In this document: in pieces, positions 1 through 64,000 of the stretch
Layout: every line of letters begins with the position of its first letter
Numbering within the stretch: the first letter of the stretch is position 1
Source of the DNA: Gnetum montanum
Taxonomy: Eukaryota > Plantae > Gnetophyta
Reading direction: 5' to 3'
NCBI GenBank assembly: GCA_015680685.1
Contig: MNCI01000596.1
Location: forward strand, 539,559-603,558
Length of the DNA: 64,000 nucleotides
Position numbers and translations under genes: made by a program
The notes under the pieces: generated by a model
Databases searched by the model: none
What the model was told of the DNA's origin: nothing
The model's input: the letters and a program-made list of their open reading frames with translations, nothing else

Positions 1-1343
1 TTTTTTTTCTAGTTTTTCATCTTTTCATTTATTATTTTATCTTTTTATGTTTTTATGAGTAATCTCATTTATGAATAAAGCACTCATGTTACTTGTTAGT
101 TGAGGTGTTGTTCTTTGCTATCAAGTCTTGAGTAACTAATTATTTGGACAGTGAGCCCATCACATCCACCCAACCATTCTATGAATAAGAGGTTCTACTC
201 TAGGTACGATGATATTCTTGACATCATTAAAACTTAAAGTAATTTTGTGCTCATTATACCCAAAGCGAAGAAGGATGGACCAAGAGGGAATGGCCAGGGT
301 GTGACATCAAGGGAACTTGTGGATTCTCTTTGGTGACATCTGTAGGAGTTACCATGCAGCCTGGGTGTACTAAGATCCTTGTAGATCTAATGAAAAATGG
401 AAGTAAGAGTATTAAAGGTACCCAATAAAGAAACTTGATGCTATTCTAGGGGGGTCCCATTGGAAAGACATGCATCCATGCCTGAAGGTAGGTGGCTTCT
501 CTAGATTGTGCATCATAAAAAAGAAGAAGAGAGAAGATAAAGTATGCCAAAGCAGCTAGAAAATAACAAATGTGCTAAAAAGAAATTCCAAATCACTCCT
601 CCCTTGAACAAACACCAAGTGATTGTACGCCTTGCTGTCATGATGCTCCTATGGTTGTCCATCATTGAATGAAGTAATACGATGTCATTGATTGGAAGAT
701 GGACTTGGTCTTGATTTTGGAGCAATGGGCTAATGACACATTAATCATGACCTACACTCAAGATTCATTGTGCCCTGAGTCAGTTACCTCATGTACCAAT
801 CTTTGCAGTCCATTCTACGATTCATCCCATCTCGCTGTTGAAGAATTTTTGACTTGTGTCTTGTGTGGCATAGAATTCATACCTCATCGCGGTGGTATTT
901 AACATGTGTGTGTATTGTTGCATTGATATAGATTACATTTCACCCTTCTAATGCCTACGGACATTTTTAGGTGTGGTTACACAAGGGCATTATAGGTTGG
1001 AACCTGCTTTGGGGAGGACTCACTTGTATGACTTTTGTAATTTGTACTAGTTGCAAACCACCACATCATTTTATACCCTCCGAGCACTTCATTGCCAACC
1101 TATTCTTTCCTTTGTCATCATTTTATCAAACGTTTCTCAAAACCATTACGTGTCCTTTGATGTGTCACCTAAACAAACCAGGTCCAACATTAAACTATTA
1201 GGGCAACTTCCTTGAAAAAATTTCTAACTCTAAAATCACACTAAGCAAAGAATTGAACAATTTCTAAAGGTAATAAGTAAGGTATAAAATAATTGAACTT
1301 CTTTCAATAACCTTACTAAAAATTTATCTTTTTGTGATTATAG

Positions 1344-1781
1344 ATGGCCCCTAAAAGATGACAATAAGGAGGACCTTCTCAAGGTGCAACTAAACGCCCA
1401 AGGGAAGGAAGAAGTTAAGGACCTCATGTAGAACATGCGGAGTAGGAGGCACAATCACACAGCATCCATTAGGGAACTCTTGTCATTGCACAATCTGGCC
1501 AAGCAAAATGTGGAGAGGTTAGGGCCCAAGCCTATGAAGAGGAACAATGACTATTTGTACCATGGCATATCAAGGCCAATCAAGTGTTCCCACAGCTACC
1601 ATGTCCATGGGAAGTGCCGACTCCATCAAGCATTGGAACATTAGCATGGGTGACTCATAATCCTTGGATAGAAGACAAGAAACATCAGGAACTTCTTCAA
1701 TAGTATCAATCTTAGAAGCCTAGCATGTAGGACAAAGGAAAGGCACCCATGGAGGAACAACTGCCACATGGAACCACATGA
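1344..1781 (+). pseudogene. Short (146-codon) decayed accessory ORF of element #1
   Basis: One frame MAPKR*Q*GGPSQ...FVPWHIKANQVFPQLPCPWEVP...LPHGTT* with in-frame stops. N- and C-termini match the long accessory ORF of element #3. Confidence 0.7.
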
Positions 1782-1961
1782 GTTCCAACAAAGTTTTGTA
1801 ATTTTATGTTTGTGTCCCAATTTTGTTTTGTTTAATCCCACACTGCGGCATGAATAATTCCTAGTTAGTCAATAATCCCATACCTATCTACTGTGTAATC
1901 AATTGGACTGGTTCTCATTTTGTTTAACTCGAGGATGAGTTATTATTCAGTCATGGGGGTA

Positions 1962-2866
1962 TGATGAATCATGGTTTGTCAGGTGCTGATAGTGGACCCT
2001 TGTTAACTAGGTGTTGATATCGGACCCCTGATATCTAATGAGTCCTGATATCGAATTGCTAATATCAGGTACGTGATATCGCAGCCTGGCTAGCGATATC
2101 GGATATGCGATATCATGACTCCTGTGTAGGCCTATAAATACACATGTAGGCACAAGGAGTTAGGAAGTTAGTTAGTTTTCAGTTAGTAGATAGAAGTTAG
2201 CTCATTAATTAGCTCTTCTACACCCTTTCCCCTAGTGCATGCCCGTAGTGTGATGATTGAAATTGTACCGAACCTTTATTCGAGTGTGATGTACTTGGAC
2301 ATGCACATGATCAAAAATAAAGATTGAGATTACTTCATCATTGCAGCATTCACTTAGTTCAATTATTTAATTATTATTATTATTTATTGCTTTCATAGTT
2401 AATATCTCTTCATCCTATACTCCTTAAATGCGGAATGAGTACGACTTAATCATGAGCATTCAAGTGTGACTACTTGGTATCCTAGTAGCATACCTAGGCC
2501 ATGCGCTTGGTAATCCCAGTGGTAGTTGTGCATGAGGTTCAAGATGTGTACGAGATGATTAGGGAATGGATGCTCATCGCACTTAGGCTAGCTTATATTC
2601 TATCTCCATTTTCCTCCTAGTTTAATTAAAGTTATTTTCCATTGCCTCTAGGAGTAGCACTAGGTTAGAAACCACATCATACACCACACTCTGGACTAAA
2701 CCATACGTGACAAAGCATATACTAGTTTAGGTGGGAAGACAATGGACTGCGATCAACGAGTAACTATCTAGATACCACAACTAGCCTGTCTACGGAATTT
2801 GACTAGATTGTGTGTGAAATGCTTATATTCATATGGTTGAGTGTAGGGGTACCTTGCCACTCATCA
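1962..2866 (+). repeat. 3' LTR of element #1 (~905 bp)
   Basis: TGATGA...TCATCA termini, CTATAAATA TATA at ~2131, clustered GATATC palindromes at 2015-2115. Confidence 0.85.
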
Positions 2867-4445
2867 ATCATGTAGGTTAGAATAAGGGGATCAGAAGAGG
2901 TGTCCCTACACCACTTTTCCTAGTCATTTCAACATTTCTTCATGTTGGGTAGCATTTAATTGATCACTCCCTACTCTTGTAGACATTTGGATGTTTGCCA
3001 TTATGGCAATATCTAGTACAACTATTGTAAGAGCATTTAGGGCTTTAGTTACCCTGTTAGCCACTACCTTTGCCACTATCTTCTAGCCTTTATGCTTTGT
3101 GACTAGGATGGTCACCACTTCATCCTCCTCTAATCTAATAAATAAATTCATGACATTTCTTGAAATTTTTGGAAATGTTTTTTTTAGGACTACACATAGT
3201 AACCTCTTGGACACTTGGATTTAGCCTCTTGGTTGCTTGGTCCCTTTGTGATAAGAATAGTGGAGAAGTTTCTGATCTAGCCAACTAATAATCCTAGTGA
3301 CCTCATTGAGATGGCTTAGGAATGGATTGTAAACCGAAGGCCTTCTACCACCTATTGACCCTTGCTATTGTTGTAGCTACTACTCAATAAGTTTTCTTAG
3401 CCTTTTAGTAGCTACAAGCACTTTTGGTGTAGTCTCTAGTACTATAGGTGATGATAGTGATGGCCTCTCCTCTTCTTGTACCTTGGTTTTTGCCTTGTCC
3501 TTCATCATGTCCTACCATGATGTGGTAGGAGCATGATGAACCATATCATTAGCATAGGATGCTATACCTTCCCTTTGGCATAGTTTTTGGATGAGGCATG
3601 GAAGGGAGTGTCTTCATTCCTGTCTCATTCTCCTTGAAACACTCCTTGAAACACTTCTCTATATTTAGATAGATGAGCTAGGGAAGGTTGACAAGGAATT
3701 TTTTGCTTAGAGTGATGCATGCCCAGGTAGAGGAGGTTGTTACCTAACGTGGCCTCACTGTGGGGTTCAAGTGATAGGCTAAAATTTTGAAAGAGACATG
3801 GTCCACCTTCATGAGGGAACCTTACTCCTTATAGTTCACTCTATAGTAATGTTGGACCCATTCCTTTTTGGCTTTGGGGTCCACTTGGGTAGAGATGTCA
3901 ACCAACTTTGCCCTAGTGTTGAACAAACCAAGGACCTCCATGATGGCCTCAACCACGTAGAAGACAATGATCTTTTTGATTTTTAAAGATGCATATCCTT
4001 ATTAGTTGTTCCATAACAGATAAGTCTTTCCCATGTACAATTCTCCACTAGTAAAGAGAATGGGCCACATGGGAGACCCTTGTAATTGGGTGTGGACATC
4101 TTTAGGTGCCAACTCTAAGAAGGGTCAAAAGCTTAATACTTGGAGAATAGAACTTTGAACCTCCTTGGTTGTTATTTTTTCTAGTTAGGCCTCTGTGAGC
4201 ATAACTTTGAGGTTAGGCCTTGGCCTAGGAGCTTCATTGTGTCTAGACTAGCCTATTTCTACTATGGAAATCTATTGGATAGATTCCACTTTGAGTTCCT
4301 CCCAAAGAGGTCTCATCGCATGGGTTACTTCGACTGCTTGCTCTCGGGGCTACTGTAGTTATTGTTGTTGGTAGCTTCCTCCTCTTGGATAGTTTTCCCT
4401 AGGCTAAGAAGGCCCTCCCACTTACGGTTATCTCTTTGGTGCCAT
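2867..4445 (-). pseudogene. Accessory (env-position) ORF of element #2, N-terminal half
   Basis: MAPKR...LKVMLTEA...PFLELAPKDVHTQLQGSPMWPILFTSGELYMGKTYLLWNN, homologous to 26348-26707; cut by element #1. Confidence 0.75.
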
Positions 4446-6559
4446 TTGTGATCACAAATGTAACCTAGGATTAGTTATTTATTTTATAACCCTTAGGTTG
4501 TTCAATACCTTTCTTACTAGATTGAGTTACACTTAGGCTTTTTAGTGATCTTGGTAAGCTATCTTATTTTAATATTATTTAATGATTAGCTATGAAGTTT
4601 GTTTGTTAAGTTTAACCCACTCAAAATGAGTAATTTAATATTACTTTAATGGATAAATCTTGGAAGTTAGGAAAATTTTGAAAAATTTTCTAAAAGAAAC
4701 CAAAGGTTTATGACCCCCATGATAAAAATCTCATCTTTGGTAGCTCAAGGATAAAAAATTGAGGAGAATTGGATTAATGTTTGAGATTTATTGCACTTGG
4801 AAGGTTCTTGGGCTTTGAAAAATTGAAAAAATCCTTTTGTGTTTGTGACAAAATGATGCAAATTTAGCTAAGTGTTACAACTATACATAGTTTTTTTTTC
4901 ATTGTGAAGAATGGGGATATATCGACGAGGTTGCATCGATGAATTCTGCTACATCAATGGAGATGCATCAATGTGTCTACATTGACGAATCTTGCTACAT
5001 TGACATAGCTATTGGAGTTGATTTTTTCACATATTGAAAACAAGAAACTATAGAAGAGTTTGGGAATGAAGAAAAAGCCCAATGGAAGCCATAAAAGATA
5101 GAAGGATGGCAAAAACATGGAAGAGGTTTAAAAACTCATTAGGAGAGGAATTAGATTGGATTTGGAGAGTGGATAATGCCAAAAGAAAGAAAAACTAGAT
5201 GTTTAGAAGGTAAAGTGATAAGATTGATTGCAAAAATGATCAAGGGATAGGAAGTTTCACTTAGAAATACTAAGGGGGTATGTAAGTGGGTCCTTCCTAA
5301 AGTAGGCTCATGCTAATAATGCCTTTGCATGCTTTCATCCCAAGGAGTTCGTAGGCACCAAGGATGATTAATGATCATTGAAAGTTAAAAATTAAATCCA
5401 TGTGAGAGATTGATGGAGGATTATGCCACATGCCATAATAGACACATCAATTCATCATAATAGAAGGTAGTGAGGTGATTGATGATGAGGTTAGAATGAT
5501 GGGAGCGAGAATGGTAAAATATTTTCATCTTGATCACATGAAGTCCTTGTGGAATTTGTAATTAAGATGATATGATACTGTCCCATCATCAGTTAAGACC
5601 AAGTCCATCTATGTTTAGTAATGTTACATTGCCATATCCTAACCCTTCGATAATCAAGAGTTCATGATAATCCTCAAAGGACAACGATCACTTCAAGAAA
5701 AGAAAAAAAAGAGAAGTAGGAAGATAAGAAGGGCTTTAGTTAGAGGGGTGCCTTCAAGTATGGTTAACATGTCTTTCTAGCTTGATAACTAGTGCTTGTA
5801 GCCTATTATTTTATCTAAGGGATGTGCTTTGAATTCCCATGTTTTTTTCCAAATGGGAACCACACCATGCAAAGACATGCTTCTTGTTATGGTTGATGGT
5901 AGGAGTGGTAAGAGACCAATGAAGAAAATCATAGAACTGAAGAAATAAGTTGGAAACTAAAGATGACAAATCCCCTTGAAGTCACACCCTTGTCTATGTC
6001 CACTTGGTTCATTTTGAGTTCGTTAAGTAACAAGATCATTAATTACTTTACATTTTAATTGTGGAAGGACCTCATGCTCCCATGATACACAACCTTAGAG
6101 TGTTTGATGGAATGGATGGATGTTGTGGATGCACTGGTTGATATCATCAGAAAATCAACAATTTGTTAATCAAGGACATAATCCTAAGTTGAAATTTGGT
6201 CATTTAATGATTAATCATAATATTAAATTTTGTATTAATTAATTTCAAGTAGTAGCAATAGCCATGGAAAAAACTCAAGATTTCATACCAACAAAACAAA
6301 ACAAAAGAACACATAAGAACTATTGATAGAAACAAAGTGAAAGATATAAAAGTTGTTGTAGAATATTTAAGAAAATGAAAAACATATAAAGAATGATGTA
6401 AAACAAAAAGATGAAAAATTAGGTGGCTTACATAGAACGTTAACATGGATGGCCATCTCCCCTATGATTAAGTGAAAAGGGAGAGATCCGAAAATAGTGT
6501 GTTTGTGTCCATCAGTTAAGGTGTTAGTGTCCCTAATTATGTGAGTTTCTAGGAAAGAC

Positions 6560-9500
6560 TTTATTTATTAGATGCTGAGTAGTAGCTGTTTTTATAGACT
6601 TAAAGGATGACAAATTGTCATGACACCAGAAGAAAAAGTTGTATGTATGATGTAAGGTCATTTCCATAGCATTTGAAACTTTCTACATTGTGGTACATGC
6701 ATGGGGTTCCAGAAAATAACCTTATTACCTAGTTGGAATTTAACTCTCCTTATTCATGGATTGTGACATTGTTTAACATGTGCTTTGTGCACTTCATTCA
6801 TTAATAAGTTTACTTATCGGTTCCTATCTAGCACATGTAGTGTCATTAAGCATTCCTTTTATGCTAGACTTAGATTAAGGTCAAGCTCACAAGCTTTTGA
6901 AAGTGTACAAAGTTTAGCTTGGATTGGCAGGGTTGGTTATTTTCCATAGACTAGCTCATAGGAAGAATAACCAATAGGAAGTTTCTAGGTAGATCAATAA
7001 GTCCATAGAGCATCGTTGAGTTCTGTGCTCTAGTCTTTTCTATATTTACTAATGGTGCATGTTAGTATCTTGGTTATTTCCCTATTAGTAACTTCAGCTT
7101 GATCATTAGCTTGGGAATGATAGAAAGTTGTTAATTTATGTTCCACCTCTAAGCATTGCATTAGTTTTTAAAAGGTAGCATCCATGAAGTGAGTTTCATT
7201 ATTAGAAATAAGTGTTCTTGGCATGCCAAACTTGTTTATCACACTTTTTTGAACAAACCATGCTGTAATAGAATATGAAAAATTGGTGACAATTGTAGCT
7301 TTAGCTCATTTGGTGTAGTAATCAATGACTACAATGATGTTTGTCTTCTCATTGGACATGGGGTTGATGCATTGCATGAAGTCAATTTTCCAAAGGTCAA
7401 AAGGCTCTAGTGGCTGGATTTAGTATTAGGGCCCTTCCATTTATATGGTCATTCCTCCATCTCTTTAGCATTACTTGCATGAATAGAAAGATTTATGGAT
7501 GTCCCTAAAGATTATCTGCCAATAATATTCTACCATGACGATTTTCATGGCCATCCTCCTTCCTGCATAATGGGCTTTGTAAGGACCTTCATGACTATCC
7601 TAGAGTATCTATAGTTGATCAGCATTGGGCATGCACCATTGTACTAATCCATCAATGCAAACTTTGTAAAGGTTACCCTTGATCTCCATGTAATGCTTGG
7701 CTTAGTAAAGAAATTGTTGTTTCTTCCTATTGTCTCATTCCTGAGGAGTCTCCTAAGTGAGTAGATAAGAGAGGAATTCTTTGTACCAATTAGAATCTTT
7801 GGGATTTTGAACTTCAACAACTTTTACAAAGAGGAGTTCATCTAGGAATTGATCAAATAAAGGTCCCTTGTCCTCTTCACTATTCCATTGCAACCAAGAC
7901 AAGTGATCAGTGACCATGTTCTTAGTTTCCTTTCTATTCATCATTGTGAGATCAACTCTTGTAAAATTACTAGTCATTGTATGACATTAAAACTCACTGC
8001 TAGTTTATTCATGAGAAACCTGATAGCACTATGGTTCGTGTGCACAAAAATTTGATATCCAAGCACATAATGCCTAAATTTCTCTAAGGCATACATCACC
8101 ACCATGAGCTCCTTATTTACAGTGGTGTAGTTCAATTGTGCCTCCACAATGTTTTTGCTTGTATAATGAATGTAGTAAGGATGTTTTTGATCATTCAATT
8201 ATGTAGGCATGACCTCCAAGGCATAATTGGATGCATTTGTCATAATGTGGAAGGGTTTGGGCTAATCAAGAGCACATAGAATGGAAGTTTCTACAAGCTT
8301 TTACTTTAACTGTTGGAATGCTAACTCACATTCCTTGGTCTAGTTGAAGGATGTATTCTTCTTTATCAGCTTAATCAACAACTTAGCAATTTGTGACAAG
8401 TTCTTGATGAAGCGACGATAATATCCAGTATGGTCAAGGAATGACCTTATATCTTTTACCATTTTAGGTTGCTTGGAGATTCCTTGGATGAACTATATCT
8501 TTTTTGGATCCACCTTGAGCCCTTTCTATAAAATTCGGTGCCCCAAAACTATGCCCTCTTGAATCATCAAGTGGCTTTTCTGCTAGTTAAGTTTTAAATT
8601 AGTCTCCACACATTATTGAAGCATTTGCTCAAGATGGTGCAAGGCTTGCTTAAAAGTGGTTCCATAAATAGAGAAGTCATCCATGAAGACTTCTACTCCA
8701 CTACCAATTTACGATTGAAAGGTGCTAAGCACAAAATGTTGGAAAGTAGTAAGAGCATTGCATAGGTCAAAGGCGAGCATTCTATATGCAAATGTTTCCC
8801 AAGGACTTGTAAATGTTATTTTGGCCTAATCCTTTAGTGCAATCTAGAGTTGGTTATAGCCACTATAGTCATCTAGAAAGTTGTAATAGCAATTTCTTGC
8901 AATGATATCCAATAATTAATCAAAAAATAACAATGAAAAATTGTCTTTGAAAGTTGTCATATTCAATAGTCTAAAATCTATGTAGAATCTCCACTTCCCT
9001 TCCTTCTTGGATACAATCATGAGTGGGCTAACCCACTCATTGTATGTAATTGGATATATGAATCCAACCTTAAGAAGTTTTTCTACTTCTTCCTTCACAA
9101 CCTACTTAAGCTTTGGATTCAACCTTTTTTGTAGTTGCCTCTTAGCTTAATGAAAGAGTTTGTATAGATGCAGTGCTGGCATATTTGCAAATCTATCTTG
9201 ATGAGTTTATGATATGATCAAGCAAAGGTTGTTGGTGACTTGTTCACCATCTTTAACAACTTTCTTTTCTGATCTTGAGCAAGGTTGACATTAATGATCA
9301 TTAGCTTTCCGTTGTTAAGGAAATCATATTTTAAAGTTGACAGTAAAGCTTTTAGCTTAAGGGGATCTTACTTGAAATGATTTGGGATTTCCAACACTTT
9401 CCAATCCATTTCAATTTATGTGTGGGAGATTTCACTATATAGTTGCACCATTTCATCTATGTTCTCAATGTAGGTGCTCGTAAGGCTATCTAATGATTCC

Positions 9501-12500
9501 ATGCATATTGTGGATTTTGCTTGATGATTTGATGTTAGCCACTGGGTACCTTCCTGCTTTGTGGCTACTGCATATAGGCACTTCTAAATAACTACTATTT
9601 TGGCACACTGATTGCATACTTGGATAGCTTTACCTTTTACCATGCATATTCTCTACACACAATGGCACCCTGTGTCATTGTATGCAATGCACAAAACTCT
9701 CTTCTTCTCCATTTTGCCAAATTCATTTTCCTTGAAGATTTCTAAGGAAAGGTCTCAAATCCCCATTTGGCATTTATAATTCTTAGCCATGAATTTTTCA
9801 TAATGATAGGGAAGTTCCCCCTACAATTATTGACATGAATTACAAGGAAATTTGTAGGATATGACCAATTGTAGATGGTGGTTATAATGTTCTACACTAG
9901 CATTAGAGAAATAATGATGGATTGATTTACCAACTCTACTCTGAGATTACTCTTGTTAAGAGGAGGTAGGTTCTAGGTATTATATAGTTCTTGGAAGATT
10001 AAGTTCACCTTAGAACCTGAGTCTAAAAGAGCCTTACATGGATCATTCCCTACAATTTACAAATAAATTAGGGGACTCCTAAGATTAAGTTGTTTCCTAG
10101 GAAGGTGTCCAATGTCTATCTAATCTATGACAGCATGGGTTAACATAATAGTGTCAACATTAGAGGTCCTTTGGTTTGAAGATAACTTGAGGGTACTTTC
10201 AGAGGTAGATGAGGTAGAGTTAATAGCCATGGATATTTGTGAAAGTTTTGTGGAATTTTTCAATCTAAAGAATGGTCTCTTGTGAGGCTTTAGTTTAGAA
10301 CCACTTGGATGAATATATAGTTGTAAGTTTATTGTGCTTGCAATATTTCACTATTGTGGCTATGGTGGAATTTTCCCCTACATAGGTAGAGCAAGTGGAA
10401 AGGGTGTGGTAGTTGGTGATGAAAGAGTTACTAAGGGATATAGAGGATGAAAAGGAAAAGGAGACTTCCCTTTTAGAGAAGGTGCTTTGTAGTATTCTAG
10501 AGGGTAGTAGTAGTGAGGGAAGGAGGCACGGCTACATGAGTCACGAGGTAATATAGGCTATTGGATATAATATCCCTAAGGATCTGGCTACCTGTAAGGA
10601 TACTATTGCTATGATGATGACATCTCCCAAAATTATGGATGTTGCCACTACTAGTATTTCTTCTAAGGTTGAGGAGATGCTCCACTTAAATAATACATTG
10701 GTTGGTGAAACTACTACTTGTAGTTGTCTTGTGAGTAAGGTAATCACTTGGGTGTTTGCTATTTTTCAAATTTAGGATTTAATGCATACACCATAGACTC
10801 CTCTAGATGCAAAAAGATTAGGCAACATCCCTTAGGATGCTCATATTGGCAAATTTTACACTCATCATAATCTATTTTAGAATCTATAATCTCTTCAATC
10901 AATACAAGTTTATCCTTTTTCTAATGGTAACTATTTTATAGTTCCTTTTTTCTCCTTCTATCTGAATCAATACCCCCTTGGTCTACTCTTTATTTTGTAA
11001 TTTTTAAAGCTATTTGGAACTTGTCATCTAAGGAGTCCAACATTTTTTGTAATGTAGTCGATATATTAGTCATAGATTTTTGTATCGACAAGGTATTTCT
11101 TTGCATCACTTCATCAAGCAATGCCTCTTCCTTTGAGTTATAGAAATGCACCTCCCTTTTGTGAATGGAGGGGTCCCTATTATACTCTTCTACACTTTCA
11201 TGTTTTTTTAGCTTCCCTTCTTCTTTGGCCACATGTTCAATTAGCCTTTGAATCTGATGGGCCCATATTTCAAACCTTGGGCATAGACCTGAAGGATTTT
11301 CCTTATCTTATTCCTGAATCCATCTATGATGTGATGAAGTTATTCTCTTTACAAGTATCCATGGCCTAGGCATTGGTGCAATAGAGAGTAGTACTTACCT
11401 AGGCTACATCCACAAACTCATGATTTTTCTATTTTCATCCTTAGATCTACCTTTATAGTTTAGACACTCTAGAGTATGTTTGATACTTGTCGTTAAAGTG
11501 TTGTAACATGGTACTACATTGGTGAATGGATTTTGGTTCCAAGGACCGGTACCAACTAGTTGCTTCTTTGGTGAGTGCCCTTAAGAACAATTTAAGCTTC
11601 TGCCAGTCATTCTTTATGTTCTACAAGGCACATGCATCATGAAAGACTTGGAGATCATTTTGATGATTTGCATTATGTCCTCCTTCAAACCTGGGGATAT
11701 TATTCATATCCAACCTTCTAATCCTACTATCTTTTTGATGCCTTGTAGAAATTCTCACTACCTTTGAAATATTAAGCATGTTTCTAGTAGCTAGCAATGC
11801 TCATCATAATCATGTTGTTCACGGTGGCTCCTTTCATGGCCATTATGCCTATGATGAGTTCTACTATGCCTTCACTCCTGATGGTGCTCTTCTTGCCCTT
11901 GTGATTGTCTCCACCTTTGGTCTTGATCATCTTGGTAGGATCTTAGTTCATCTCTATCTTGCCATTCATTTTCATCCTTATCTTGATTGTTCCTTCTTTT
12001 ATCTTAGCCTCAGCTCCTCCTATTAGAATTTGATGATGAAGAGGATGTTGAGGATGAAGAAGGAGAACTAGGAGAATGATGACTACTACTTCATCTCCTT
12101 TAGTTCCTACCCTGGTTCATTTATTTTTCTTTATTCTTCTAGTTATCATTCTCCTTGCCTTTAGATGAATGGCTAGGATTTTCGTACTTTGAGGCTTCCT
12201 TATCTTGAGATCCTATCTTTCCATCATCAAGGTTTTCCAAAGTTGATTGTAACCATTGGTGAAGGATTTCCTCATCTAAGAAAGGAGGAGAATCTATATA
12301 TTGGGATTAGCTAGAAAGGAAATCATTGTCATCTTTGTGCTATTGTAAGAATAATTATGCTAGGATCCTCTCGCCCTTAGAGGCCTCATAACATGCTTCC
12401 ATATGCTAATCTTTCTTACACTAGGCATTTGCAAGATGATAGTCCGTGCAAATATGGTCTTGGACCTTGTATTCTAAGTTGAGTGCAGTGATTCCTAGTT

Positions 12501-12738
12501 TGATGAGATTGGTCATCAGTATGGTGGGAATAAATTGATCAAGAGGCAACACAATGTTGTCTTCCATGTCTCTTTAGTGCATGTGTTCATCTTGATGAAG
12601 GATGAAAGTGAATTCTAGATTATAAGGATTCATATGGGCATAGATAACTCTGAGTTGTTGGGGCTTCTTTGGTTTCCCCTATTGTTGATTGGATACTCTT
12701 ATGTTTGGTGGAGATTTATCCCTACAAGAAGAAGCCAT
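6560..12738 (-). pseudogene. Decayed gag-protease-RT-RNaseH-integrase of element #2
   Basis: Gypsy domain order; protease ALLDSGS at ~10015-10035, RT at ~8400-9150, RNaseH at ~7900-8250, integrase at ~6700-7450; many stops. Confidence 0.9.
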
Positions 12739-12886
12739 ATTAGTTGTTTATAAAAATAGTGTGCTTTTGATATTTTATTTTTTAATTATTTCTCTTATTG
12801 GATGATAGTTGGTCATTGTGTCCTATTTACAACATCTTTGTACAACTTCACAGTCTTCTACTAATTAGAGTACTTAGCTAACTAAA

Positions 12887-12906
12887 GTTCCTAGCAATGG
12901 TACCAA
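12887..12906 (-). promoter_or_regulatory. Primer binding site (tRNA-Asp type, Athila-like)
   Basis: Reverse complement TTGGTACCATTGCTAGGAAC resembles the Athila PBS TGGCGCCGTTGCCGGGGA; abuts the LTR. Confidence 0.7.
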
Positions 12907-13834
12907 TAATAAGTAGCAGGTATGCCCTATGCCCAACCATACGAATCACAAGTGTTCACTAGCAATCTAGTTGAATTCTATGGACTTAGTTCCTATGTTG
13001 CCTATAGTGTTCACTAGCAATTCGGTTGAATTTTGTGGACTTAGTTCCTAAGTTGCCTATAGTCTTAAACCATGAGTTAAGGGGTTGTATGATCATTGTC
13101 TTTCTAACTCATACTTTTGTTATTAGTACATATGGTTAAATGTAAGTTAAGGCACATGATGTCTATTTTAAAAGTATTTATGTATAGTTTTCATCCTAAT
13201 AGCTAGATGAGTAAAGGAAGGTTTAACAACTAATTATTTAACTACTTAGCTAAACTAGCAACTAACTATCCTAATGTGAAGCAACTATTCCCACTTAGTG
13301 TACACATCCTAAACTAGTATTAACATTACTAGGTTATCAAGTGGCTATTATTGGGTGTACCAAATGTCCACTATTGGGATTACCAAGTGCAATATGTGAT
13401 GTTTGAAGTGGTCATACTTATGTATTTGTGGTTAAGTATATTAATTAATTAAAACATGAATGCAAACTGCATCAAAAGTAAAGTGAAAATAGGAAAGAGT
13501 AAACTAATCCAAGTGCTATAATGAATATAAGAAATCTTAACTTTCTTACCATTCATGCCAATGCATTTAGGTACATGGTGTTCGAATAAAGCGCTATACA
13601 GTCTCTTTAATTCACATTGTGAGCACTTAGAGGAAAAGCTTTGAAGATAAAGAACTACAAGAGCTTCGCTATGCTATTATATCTATGTTATCATAAATGC
13701 AATTGATGTGGACATTTATATATGCCTTTCCTGCATTAGCATTGACCCATCTAACCATGTGTTGATAGGGATATGTTGACACGACTATGTCGATGCATAC
13801 TTGTTGATGCAATTTGTCTAATTATGACTCATCA
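12907..13834 (-). repeat. 5' LTR of element #2, with an internal 55-bp tandem duplication (12951-13063)
   Basis: Termini TAATAA (decayed TGATGA)...TCATCA; AGTGTTCACTAGCAAT...GTTGCCTAT occurs twice in tandem. Confidence 0.8.
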
Positions 13835-16800
13835 CCCATGCATATGTCTACTTTCTTCATCATTTTGTTACATCTAAATGTGTAGAACTTGGCTAACTAA
13901 TAGGATTTAAAACTTAACTCTACTTGGAAATTAAGGATGTGAGCAATTTTTTATGATAGAAAATTATGGTTGAAAGTCATCTTAATTAAGGCATCCATCA
14001 TCTTTAAGGAAAACTACATTGGAATCATTTGTACTAAATACAAGTTGGTTTATTACTTTTGTTGTTCTTCTTAAACATTTTTTTGTATCACTGCTAGTCT
14101 CTAAAAGATCTATTCCATTAGACCAAGGGTTCTAATCTCATTTACAATCTTATTAACCTCAGTTCGCTACAATTGAGCTTAAGGTTAATACTTGAGAGCA
14201 TTCAATCATTGGTCATTATCTTATCCTCTTTTAGTATGTTTTTGATTAGGGTTTTGAGGATAATCTTGAGCAAGATGATTTCTTGAGTAGATGAAACATC
14301 TTATGGCCAAATGTCTTGAAGGATTGTTCATGGAAAATCTAAAGTATGATTGTTTATCCTTGAATCTATTTTGATCTTTAGAAGCTTAATTCTTTCCATT
14401 ACTTAGGTAAGAAGCTGAAGAACCTAGAGAAATGGTAGGGTGTAGACCCCTAAAGCCATCATTGGAGTTCCTTCCAACAAAACGACTAGATTCACCACTA
14501 GAATTCTTATTGTTCTAAGATGCTTCTATCTCATTATTTTTCTATATCTAGGGTTTGTTGTCAACCATGAAACTAGTAGCAAGCTTGATTGCTTCCATGT
14601 AGTATGTGATTTTAAGGTTTTAATTTCTTACTAGACCTAAAGTTTTAGTTCATTGAAGAAAAGTTAGTACTTTTCCATCTCATTAATATTAGAAACCTAT
14701 AATACTAGGTCTTGATACTTTTTGATGTAGTTCTCTAACTTTCAATTCTATTAGATCTTCTTCAACTTCACCCAAGTTTTGTTAATAAAATTATGTTAAT
14801 AGAAGTTTTTAATTAAGGCCTTCTTGAAGTCATCTGATGTTTTAATTAATCTTCAACCAAGTTTGTGCAACTCTCTTCAAGACTTATAAAGTAATGTTAA
14901 CTTAAGTCCTGAGGTACCCATGCATCATTAATAACTACTCCATATTTTAAATGAAGGAATCAATGAGTTTTTCATCATAATCATCTTTATAGATTTTTGG
15001 TTCCATGGCTTGAAATTTAAGTGTAGTCTAGCAAGATCTAGATGCAACTACCTTTTCCTTGATAATTAAGTAATTCTTTAGGTTTTATTCTTAGCCTCTA
15101 GGTTTATAAATATTTCCAATATGTCTTTCATAGAGACTTACATGTGATTAACAACATCCCCTATTTGCTTCACATGATACATTATCATAAAATTATGGTC
15201 CATAGAGAGCTTAGCTCCTACAAATAGGGTACATTTATAGTGTCCATAATTTCTTGAATCATCCTCATAAACCTAATAGTAGGCAAGTGGTAGGATATCC
15301 CATAGCCCACTTCTAGTAGTTGGCCTCATAACTTTAACATCTTTTTCTAGTATTCTTTAATATCTTTCTCATTATTTATTTCCATGTTCTCATCCTTATA
15401 CAATCTTCATGTATGTTCTCATACATATTCTCGTGCATCTGATTTTCAGGGTTATTATATCCAATTGGTCCATCATGAGAATTAGGGCCAGGAGGAATAA
15501 TACTAGGGTTTTAGCTCATCTTATTCTTGCTCTTTTTCATAGAAGCCATCTTTCACACAAATCATAAATAAGATTCACCAACCATAAGCAACAAATTATG
15601 AACCACAAACTCAACTTTGATACCAAAGGTTATAGTTTCATCCTTGAAAAGCATTGTATTACATCACTCTTGAGTTTATGTTAGTAATAAAAGGAGGGTA
15701 GACTCAAGATGGACTACACCTTAACATTCATAGAATTTGTATTCATAGTAGAGTCATGATGCCTATTAGTTATTGGTTAGAAGTATAGCAAGTATGCCTT
15801 AGATAATACACATACATAATAACCTAGCTCATATATATGCACATACATGAGATAAGTTATAACACAATATGATGCATAGTACCACAACAAGCTAATAAGG
15901 ACCAATCCTATGCTACACACATCTAGTCCTATGCCCCCATTTCATAAAAAGGTGTAGTGCCCAAGCCTCAAAGCTAAAGCCCCTAAATAAGCCTACAAAT
16001 CCTTGTGATGACATTTACAAGGAATCAGAGCAATATAATTTATAGGGATTGTTATTGATGGTTAAGATAACAAGGAACTCATAAAGATCTGCACACTTCT
16101 CTAACCTCTATTCCAAAGGAAAATAGCCTTCAAACCATCAGCAAGGCATGCTTTATTATACTTACATCTAAAATGTATTTTGGAAATTATAATATCAATG
16201 ATCATAATTGCTTTAGAGGGAAAACTATAGACACAACTAGTTCTAAGGCTTATAAGCTCTCAATGCATCAATTTCTTTATCGTTTAGCAATCTATTGATG
16301 TCTAATATGCTTAGCTCATAATTCTAATAGAGTTTTGACTTTGAAGATAATTTTAAAATGTTTTTTTCTTAAATTGATGCATTTCAAAGCACTAGTAAAT
16401 AAAGTTATACTTATAGCTTAAAAGTCATAGAACCTATAAAGAAAACAAGTAATGCCATCGACTCTAGAATCCTAAAAATGTACAAAACATAATACTTACT
16501 TTTTATCTTGATGCTTACAACTCTATCATGACTTACATCTTAAGTCATGATGTATATTAGGATGGCAATCATGAGCTGTCATGTTAGTCATGACAAACAA
16601 AAAGTAGAAATTTTGAAAAATGTTGAAAACCATTATAATTCTTTTTATAATATGAATCAAGTTTATACTAATGGTCTTTTTTTTTTTCAAAATTAATAAA
16701 AATTGCTAATCAAATGTGATGCTTTTAAAACCAAAATGATTATCGAAAAATAAATAATTTATATTACCTTTTTCTTCTCATTTAACTAAAGAAGAGGATG

Positions 16801-17082
16801 CTTTGTTCCACAATTTTGATAGGGAAATGAATATCTGCCATGTAAAATTAAGATCTAGAGAGATCTAAGAGAAAAGCTCTAATCATGCATCAAAAATGAT
16901 GAAAATAAATTTAGATCTCCAAGCTACAAATTTTTTATGAAGGTTTCTTTACAATAAAAATCAAAATAAAACTATATAAAAATGTTCTTTGTTCAATTCT
17001 CACATGCAATTGTGCAAAATTTTAAAAAAAATTCAAGAAAATATTTAGAAAGAAAATGGTCAAAAAAGGTAGGAATCTTACA
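13835..17082 (-). mobile_element. 5' part of a Galadriel-like chromovirus (5' LTR ~15628-17082, iMet PBS, gag), interrupted by element #2
   Basis: PBS rc TGGTATCAAAGTT at 15613-15625; putative LTR start rc TGTAAGATTCC at 17082; gag motifs EPKIYKDDYDEKLIDSFI, KLENYIKKYQDLVL and zinc-knuckle relic CFIYSRNHLAQDYP. Confidence 0.65.
13900..15549 (-). pseudogene. Decayed retrotransposon gag (possibly start of protease)
   Basis: ATG at 15549 just downstream of the PBS; Retrotrans_gag-like motifs with many stops. Confidence 0.65.
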
Positions 17083-17117
17083 TCACAAGAAAAATCCCCA
17101 AATCTCAATTTCACCAA

Positions 17118-18012
17118 TGATGAAGTGTTCAGTTGATATGTCAATTAGGCCACGTTAACGGAGCCTTGTTGATGTAGCCACGTTAACGTGACCCTGTTGA
17201 CGTATCCATCCATGTGTTAACACAACCCCGTTAACACAGAGTTTGTCTCTTGCTATAAATATGCATGCACCCATAGCATTTATGACACCTTTTGTAGTAG
17301 TCATAGCGAAACTCTTGTAGTTTGTTCCTGTAAGAGTTAGAATATTTTTCCAAGTGCTCGCAATAGATGTGAGAAAGGTGTATGACTCTTTATTTGAGCA
17401 CTAATGTACCTGAGCCCATTAGCGTGACCGGTAATAAAGGCGAGCTTTTTGAGCATTCCTTGCAGCATTTGGATTTAATCACTTAAGCATTTTAATAGTT
17501 TAATGTTTCCATGCTTTAATAATTTTAGAAGCTTTTATTGTTATCATTTTACAGTTATTGTCCTTTCATATTTTATGAGAACCATAGGCACAAGCATCTT
17601 GAACATAAATTAGACACTTGGTAACCCAGTGATGCTTAATGTCTAGTAACCCAACAGTGGTTAGGGTATGCTTTAGATGTGCACAAAAGATGGGATCGGT
17701 TGGTTATGCTAGGGAGAGTTAAGAAATAGGGTAGAATAATTATAGATTACACAACTTTTCTTTCCTTACAATTAAAGAACTAGACTTTAAAAGATAAAAA
17801 GAAAACCAATAAAAATCATTTGCCTCAATCTCACTTAACCATCACTTTAGAACACCACAAGTGAGGTTCGGAAGATAATGACCATTCTAACCAAGTCTTA
17901 CTAGCTAGAGTTCAGTGTATGCAAGTGCTTATAGTCTGTGAAATTTGACCGAGTGGTGCATGAATGCTCGTGATTCATATGGTTAGGCATAGGGGTACCT
18001 CATTGCTCATCA
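17118..18012 (+). repeat. 5' LTR of element #3 (895 bp)
   Basis: Direct repeat of 29272-30165; CTATAAATA TATA at ~17253. Confidence 0.95.
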
Positions 18013-18032
18013 TTGGTGCCATTGCTGAGGAC
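18013..18032 (+). promoter_or_regulatory. Primer binding site (tRNA-Asp type)
   Basis: TTGGTGCCATTGCTGAGGAC immediately after the LTR. Confidence 0.8.
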
Positions 18033-18179
18033 TATTAGTCTTACATGTGCTATCTAGTCTTAACAAGATCATCATTTACTTCGTTGGAACGGACCTAGGA
18101 TAGTGAAACCTATGCATGCTAGGTAGTTTAAGTAAAAGAATAAGGCACACCAATTTAGCTGATTATCTAATATCAAAAA

Positions 18180-21100
18180 ATGTCTTCTTCTCACAGGCGA
18201 GATGGATCCAACCCACCAATGCTGTAGGAGTGTTGGGTGGTATACGCACATCTAGACGAGTATATCCCTAACTTCACCTTTATCCTACATTAGGATGAGC
18301 ACCTGCGATGGCAGGACATGGAGGGTAACATCATATTAGCTCTTGATCTGTCGGTTCTTGGAATGCTACTTCAAAATCTTACTAGACTAGGCATTCAGAA
18401 CCGTGGTGTACAATACATAATGGAGGATCATGACTATTGAGATTATCGTCCAACTGAGGCACAACATGCACGGGATCAGCAATAGGTGAAACGCCATGAA
18501 CACTTAAAGGGGAAACAGTTCAGTAACCCTTTGTTTTTGCAGGACCCGCATGATGATGAGGAACCTATTTTTCATGATTTCCATTCGGCTGAACCTCCTT
18601 CGATGCATCAGATCATCCAGTCCATCATCCAAAGTAAATAATCAAGTGATTGGGAGCACCAAGATGATGAAGGATCACGTAAAAAAGATCGTGGTAAGGG
18701 GAAGGATGGACATAAATATAGAGGCCATCATCAGAGTAGAGGAGGAGATCGACATCGGGGCAGTGGTAGTTCTCCTCCCTCTTCTTCATCTTCTTGTTCC
18801 ACCTTGTCTTCACCAGGTTTTGACTCCGATTGCAACCATGGTAGGAAGGATCAGGGTGATGGTGATTGAAAAGATTGTTGGGATCACAAGGACTAATGGG
18901 GATGATGTGAGGAAAAGCATGACCAATCACACGAGTCTCACTGTCAAGAAAGGAGAGGTAGCCAAAATCGTCACAGATGTCGTGGCCAACAATAACACTA
19001 TGACTTCGATGAACCACTACTGGCTGCCCAAAGCATGCTTAACATAGCTGAGGTAGTTCAAATACCTAGTAGGCACTTGAAAGATAGTTGGATCAAGTGC
19101 CTTGACATGAACAATATCAGCAAATTTAAAGGGGGATACAATTGTGATCCACAGATTCACTTGCAAGCATTCCATGATGCTTGCACCCTGCAGAACATAG
19201 ACAATGATTGGCAAAAACTTAGGCTATTCCCCTGAACACTCATCAAGGAAGCAGAGAGCTGGTACTAGTCTTTGGAACCAAAATCAATTAGGAGATGGAG
19301 TATGATGCTAGAAATTTTCAATGATAAGTATCAGACCTACTCCAAAGTGGCTAACCTGAGATGATAGATCCAAGGGTGGAAACAAGGTGGTCATGAATCC
19401 TTGGATGCATCCATGGGTAGATATTATTCATTATTACATCGGTGCCCTAGTCATGGCTACTCTCAACGAGAACAACTCTGCCATATCATAGATAGGCTTT
19501 GCTTTGAAATAAGAAAGACCCTGGGCATTTACACTCAGGGACAACTATATGAATTGAGGGCCCATTAACTATAGCATCTCATTGAGTAGGTGGCTAAAGA
19601 GGAAGGGGAATTAAGGAAAAAAGAGTGCAGAAGAGTATAATCGGGACCCTTCCATCTGAAGGAAGGACGTCCAATTTTGTGAAGAGGGGGAAGAATCACC
19701 ATTGGATGTAGTGGTGTACTGAAAAACCTTGCCCATACAAAAATTTGCCTCTAAAATTTTGGCCAAGGTTGAGAAAATGTGAGACTCTTTGGATGAAAGG
19801 TTTCAAAGCANNNNNNNNNNNNNNNNNNNNNNNNNNNNNNNNNNNNNNNNNNNNNNNNNNNNNNNNNNNNNNNNNNNNNNNNNNNNNNNNNNNNNNNNNN
19901 NNNNNNNNNNNNNNNNNNNNNNNNNNNNNNNNNNNNNNNNNNNNNNNNNNNNNNNNNNNNNNNNNNNNNNNNNNNNNNNNNNNNNNNNNNNNNNNNNNNN
20001 NNNNNNNNNNNNNNNNNNNNNNNNNNNNNNNNNNNNNNNNNNNNNNNNNNNNNNNNNNNNNNNNNNNNNNNNNNNNNNNNNNNNNNNNNNNNNNNNNNNN
20101 NNNNNNNNNNNNNNNNNNNNNNNNNNNNNNNNNNNNNNNNNNNNNNNNNNNNNNNNNNNNNNNNNNNNNNNNNNNNNNNNNNNNNNNNNNNNNNNNNNNN
20201 NNNNNNNNNNNNNNNNNNNNNNNNNNNNNNNNNNNNNNNNNNNNNNTAGCATCTCAGCTAAGTGGACTAGAATCAAAACCATGGAAACACCCTTTATTCT
20301 AGCCCAATATCCCTAACACACCCTTACTTTCACCTATGGCCAGTGCCTTTGAACCTCCAATTGCCTCCACTATTCAATCCTTCAAGTAACATTCAAGCTA
20401 AACACCCTCCACAATACAAACCGTCATGCTCACACATGCTGTGATAGATTGGATAAAGGCATGTCATCTCTCTTGGAAATTGATTAATCTGGGGAGCCCT
20501 CTCATATACCTTCAAGTGGCAAGAAACGAGCCATGCAAAGCTCTCTTGGATTTGGGATCAGGTGTCAATTTGATTTCACATGATATGTACAAGACTTGGA
20601 ACCTGCACCTGATGAAGAAAAGTAACATTCAGCTTGGGTTGACAGACCAATCCATAATTGTACCTTTGGAATTGGTAGAAGATATCATGACCACTATTTG
20701 TGGGTGCTCCTATCCTACTGACTTCCTGGTCATCCGGGTTGACAATTGCAAGGGAAATTTTCCAATCATAATGGGGAGAGCCTGGCTTAGCATGGTGGAT
20801 GCATGATTGGGACTTTGAGATCTTTCCCTTGAAATTTCAAAAGAAAATCCTTTCAGGAAGATCAAGAAGAAGCACGTTTTATGCATCACGTACAGTGACT
20901 CAGGGTGCAATTGTGTGCAGCAACTTTGGTTCACTAAGTGAACATCTATTCAAGCATGTAATCGGTGTGTCGAAGAATCCCAAGTTCAACAATGCCTATA
21001 TGTAGTAGCCACAAATCAAGAAGGCACCCAGTGGCTGAACGTTGACTCTAATAGCAGCACTTTATGCATAGAACCAATTGAGGGCCTTGTATGTGCCTAT

Positions 21101-24030
21101 TTGCAAAGCATGGATGAATTGGAAAAGTTCCATCAACAAGTCTCTACTATTGATGACAGTGATGATTGGGGAAAGCTACAGACCCTTGAAAGTTTTAGAT
21201 AGGAGCCCTTGGAACTAAAACCCTTACCGGCCAATTTGGAATATGCATTCTTGTAGAATGGTAAGCCAGTAATCATCAATGCCACTCTTGCTCTTGAGCA
21301 AAAGAGGAAATTGTTGAAAATGGTGAATAAGTGGATGGCTGCTTTTGCATGGTCATATCATGAATTGATAGGAGTTGATCCTAGGATATGCCAACATTAG
21401 ATCTATATCAACTCCTCCATGAAGCCATGATGACAACCACAAGGACAATTGAACCCCAAACTAAAGCAAGTAGTCAAGGATGAAATTGAATAATTGTTGA
21501 AGGTGGGGTTCATCTATTCTATTACAGATAGAAAATGGGTCAACCCACTTATTATTGTGTCAAAGAAGGGTGGCAAATGGAGGGTTTGTATAGACTTCTG
21601 ACTACTAAACATGGCGACCTTCAAGGATCACTTCCCACTTCCATTTGTGGACCAAGTGTTGGATACTATTGTCGGGCATTGTTACTATAGCTTTTTGGAT
21701 GGTTATAGTGGCTATAACCAAATCCAAATCGCACTCGACGACCAGGCCAAAACAACATTACAAGTCCCTGGGGGACTTTCACATATAAGAAGATACCCTT
21801 TGGCCTGTGTAATGCACCTGCAACCTTCCAACGCCTTGTCCTCAGCATCTTTCAGTAACAAATTGGCAATGGAGTAGAAGTCTTTATGGATGACTTCTCT
21901 ACCTATGGAGTAACATTTGAACAAGCCTTGGACCACCTTGAGCAGGTTTTAAAAAGATGTGCAGAAACAAATTTATGGCTCAACTGGCAAAAGAGCCACT
22001 TGATGGTCCAAGAGGGCATTATTTTGGGGCACCACATTTCACAAGCAGGGATTAGTGTAGATCCTAAAAAAATCAAGGTCATCCAAGGAATCACCAGTCA
22101 ACTGAGTACTGTAAAAGATGTTCGATCATTTCTTGGCCACACTGGTTATTACTGATGCTTCATCAAAAATTTCTTGAAAATCGAGAAGCCATTGGTGGAA
22201 CTCACAAAGAAAGACACTCCATTTGTCTAGACCAAGGAATGCGAATCCACATTCCAAACACTCAAGCAAAAACTCATAGAAACTCCAATTCTATAGGCAC
22301 CCAACTGGTTTAGACCTTTTCATATGATGACAGATGTGTCTAATTATGCATTGGGAGTTGTGCTTACATAGTTGGATGACCAAAGATGTCCATATTACAT
22401 CCACTATGCAAGCTAAAGCATTGTGGGTGCTCAACTCAACTACACCACCACTGAAAAGGAATTAATGGTGGTGGTGTTCGCCTTAGAAAAATTTTGACAC
22501 TATGTGCTCGGGTACAAGGTGTTTGTACATATTGACCATAGTGTCATTCGGTTCCTAATGAACAAATCAACAATGAATCCTTGTATCATACGGTGGTTGG
22601 TGATCCTTCAGGAATTTGACCTTACTATGGTAGATATGAAGGGAACTGAGAATGTGGTTGCTAACCACTTATCTCAGTTATGATGGGATGATGTAGAGGA
22701 GGATGAGGCACTCTCCGATCAATTTCTAGACAAACCCCTCTTTGCAGGCACAATTGATAAGGAGATGCCCACAGGATTAACATGGTTCAACGACATCCTC
22801 ACTTATATCTCAACACAATAATTACCAAAAGAGTGGAACCATAGAAAGAAATAGTAGTTTTTTCACAAGGCCAAGCACTTCATGGAAATCAATGAAAACC
22901 TTTATAAGGTGTGTGCGAATGGCTTGGTTTGATGGTGCATCCATGATGTGGATACATTGTGCATCCTCTAGGATGCTCACAAGGGTCCTTGTCAGGGCCA
23001 CTATGCTGGACGATGCATGACCATTAAGATCCTACTTGTAGGATATTACTAGCCCACACTCTTTAGAGATGTGCAATGGTTTGCCCCCTCCTGTGAATGA
23101 TGTCAGAGAGATGGTGGGATAACCACAAGAATGGAGGGCTCCCAACAGTGGATCCAGCCATTAGAACCTTTGATATTTGGGGCATCAACTTCATGGGTCC
23201 CATCACACCCATGTCCAACAGGAAGGTGTACATCATCGTCACTGTAGACTACTATACTAAGTGGGTAGAGGTAGCAGCCATCACTGACTGTTCCTCAAAC
23301 ATAGTCACATGGTTTGTCCAATAACAAATCGTGAACAGGTTTGGGGTGTCACGTGCACTCATTTTGGACAATGGAACTCATTTCATGGGTACTACTTTTC
23401 GTAAACTTATGCAACACTTGGGGGTTGAACATAAATTTACAACACCTTATCACCCCCAAGCCAATGGGCAAGTTGAAGTCACAAATAGGGAGATTACAAG
23501 GATCCTAACTAGGACCATCAGCAAATATAGGAGGGATTGGAGCACAAAACTTAATGATGCCCTCTAGGCCTACCGCTCCACATGGAAACTTCTTATAGGC
23601 TACTCTCCTTGTGAGTTAGTGTACGGGAAACTACTGAAACTTCCAGTTCAGGCTGAACTCCAAACACTATCTACCACCAGTGACTTGGGTCTTGACTTAT
23701 CACTAGCATAATGAGAACGACTCATCAACTTGAATGTGCTAGATGAGAATCAATTAGTAGCCCTATCATCAAATGAAATCCATAAGGCCTATAATAAAAA
23801 TGTCATGATCTTAGGATTTGAAAGGTAACATTTCGACGTTGAGATAAGGTATTCCACTAGAACCCCACACATGTACCGCAACATACTAAGTTTCAAACAC
23901 TGTGGGAGGAACCTTATATCATTTCCAAAACCTTTCCATCTTGGGTCTTGCTTATACACAAACCTAAGGATCCCACAAAAACACAGTTAGTGAATACACG
24001 ACAATTAATACCCTTCCATGAACTCGAACA
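18180..24030 (+). pseudogene. Decayed gag-pol of element #3
   Basis: gag (FKGGYNCDPQIHLQAF...KLRLFP), protease (ALLDLGSGVNLI), RT (KDHFPLPFVDQVLD, FLDGYSGYNQI, FMDDF), RNaseH, integrase (WGINFMGP, TPYHPQANGQVEVTNRE); stops and frameshifts. Confidence 0.95.
19811..20246. other. Assembly gap (436 N)
   Basis: Run of N between gag and protease; both flanks are colinear with element #2. Confidence 1.
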
Positions 24031-26200
24031 AACCAGTGCCACTACCCTCTCATCACATAGCCAACCTCGTTCCATTTTTCAGATCTCCTCCTCTCAACTT
24101 AGTCATGGGGGAGATCACCTTCCATGCTAACCAATTCTACTAATCCATCAGTTGTTTTTGCAAGTTTTTGTTTTACAACATCATTTGTACATTTTCCATT
24201 CTTGCTTACTTTTTCTTTCTTTCTTTACTTATCTATTTATTTGTTTGTTTATTTTTATCAATATATTTGTTTTATACTTTTCATTAATAAGCCATCTTAT
24301 TGTCACAGGATGTACTGGTGCGGTTGTTTTTCTTTGCAATGGGTTGCATGCTATGGTCCACCTAATATATCTAACTCCCAGCTTTACATTGTTGTTCTAG
24401 GCAGTCACGTTAAACTCTCATTTCATGTAACAGGCAGTGAATCCACGTCATCTGCCTATCCACCCATCCCATGGTCTTCCTTCTTTTGGAAACATGCCAT
24501 CCCTTTCAATTAAATACAACTTTAATTAATTCATGACTTACGTAGTTTTTAGACTTGAGAAGGACCCAATGGGTTGAACAGGGTGTGACTTCAAGGGGAT
24601 TGCAACATTCTTTGTACTTTTCTATTCCCTTGTATGCAAGCGTGTGTCCTCATGAACTTCTTACCACTCCATATCTTCTCCTAACTGGAAGTCACTTGGC
24701 AATTTGGCCTTGCATGGTGTGGTCCTCATCATTCAAAAAAAAAAGAAAAAAAAAGAAGAGAAGAGGATTCAAAGCACACCCCTTGGCCAAATACATGTGA
24801 AAATGCATGGGTCTTTGTATGGTGTGGTTCACAGAAAAAAAAAACAAACAAACAAACAAACGCATGAGAATTTAAAGCACACCCCTTAGAACACCTCTAA
24901 CGGGCTACACTTGTTATGGGACTTGCTTTGTCCCCTCTAACTTAGCCCTTTTTCACTTCCTCTCGCCCACTCATGTTGGAGTGGTGGTTGTTTGTGGAAG
25001 CATTTTTGTGACTTTAAGGGGATTGACTAGTCTTTGAATGTTGCTGCAAGGTCACTGCACGTGGTTGGTTTTGGGTTTGGACTAAGGATGAATCCTACTA
25101 GGTCACTTAATTACACACTTCACAAGGGATTTCATGTCACCAACATTAGGAATTCCATCTCATTCCCTCCTCTCTTCATCATTTGCTTCCCCTTATTCAC
25201 CTCACTACCAATTTTATGTCTTGAGTGTCTATCATGTTTTGCTTGAACTTCTAATTCCTTGGCTGGTTCTTATGGTTTTGGGTATTAACTTGCAGTCACC
25301 ATTAATTAACTATGGGGCCCATGGACTCCTGTGTTGATGATATGCAAGGGCTACTAAGGCTACTGCCTACTATGGGGAGGACCCACTTGCATATCCTTTG
25401 GTTCTGCTTGTTAATCTCCTATGCCCTTGATATGATTAGTTGATCATTTCTGTGCTAACCACCACATAGTCCCTCATTTGCAAAGTGTCATACTATGACA
25501 TTCTCCTCATTCTGACTCTCCTTCTAATTACAATCATCGTTCCTCTTGCACTCATACTGTTCTCTAGTCTTTGAAATCTTCAATCACCTTTGTGTTGTGC
25601 TCCAATTCATAGCTTTGGAATTTTTCTTCATTGGTCAACCTAGGTCAACAATCAAAGGACAACTGCGTTAACTAGGCCCCATATACGTAGCCCCCTGGAT
25701 TTACGCAGCATCGTCTATGCGGCCTCATCGACGCATGACAAAAATGCTATATATACCCATGTTGTGCCTTTGAATTTTTTCCATTTGTGCACATAGCCAG
25801 GAGAATTTTTCCATTTTTTCTATGCCATCACTTCTTTTTGAGCACAAAACATTTCTGCCATGTGTCCCAATCCAATCATTCTTTCAACCCTTTAGCAATC
25901 AGAGGTATGCTCTTCATCGTGGGTGGAGGAGGGGGGTGAGGTCTCTAATTATTATTATAATTGTTATTATAATTATTAAAGACTTAACACCTCTTAGGGG
26001 AAAAACAAGAAAAAACAAAAACAACACTATAAATTGCAACTCATGTCTTATTGTTTTTTCTAACCCCTCAATTATACTCTGAGGAATCTAATATAATGCG
26101 TGTGCCATTGTCATAGCTTGGTCAAAATGAGAAGGTGTATAATTGTTATTTTTAGCAACTTATACACACATTTTAATTTATGATTATGCTATGACTGCAA

Positions 26201-29055
26201 ATGGCACCCAAACCAAGGTATCCAAGAGAAGAAGGACCATCTCAACCAAGGGACAAGCGATTGAGAATGGGAAGAGGATGAGGAGCACAACCTCCAGAGC
26301 ATGCAGAGGGCTCACATGCAATTGGCCCCCTCTGCAAAGAACCTGACATGGAATTTGTTTGTCAGATTCCTGAAGTGGACGTCCCTGGTGAACAATCGCA
26401 AAGGGATGAGGCTCTTGTGGTAGCACCACAACTTAAGGTAACCTTGACCCAAGCCTGTATTGACACTATTAAGTCGAGGGAGCTGCAACGAACAATCCTT
26501 CAGGAGTTGAACTTCAGATTGTTTCTAGAGAATGCACCAGAGGAGGTCAAAACCCAATTGCAAAATTCTCCTATGTGGCTAATCATCACCTCTAGTGGTG
26601 AATGGTACCTAGGTGAAACTTACCTCTTTTGGACAAATCAGCAACTGGGGTCCAAAGTAAGAATCAAAGACATTCATGTCTCTTACTCTGTTGAAGCAAT
26701 TGCATAAGCTTTAGGGTTACTAGAGGTTGGAGTTGATGTGGCAGAGATTTCTAAACAAGCAGACCTCAAGGTAAAGGGGAAGTGGATCAGGTAGTGCTAT
26801 GGGATAGAATGCAAGGAGTTTGGCACCCTAACCATTGTGGAGAGGGTTTATTCAAAAATCGTGTCTTACCACTTGAATCCAATGATAAGACCCAACAAGA
26901 TCATGACCTTCTCTACTCATGCATGTGTCACTCTAAGTGAAAAGTTCCCCATCAACCTTTCATAGTTACTTTTTCTGGAGATTGAAAAGAGATTTGCTGA
27001 AAATGAAAGTGGAAGACGAGCTCTACCCTTTCCCTATCTAATCAAAAAATTGTGTAAATGGGTAGGGATAGCACAATACACCAATGACACACTTTGTCAT
27101 GCCCCAATTGCCTCATGGTGAGAGATGATGAAGGACAAGAATTTGACCATAAGACAACTCAAGGAAGAGTAGAGACCACCTCCACCACCTGCGCAAGTAA
27201 CTAGGTCGGGCTTGTAAATAATTGTAGAACACATATGTGAGATCTGACAATTGCTCTTGAGCCAACAAGAGCAATCAGTAGGAACTGGTGGAGGAGAAGA
27301 CCCTGTAGTTTATCACCCTGAGATGAGCCATCTTGAGAAAGTGGCTCAATGAGTGAGTTTGCTAAAGAGAGCAGGGCAGATGTTTTTTGTCACCCGAGCA
27401 TAAGTACCCACTAGAACTAATCCCAGTGTTCAAGAAGTAACGATGTCCACCCAACAATTATTTCTTGAAATTTTAGGAAATGTTGCTACTTTTTTGATGA
27501 AGTTGGAGGATGGTAAGGGGGTGACTGTCCTGGTAATGCAACACTAGGGACAAGAAGTTGCGGTTGAAGTGGTTGCTAACATAATCACTACGATACTTAA
27601 TGCACCTATGATGCTTGTATCAGATGTACATGGACTTGAAGATGTACAGATGTTTGCAGGAACTTCACATAGTAGGATCAACGCATCCCAATATGAAGAG
27701 TTGTTGGACTAATTGGTGGGAACCGAGTAACTAGTTTCGAATGTCTTTGATCTTCCAAACAACATTATTGAGACCCAGTCATAGTTGCTTTCAGCAATGG
27801 GCAAGTGCCTCATCTTGGAGGGGCAACTTGAAGTGGCACAAGCGGATCATCAATGCTTGGCTATGGAGGTTGCCTAATTAAGGACCCAACTTGCTAATGT
27901 AGCTCTTCTCAACCATGAACTCACCAGGGATGAAGCTTTTCAATGGCTTCAAACCAAACCTCAGAAGGTTGAGGATGAGCAGGAGATGAGAATCTTTAAC
28001 AAGTCCTTAAAAGACGCTCATGCTTACCATCTAAATAAGGACTTGGTAGAGATTCGCTAGGAGAATGTTAGGCTAACCGCAGAAGTTCATCGCTTGTGCA
28101 ATGTTGGTGTGGAGAATCAACACATGAAAAAATTCATCCATCAATAACAGGAGTAGCTAGCTAGGGTAAACACTAATGTGAGGTGATTGACAGCTAAAAA
28201 TTGTAATCTGTCTATGGAGGAAGTTCGAGCCTTGTGACAAAAATCAACAATTGAAATCGCTGCTTAGAAAAATAAAGCCCTTATATTTGAACGAGTTAAA
28301 AATCATTATAGGAACCAAGTGGGATTGCAAAAAAAGGTCAATGAAAAAGAGATTCAAGTCGCAAAGGCTAAAATGAACCAGACACTCCAACAGCTCAAAG
28401 AAGGAGGTGAGGTATGGCAACCCATCTTCAACGGATTGAATGCCTACAATTAGGCTAAGATTTGTCTTAAGGAGCGACAGATTGAAGAGATGATGGAGTA
28501 CATGGAGTTAGCCAATCTCCATTATGCAAACCTGGCAATGCTAACAGCTGGAAGGCTATGGTCAGACCTGGAGAAGCAAGTGGCCACCTCGTATTCTTTA
28601 TACGAGGGTGAGTTCCAAGTGCATAAAGAGACAAAGCAAAAGCTAGAAATAGCCAATGCGAAACTTGAAGTTCTTCACACTCATGTTGAAGGACAAAGTA
28701 CAGTTGCAGAGAACTTGGCTTGACGAATGAATGACTACCAGTAGTTGCAAACATCGATCAGAGCGTTCGACATCAAACAAAAGAAATTCATTGCTTGGTT
28801 CATCAATTTGAAGGAACTTTTTCCTGCACTTCCATGTCCTTGGGATGTCCCTATTTCGACACACATTAGTGAAGCTACCTGAATAGTGAATGATCCCAGA
28901 AGTAAAGAAGATAAAATGAGGGCATTTTGGAGGCTTTTCGATTACCTTCGGAAGGTGTAGCTACTGCAGGGCAACTGTTACCAACGCCACAACAACCACA
29001 TGCGTCAGAAGCTGGTGAAGGCCCGTCAGAAGCACCACCGCAAGGGACAGTGTGA
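26201..29055 (+). pseudogene. Large accessory (env-position) ORF of element #3, ~950 codons, decayed
   Basis: ATG 26201 (MAPKPRYPREEGPSQ) is in frame with ORF 26348-26707; long E/K/Q/L-rich coiled-coil-like C-terminal half, FPALPCPWDVP motif, ends PPQGTV*. Confidence 0.8.
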
Positions 29056-29271
29056 CCTTCTTTAGCAACTTTAGCATTTTTTGGCAAGGTGTTCAATTTT
29101 GTCTCTAAACACCACAATTTTGTAATTTATTTTTTTCCATACACTCGGGCACTTGGTATGTTAATAGAGTCAGTGTGTGTAAATATGTTTTGTTGTATGT
29201 TCTGTCACTAACTTCATACCTTCCAAATTGTAATAAACTTGAGGATGAGTTTTCACTCAATTGTGGGGGTA

Positions 29272-30165
29272 TGATGAAGTGTTTAGTTGATATGTTGATT
29301 GGGCCATGTTAATGGAGCCTCGTTGACACGACTGTGTTGATGTGACCCTATTGACGTATCCATCCATGCATTAACACAACCCCATTAATGCAGAGTTTGT
29401 CTCTTACTATAAATATGCATGCACCTGTAGCATTTATGGCATCTTTTGCAGTAGTTGTAGTGAAACTCTTATAGTTTGTTCTCGTAAAAGTTAGAATATC
29501 TTTCCAAGTTCCTACAGTAGGTGTGAGAAATGTGTATAGCTCTTTATTCGAGCGCTAATGTAATTGAGCCCATTGGCGTGACTGGCAATAAAGACGAGCT
29601 TTTTGAGCATTCCTTGCAATATTGGATTTAATCACTTAAGCATTTTAATAGTTTAATGTTTCCATGCTTTAATAATTTCAAAAGCTTTTATTGTTATCAT
29701 TTTACAGTTATTGTCCTTTCATATTTTATGAGAACCATAGGCACAACCATCTTGAACATAAATCAGACACTTGGTCACCCAGTGATGCTTAATGTCTAGT
29801 AACCCAGTAGTGGTCAGGGTATGCTTAGGATGTGCACAGAAGATGGGATCAGTTGTGTATGCTAGGGAGAGTTAAACAACAGGGTAGAATAATTATAGAT
29901 TACACAACTTTTCTTTCTTTACAATTAAAGAACTAGACTTTTAAAGATAAAAAAAAAACCAATAAAAATCATTTGCCTCAATCTCACTTAACCATCACTT
30001 TAGAACACCAAAAGTGAGGTTGGGAAGACAACGACCATTCTAACCAAGTCTTGCTGGCTAGAGTTTGGTGTATGCAAGTGCTTACAGTCTACAGAATTTG
30101 ATTGAGTCACATGTGAACACCCATGATTTGTATGGTTGGGTGTAGGGGTACCTCACCACTCATCA
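29272..30165 (+). repeat. 3' LTR of element #3 (894 bp)
   Basis: Direct repeat of 17118-18012, preceded by PPT, followed by TSD. Confidence 0.95.
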
Positions 30166-30170
30166 ACCAA

Positions 30171-32937
30171 AATGTGCAAAAAGCCTTGTTGGAAAAGGTT
30201 AGAAAAGGAAGAACATGTAATGCATCTCTACATGAATATACCAACTACAACAAACATGTAAATCCAATCAATATGAAATCCTTGTTACAATGCTAAAAGC
30301 TACTCACAATTTATTGCAGTTGTCGCTATAATTGCGAAAACAAGAATGAAAAAAGAGAAGTGGGAAGAATTATCATAGCTATGGAAAATGGGGATGATAA
30401 AGAAAGAGATCAAAAAAAATAACTATGGAAGTAGCTAAATCATCCTTTGAAACTCTATTATTCTACAAAGTATATATACAAATCAACAAAATCTTGTGTT
30501 TCAAATGAATGGATACCAAAATGTGCAGTTTTTATAATTAAGCATTGTACTAATGCACTTCTTATCAAACTTGTAAAAATAAAATACATCACTTGATGAA
30601 ACACTTATGAAGTGGTAGCTTCTAGTCTTGTGGGGTACTACATAGCCCTCATCAAGGGGTACTACGAGTTAGGATTACACAACTTATTCTACATGGTTCA
30701 CAACTTTTATTTCTTGATATCTCACAATCTAGGAATTTAAATGATGAATCATAAGAACCTATGAAATTCTCAAAATGAGTAGAATACATTCATGTAAATA
30801 AAATTTAGACACATAAATATCTCAACATGCTAGACATGTGTGATGATAGATGTATGCACTTTGATGAATAGCTCTTAGATTTTATCTCACAAGCCAAGAG
30901 AAGTTAATGCATATATATATATATGTGCATAATCACATTGAATCAAAATACTTCTATCTAATAGGAGAAAATAGTAACATTCATCTAGATAGCACAAACA
31001 TAGCAATTGTAGAATAGAGGATTTAATGTACATAAGTAGGTAAGATTCAAGTAACACATGTACCAAAAACACAAACACACAAGGGGATTTCTACTATAGT
31101 GTGTTACATAATCTTTTGTACCTAAGATTTGATGCATTTTGAAATCTTCATATGGTAGAGATTCTCCTATCAAAGTTAAGATGCTAACTAGAAAATAAGC
31201 TAGTCATAAAATGGTTTGAAAAGAAAGAGAATCAAATTTGAGAAAACCAAATGGTACTTATGTAGATCTAAGAAGGGTTGCATTGGTTTAGCTAAGGCTT
31301 CTTCTCATAGTTTGGCAAATTCTTCCTTTTAAGCTTTTTTTTTTCTTAAATGGTAGTAAGGTAAATTGTTGTGGTAGGTAAAACAACAAATTAGTGTGGT
31401 AAGAGTAGATTTGATATTTCTCTAGTAGATCTAATTTTTTTCTAGTGGATTTGATGTTTTTCCAAAATATATGATTTCTCCTTGTGGATTTAATTTTTCT
31501 TTCTTTGATTTTTCTTTAGCAAATTTGATCTATATAGAATTCCCATATGGGAGTTCTATATTACCTCTAATTTCTTTAACTAATGCAAAAATCTCTAGTT
31601 CTTCTATTGATGTGGATATTTCTATTAATTCTAAGAATGAAATTTTATAAGTTAGTGAGTAAAAATCTGCAATGCTTTTTTCTACTAATATTGATGTAAC
31701 TAAGACACTTGATTTTGTTTTTCTTAATAATGTATATGAGTCACTGGTAGCTAATTTTACATTGCAATATGTATTCATTCTTAATTTGGGTCACCTTTAT
31801 CATAATCAAAGTTTCTCTTCATAGTTTAATAATGTAATGCAAAAACATGATATTAAAGTCTTTCATGCTAGGTATTTTTTTTTTGCTTGTTGAGTTAAGT
31901 AATGCTTCAATGGTCTATTGTGCTTTAGATATAGGATCATTTATACATAAGTATTTAATCCTGATCATTTGTAAGTGGAATCCAAATTTTGATGTCAAAT
32001 TTGTAGAAAATTTTAAAACTCCATGCTTAGTCAAGTTATTTAATCTTTCATTGATTTTTCAAAAAATTGAACAAGAGATTGTTAGTTGTCTTGGTTCTAT
32101 AAAGCATATAGAATTTGTTTTCATATTATTTGATTCTCATGTAGTTGATCCCATTTTGTTAGGACGCATGATGATGATGAATCTTCTTAATTGTAAAAAG
32201 AAATTGGTATTACAAATAAGAAAGAAGAATTATGTTTAACTAATCACATATTACAATCTTCTCAATTCTTGCATATTTTATCATTGTGAATGACATTTTT
32301 TTAATGCTTATTCTTTTTTTGAGATCAAAGATGTTGAGGAAAGAACAAATATGGTGAAGTTAAAAATAAAAAAAATAATATGTAGTTTAAAATATGAAAA
32401 ATCAAATTATTATAAATGATAAGAATTATTAAATGATAATGAAGAAAGTAGAGAAGATAGAAGCTTTTGTGAATATTTTTTCTAGAAGTATTGATTAGTC
32501 CAAACATATAGCTTATAAAGAAAATTTTAAACCTTATATTAAGAAGCAAACTAATAATAATGGCCAAAAATTTTAACCTAAGGTTAATTGTGGTGGATAA
32601 TTAATTCAACATTCTATTGGTTCTTGCTCTTCTACAAAAGCTGGTATTTCTCTAAAACTTTCTATTATTACCTGGAATTCTTTTGTTGTTTTAAGTTCAA
32701 TCATGGATGTTGAAAGTGATGTAAATGTTATTAGGACTGAAATTGTTCTTCCTACAAATAATTAATTTTCCTCTATTTTTTAAATCATTATTTCAATTCT
32801 AAGTTTATACATTTGAGTAGATATCCCTAAAATTGGAAAGCTTTTTACTTTCCATATTATCTTCTTATTTGCTACTCAATGTTAAATACATGATGTACTT
32901 TGAAATTTTTTGCTTATTATGCATATTATATTTAGGG
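30171..32937 (-). mobile_element. Very old retroelement relic (possible gag tail plus env-like ORF)
   Basis: Only weak motifs remain: KKIIWKVK near 32860 and IELPYG near 31550, both seen in plant LTR gag tails or accessory ORFs; AT-rich and full of stops. Confidence 0.3.
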
Positions 32938-33028
32938 TTTGACACCCCATCCCTCACTTCCCCTAGCCATGCCATGCACAGGATAGTAAGGCATATAGAT
33001 GGTTTCTAATGGAAGAAAAGCTAGGTTA

Positions 33029-34336
33029 TGGATCAAATATCATAAAATAGAGGGGGGTTGAATAGGGTGTCTTAAAAAAAATTTGCACAATCTAAATCAA
33101 ATATGATAGACAAAATATTCTTACAAACATTTAAGTAAATTGGAGTAACGCACATTGAAACTTTGATTAAAAGGACACACAAAAAATAAATAAAATACAC
33201 AATGCATACCAAGATTTATAGTGGTTAAACTTGGGGCCAATTCACTTTGTAGGGCTATTCAAATCTCTTCTACCCTTGGATTCTCTTTCAATCTTGAAAT
33301 CCTTGAAGAATAATGCTAGTTTTAGGGGTTTTTAATTTCTCTTTCATATAACTAGGATTTTAGGCAAAAATCCTCAAACTAGACCTCAACATAAAGAAAA
33401 AGAGATGATGCTTTTGGGATTTCACAATTAATTAGATTACATCCAATATAGGCGTAGATTATGCAAGAGATGTAGAGTTTTTTTAACACAATAATATAAT
33501 AAGGGTTTTTCATTTTTTCAAGCTCTCTTACATAATTAATATTTCGTTTGAAGTTTTTCTCTTCTTTATTTTTTTCTATCTGCTATGTTGCTGTTGATAT
33601 AACCATCTTCATCTAATGATCCATCTCTACCTATGCATCAACAACTATGAGAGGTGTGATGTTCTTGGATGAACACTCCATCCTTGAGGAGAAATGACAG
33701 ACCTCACTTCTTATTACTTTTCTTGTCTCATAATGTTTGAGGGAATTTTGACATTCTTATATTTTGTATTTTTATCACTTTTTTCCTGATAGATTGACCT
33801 TTTCTAAGTTTGTTCAACCTATGGTTGGTTGACCTTATGCTTCATTCTTCAAAACATAAGCTTTTGGAATTGGATGACTGTTATCGATTGTTAGTCTTAG
33901 GTTGGGTGATATTAAGAGTATTGCACTTTATATGCTTTTAGATTTCTTTCAATTCAAGTTAGTTGATCTATTAATAAGTTGGTCAACTTTAAGAATGATG
34001 CATTTTCTTCCTTGTACACTTCACTAGCTCCTAGGTAGGTCAACGTTTGATAAGGTTGGTTGACTTGACAGGTGTATATTTTTCTCACAACTAAGATTGG
34101 ATAGCTTTTCGAAATGTTGATCTTAAGTAGGATTAGTTGACTTATTGGACCATTTGGTCAACCTTACATAGGATTAGTTAGCCTATTAGACCATTTAGTT
34201 GATTAGAGGATGGTTTAGGTGATCGAAGGACTAGTGATTTTGGTGCCAAGCTCTACCATCAATAACTCACAAGGACATCACTTAACTTAAAGAACATCAT
34301 ACATTTTGTTATTTCAAATTTGTAATTTGATAAACA
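33029..34336 (-). repeat. 3' LTR of SIRE-like element (~1.3 kb)
   Basis: TG...CA termini; homologous to 51726-52549; repeated GGTCAACC/GGTTGACC motifs at 33790-34200. Confidence 0.85.
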
Positions 34337-34510
34337 ATATCCTCCTATTTGGACATGACAAAAGCACCTTCTTTTGAAAGATGACAAACATCATAAGTAC
34401 ACCTAGAGGAATCCAAAATTAAAACAAATATCCATGAGAATTCTCAAGCTCCCCTTGAGCTTATAACCCCATTGGTTACACATGCTTGTATTCTCTCCCT
34501 TATTTAGCAT
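34337..34510 (-). promoter_or_regulatory. Multiple polypurine tracts (Sirevirus signature)
   Basis: rc TTTGTCATGTCCAAATAGGAGGATAT abuts the LTR; further PPT-like copies at ~34370, ~34450 and ~34495. Confidence 0.7.
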
Positions 34511-35117
34511 CTATAAAGGTACAAGAAAATTATGCTTTCAAGGCACAAAAGTGACCTTGGGGGGTTCAGGGGGGCCCCGAGGGGTAGGGGGAGGAAAGGA
34601 TGTGTGTATGCCAAAATACATGCTTAAAAACTAGATGCTTAAACTGATATACATTTTTGATACATGTATGCAAAATAGACTTTCCATCTCTCATGATCAA
34701 CATCCATAAATACCAATACCAATTAGAGACCAATACATCAATGAAACAAACTAGTACTATGTCTTTTAGATATATCAAGTTGATAGGAATCATAATAGAG
34801 ATCTATCATAACAAAAGAAAGTGATGTACATAGAATTTATAGTAAGTAAATACTTAGGAAAACACTTAAATTCCCAAGCTATGGATAGTAGTATAGCCAC
34901 AAAACAAGCCTAAATTAAAGATGCTACTAAAAAAAAAAAAACTTGTAGCACATAAGAGAAGATTATAAAGCATGCATATATATAGCAAGAACATAATAAT
35001 AAATGAGCTGAAAATAAGAGTAGAATTGAAAAAAATTCCTTGTATAAAAGTGATGATATGAAAGTAATAGAACAAAGGAAAAATCAACTTTATACCAAGA
35101 TCAAAATTAATGGCTTA

Positions 35118-35418
35118 AAAACCTATAAGCATGAAGAATTTAAACTTGCACAACATATATATGCTCTAGAATGTTGGTAAAAGTACCCTAAATTGATCCT
35201 CAAATAAGCATAAAAGTAATATATATATATATATAAAGCATAACTTAGAGTACATAGAATCGTTAGTTTTTATCCACAAAAGCCTGTAAGCATGAAGAAT
35301 TTAAACCTACACAACATATATATGCTCTAGAATGCTAGTAAAAGTACTCTAAATTGATCCTCAAATAAGCATAAAAGTAATATATATATATATATAAAGC
35401 ATAAATGAGAGTACATAG
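35118..35418. repeat. ~160-bp tandem duplication containing (TA)n
   Basis: AAGCATGAAGAATTTAAAC...AAAGTAATATATATATATATATAAAGCATAA...GAGTACATAG occurs twice. Confidence 0.9.
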
Positions 35419-35569
35419 CTTTATTATAAATTAAATGGTTTTTATCTACTAAGACACTTAGGGATCCACCAAAAACTGATAGACATATAACTCACCAAAA
35501 GAAGATCAAAGATTAAAACTAACATAGCATAAGAAGGACTAACAAGAAAAAAAACTCAAACATAAGGAA

Positions 35570-36788
35570 GAATGATTCTTCCTTTGAATAAGTGTCCTCT
35601 ACACTTTCTTTGGTCACAAAACTAACAAAATCACTAGGACTAGCCTACTCCTTCTGAAAGCTCTTAGAATTAATAATGGCTATCCGAACCTTCTCAACAC
35701 TCTCTGATGCCTTAATGTATAAAGAAACTGTAATGCTAATACTATATTCAAAATCATCTATGGAATTTTTCTCTTTTATCTTTTCTATTATCCTCTTTTA
35801 ATAATAAATATGTTAAGTAGACATATTTGTCATGGCATTCATGGCCTTTATCATCGTCTTTTGTAGCAAAGCATTCGATTCCTTCTTCTTTTTCTCTCAG
35901 TTTGAAAATGATGGAGTATGTTCCTTAATTTTCTTTAGGTTCATATGCCTAACCATGCCTCCATCATAAGTCATAGACTTAGGCCCTTTGGCCTCATTAT
36001 CTAGGATACACACATTTTCCTTTAAGATGAGTGCAAAGGTTAGTACACCAAAGGTGAGCTAAGATGACCATGTTCTATTACATGATCTTCCATGGTCTAA
36101 AAGATGTATTGGGGTCCATATAATATCTTTTTTTAGCCATTTAATAAATGAAAAATAAAAAAGATGCAATAATCTCATCAAAATGACTATCTTTTGGTAA
36201 GAAATATGTCATAATAATTCAAGCAACCAACCTATATTGTATCTTAAAATATTTAATTTTGATGTTATGAAGCTAATTGAATTGTGATTGTAGAGAAACT
36301 TCATCAAACTTGGCTTATCCACTAGATTTTCAAGGACTAGGTTTATGTTTGAAAATTTGCAAGTATCACTAGTAGGCATGCTTAGAACCTCTGAAATCTT
36401 ATATATCATAATAGTGATCTTGTATTCTAATACAAAAGACTATATCTTCTCATCACTTGGGATCTCTAGATTGTAATAAAAGAGTATTACAAAGTGAGGA
36501 TAAATAGTCCCATAGAGATGTAGGAGAGGAACCTAGTGTTGGCACTCAACTTTTTTTTCTATATTATAGAACTTCAGGTAATATCACTTCTCTCTCTATT
36601 ACCAGTGGTCTTGATTCAAAGTGTAACCATTTCTCCTTGTATGCATGATAGATGAATAACTAAACTTCTTCTAGATCACTTACATACTTAGTTTCCTTCT
36701 TTGGTGAGGGTTCTATGATCCAAGAGTAGGTGGGATGAGCTTTATAGGCATTATAGGAGAGTAGAAGAGCTGAGGTGCAACATGACAT
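35570..36788 (-). pseudogene. env-like accessory ORF relic of the SIRE-like element
   Basis: Lies between gag and the PPTs; GTIYPHFVILFYYNL resembles the YPxLVxxFYxNL motif of Sirevirus env-like proteins. Confidence 0.6.
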
Positions 36789-37395
36789 AATGAAGAGAAG
36801 AGAGGATGATTGAAAAGCAAGGATTAAAAAACCCAAAAAATCATGATAGATCCTTTTAAAAAATGCTTTGAACTAAGGTCAATTTACCTAACGTATATCT
36901 AATCAACCTATTGCAAAGCCCAAGAATTTTAAATAACTAGCTCATCATACAAATGGTCAACCTATTAAAGGTGCATTCTACTAGGGATTGGTTAATTGAT
37001 GGAGGTTCTAGTTGATCTTAACCCTAAGAACAAGTACAAGACTACATGCAAGCCAGTTAACCCATTGAAAAATATGGTCGACCTTAATAATGTATAATTA
37101 ATTACAAATACAAGAGGTAGCCTCAAACATGCATAACAAGGATTGAGTAGTTCTAGATAATTTAAATGTCAAAAAAAAGTAATTAAAATGTGAACATACA
37201 ACTTCCTATTCTAAGTATAAACACTCAACCTTCCTAATGTAGGTTGGGTTAGTTATGTATCTATGTTAGTTGGGATATGGCCCAACTTCCAACCATCTTT
37301 TGCTATCTTCAAATTGGTTGGAAGGAGATGGCATAAGTTTATTCTTTTCTTTGATATAGTCCTTGTGGAATAAAATGTTAGGCACACATGCTTAC

Positions 37396-37999
37396 TATTA
37401 CATCCCCATTCCCAAATGATGCTATTACCTAATGAAGATGGTGTCTCTTCATAACAAGTGTTATTGTCATCTTAACAAGATCCAAAAGGGTAGTTGTGAT
37501 TAAGACCTGAAAGGGCATGTTGTAATAACAAACATGGCTCTTAAGGTAATCTTTGGGGGTTTGACCTAAGGCATTTATACTTGGGGTAGAGGTCATGCCA
37601 ACATGGAATGGTGGAGTCGGTATAGGCAAGTCATGGAGTGGTAGAACTAGTATAGGCAAGTCATAGGGAGTTGGGTGAAGCGGGACAAGAAGTGGACTGG
37701 CCATCCCTTTTGGCTAAGTTATAGGCCTAACCATTGTGGTAGTGCTAGATTGCCTCTAAGAGATAGATGCTAAAGGAAGAAAACTCCAAGGAACACTCTC
37801 AGAGCATGATCTAGATATGCTATTCCATATTAACAAAGCATTCTTTTCTTTCTCTTTCTACATTTTTCCTATTATTTCATTTATACATAATGTCAAATAT
37901 CACTTATATTTCACATTTGGTATATTTTCTTTATACACATAATGTCTAATATATCATATATTTGATGTTTGCCATGACATTTGGGGATGGGATGTCACA
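37396..37999 (+). repeat. 5' LTR of the CCR4-carrying element
   Basis: Direct repeat of 42680-43284; start decayed to TATTACA. Confidence 0.95.
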
Positions 38000-39499
38000 A
38001 TGGGTATCAAAGCAAAACATAATCCAAGGACCATTCAGAACCATGGGCTGACTACAACATGAATCAGATGATGAACCTTGAAGCCACAACACAGGGAAAG
38101 TCATTGATCATCACTAAATGTACCATATGTTTGTGATGTAAGTCAAAAGATACCTTTCCATTGATATCACAAACAAGGGATCAGACATGCAACCAGTAAA
38201 ATTATTTCAAGGACATCATTAACTGATGAAGATTTGATCACACCTCATCAAAATTTATCAATTACAAGAGATGTTGGTAAGACAATGATACATTGGTCTA
38301 AGTAACTCTTACCCATCTTAATACTAATTATTAATTAATTAGGGTCATTGTTAAATATCTTTCAAGAAAGTTAGTAACCATGACCTGAATTGATTTTATT
38401 TTGTTGAAATTCACTATCCAAGTAATCTAGAAAATTCCAAGTTACCATATGTTAGCCTAGAAATGTTAATTCAACAAAATAGGCTAGTTTCGTCCTTTTA
38501 ATTCCTAAAAAATTAACTCCATTTTTGAACTAAAAACTATGTCTAACATGTAGTACTCATCGAGATGATTCCAATGGTACAAATTTTGTCTTGAACAAAC
38601 TTACGATTTTGGAGATATTGATGTTCAAAGTTTCTCATCATATGTGCATTAAAATAATATTAAATTATTATTATTATTATTAAAGTCAAAATTTTAGGAC
38701 AAGAATCAACCTGGAATCACCATTTACCCATACCAAACCCTTGCCCTATCATTGGTTGAACCACCACATCAATTGTTGAGGCAAGATAGATTAAAATAAT
38801 AATAAAAAGTTAAAAGAAAGAAACTTTAATTTTGATCTGGAAGTTAGGGGTTTAAACCGAGGACCCCCCTCATTTAGTTTATATATATATATCATGGAAA
38901 AAAATAAAAAAAAATAAAAACATATAATTAAAAATAATATTTTGAAGACCATGTCAACTTGCAAAGGCTGCGCAAGCATTGCAGACCACATCGGCCTTGC
39001 AAGGGTCGTATAGGCCCTTAAGGTAGCATAGCACCTATTAAGGGCTACCAAAACCCTTGGTTACTCCGTCCTCCATAGTCATTATCATTCTGCCACATAC
39101 ATTCATCGTCTATCATGCATCTCTGCAGCTCCCCTATCGCCCATCGTCCTCTACTAGACTACCATGCATCTCTATAGCTCCATTGCCATTGTGTGCCATT
39201 TACATTGAAATTTGCAGGGCCGTTACTGTCGATTCCTTAGCATAGACCTTGCTATGGCTGTGTTGGCCCTTTCTATGAGCTGTGTAGGTCCTAACATGGG
39301 CTGTGTGGATCCTATGCAAGGTGCGCAAGCTTTGTTTGGAGTGCCATGATGTTTTTGGCCGTTGTCATCTGGTTGCTACTGTTGCCATCATGCTCGTCTA
39401 GAAACCCTAGCTTGCCTGCTGCCTACCCTTGCATTGCCCTACAACTACCACTTCTAAAACCAGCACCATTTTCTACCTACCACCTGTCATTTTCATCAT

Positions 39500-39900
39500 C
39501 GATAACTACCTCTAGCACTATGGATAACTACCTTTAGCACCATTAATAACCACCTCTAGCACCATTGATAATTGGCTTTAGTGCTATGGAAAATCATCTC
39601 TTTGGACACTACTGAAAACTGCCTCTTTGTGTGCAGGCCTAGTTAAGGGTTGTGCTAACCCTGACACAGGTCACACCAGCCCATAACAAGGCCATGCAAA
39701 CCCTGAGACTGGCCATGCTGGCCTAGGGGAGGGCCATGGGGACCATGTAATAGGCCTCATAGGCCATGTGGAGGGCCACATAATCCCTGGGGAGGGCTAC
39801 ATAATCCCCAAGAAGGGCCATGTGATCCCAAAAAGGGCCCTCAACAGAGTTGCACAGGCCCTAAACATGGCTGCATGGGCCTAGGGATGAGTCATGCATG
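39500..39900. repeat. Two short degenerate minisatellites (~22-bp ATAACYACCTCTAGCACYATKG; ~21-bp GGAGGGCCACATAATCCCYRR)
   Basis: About 5 copies at 39502-39630 and 5 or more copies at 39725-39850. Confidence 0.6.
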
Positions 39901-40306
39901 CCCTAAAAGGGTGTTGCACAAGCTTAGGCTGCACCACACAACATAGCCCTTTTTTGCCGATTTCACCATTGCCATTGCCATCCCTGCTAATGTGCACCTC
40001 CATTTGCTGTGTTGCTTACCTTGTCTATGTCCTTGCCCATTGCTGTCCACTGCTCAACCATCTAGTAACCACATAGGCTACCGTCGGTGTGCCACTACAG
40101 CTATTGTTGCCATTCACAATGAAATGACAAATTCTCCATTATATGATGAAAAATTTTCAATTGTCCATTAACTGACAGAAAAATTTGAAATTCCTTGTCA
40201 TTTGACAAGGAATTTAAATTTTCATTATTGTATCGTTAGTTTAAATTAGGAACTTGCAAAAATAATTTTCAAAATTGAATTTGGTGCCCTGGTAACCACA
40301 AGAATA

Positions 40307-40370
40307 AGAATTTCATAATTGAATGTGTTTGCCCTAGAGTAGAACTGGGATGGGTGACCTCTTAGGAAGT
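40307..40370 (+). promoter_or_regulatory. 5S rRNA-derived fragment spanning the Pol III internal control region (A box, IE, C box)
   Basis: Ungapped match of about 48/64 to plant 5S as recalled (AGAGTAGaACTgGGATGGGTGACCTCtTaGGAAGT, 31/35 in the 3' part); 5S ends absent; followed by TTTTCTTTTT. Confidence 0.85.
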
Positions 40371-41059
40371 TTTCTTTTTCGCGTCAAAGGTTTTAGAATC
40401 CAGAAGCTAGAACTTTTAATTTTGGAAGCCTTTTTTAGTGAATAAAGAGTCATTTCCTATAGATTTTAACCTTCCAAACCCAATGGTGGAGTTAGAATTA
40501 TCCTAGGGAATCCAAAAAATTAGTTTTTACTCCTTGCCCCATATAGTGCCTCAAGATTCTCAAAAGTTTAATTTTCATACAACTAAGCATACGATGTTCT
40601 TTTTCAACATATGAATAGTCATTTCTAACATTCTTCATCTTTCTAAACTCAATGGTGAGGTTAGATTTATCGTTTGGGCACCCAATAATTTGATGATATC
40701 ATAAATTCAACCATTTGGGTTTTAAGATTTAGTACATAACCCTTGCAGATAGTCTTAAGATCACTATGTCACGTCATTAATTACACTGCCAGAGTCAGTG
40801 TTCTTAAGGGTGATAGAAAAGCTACTAAGAATTAGATAATATAGTTACATATTACTAAAATTATATGATGTCATTAAATATTACTAAAATTAGATAACAT
40901 AATTATAAAAATAGATTTATTTGATTATTAGCTGATATATTAGTTAATGATCAGTTGATGTATTTGTTGGAAAATTAGTTGAAGAAATAGAACAATCTTT
41001 AACCATGAAGAAAATGGTATATTAATTCATCTTGCAATCAAAACATAGGACAAAACAAC

Positions 41060-42310
41060 ATGGAGACTCAAAATCTCATTTCAACAAGGAGTATGATACT
41101 CATGAAGAGAAATGATTCAAAAAAGAATCCAAGAATAGGAATGAAAGTTGCAACATACAATATGCTTGCAAGATCCCTTGTGAGTAAGAAAGAATATCTA
41201 CTATGTCCATCATGGGCCTTGAATTGGCATGAATATTGATACCCATGCATTTTAGTAGAATTACAAGATTTGAATGCTGATGTCTTGTGGTTACAAGAAG
41301 TCTTACCATGGGAATTTCTATATTAATGCCAACTAGATTTGGAAAAGATGGGATACAAAGGTATTTATAAGCATAAAGGTTCTTGTGGAAGTTCTTCTTT
41401 TGAGCTATACAGATTAGCATATTGTAGAAATTACAACATGGATAGTTGTGCGATCTTTTATAAAGAAGCCAAGTTTGAATTAGTACAAAGATTTGAATGG
41501 AGTTTAGAAAATATGATTTTTGAAATTCCAGAACTTCAAGAGATAGTCAAGAAAGAAAAATTAAGATTTTAGAAAAATCACATAGCCCTGGCAGTGATTC
41601 TAAAAATTCAATTATCAAGAAGATGTATATGCATGGTTAAAACCCATTTAATTGCCAAACCAACATGTTTAGATGTTAGACTATGTCAAGGAGAATATTG
41701 GATTAAGCAAATAGAAGAAAGTTTGAAGAATAAGTTATTACTAAGTTATACTACTTCAGTTCCATTTATTTTTTGTGGAGACTTTAATGCAAAAGTTGGA
41801 GGTAGTGTTTATCAATTCATAAAATATGGATATGTAAAGAAATCTTTGGAAGATGAACCTAACTTGAAGAAGATGTTTTCATCAATTTAGCATGTAGTTC
41901 CATTAGCCAGTGCATATTTTGCTTACTTTAAATCTTTAGTAGATAAATCAAGCTCTAAAATTTAGGAATAGATGATGTTGATGGATAGCACTCATCAAGA
42001 ATCATATTTTACAAATTACTCTACTATGATTAATGAAGATGGATCAACAACATTCTTCATTGAGACTTTGGATTATATTTGGTACAATGCATGATTCTTT
42101 CAAGTTACCAAGTTACTAGAGTTAATTTCTAAAGAAGAAGTTAAGAAGAATCAAGATCAAGCCTTGCCATCCCAAACAAGATCATCTGATCACATACCAC
42201 TTATGATAGAATTACAATTACTTGCATCAATTTATAAGGTTGATCAAGATGAAGAAGTATCTCACTCTTACATTTATTTGATTAATCTTATTATTTTATT
42301 CATTGTTTAA
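41060..42310 (+). pseudogene. CCR4: CCR4a/b-like deadenylase (EEP nuclease domain), no intron within the nuclease domain, captured in an LTR element; 7 in-frame stops
   Basis: Single frame of 417 codons: KVATYNMLA, CPSWALNW, ADVLWLQEV, DSCAIFY, THL, PFIFCGDFN, PLASAY, FTNY, TLDYIWY, LLEL, ALPS, SSDHIPL. Stops at 41237, 41324, 41570, 41888, 41963, 41969 and 42092. Confidence 0.93.
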
Positions 42311-42679
42311 TTTATATTTCAATTAGAGAAGTAAAATATCTATGATAATAAAAATTGGGGATAAAGAGTTTTCCTTGCCTTCACTTGGGTAACCAGATCC
42401 AAGTTGCACTTTGTGTGATCCTAGTTAGAACTGGTGATTGGTGGTTGATAAATCTTTAATTCATTATTTTTTCATTATCTTGGAAAAAAAAGTAATATTT
42501 AATTTTCCATATATTTTTCTCACATATATTTTGTTTACAGGATAAGCAAGAAATAACTTCAAGTTCAAAGGAGAAATCAAATTATTGGAGCACAAGATCA
42601 TGAAAGAAAGCATTAGAGCTGGAAAAAGATAGAGAATGTTGACTCATTTAAGGACAAACAAAACCTAAGGGGGGTATAT

Positions 42680-43284
42680 TGTCACATCCCCATTCCCAAA
42701 TGATGCTATTACCTAATGAAGATGGTGTCTCTTCATAACAAGTGTTATTGTCATCTTAACAAGACCTGAAACGGTAGTTGTGATTAAGACACGAAAGGGC
42801 ATGTTATAATAATGGACGTGTCTCTTAAGGTAACCTTTGGGGATTTGACCTAAGACATTTATACCTAGGGTTAGAGGTTGTGCCAACATGGAATGGCGGA
42901 GCCGGTACAGGCAAGTCATGGAGTGGCAAAGCCAATATAGGCAAACCACGAGGAGCCGGGTGAAGTGGGACAGGAAATGGACTAGCCATCCCTTCTAGTT
43001 AGGTTATAGGCCTAACCATGGTGGTAGTGTTGGATTGCCTCTAAGGGATAAATGTCAAAGGAAGAAAACCCCAAGGAACACTTTTAGAGCACACTTCAGA
43101 TATGCTATTCCATATAAATAAAGCATTTTTTCCTTTCTCTTTTTGTATTTTTCCTATTATTTCCTTTATACATAATGTTGAATACCACTTATATTTCACA
43201 TTTGGTATATTTTATTTGTACAAATAATGCCTAATATATTGTATATTTGATGTTTTCCATGACATTTTGGGCTGAGATGTCACA
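42680..43284 (+). repeat. 3' LTR of the CCR4-carrying element
   Basis: TGTCACATCCCC...GATGTCACA after the PPT. Confidence 0.95.
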
Positions 43285-44793
43285 CTTTTCTAATTGTGCA
43301 CTCTTTTACCTTCTGCTTGTACTTGCCTTGGTTAGATCTTGAAAACATCATGTTATCATAGTTATAATAGGTTCTATAAGGATAATAATATTGAACATGC
43401 CCATAATTATGACAGTAGTAACATTGAGTATATGAGTTTCTAGAAAGAAATTCATACATTGGGAGATAATTCCACTTGCCTTATCTTCTTTATGTATTTT
43501 GTGCATGCTTGTATCCAAGTCTAGATTTGTCATCAACTTGTGCTTATTTTTCCATCATCATATTTAAATTGGCTATTGCTTGAGTGAATTTCTTATGATC
43601 ACTCTTGAGATTTGTAATGTTTTAAGCTTGATGCCCAATAGAAACTTAAGAGTCATTCAATTACTTGAGGAGGTTATTGATTTCTTCCTTCTTTTCTGAA
43701 ATTTGAGTGTCTCTCTCCTTAAGTCATCTTTGGAAAAAGCTACATCTAGCTTATGGATCATCATGAAGAGTATTTTTCTCTTGTAGTTCAACAACTTAAG
43801 CTTGTAGCTTTAATTCTTGTTCATAAAACTTGCTCTTCATCTTTATGCAAATACTTTGAAATTTGATGGAAAAATTTAGAATCAATACATACCATTCTTT
43901 TTTATCCTTAATCTTCTCTTATTCAACTAGCTAATCCTCTTCTTCAAGTACCATAATGAGAATAAGATTATATTCTTCATTTATCTCTTCATCAGATGAG
44001 GAGTTCTCTAATTTATCCTAAGATTAGAGAGTCTTTTTTGTCTTTAGACTTGCCCCTCCTTTCATTTTTCTTACTTGGACTTTTTGATGCAATGTAACTA
44101 TAGCCATGATAATGATAATACTAAATGCCATTTTTCTTCTCATTATTTTTATCATTGTTCAAGGGTTTCTTTCCCTTATACTTTCTTTTGAGAATTCTAC
44201 TGAATTTGCTTATTAAGAGGGTTAATTATTCTTTATTTAAGTCCTTCAAATTAGCATCTTCTACTTCCTTTGATAATTTTGGTATAATGCTCTTCCTTGA
44301 TTATGCAAGATCATTATCCTCTTAAAGAGACATTCATATATTTTCAAGTTGCCTTAGGGTTCATCAACTTTCATGAGATTGATATCCCTCACCTAAAGAA
44401 TGGTTGTCCATTTAGAGTGGAATCTTTTGGAAAGGCTTCCCAAGATTTTTTGATAAATTCTTGAATCGAGATAATCTTTACTAAGCTCTTTAAGTGCATT
44501 TGCAACTTTATTAACTCTAAAGAAATACTGCTTTATAGTTTCATCTTCTCTTATTTTTAAATGTACTAACTTGTGATTGAAAACTTGTGCCTTATGTTGC
44601 TTTACTAAAGTAGTTTCCTAATGTGTAGACTCAAGGAGATCCTAAATCTCTTTTTCTATTTTACAACAAACATCTTAGTTAAATTCTTTTAGGCATAAAT
44701 CATAGTAGAAAGTCTTCATGATCTTAGAATTTTCCATATGTGCCCTCTTGTCTTCTTCTATTAAAATTTTGATACGCTAGGGTCTTATACAAG
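43285..44793 (-). pseudogene. Middle of SIRE-like gag (UBN2-type region and two zinc knuckles)
   Basis: KILGSLSKRFHSKWTTI, GI*YYHYHGYSYIASKSP, CYYCHNYGHVQYY; continues at 51502-51671 (N-terminus) and below 37395. Confidence 0.75.
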
Positions 44794-44798
44794 AGCTT

Positions 44799-47700
44799 TG
44801 GTGTAGGGACACTTCTTATAATCCCATTGTTCTTCCTTATGTGTATGTTTTGCAAGTTTTGGGCTTTTTGGAGATGTCTTGGAGGTCAAGGAGATGTCTT
44901 GGTTGGAAGTGAAGGCTTCATAGAAGACATCTTCAGTTGATAGGAGACGTCTTGCTTGTAGAAGAGACATCTCAAGGAAGATGCCTTGGAAATAGTAGAG
45001 ACATCTCATGTAAGAAATCTTGCCTTACAGGAGATGTCTTACCCAGGGAGGAGATGCCTTTTAAAAATATTTTACATGTCATTCAAAAGTGGTGTTTTTA
45101 TGAGAGACAAATTGAGAAGGCTAGAGATGACCCATACAATTGGGAGACTTCCAAATTAGGCTATTCTAAGTTAGAAAATAGTTGGGAGATGGAGGAAAAT
45201 GTAGAAATAGCATGGGAACCCCAAGTTGAACTTGTGGAATATTTTCCTAGGTTTTTATGTTTTTCTTCTTAATAAATATTTTGGTGTTTCATGCTTGAAA
45301 AGGATGGATAGAGAGGAAGTAAGAGAGAGACATCTTGGTAGGAGATCTTGAGTTAATAAGGACTTGAAAAGAGTGTAATTGAGCACATGGAGTGAGTGCA
45401 TGTGTGGTTGTAGCTCTAGGATCAATATGTGTGGATTGGCCTAGGTATTCTTGTCTCTTATTTACTTCTCTATATTGAATCTCAGTCCTATGTTGTGGAA
45501 GAGATTTTTCATTGGTTGTGTCTTGCATTGAGAATAACCATTATGTGGTTGTAAAGCCTCATGCTCTACAATATCGTTGGAGTGTTTTTGAGAGGTTTTG
45601 ATGTTTTATGGATTTTGAAAACCATGTTGTAATCTTTAATCAATTAATTAAAGATAAATAGTTTTCTTGTTTTCTAGTAAAAGTTATGGTCTTTTCATAA
45701 TATTTGGATTTAATATTTAAAGGTGAATTTTTATTGCAGTGAACTTGATCCAACATTATTAGTATTAGAAAATAGTTGGGCTTGAACATGTTTCAAGAAT
45801 TTTTATTTATTTTAGATGGCACCAAAGAAAAAACTGGTTAAGGCACTAAAAAGATACATGAAGATCATGAAGTCTTCCTTCTATATGATGGTTTCTTGGT
45901 TGAATAAAATTAGCATAAAGTTAGAAAAAAATGCCAGTCCTAGCCATATCCACACATACAGAGGTGATGAACATGCATGTTTAGATGAAGAAGTCTCATA
46001 ACTAGGTGGAGATGAAGCAAATGAGGAGGAAGGATAATATAGCTATAAGAGTGTAGGATTTCATCAGCTAAGGATTCTAATGGGAGGGAATCCTATTTCT
46101 CATATGAGAACTTTGAGGGCTTCAATGGTGGAAAATACTTCTTCTCCAAGTAAGCTTTATGAGGAAGATGAAGCAAGGCTTTCTAGAGCATTCAAAAATG
46201 CTACTAAATGTTTGTACATGGAGTTGAAGACCTTCAATATTGTAGATGGCACCAATGCTTTTGCAAGTTAGCTAAAGATACTTGAGAGGCATTTTTAGTT
46301 GGAAGTGGTACCAAATAACTTGAAGGCACTTATTGTTGAATCTAGATTAGAAGGTATGACTTTTACTTGGTGGGAAAAGGAGTCCCAAAGTTATGAAAGA
46401 TGAAATTGTCAATCGATTAGAGATTGAGATTTGATGAAATGTAGGTTGAAAAAAATTTGAATAGTCTCATTAGAGGCAACAGACCATTATGAGGTTAAAA
46501 TTCCTAAGGAAAGGTGACAAGGATGTCAAAGAATTTTACATTGAATTTTATGATCTATTCCATCAAGCTAAAGTAAATTTGGAGGAGTATGAATAGGCTT
46601 CAATCTTTTTAAGAGGTCTTAAAATGATGTACTAGTAGGAGTTATCTTTTAATGAGCCACAAACTCTTGATAAGGCTTATGATTTAGCACTTAGAGATAA
46701 AAAGAAATTAAGTGGATTTTGAAACAAGAGTAAATAAAATTTCAAGAGTAAGGAGAAAGGATCCAAATATGAAAAAAGATCCAAGTCTAAATCTAAAGAC
46801 AAGGAAGGTAGCCATGTCAAGAAGACTGAAAGAGGCAATGAGAAGGACAAGACTAAGAAGGACCATGGCAAGGAAGACAAAGGTCAAGACAAAATATTAT
46901 TAAAAATCTAGTGCTTTAAGTATGAAGAATGCGAACACAAGCAATGAGAATGTTCACTTCACAAGGTAGCTAAGGGTAAAGATGTGCAAACCATTGATGT
47001 GGAGGAGACATCAAGCCAAGATCTTTAGAGGGGTATTCCTAATTCTCCAAAAATTGAAGTTTCTAAATTAAATTCTTGTGCATTCATGGGGAATGTGAAT
47101 AGAGGAGATCATCCTAATAGAAAACTATTGCTTTGGATTAGAGCTAGATGTTTACTTAGTGGGGAATGGATTCATGTTTGAATTGATGGGGAAGCCTAAG
47201 AAAATGTTATTTCTTCTATGACATTTGCTAAATTGGGTTTGGTAACTAATCCTCATCCTAGACCATATAAAGTACTTTGATCATTTAGAGATTTTTCCTT
47301 AAATGTAAGGAAATAATATATATTGAAATTTAAAATTGGAGGCTTTCATGATGTTGTGAAGTGTGATATGCTTTCAATAGATTGTGCTGATGTAATTCTT
47401 GATAGACCTTGGAATTTTGATAATGCTATTCTATTTGATGAAGTAAGAAATATGGGAAATGTACCTAGATTTGATGAATTCATGAGTTGATTGATATGAT
47501 GATTGAATAAGTAAGATAATAAAGCTTACTTAATGCTTTCTTAATCCTTCTAGGAGAGAGGGAATACATTAAGAAACATGATGAAATAGGTTTTTATTTT
47601 GTTGTTGTAACAACAATTGCTACTAACCATGATGATGTGTAGGTTGAACCTCCAATAGATGTGCTAGGCTTAAAGGAGAAATTTTTCAAGGTGTTTAAGG

Positions 47701-50700
47701 GAAAATTGGATGAATTGCTACTAATGAGAAATGTACAACATTAGATTTATTTTATTCCTAGAACTAGCATTCCAAATGAGAGGGCTTACTAGATGGCACC
47801 AAATTACTGGTTTGAATTACAAAGGCAAGTAGAGGTGTTACTTGGAAATGGGTTCATAAGAGAATCCATTTTACCATGTGTAGTTCCAATAGTGCTAGTG
47901 CCAAAGAAGCATAGTGATGAATGGAGGATGTGCATTGATTCTAGGGTAGTGAATAGGATGATAGTGAGTACAAGTTTTCTATTCTAAGAATGAATGATAT
48001 CATTGATGTCCTTACTAATGCTAAAATTTTTAGCAAAATTGATTTGAAAAGTGGATATCATCAAATCAGAATTAGGCCTAGTGATGAGTGGAAGATAGCT
48101 TTTAAGATACTAGATGGATTATTTGAGTGGTTGATGATGCCATTTGGACTCAAGAATGAACATGCTACATTCATGAGGATGATGCATGATGTATTGAAGG
48201 GCTTGATTGGTAAGTGTTGTATTGTCTTTTTGATGATATTTTGGTGTAAAGATTTAATGAGGAAGAGTACTTGGATAACTTTAGGATGGTGTGTCATATT
48301 TTGGAGGAGGCATAGTTAGTGATCAATGTGAAGAAAAGTCATTTCTTCAAGAGGAAAATCACATACTTGAGTCATTTGATTTCTAAAAATTAAGTTCAAA
48401 TGAAAGATACCAAGGTGAAGACTATTAGGGATTGGCCAAATTCAAATGTTGGGGAGGTAAGATCATTCCTTGGTTTAGTATGCTTTTATAGATGGTTCAT
48501 TAAAACTTTTAGTGGTATTCTATGGACTATGTTTAGTTTGTTAAAAAAAATTAAATATTTTAGGTGGGATCATGAAACCCAAAGAAGCTTTGACTCATTG
48601 AAAGCAAAAATTTCTAGTGAATCGGTGCTTGCAATTCTAGATATCTTGAAGCTTTTTTAGGTGGAGGTGGAAGCAAGTGGAGTTGCCATTGGTGGGGTAA
48701 TTTCACAAGAAGATAGATTTTTTACTTTCTTTTCTAAGAAGTTGAATGAGTCAAGGTAAAATTATAGCATATAGGAGGAGTTGTACGCTATTCTTCAAGT
48801 AATTAAGCATTGGAGTAATTAATTTTTTCCCAAGGAGTTCACTTTGATGACATACCACAAAGCCCTTTAATTTTTAAACTCTCAAAAGAAGTTGAGGATA
48901 GTGCACATGAAGTGGGTTGCATGGTTATAGGAGTTCAATTTTGTATTGAAGCACAGAACTAGGAAAGCTAATGTGATCATTGATGCATTGTCCATTGTGC
49001 GTATGGTTAATTTTAGCATACCTCATGTGGAAGGTATGGAAGATTTTTCTTCTTTATATGAGCATGATATTGATCTTGGGTACGTTTGAAGAAGCCTCAA
49101 GAAGCCATTGTTGAGTAGGATAGGCTAGTGAAGGGACTATCATATTCAAGATGAACTATTATTTAGGAATGGAAAGGTATGTGTTCGTACTTGTGATGTT
49201 AGGAAAAATATTTTGTTTGAAAAGCATTGTAGTAGGATGGTAGGTCATATGGGCTAGGATAAAACATTGGAGCTTGTGGGTAGACACTATTTTTAGCCTA
49301 GTATGACAATAGAATTTTGTATATTTATGAAGAAGTGTTTGACTTGTAAGAAATTCAAAGAAGGTAAAGAAGAGGATGAACATTATACATCTTTTTCAAT
49401 TACCAAGAGTCCATCAAAAACTATGTTTATGAATTTTGTTAGTGATATTTCAAAAATCAAAAGTAGGAATGATGTGATCTTTGTTGTTGTGGATAGCTTC
49501 TCCAAGATGGTGCATTTCATTTCACGAATGAAAATGAGTGATGCTTCTTATGTTGTAAATGTGGTTTTCTCGCATGTTGTAAAGTTGTATAAAATATATT
49601 TAAATATTCTTAGTGACAAAGACTCTAAATTCATAGGTCAATTTTGGGGATCCCTTTGGTAAATTTTAGGGACAAAGTTAAATTTTTCTAGTGTATATCA
49701 CTTATAATTTGATGGCCAAATAGAGGTGGTGAATAAATCCTTGCTAAACATATTGAGATATTTATGTGATGTATAACATAATAGGTGAGAAAACTTATTG
49801 TATCATGTTGAGTTTTCATAAAATAGTGCTTTTCATATGGCAAATGGTAAAAGCCTATTTGAGATTAACTGTGGATTTTATCCAAAGATGGTGGACACCT
49901 TGAAAAGCTTTGATGGTGAAGCTCAATTGAGTGTTGATTTTTTTGCAAGAGATGAGGGATCTCCATGTATAAGTAAAATCAAATCTTGGAAAAAAGGTTG
50001 AGGAGAGAGTCCTCAAAAGAAACGAGGATTAAAAAAAAAGCCTAATTTTGCTATTAATGACTTGGTTTTCATGTGCTTGATGTAGAAGTGATTGAGAGAT
50101 GTTAACTTTTCTAAGTTGAAAGCCAAGAAGATGGGACATTTCAAAATCAAGGCTAAGATCAAGGATAATACATTGGAGATTGATTTACCAAATGATGTTG
50201 TTATGTATTTTATGTTTAATGTTTTAGATCTTGTATACTATCATGAACTAGCTAATGAGGAAATTATACAGGATAGCATTGATGAGTTGAAAGAGGCTAT
50301 TGATCAGTCCAAGTGTTTAATGAAGAAGAAGATAATTGTACTAAAGTGGAGGGAAGCTTCTAGCACTTGGGTTGTTTAGATGCAGGAATATCTAGTCCAT
50401 TGGAAGGATTAGTCCATGAATGATGCTGTATGAGTCCATGAGACCAAACTTCATGATTGGGGGAGCACTTCAACCCTTGCTTTCTTGTTTACATGAGTTC
50501 ACTTTTTGAAGGGTGGAAGAGTTGGTATAGGGACACCTCTTCTGATCCTCTTGTTCTTCCCTACATGTGAGTTATATAGGTTTTGGGCTTTGTGGAGATG
50601 TCTTGGAGGTTAAGGAGACATCTTGGTTGGGAGTAAAGTCTTCATAGAAGACATCTTTAGCTAGCAAGAGATGTCTTGAAATTAGAGTAGACATCTTGCT

Positions 50701-51496
50701 TACAGAAGAGATGTCTTGGGTAAGATGTCTTGGCAATAGTGGAGACATCTCAGGCAAGACCTTTTGATTCATAGGGGACATCTTATTTAGGGAGAAGATG
50801 TCTCTTGAAATAGTAGACATCTCATTCGAAACTAGTGTTTTTGCAAGAGATGCCTTGAGGAGACCAAATATGATCCATATGGCTAGGGAATTTTTAGATT
50901 TGGCTATGCTAAGTTGGGAGATTGCTGAAAGATGGAGGAAAAAGATATAAATAGCATGGGAAGCTCAAGTTGAGCTTGTGAAAGATTTCCCTAGGTTTTA
51001 ATATTATTTTAACTAATAAATATGTTGATGTTTCATGCTTGAAAAGGATAAATAGAGAGGAAGTGAAAGAAAGAAGTCTTGGTGAGAGCTTTTGAGTTAA
51101 GGAGGACTTGTTAAGAGTGTGATCAAGCACATCGAGTGAGCACAAGTACGGTTTCAACTCTAGGGTTAATGTGTATGGATTAACCTATGTGTTCTTATCT
51201 CTTATTTACTTCTTTGTATTGAATCTTAGTCCCAGGTTGTAGGAGAGATTTTCCAGTAGGTATGTCTTACATTGAGAACAACCATTGTGTGGTTGTAAAG
51301 CCGCATGCTCTACAATATTGTTGGAGTGTTTAAAGAGGTTTTAATGTTTTATGAGTTTTGGAAACCCTATTGTAATATTTTAATGAATTAATTAAAGATA
51401 GCTAGTTTTCTTGTTTTCTAACAAAATTTATTATCTTTTCATAATATCTAGATTTAGTATTTGAAGGTGAATTATTATTGGAGCGAACCTACTTCA
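44799..51496 (+). mobile_element. Complete but decayed CRM-like chromovirus (6.7 kb)
   Basis: LTRs 44799-45758 and 50523-51496, perfect TSD AGCTT (44794-44798 / 51497-51501), decayed iMet PBS, PPT GAAGGGTGGAAGAG. Confidence 0.93.
45816..50460 (+). pseudogene. Decayed gag-pol with C-terminal chromodomain
   Basis: RT PCVVPIVLVPKK..WRMCIDSR and FSKIDLKSGYHQIRIRPSDEWK; integrase FVVVDSFSKMVHFI; chromodomain relic EYLVHWKD*SMNDAV* at ~50385-50440. Confidence 0.9.
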
Positions 51497-51501
51497 AGCT
51501 T

Positions 51502-51671
51502 ACACATGTTATCATGTGAATCTTTATGGGTTCAAAGTAACCATGTTCAACAAAAGATCAAAGATCAAAATCCAAGGACTATAGAAAATACCTCATTCTT
51601 ATTTTCCAATAATTATAGTTTGATCCACTAGAGAATGAAGGCTTATGAGAAAATTACAGTAAAACAAGCAT
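51502..51671 (-). pseudogene. N-terminus of SIRE-like gag
   Basis: KPSFSSGSNYNYWKIRMRYFL*SLDFDL*SFVEHGY, the copia gag N-terminal motif. Confidence 0.8.
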
Positions 51672-51725
51672 AAATTCTTGACAATTTTAGTCTGGTACTC
51701 AAGAGATCAAGATCAATACCAAACA

Positions 51726-52260
51726 TGGATCAAATGTCATATGCTAGAGGGGAAGGTGAATAGAATGTCTTAATAAAAATTTGTAGAATATGAGTTAAAT
51801 CTAATAGCTAGAATATTCTTACAAAATTTTAAATAAATCATGGTAAAGTGCATCTAAACTCTAATTAAAATAAAATGTAAGAAATAAATAAAAGAGATAG
51901 TGCACACCAAGATTTATAGTGGGTCAGCTTGGGCCTAGTCTACTCCACAGGGCTATCCAAATCTCTTCTACCCATGGGTTCTCTTGCAATCTTTAAATCC
52001 TTAAAGAACAACACTACTTTCATGGATTTTCAATCTTCCTTTCATACAACCAGGATTTTCAAGAAAAAAAATCCTTAAAGTAGATCTCAACATAGAGGGA
52101 AAGAGATGATCCTTTTAGTATCTTATAATAGATCAATTTTCATCCAATACAAGCACAAATCACATAATAGATATAGAGTTTTTAAGCATAATAATATAAT
52201 AAGGATTTTTCATTTTTCAAGCTTTCTTACATAGTCAGTATTTCCTTTTAAGCTCTTCTT

Positions 52261-52304
<44 letters not shown>

Positions 52305-52549
52305 GATCTGCTCTATTACTACTAATATACCTATCTTTATCCAATAATCCATCTTCACCTATGCATAAATGCTATGATGTCCTTAGATGAATGCTTCACC
52401 CTTGAAGGCAAATAACAATCTTCACTTCTTAATGCTTTACTTACTTCAAAATATTTAAAGGACATTTTTAAATTTTTAACTTTTTATTTTTTGTCACTTT
52501 TTCTTGATAATGTAAGATTGGTCAATCTAAGCCTAGGTTGGTCAACCTT
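51726..52549 (-). repeat. 5' LTR of SIRE-like element (partial, interrupted by element #4); includes (CT)n at 52262-52300
   Basis: Colinear with 33029-~33830. Confidence 0.85.
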
Positions 52550-55380
52550 TGATGAGCAGGAAGTAGTCTATACTCCTAACCATATGAATCACAGGCATGT
52601 CCATGTAACTTAGTCAAATTTTGTAGACTCATTCTACATAAGTGGCTTTTATTCTAGATAGTCAAACATTAGGTTACTAGTCATTGTCTTCCCAATCATC
52701 ACTTAAGTTAGTTCCATCTGTATGATGAAGTGTGATTGAGGTGTAAGATAAGATATTTGTATTTATAATACTATTATTTTTTATCTTTAAAAGTACTAAG
52801 AGATAAGGTAATTGAAATATTAAACTTTAATTATTAATGGAACTAATGGTAATCTAAACTATCCTAAATGTGGAGCATGTGTTCCCACTTTTTATACACA
52901 TTCTAAACTTATACAAACATTATTGGGTTACCAAGTATTTACTACTAGGATTACTAAGCATTAGAATATTATGCTCAAAATGGTCATACGAATATTACTA
53001 TGGAATAAAATATTAAATTTTTAAGTATAAAAAGTGAAGTACCTATAAAGTAAAATGCTTATAAGTAAACTGGAGACTAATCCAAGTATTGCAAGGGACA
53101 AAAGAAATCTTGATTATATTTTCATTATGTAAAAGTATTTAAGTATATCTTACACTCAAATAAAACTCCATGCAATTAACTTAATTCATGTTATGGGCAC
53201 TTAGAGGAAAATTTTCAAGAACTTAGTTAATGGAATAACCAAAGATGTCATGAATGTGGTTGGTATATACATTTATATAGGCTTAGGGAGGATCAACATA
53301 GACACATATGCACAAACACATCCAAGGATGCATTTATGAGGCTATGTCGGTGTAGATGACTTATTTAGACTTCATTATACCCCTAGGACTGATTAAAAAC
53401 TCATTCGTAAGGAAACAAAATGGGACAAAGTTTCTTAGAAAAGTTGGATGAGTATGAAACTAATTGATTGACTACAATAAATAGATAACTCTCAAGTGTT
53501 ATTTTTACATATAATTTCATGGATATAAAAATTTGGGCAAGGTACATAAAATATAGACAATCTTATAAAATTTGTAGGTGGTTGCTGGATGGAGTAAAAT
53601 AGGATAAGATATTTACATTGTACTTGGATGTGAAGGCTCTTGTGGCATGAAGGATCCTTCATCATGTCCTTACTTTATTGGAAGTTTGGGTTGCCTTGCT
53701 ACTGTTGCCAAAAATTGAAAAGCCTCTAGAAGTGCCTTCATTATTTTCTCTCATCATATTGATCATGGATGGTCTAGACAATTTTTCCTAGATGAGCTGG
53801 TTCTAGTATATCCAATGGGTAAGGTGACATTGGAAACATCTCTTTCATATTGATAAACTAGGTTGCAAATTGTTTACATTCAATGTTGAACATATAAATA
53901 AGGTTTTATAACTCCTAGTAGTCATTCATTATTTTGGCCATGTTCTTAGCAAATCATCTTTGATTTGTGAATTTTCTTTTGAAAAATTCAAGCTCCACAT
54001 TGGCTACTTCCAATTTTTGTTTTGTCTCTTTATAAAACTTGAACTTCATCTCATAGATGATGTAGGAGTTAGTCACCTTTTTCTCCATTTCTATTTTTGG
54101 TTTCTTCACTATTAGCATTGCCAAGTTTATATACTAAAGGTTGTTTAGTTCCATTTATTTTGTTATCTCCTTGATTTACAACTCTTTCAAGTGGATTTCA
54201 ACTTGATTGTAGGTATTAAGACCATCAAAGATAAGTTGCCATACATTGCCTCTTTGTTGGAGTTTCTAGAGGGCTTCATTCACTTTTTCCTTCACTAACT
54301 TTATTTCTTTGAGCATCCAACCTTGTCCTTGCAGTGGTTTTTAAGTCATTCATACTTTAGAGACTTGTTCTTCCAAGTAGTAATCTTATGTCTTTTGGAA
54401 AAGAGCACAAACCTCCTCCATTGAGAGATTTCTATTAATCTCCTTATATTTGGGTTTATCTTGGCAAGTTACTATTGCTACTAGCAAATGTATTTAATCA
54501 TTTGGTCCTTTTGTTGCTCAACATTCTATTGATGATGTTTCTTTTAGATTATCATATGATTTTCTTTGTGAACTATTTAAAGATCATGAATAAAAGATCT
54601 TATCATTGCTTTTGACATTAAAACATCAAAGATAATCATTTCTTTTGCATTCTTAGCCTTTTGAAATCTTGTTAAAGTTGTTAGAAAGCTTCATCCCTTG
54701 TAAGCTCTATCCTAAGAATGATAGGATCTAATAAATAGGCTTAGAGTTTTGCAACCTTAGTGACCAATCGTCAATTACTAATGGTTGCCTCCTTGAGTGC
54801 ATATTTGTAATTAGTAGGTTACCCTTTGTCTTAAGAAGTTGTGACTAGGTTGTTGAAATATCTTTTGAAAGATTGAAGATCTTTGAAATTGGTTGCCCAG
54901 CGCAACTAATCACTCCAACACTTCCTCATGCTAGACTACACTCATTCTCTTACTTTCAACTCCTACAGATGTTTGAACACTTGCCATGGAAGCAACATCA
55001 AGGATCGATGCTCTAGTAGTTCTCAATGCTTCTTCTATTCTATTTGCCACTACTTTTTCTACATTCTTATGGCTCTTATATGACATGACTAGGATTGTTG
55101 CTTCTTCTTCTTCTTCTAGTATCATACTAAAGGCTATTGCATTCTTGGAGATTTTGAAAAATGCTTATCCATAGATGAATATAGTGACTTATCTACCATT
55201 GGGATTGGAATGAATAGGAGCCTAGTTTCTCTGTGAGGAGAACAATGATGCTATTTTGACCCCTGTCTAGTTGATGATCCTTGAGATCTTGTTTAAGTGG
55301 ATCATGATTGATCGGTATATAGATAGTTCATCATCACTTCTGCAAGCTTGTCATTGCAATTGTTATTTCCTAAGTTTTCT
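52550..55380 (-). mobile_element. 3' end of Athila-like element #4 (3' LTR 52550-53377, PPT, accessory-ORF C-terminal half 53613-55380)
   Basis: TGATGA...TCATTA termini, rc PPT CCTAGGGGTA; FINMKEMFPMSPYPLDI is homologous to FINLKELFPALPCPWDV of #3. Confidence 0.8.
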
Positions 55381-57835
55381 TAAATGTTCAACAATTGCCC
55401 TCAATGTTGAAACATTCTAGGCTAGATAGATTCTGCCATTACCACCAATTACCCAAGCACAACACTGATTTTTGCATGGCTCTACAGGATGACATACAAT
55501 GAATGATTAACAAAGGCGAGTTGGTACTCAATGCTACCAACCCTAGTCAGGATCCTTTAAACATAGATGACACAAGGTATGTTATCAATGCCATTAGTAT
55601 TGATGACAACCTAGAGCCAGTGTAGCAACCAGTCATGATCCATATGTCCTTTAGCAATGCAGGGGCCCCCTCGGCCTCCTTGAGTTTGAGGCCCCTTTTC
55701 ATCATTAAAGTGCCACCTCGGGCATCCACAACATCCTTCGTGGTCATGGTGTCACAGCATGTCATGGTAGCAATAGTTTAGCTAGCCTTTGTCATTAGGG
55801 TGTCGCAACATGTTGACCCCTCATCTACTAAAGTCCAGTAGTGGGTAATGTGTCAATCCCTTCCCGCCAAAGAGCTAATCCTATTGGAAACACCAACAAA
55901 ACATCTAGGTGGCAACTTGAGAGGCCCAACGAATGTCTCAGGAACATGATGATGAAACAACATCAAGAGCAAAGAGCACTTGATCTACTAAAGCCAGTAC
56001 CCCTTTCCACTATCCCCATGGCCAAGGCATCTGAAAAGGCCATAAGTAGCAAACCACAACCAAGTACTAAGGCTCCCAAACAAGCCAAACAAACCAAGCC
56101 CAAGTCTCCTCTGCAAGAGATCTATCTCTTAGGCCACATGGAGGAGGTCAAGGCCAAAAAAATGGTGAACAATGGCAAGGGCTTCCTAGATGCATTAGCT
56201 TAGGTTAAGTAGGTGCTAAAGTAGAAAAAAAAAACAATGTTGAACCTATATGACCTTATTATCACGTAGTATGCCCACTACGAAGTGTTAGTTTGGATGT
56301 TGACCTCCATTCCTGTCACGAAGGACATCCTAGCAAATGAGCATTCCATCCACATTGTGATGTTGCCTCCCACATTGCAGGAATCAAGCTTAACACCCCT
56401 GGCATTTCATTACAAGGTGATTAAGGTCAACCCTAAAAAGGATCAAGTCATCACAGTGCCCATGTTCATCACAATACGTGTCAAGCAATGTAAAATTCGG
56501 AGAGTGTACATTGATGATGAGGTGGCAACAAACGTCATCCCATACACTATCATTGACAAACCAGGCCTTGTAGAGCAGATCAAATAGACAAAAACCACGT
56601 GTCTAAAATCCTTCAATGGGTCACGTGTCATTGTAAAGGGAACTATCATGATAGCCTCTGTGGTAGGGGAAGAATTCCCAACTACTACTAAATTCATAGT
56701 TGTAGAGGAAATGCCAAGCTTTAACTTGATATTGGGTAGGCCTTGGTTGGTCAAATTACTAGCCGTCTCCTCTCTCATCCACCAAGAAATCCACCTTCTA
56801 TATGAAGATGGTGAGGTTATTATCCATGGTGATAAGGTAGCCCCTCTAGCCATTAAATACATAGACATGGAGCAAGGATCATAGGTGGAGTTCCATGATG
56901 ATGCATCTGCAGTAAAGGACAAGGAAAAAACACGTGAGGCAAACCCACTCAAAAGGATAAAAGAAGTTAACGACCTCTTGGAGAATGCTTTGTGGGTTGA
57001 GTTACCCTTCAACATTGTAAGTGAAGGTCAAGTAGACTATTGCATAGTATAGTCTAGGCCCTACACATCCCCTAATCCACACCAGATTAGGAAGTAACTG
57101 CATGACTAAGGTACCCCCCTTAGCCTGAAATGCACCAAGTGCCTACCTGCCCTCACTTCTACACATCATGCATTTTATGTTTTTTTTCCTTACATTGCAT
57201 TTGTTTACGCATTTATATTTAGCTTGATTGTTTAGATTGTGTATTATTTTGCTTTGTTTACACATTTATTTGCTTTGTTTATGTATTCTACTTAGTTTAC
57301 ACATTTGCTCATTTAGTTTACCCTTTAGCAGTTATTATCTTATGCACAAAAACCTCAAAATACATAAAAATACAAAAAGCCAAAATCACAAAAAAAAAAG
57401 CATTATGTGACCCACCATGGCCCTAAACTAGCACCTCGTGGTCCAAAATGGCCTTAAACTACCACCATTAATCCTTCTGCTATGGCCTAAAATGGCCCTA
57501 AACTAGCAATATACATAGCTTGAAATGATCTGAAACTATCATCATGGCTCGAAATGACCTTAAACTAGTGTTGGCCCTCCTGTTATGGCCTAAAACTAGC
57601 ATGGAGCTCACAATGGCCTAGTTACACCATCATCACATAGACTTAACTTAGCATATTTAGCATATGAACTCATTGCATGATAGTTATAGCAAGTGCATAG
57701 CAAATAAACATAAAACACAAAAAAAATTTGCACATTACACATGTAGCAATTACATGCATTTGGGGTTGCTAAGGCAAGGTTCCTCATGAGCTCATAATAT
57801 CTATCATGTCTTTTATGAGTATCCTCGGACATCTA
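55381..57835 (+). pseudogene. Tat/Ogre-like gag C-terminus and protease plus downstream non-coding region (inverted relative to the rest of its element)
   Basis: FCHYHQLPKHNTDFCMALQDDIQ; RVYIDDEVATNVIP; FNLILGRPWL..AVSSLIHQ; T-rich non-coding DNA after ~57100 with short AAATGGCCYTAAACTA repeats at 57410-57605. Confidence 0.8.
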
Positions 57836-59720
57836 CTTGTACTGGATACATTCAACCTTTAGCAGTTGGTCCAATAGTTTTGAAGGTTTAAGGGGTAGTA
57901 GGGTATACTTTGAGTGATTCTTGTGCTCAAAGTTGGGCCTTGGTGTAGCTTGCACCATGTTCGTCGATGATGTAGGTTGGTTGGTTACTGTGCTAGGGTT
58001 GGCAGTTGTGTTGTTGGGTAGGGCCTTGGGTGGTCTAGTCATCTGCCTCAAGTTAGTCATTTTGGCCTTTTTTTTGCCACAGTTGTAGTTTGCTTACCCT
58101 TGTCTTTGTCCTTCTTGGCATGTAAGTTTTTATAGGCCACATAGGCTAGATTCTTGCTAGCTTTCACCATGTCCTGTATGCTCTTAGTTTGGGAAAAGGC
58201 TTGGCTCAGGGACTGCGGGGCCAAGTAGTATAGTTTTGACTTGATAAAGTTATTAACTACATCCTTGAAGATGGCCAGGAGATGTGTCTTAGCTATTCGC
58301 TCACAGATTTGATTTAGTGAGGTGCTCCAGTGTTGGATAAATTTCTGCATGAGCTCTAAATGACCTTGCTTGATTTAAATGAGTTGGTCAAGGGTGGTTG
58401 TAGTCTTCAAGTTGTACTTGAAGCACATGATGAACTGACTTAATAGATCCTCCAAAGAGGAGATAGATCTGCGAGGTACTGCATGGTACCAGTCAAGCAC
58501 CTTGTTGGTGAGTGACATGGTGAAAACACGTATGATGGCATGTGGCCATGCTTGTAGTAGTAGGAACTTAGACTTAAATGTCACAAGGCAGGCATTAGGG
58601 TCCCCTTCATCGTTGTACTTGGTGAAGTGGGGCAATGGGATCCTAGTTGGGAGAGTTAGTGGTGGAACATCAGGACTTATGGGATCATCTTGGTAGTAGT
58701 CCACCACATGAACTATTTTGGAGGAGGTGGCCTCGATCTACTTAACCTCTTGTATTAGGGTTTTAATTAGCTAGAATGCCTGATCTAAGCCTTGGGATGT
58801 AGCAGCAGGCTGCACTAGTTGTGTTACTCACTATGCCAATTGTATGACCCACAACTTGGCTACAGATTGTGGGACCACGCAAGGGGCTTGCTATTCATGT
58901 TGTGCTATGGGTAGAGTGTCCAGAGTAGGCCATGTGTGTGTGGGTTGAAACATTGCCAAATGTGCAGATAAAATAGGTAGGACATAAGGTGCCTGCGTTG
59001 TTTGGGCTTGGGAGACATGGATCATGTGAACAAAAGGCTGAGTAGGCATGATTACTACTAGTAGGGATGATTGGGTGGGTTGTGACATTTCCACGAAGGG
59101 CAAGTTAACAAGAGGGAGTGCATCTTGACATGTAGGTTGCATTTGGTGCATTGCTATAATAGGTGTTGACCTGGAAGGTGATGCTGAGGCTATAATTGTC
59201 TCAAGCAAGACAGGTGGATAGATTACGAGAGGGTCAAACTAGGGGTTGTCTACTAGAAGGAGGTGTGGAATGAGTCCTCGTGCTTGGAATGAGCTTCAAA
59301 CTCATCTTGCTCTTCTTGTAGGAGTTCCTTGTAGTTCTTTCCTACTTTATGCTCACCTGTTCGGATGAGTTGGGCTACAATCCACCAGTAGGGTTCGGTA
59401 AGTAGGATGAAGTCAACAGAGGAGGCAATATATTCCCATCCATTTTGGTGGACTAGCTCATAACCTCGTTTCACTTTCACATCGAAGTGATCTACAAATA
59501 GGCCTGCTTGGATCTTTGTGCAGATGAAGTTGTACTGTTCATCATTCAGTGCAGTATACTCAGGGTGTTGGCCACGCAACCTAAGGGACTACCTTGGCTC
59601 TACCATGGTAGGACTTGTAGGATGGTCAATCCTATTTTCTTGTTGGGTGGTTAGGACAATGGGTGTGCTTGGAACTGATACTGAAGGTTGTTCAAAATTC
59701 ATGGTGGTGATTGAAAGTTG
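57833..59720 (-). pseudogene. Tat/Ogre-like gag N-terminal part
   Basis: PHFTKYNDEGDPNACLVTF...FTMSLTNKVLDWY...ISSLEDLLSQF; YTLLPLKPSKLLDQLL. Confidence 0.85.
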
Positions 59721-61682
59721 CAAAAAAAAATGGCTAAGTTTGAAAATTGCAGAAAGCAGCTAACTCTACAAAAATGGCTAACTCTAAAGATTGCAAAAAA
59801 ATGGCTAAGTCTAGAGACTATGCCCTTTACATTAAGGGCAAACTACACTCTCTACTAAGAGCCTAGAATTTAGCTAAGTGTAGGAATGGATACTTTGAAG
59901 TTGTTATGTGAGGTTCCAGGGGAACCGACGATGGGGTCCAGTTTACATTAATCGGTTAGTAGACAATGCCTGTGTTGACCTAAGATCTAGCTATTGTTGA
60001 ACATGGCAAGTCCATAGGGGTAATGGATCTACACTAGCTTGAAGCTAGCAATAGTGACATAGAGAGCATGCAAAACAACCACCAATGAAGTTTGAAAGAG
60101 GGAAATGGATTGGCCCTCCTTCTAGCGTTAGAAAACTATAGCAATTAAAAATGTCAGTGGTTGGAACATCGAGGGGTTCTTGGATGCATAGCTTAACCCC
60201 ACGTCTGTGTGAGGGCTAGCTAGAGGTAAAGACAGGATGCCCGAAATGATCTTATCAATCGAATAGGGACTTACAAAATGCAAATGCCGAACAATGCTAA
60301 GTGTTGAGTGGTGTTCATAGTGTTAATGGTGTGAATAGGGATAAGATAGTCAAAGGTTTTTGTCAAAAAACAAAGGTGTCAACATATGGGTATGCATGAA
60401 AATAGCAGAAAATATAAGTAAAAATGCTAAAAATACACAGAAAGAGAGTGAGAGAGAACAGAACACCACCCCAACTAGGGTTGAGCATAGTTAACTCTAG
60501 AAGGGATGAGAAGGTATGTGGTGCACAATAGGTGTAGTGGATAGTGTAGTCATAATCTTGGGTGTGCTTGGCCATGAAGACTAATATTGTGCTATAGTGT
60601 TTATGCTTGTTTGGTTGGCTACCGCAGTGTGCAATGGGCTTCAGTGTCCTACGAAGAGCTATGATGCTGTGCAACCTTGCCAAATGCTAATCCAAAATTT
60701 GTCAATGCCTTGACTTGTCAAAATGCCAAATGTGCTTCAAATATTGCCAACGTTCAAATTTGCCAACACTTAAAATGTCAAGAGCTGGGGTATTTATAGG
60801 CCTAGGGTTAGTGTGAAATGCAAATCGACTGCCACATGGCAGTGGAACGGTTGGTACTATGCTGCACCCAATTATGTTCTCCACTAAGGCTAGTGGTGTT
60901 GTGCTCTACTCTACTTTGACGGACTCTACAAAACTACAAGGCTATGACTATTTTGCAAACTACATGTTCATGTGCCGAGAAGATTGCAATGTATCTAAAA
61001 AAATGCAAAAAATGCAACTTTGGATACTACAGTTTAAGACTACGTTATCCACTGTCTTGAGTGGGGTTGAGCATAGTTACAATTTGGGGTCAAAAAGGGG
61101 TACAAAAAAGATGCATTTTTGCTAACTACGCTTGATGGAAGTGTGTTGGAGCCAAGTTGAATGCCAATGCTACTTTGTAGAGGCCTTGAAAGGTTGTTCT
61201 GGTTTACTACACTCAATTATGCTCTGGACTAGGGGAGAGTGTAGTCCAATACTTAGAAAATTTTTGTAGAAAATGGTTGTGTGCTGAATACGCTCTCCAT
61301 AAGAGGCTGACTATGCTTCCAACTGGGGTCAAACATAGTCTCAACACTTAGAAAAAACTGCAGTGGTTGGCTTAACACTTAGAAAATTTTGCAAAACTGG
61401 CCTTTGTGTTAACTACACTTTTTACTAAGCTAACTACGCTTTGGGGCAGTGGAGAGCATAATTCCAACACTTAAAAAAAAATTTGCAGCTTCTTGTTTCA
61501 TGATGACACTTAGAAAAAATTGCCAAAAAAATTAGTTTTTGAGTTGACTACGCTCTTCACTAGGTTGAGTATGCTCTGGGGTAGTGGAGAGCATAGTCCT
61601 AGCATTTAGAAAAATTTGTTTCATGTTAACACTTAGACAAATTTGCAGTCGAGACACCATAGCCCAAATTTGGTGGTGTTTT
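59721..61682 (-). mobile_element. Probable long 5' leader of the Tat/Ogre-like element
   Basis: Lies upstream of gag; rc AACCCTAGGCCTATAAATACC (TATA) at ~60789-60809; degenerate ACACTTAGAAAA/ACTACGCT repeats at 61120-61640. No clear LTR or PBS was identified. Confidence 0.5.
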
Positions 61683-64000
61683 AAATGGTTCTTTGACATA
61701 CCTAAAAACGATTGTTCAAGATAACAGAAAATGATTTTTTGAAAAATTAGAAAAAAGTTCTTTGAAATGGCTCTTTGAGATACTAGAAAATGGTTATTCA
61801 AAATACTATAAAAATGTTATTCAAGATATCAAAAAATAGTTCTTTGAAATAACATAAAATTATTCTTTGACATATTAGAAATGATTTTTTAAGATATCAT
61901 AAAAATATTATTTGAGTTAATAAAAAATAGTTCTTCAAGATAATAGAAAATGATTATTATATATACTAAAAAATGGTTTTATGATATTGTAGAAAAAAAA
62001 TTTCTTAAAGATATTGGAAAAAATTCCTAAACATATTAGAAAAAGGTTTTTCAAAATAAAAGAAAATATTTCTTTGAGATATTAGAGAAATGCTATTTGA
62101 AATACCATATAATAGTTTTTGAAGATATCAGAAAAATTGTTCTTTAAGATACCATAAAAAAGTTCTTCAAAATTCTTGCAAAAGGTTTTTTAAGATACTA
62201 GCAAATGATTCTTTAGGATAATAGAAAAACGTTTTTCGAGATAACAGAAAAATGTTTTTTGAGATACTACAAAAAAAAATTCTTTAACATATTACCAAAA
62301 ATGGTTCTTTGAAATACAAGAAACAGTTCTCTAAGATACTAAAAAATAATTCTTCAAAGATACCATAAATGATTGTTTGGAGATACCAGAAAAAGGTTAT
62401 TTAAAATACTAAAAAATCATTCTTCAAGATTTTAGAAAAATGTGCTTTTAAATATGAGAAAATGGTTTTTCAAGATCCCACAAAGAAGTATTTCAAGATA
62501 CTATAAAAAAGATTAATTAAGATATCAAAAAAATAATTTTTTAAGATACTTTAAAATGGTTTTTCGAGATACCAAAACAAAGTTGTTAAAGATACTAGAA
62601 AATAATAGTTTAAGATGCTAGGAAATGGTTCTTTAAGATACCAAAAAATAATTTTTCAAAATATCATGAAATGATTCTTTGAAATACTAGAAAATGATTT
62701 TTTGACATACTAGAAAATGATTTTGTGATATATCAAAAAATAGTTTTTTAAGATATTAGAAAAAGTTTTTTCGAGATATTAGAAAATAGTTTTTTGAGAT
62801 ATAATAAATGATTCTTAAAGATACAAGAAATCAGTTTTTCAAGATACTGAAAAATGTTTCTTTAAAATATCAGAGAAATGTTCTTCAAAATACCAGAAAA
62901 TGGTTCTTAGATATATTAGAAAATAGTCTTTTGAGATAGTAGAAAATGGTTCTTTGAGATACCACAAAAAAGTTTTCTGAGATACTAGAAAATGGTTTCT
63001 CGAGATACAAGAAAATGATTATTTGAGATACCAGAAAAAAATTCTTTAAGATAATAAAAAAATATTATTTGGGATACTATAAAATGGTTCTTCAAAATAC
63101 TAATAAATAGTTCTCTAAGATACTAAAAAAGGATTCTTCAAAATATCATAAAAAAGTTCTTTTGAGATACCAGAAAATAGTTATTTAAGATATTAGAAAA
63201 AAGTTCTTTGAAATATCATAAAAGTTTCATGATACCATAAAAAGGTTTTTCGAAATAACAAAAAATGGTTATTTGAGATACTAAAAAATGATTTTTGTAG
63301 ATACCAGAAAATAGTTTTTTGAGATATTAGAAAATACTTTTTTGAATTACAAAAAAAAATAGTTTTTTGAAATATTAGAAAAAGTTTTTTCGACATACCG
63401 AAAAAAGGTTATTCAAGATAATAGGAAAAAGTTATTCAAAATATTAGAAAATGGTTTTTTCAGATACCAAAAAATAGGTTTTTCAACATATGAGTAAAAG
63501 ATTTTTCGAGATATCAGAAAAGAGTCTTTCGAAATACTAGAAAATAATTTTCAAGATACTAAAAAAAAGTTCTTCGAGATATTAGGAAAAGGCTCTTTGG
63601 GATATAAGAAAAATGGTTCTTTGACTTAATAGAAAAATGATTTTTTGAGATACTAAAATGGTTTTTCAAGATATCATAAAAAAAATTTCTCAAGATATTA
63701 GAAAATGGTTATTCAAGATATCAAGAAAAAGTTCTTAGATATACTCAAAAATGGATTTTTACGATACTAAAAAATGATTCTTCAAGATAATAGAAAATGG
63801 TTTTTGAGATACAAGAAAATGGTTCTTCAATTTACCAAAAAATGAATTTTTGATATATTAGAAAATGATTCTTCGAAAATACTAAAAAACGTTCATTGAG
63901 ATGCTAGAGAATGATTCTTCAAAATATTAGAAAATGGTTTGTAGAGATACTAGAAAATAATTCTTTAAGATATTAGAAAATAATTTTTTGAGATACCAGA
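61683..64000. repeat. ~23-bp tandem array (consensus approx. AGAAAATGGTTCTTTGAGATACT), roughly 100 degenerate copies, open at the window end
   Basis: Continuous head-to-tail periodicity with no unique spacers. Confidence 0.95.

What the first reader, a model, noticed from the sequence alone, without database searches (positions are those of the whole stretch)
37396..43284. Non-autonomous LTR retrotransposon whose only cargo is a CCR4-type mRNA deadenylase, paired with a 5S rRNA-derived promoter
Seen: two ~605-bp LTRs, an iMet PBS and a PPT, with no gag/pol. Inside are a 5S internal-control-region fragment (40307-40370) and, ~690 bp downstream on the same strand, a complete EEP nuclease frame (41060-42310). 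Known: CPxWALxW, LxSAY, FTN, TLDYI and LLEL..ALPS..SSDH are features of plant CCR4a/b, a catalytic deadenylase of CCR4-NOT, and the host genes are multi-exon. Inference: a retro-captured deadenylase domain has spread as the payload of a TE family, possibly trimming poly(A) tails of its own, helper or host RNAs, or decoying host CCR4-NOT surveillance of TE transcripts. I am not aware of such a family being described but cannot search.
Basis: partly seen in the sequence, partly recalled or inferred. Interest (0 to 1): 0.93.

Follow-up and report, generated by a model that had tools for sequence, protein, structure and literature searches.

The report
Dead LTR element carrying CCR4-type nuclease
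This is a decayed copy of a plant-type LTR retrotransposon that has no gag/pol and instead carries an intronless, now stop-riddled gene for a CCR4-type poly(A) nuclease domain plus a worn 5S rRNA-like piece. That cargo is unusual, because host CCR4a is known to restrain such elements.

Summary
The anatomy is real. There are two about 604-bp LTRs (87% identical), a tRNA-iMet-type PBS two bases after the 5' LTR, and a purine run before the 3' LTR. No gag/pol signal was found in the 4.7-kb interior. One 417-codon frame (41060-42310) has 7 in-frame stops and no frameshift.

That frame is a CCR4-family EEP nuclease domain, not a LINE/AP endonuclease. It falls in the Viridiplantae CCR4a/b clade (SH-aLRT 95) and shares that clade's about 20-residue insert. 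It keeps 30 of 38 invariant residues, including all catalytic ones, and lacks the N-terminal zinc-finger half. It is only 32-35% identical to any known protein, so it is not a recent copy of the canonical host gene.

The 5S-like unit (40280-40389) is weak by Rfam. Eleven T-runs separate it from the ORF, so a Pol III promoter driving the nuclease is not supported.

Whether the cargo spread as a family could not be tested.

The scan found this before on other DNA. About 20 unchecked first-stage notes on other pieces of this genome describe the same LTR-5S-CCR4 layout. I found no published description. The copy here is dead, and any function for the element is inferred only.

The parts
37391..37395 (+). 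Possible target-site duplication, left copy (CTTAC)
   Evidence: Read. Only 3 of 5 bases match the right copy CTTTT, so this is weak.
37396..37999 (+). 5' LTR (604 bp)
   Evidence: Searches show 86.9% identity to the 3' LTR. It ends in ...GATGTCACA.
38001..38013 (+). Primer-binding site of tRNA-iMet type, decayed (TGGGTATCAAAGC)
   Evidence: a 10-of-12 match placed 2 nt after the LTR end.
38014..40279 (+). Non-coding internal domain. It includes a G+C-richer stretch (about 38950-40100) with degenerate 21-22-bp repeats and a 13-bp-stem palindrome at 40180-40222.
   Evidence: No Pfam family was found in any frame.
40280..40389 (+). Decayed 5S rRNA-like unit, followed directly by T-runs
   Evidence: Rfam RF00001 at 12.5 bits, below threshold, with a strong core at about 40325-40370. 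One search gives the T-runs.
40823..40905 (+). A+T-rich 29-bp tandem repeat (2.8 copies) upstream of the ORF
41060..42310 (+). Intronless CCR4a/b-type EEP nuclease frame. It has 417 codons, with in-frame stops at 41237, 41324, 41570, 41888, 41963, 41969 and 42092, and a terminal stop at 42308.
42667..42674 (+). Polypurine-tract-like run (AAGGGGGG), 5 nt before the 3' LTR
42680..43284 (+). 3' LTR (605 bp), running TGTCAC...GTCACA
43285..43289 (+). Possible target-site duplication, right copy (CTTTT)

Best explanation
Window 37396-43284 is one dead insertion of a non-autonomous, LARD-like LTR retrotransposon. Such elements are copied by the gag-pol proteins of an autonomous partner, here primed from tRNA-iMet.

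In place of gag-pol, the interior holds two captured cellular RNA sequences on the sense strand. One is a worn 5S rRNA-like unit. The other is an intronless ORF for only the nuclease (EEP) domain of a green-lineage CCR4-type poly(A) exonuclease, starting about 9 residues before the conserved linker and lacking the N-terminal MYND-like zinc-finger half. Both were most likely picked up by reverse-transcriptase template switching onto co-packaged RNAs (inferred).

The ORF evolved for a long time as a working protein gene. It is very diverged, yet the catalytic and invariant residues are kept. It then decayed neutrally in this copy after insertion, roughly 6 My ago at a grass-type rate or about 33 My ago at a conifer-type rate.

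Unchecked first-stage notes indicate that the same layout recurs on many other pieces of this genome. On that basis the nuclease is probably a family-wide payload rather than a one-off.

The most likely activity of the intact protein is 3'-5' poly(A) shortening uncoupled from CCR4-NOT. Whether that helped the element is not shown.
For: Shown:
- LTR pair, PBS position and PPT.
- No gag/pol signal.
- One frame with 7 stops against 26-41 in the other frames, and no frameshift.
- A single tblastn segment, 41147-42217, aligns to residues 235-579 of Ginkgo CCR4a/b. No match to the N-terminal half exists anywhere in the window.
- PDB matches of the pieces: CNOT6/6L (including the pre-domain linker), ANGEL2, yeast CCR4, PDE12 and nocturnin.
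- In the EEP-only tree the frame lies inside the streptophyte CCR4a/b plus 'short' CCR4 clade (SH-aLRT 95), and it shares their insert.
- 30 of 38 columns invariant in 18 CCR4 proteins are kept, including N34, E80, H196, D241, N243, D338 and H378. Agreement is 69% at conserved columns against 22% at variable ones.

Lead only:
- About 20 first-stage notes on other pieces report LTR elements of about 4.8-6.8 kb with a CCR4 ORF and a 5S piece 0.63-0.7 kb upstream.
Against: - No second copy could be examined. There is none in the window. There is no close protein relative among 1.8 billion representatives, the best being 29-38% identical. Both metagenome scans were blank.
- Seven stops exceed my neutral-decay simulation (mean 2.9, P(>=7) = 0.02 at K/2). 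The ORF may already have been broken in the source copy. The simulation also ignores methylation hot spots and starts from the already decayed sequence.
- The TSD is imperfect, and the PPT is 5 nt from the LTR.
- The frame sits on a very long branch (about 2 substitutions per site). With full-length rows it jumped to PDE12, so its exact sister group is unsure.
Confidence: 0.68

Rival explanations
1. Passenger capture. The element picked up the mRNA of a divergent host paralogue (a 'short', zinc-finger-less CCR4-like gene) shortly before it amplified. The conservation pattern reflects selection in the host gene, not in the element, and the ORF never served the element.
For: - The frame's nearest relatives in the tree are zinc-finger-less 'short' CCR4 proteins of about 430-540 aa from uncultured eukaryotes.
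- The stop count is above the neutral expectation since insertion.
- Gene-fragment capture by plant LTR elements is common (Bs1, and rice and sorghum surveys; PMC13317346).
Against: - No such host paralogue is known. The 'short' group is only 33-35% identical.
- The cut falls exactly at the domain boundary with its own ATG.
- According to the notes, the same ORF recurs in diverged copies (unchecked).
Confidence: 0.22
2. One-off event. A processed pseudogene or a rearrangement placed the nuclease sequence in this single LTR element, and the family normally lacks it.
For: No other copy was seen with my tools.
Against: - There is no poly(A) tail or flanking duplication around the ORF.
- About 20 independent first-stage notes describe the same cargo and the same 5S-to-ORF spacing on other pieces.
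Confidence: 0.06
3. The 5S-like unit is a working Pol III promoter that drives expression of the nuclease, or of the element, as in Cassandra.
For: It is on the same strand as the ORF and about 690 bp upstream. The box C region is well kept. The notes report the same position in other copies.
Against: - It scores 12.5 bits against a gathering score of 38.
- It lies inside the element rather than in the LTR, so it would not be regenerated at the 5' end.
- TTTT and TTTTT follow it directly, and 11 runs of four or more T precede the ATG.
- Pol III transcripts are uncapped and not translated (established knowledge).
Confidence: 0.04

Closest known systems
Plant CCR4a/b (carbon catabolite repressor protein 4 homolog 1/2), the poly(A)-specific EEP nuclease of CCR4-NOT
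   Same: - Same EEP domain with all catalytic residues.
- Same clade-specific insert between the SAY and EPxFTN motifs.
- Same LLEL...ALPS...SSDH tail.
   Different: - Only 32-34% identical, whereas streptophyte orthologues are 71-91% identical to each other.
- Lacks the N-terminal half with the PF15801 zinc finger.
- Intronless, located inside a transposon, and now broken by 7 stops.
'Short' CCR4-like proteins of uncultured eukaryotes (clusters P0007, P0199, P0201, P0202, P0206; labelled CNOT6 by JGI)
   Same: Sister group in the EEP-only tree (SH-aLRT 86). Similar length, no zinc finger, and the shared motifs PLASAY, EEV and HIP.
   Different: - 33-35% identity only.
- Their genes appear split into several called fragments on 10-40-kb contigs, so they are probably cellular genes with introns.
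- Their organisms are unknown.
Bs1 of maize and other gene-capturing or LARD-type non-autonomous LTR retrotransposons
   Same: LTR-PBS-PPT frame without pol, with host-derived coding sequence captured through RNA (PMC13317346).
   Different: Bs1 carries fragments of three genes fused into a hybrid ORF. Here a whole catalytic domain with its own start and stop is carried, and it is an RNA-decay enzyme.
Bdelloid rotifer Juno/Vesta LTR retrotransposons with a DEDDy 3'-5' exonuclease ORF3
   Same: A retroelement carrying a 3'-end-processing exonuclease of cellular type (PMC5408684).
   Different: Those are autonomous animal elements with a different nuclease fold. Here the element is non-autonomous, plant-type, and carries an EEP fold.
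Cassandra / Ajax (TRIMp3) elements
   Same: Non-autonomous LTR elements containing 5S rRNA-derived sequence (PMC10886601).
   Different: In those elements the 5S part lies in the LTRs and supplies the promoter. Here it is internal, decayed, and cannot be regenerated as a promoter.

Membership tests
LTR retrotransposon, non-autonomous (LARD-like) | Two direct LTRs with TG...CA ends | tested here: met
   37396-37999 and 42680-43284 are 87% identical. The 3' LTR starts TG and ends CA. The 5' LTR start is mutated.
LTR retrotransposon, non-autonomous (LARD-like) | PBS next to the 5' LTR and PPT next to the 3' LTR | tested here: met
   The PBS is a 10-of-12 match placed 2 nt after the LTR. The purine run lies 5 nt before the 3' LTR.
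LTR retrotransposon, non-autonomous (LARD-like) | 5-bp target-site duplication | tested here: inconclusive
   CTTAC versus CTTTT, 3 of 5 matching.
LTR retrotransposon, non-autonomous (LARD-like) | No gag/pol in the interior | tested here: met
   Pfam on 49 six-frame fragments found no retroelement domain. Sensitivity is limited for heavily broken genes.
LTR retrotransposon, non-autonomous (LARD-like) | Several copies at independent sites | not testable with these tools
Metagenome scans were blank. Only unchecked notes bear on this.
CCR4-type EEP deadenylase (CCR4a/b, CNOT6/6L) | EEP domain homology nearer to CCR4 than to AP/LINE endonucleases | tested here: met
   (PDB). Searches give E of about 1e-42 to plant CCR4a/b.
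CCR4-type EEP deadenylase (CCR4a/b, CNOT6/6L) | Catalytic Asn, Glu, Asp-x-Asn, Asp and Asp-His residues | tested here: met
   N34, E80, D241, N243, D338 and H378 are all present. Their catalytic role is taken from the CNOT6L structure literature, from memory.
CCR4-type EEP deadenylase (CCR4a/b, CNOT6/6L) | N-terminal module that docks onto CAF1 in CCR4-NOT (LRR in animals and fungi, MYND-like zinc finger in plants) | tested here: not met
   tblastn finds no N-terminal part in the window, and the ORF starts 9 residues before the linker.
CCR4-type EEP deadenylase (CCR4a/b, CNOT6/6L) | Open reading frame and poly(A) nuclease activity | tested here: not met
   There are 7 in-frame stops. Activity cannot be tested here.
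Cassandra / TRIMp3 | 5S-derived Pol III promoter inside the LTRs | tested here: not met
   The 5S-like unit is internal, at 40280-40389. No Rfam hit falls in the LTRs.
LINE / AP-type endonuclease | EEP domain grouping with APE/L1 endonucleases and next to a reverse transcriptase | tested here: not met
   All significant matches are CCR4-clade proteins. There is no RT inside the element.

The most novel reading that the evidence does not exclude
A non-autonomous plant LTR retrotransposon family has kept, under selection, its own catalytically competent CCR4-type poly(A) nuclease domain stripped of the CCR4-NOT docking module. It would use this in the poly(A)-tail conflict with the host, for example by interfering with CCR4a-dependent repression of retroelement RNA, or by shortening the tails of competing or helper transcripts.
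Probability: 0.2. Interest if true: 0.9.

Novelty: new variant of a known kind. Interest (0 to 1): 0.66.

Why it matters
In Arabidopsis the host deadenylase CCR4a binds LTR-retrotransposon RNA, shortens its poly(A) tail and suppresses transposition. The element Evade counters this with a tail-protecting RNA triple helix (PMC12501189).

A transposon family that carries the nuclease domain of that same enzyme class, without the part that ties it to CCR4-NOT, would be a second and quite different move in the same conflict. It would also be the first plant LTR element known to me with an RNA-decay enzyme as cargo. My literature searches found none.

If the ORF is only a passenger, the case is still a clean example of whole-domain retro-capture. 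This particular copy is dead.

Tried and rejected
The contigs of the nearest protein relatives could not be inspected.
- The search for related loci with the 105-aa piece in metagenome contigs gave 146 pattern hits, none of them a relative.
- An exact 24-mer from the conserved LTR 5' end found 0 hits in metagenome contigs.
- The search of earlier findings by sequence was blank twice.
- Rfam at gathering threshold over the whole window gave nothing, and tRNA scanning gave nothing.
- The sigma-70 and terminator scan was uninformative for a eukaryote.
- The ESM Atlas added only 'EEP domain'.
- The full-length-row tree put the frame with PDE12 (SH-aLRT 85). I rejected this as long-branch attraction. 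The domain-only tree, the shared insert and the pairwise scores (139 bits against 67 bits) all point to CCR4a/b.
- An RT fragment from the neighbouring gypsy relic did not identify the organism (best 64% identity). The host is a plant-type genome of unknown species.
- A check of whether the flanks form one continuous frame across the empty site was inconclusive.
- The whole frame was read through only with X at each stop, and only inside scripts. Searches in the shared tools used the stop-free pieces separately.
Full report
**What is there.** A direct-repeat search, a pairwise alignment and a self-BLAST agree on two LTRs, at 37396-37999 and 42680-43284. Over 600 aligned columns they differ at 78 sites, with 66 transitions, 12 transversions and one 1-bp gap (K2P 0.147). 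The transition excess is what methylation-driven decay gives. The divergence dates the insertion to about 6 My at 1.3e-8 substitutions per site per year, or about 33 My at a conifer-type 2.2e-9. The host is unknown, so the date is open.

The 3' LTR starts TGTCAC and both LTRs end GTCACA. Two bases after the 5' LTR lies TGGGTATCAAAGC, a 10-of-12 match to the tRNA-iMet primer-binding motif used by most plant LTR elements (the motif itself is from established knowledge). The motif is no rarer than chance in the window, and only its position counts. A purine run, AAGGGGGG, lies 5 nt before the 3' LTR. The flanking pentamers CTTAC and CTTTT agree at 3 of 5 positions, a weak target-site duplication. 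No other copy of any part of the element is present in the 64-kb window.

**Interior.** I took all 49 stop-free fragments of 30 aa or more from the six frames of 38001-41059 and scanned them against Pfam. Nothing related to gag, protease, RT, RNase H or integrase appeared. The interior contains the following:
- a G+C-richer stretch with degenerate 21-22-bp repeats;
- a perfect 13-bp-stem palindrome at 40180-40222;
- the 5S-like unit;
- an A+T-rich 29-bp tandem repeat at 40823-40905;
- the nuclease frame.

**The nuclease frame.** Positions 41060-42310 read as 417 codons in one frame, with seven internal stops and no frameshift. The other five frames of the same stretch hold 26-41 stops.
- The 105-aa piece hits ANGEL2 (8e-6), yeast CCR4, PDE12 and nocturnin in the PDB, and weakly the Pfam EEP families.
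- The first piece hits CNOT6 and CNOT6L (5e-4). The alignment starts in the linker that precedes their nuclease domain.
- The third piece weakly hits CNOT6.

A search of 1.84 billion representative proteins with the longest piece found nothing above 38% identity. No close relative of this protein is on record.

Inside scripts I read the frame through with X at each stop. It then scores about 1e-42 against streptophyte CCR4a/b (Ginkgo, Chlorokybus, Nelumbo). It scores the same against a group of 'short', zinc-finger-less CCR4-like proteins from metagenomes and Logan assemblies.

tblastn of Ginkgo CCR4a/b gives one uninterrupted segment, residues 235-579 onto 41147-42217. Nothing in the window matches the N-terminal 230 residues that hold the PF15801 zinc finger. 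The cargo is therefore intronless and consists of the nuclease domain alone.

**Placement.** A tree of full-length rows put the frame with PDE12 on a very long branch. When rows were cut to the EEP domain, the frame fell inside a clade of streptophyte CCR4a/b plus the 'short' group (SH-aLRT 95), next to the 'short' group (SH-aLRT 86). An indel supports this. The frame, plant CCR4a/b and the 'short' group share an insert of about 20 residues between the SAY and EPxFTN motifs. Protist CCR4, PDE12 and Angel-like proteins lack it.

The frame is nonetheless only 32-35% identical to every relative, whereas streptophyte CCR4a/b domains are 71-91% identical to each other. It is not a recent copy of the canonical host gene.

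**Was it a working gene?** Of 38 alignment columns invariant in 18 CCR4-type proteins, the frame keeps 30. These include every residue of the catalytic set (N34, E80, H196, D241, N243, D338, H378 in frame numbering). It agrees with the consensus at 69% of well-conserved columns but at only 22% of variable ones. That is the pattern of long evolution under protein-level constraint followed by a short decay.

A simple simulation of neutral change at the LTR-derived rate predicts about 3 new stops (P of 7 or more = 0.02). At 1.5 times that rate it predicts about 4.4 (P = 0.14). The simulation starts from the already decayed sequence and ignores hot spots, so it understates the expectation. Even so, the ORF may already have been damaged in the source copy. 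The absence of frameshifts is not informative, because the LTRs show only one indel in about 1200 lineage-bases.

**The 5S piece.** Rfam's 5S model was silent at the gathering threshold and in a 6.1-kb E<=1 search. On a 201-nt slice it aligns end to end to 40280-40389 at 12.5 bits. The 3' core, which includes the box C region, matches well and the 5' half is worn. For this single family over the element, the rescaled E-value is about 0.03 (my arithmetic). I accept it as probably 5S-derived.

I do not accept it as a promoter paired with the ORF, for these reasons:
- It is followed at once by TTTT and TTTTT.
- Eleven runs of four or more T lie before the ATG.
- It sits in the interior rather than in the LTR, unlike in Cassandra and Ajax (PMC10886601).

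A captured fragment of a co-packaged 5S RNA is the simpler reading (inference).

**Family question.**
- Two metagenome scans were blank.

The scan's own index lists about 20 first-stage notes, on other pieces of the same genome. They describe LTR elements of about 4.8-6.8 kb whose only gene is a CCR4-type nuclease. Several place a 5S piece 0.63-0.7 kb upstream of the ORF. These notes are unchecked and come from tool-less readers, so they are leads only. They moved my odds from 'probably one-off' to 'probably a family'.

**Mechanism (inferred).** The element is copied in trans by an autonomous partner. The nuclease mRNA and 5S RNA entered by template switching during reverse transcription, as described for other plant captures (PMC13317346). 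The intact protein would be a Mg-dependent 3'-5' poly(A) exonuclease that cannot dock onto CAF1 and NOT1. In Arabidopsis, host CCR4a shortens retroelement poly(A) tails and limits transposition (PMC12501189). A transposon-borne free nuclease domain could interfere with or exploit that pathway, but nothing here shows it. The ORF lies 3 kb into the transcript, so its expression would need an internal promoter, splicing or re-initiation. This remains unexplained.

**Comparison and novelty.** The frame of the element is ordinary, of the LARD or Bs1 type. The cargo is not. I found no paper describing an LTR element with a CCR4/EEP deadenylase. The nearest parallel is the DEDDy exonuclease ORF3 of autonomous bdelloid elements (PMC5408684).

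**Verdict.** This is a new variant of a known kind. It is interesting if the family and its selection history are confirmed. The copy in this window is a fossil.

Noticed in passing
window 44900-50400, + strand: Decayed Ty3/gypsy pol just downstream of the element, with an RT domain at 47990-48316 (Pfam RVT_1, 3e-12) and a Tf2-type integrase SH3 at 50092-50376. Its best database relatives are only about 64% identical. It shares no LTR sequence with the CCR4 element.
   Followed up: partly
window 43283-43459, - strand: The 3' flank of the element reads on the minus strand as a relic with a CCHC-like CYYCHNYGH motif. The element may sit inside the gag of an older retroelement. Pfam gave no hit.
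   Followed up: partly
window about 19830-20250: A run of N (an assembly gap) produces false long ORFs in three frames.
   Followed up: no
window 37400-37484 and 42684-42768: The first 85 bases or so of the two LTRs are identical, while the rest differs by about 15%. The stretch has no CG or CHG sites, so low methylation-driven mutation may explain this. Gene conversion is not excluded.
   Followed up: partly
window 35117-35418: A tandem duplication of a 141-nt unit (94% identical) lies upstream of the element.
   Followed up: no
window 40180-40222: A perfect 13-bp-stem palindrome (AAATTCCTTGTCA..TGACAAGGAATTT) lies about 60 nt upstream of the 5S-like unit. It drew only chance-level Rfam hits.
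   Followed up: partly
proteins P0007, P0199, P0201, P0202, P0206 (metagenome and Logan): A distinct group of zinc-finger-less CCR4-like proteins from unidentified eukaryotes is sister to streptophyte CCR4a/b. Their genes seem split into several called fragments on 10-40-kb contigs. Their organisms and genomic context are unknown.
   Followed up: partly
other pieces of the same genome (notes s1-813203, s1-833676): First-stage notes mention other repeat families in this genome carrying J-domain or Hsp70-like ORFs. Cargo-bearing non-autonomous elements may be common here.
   Followed up: no
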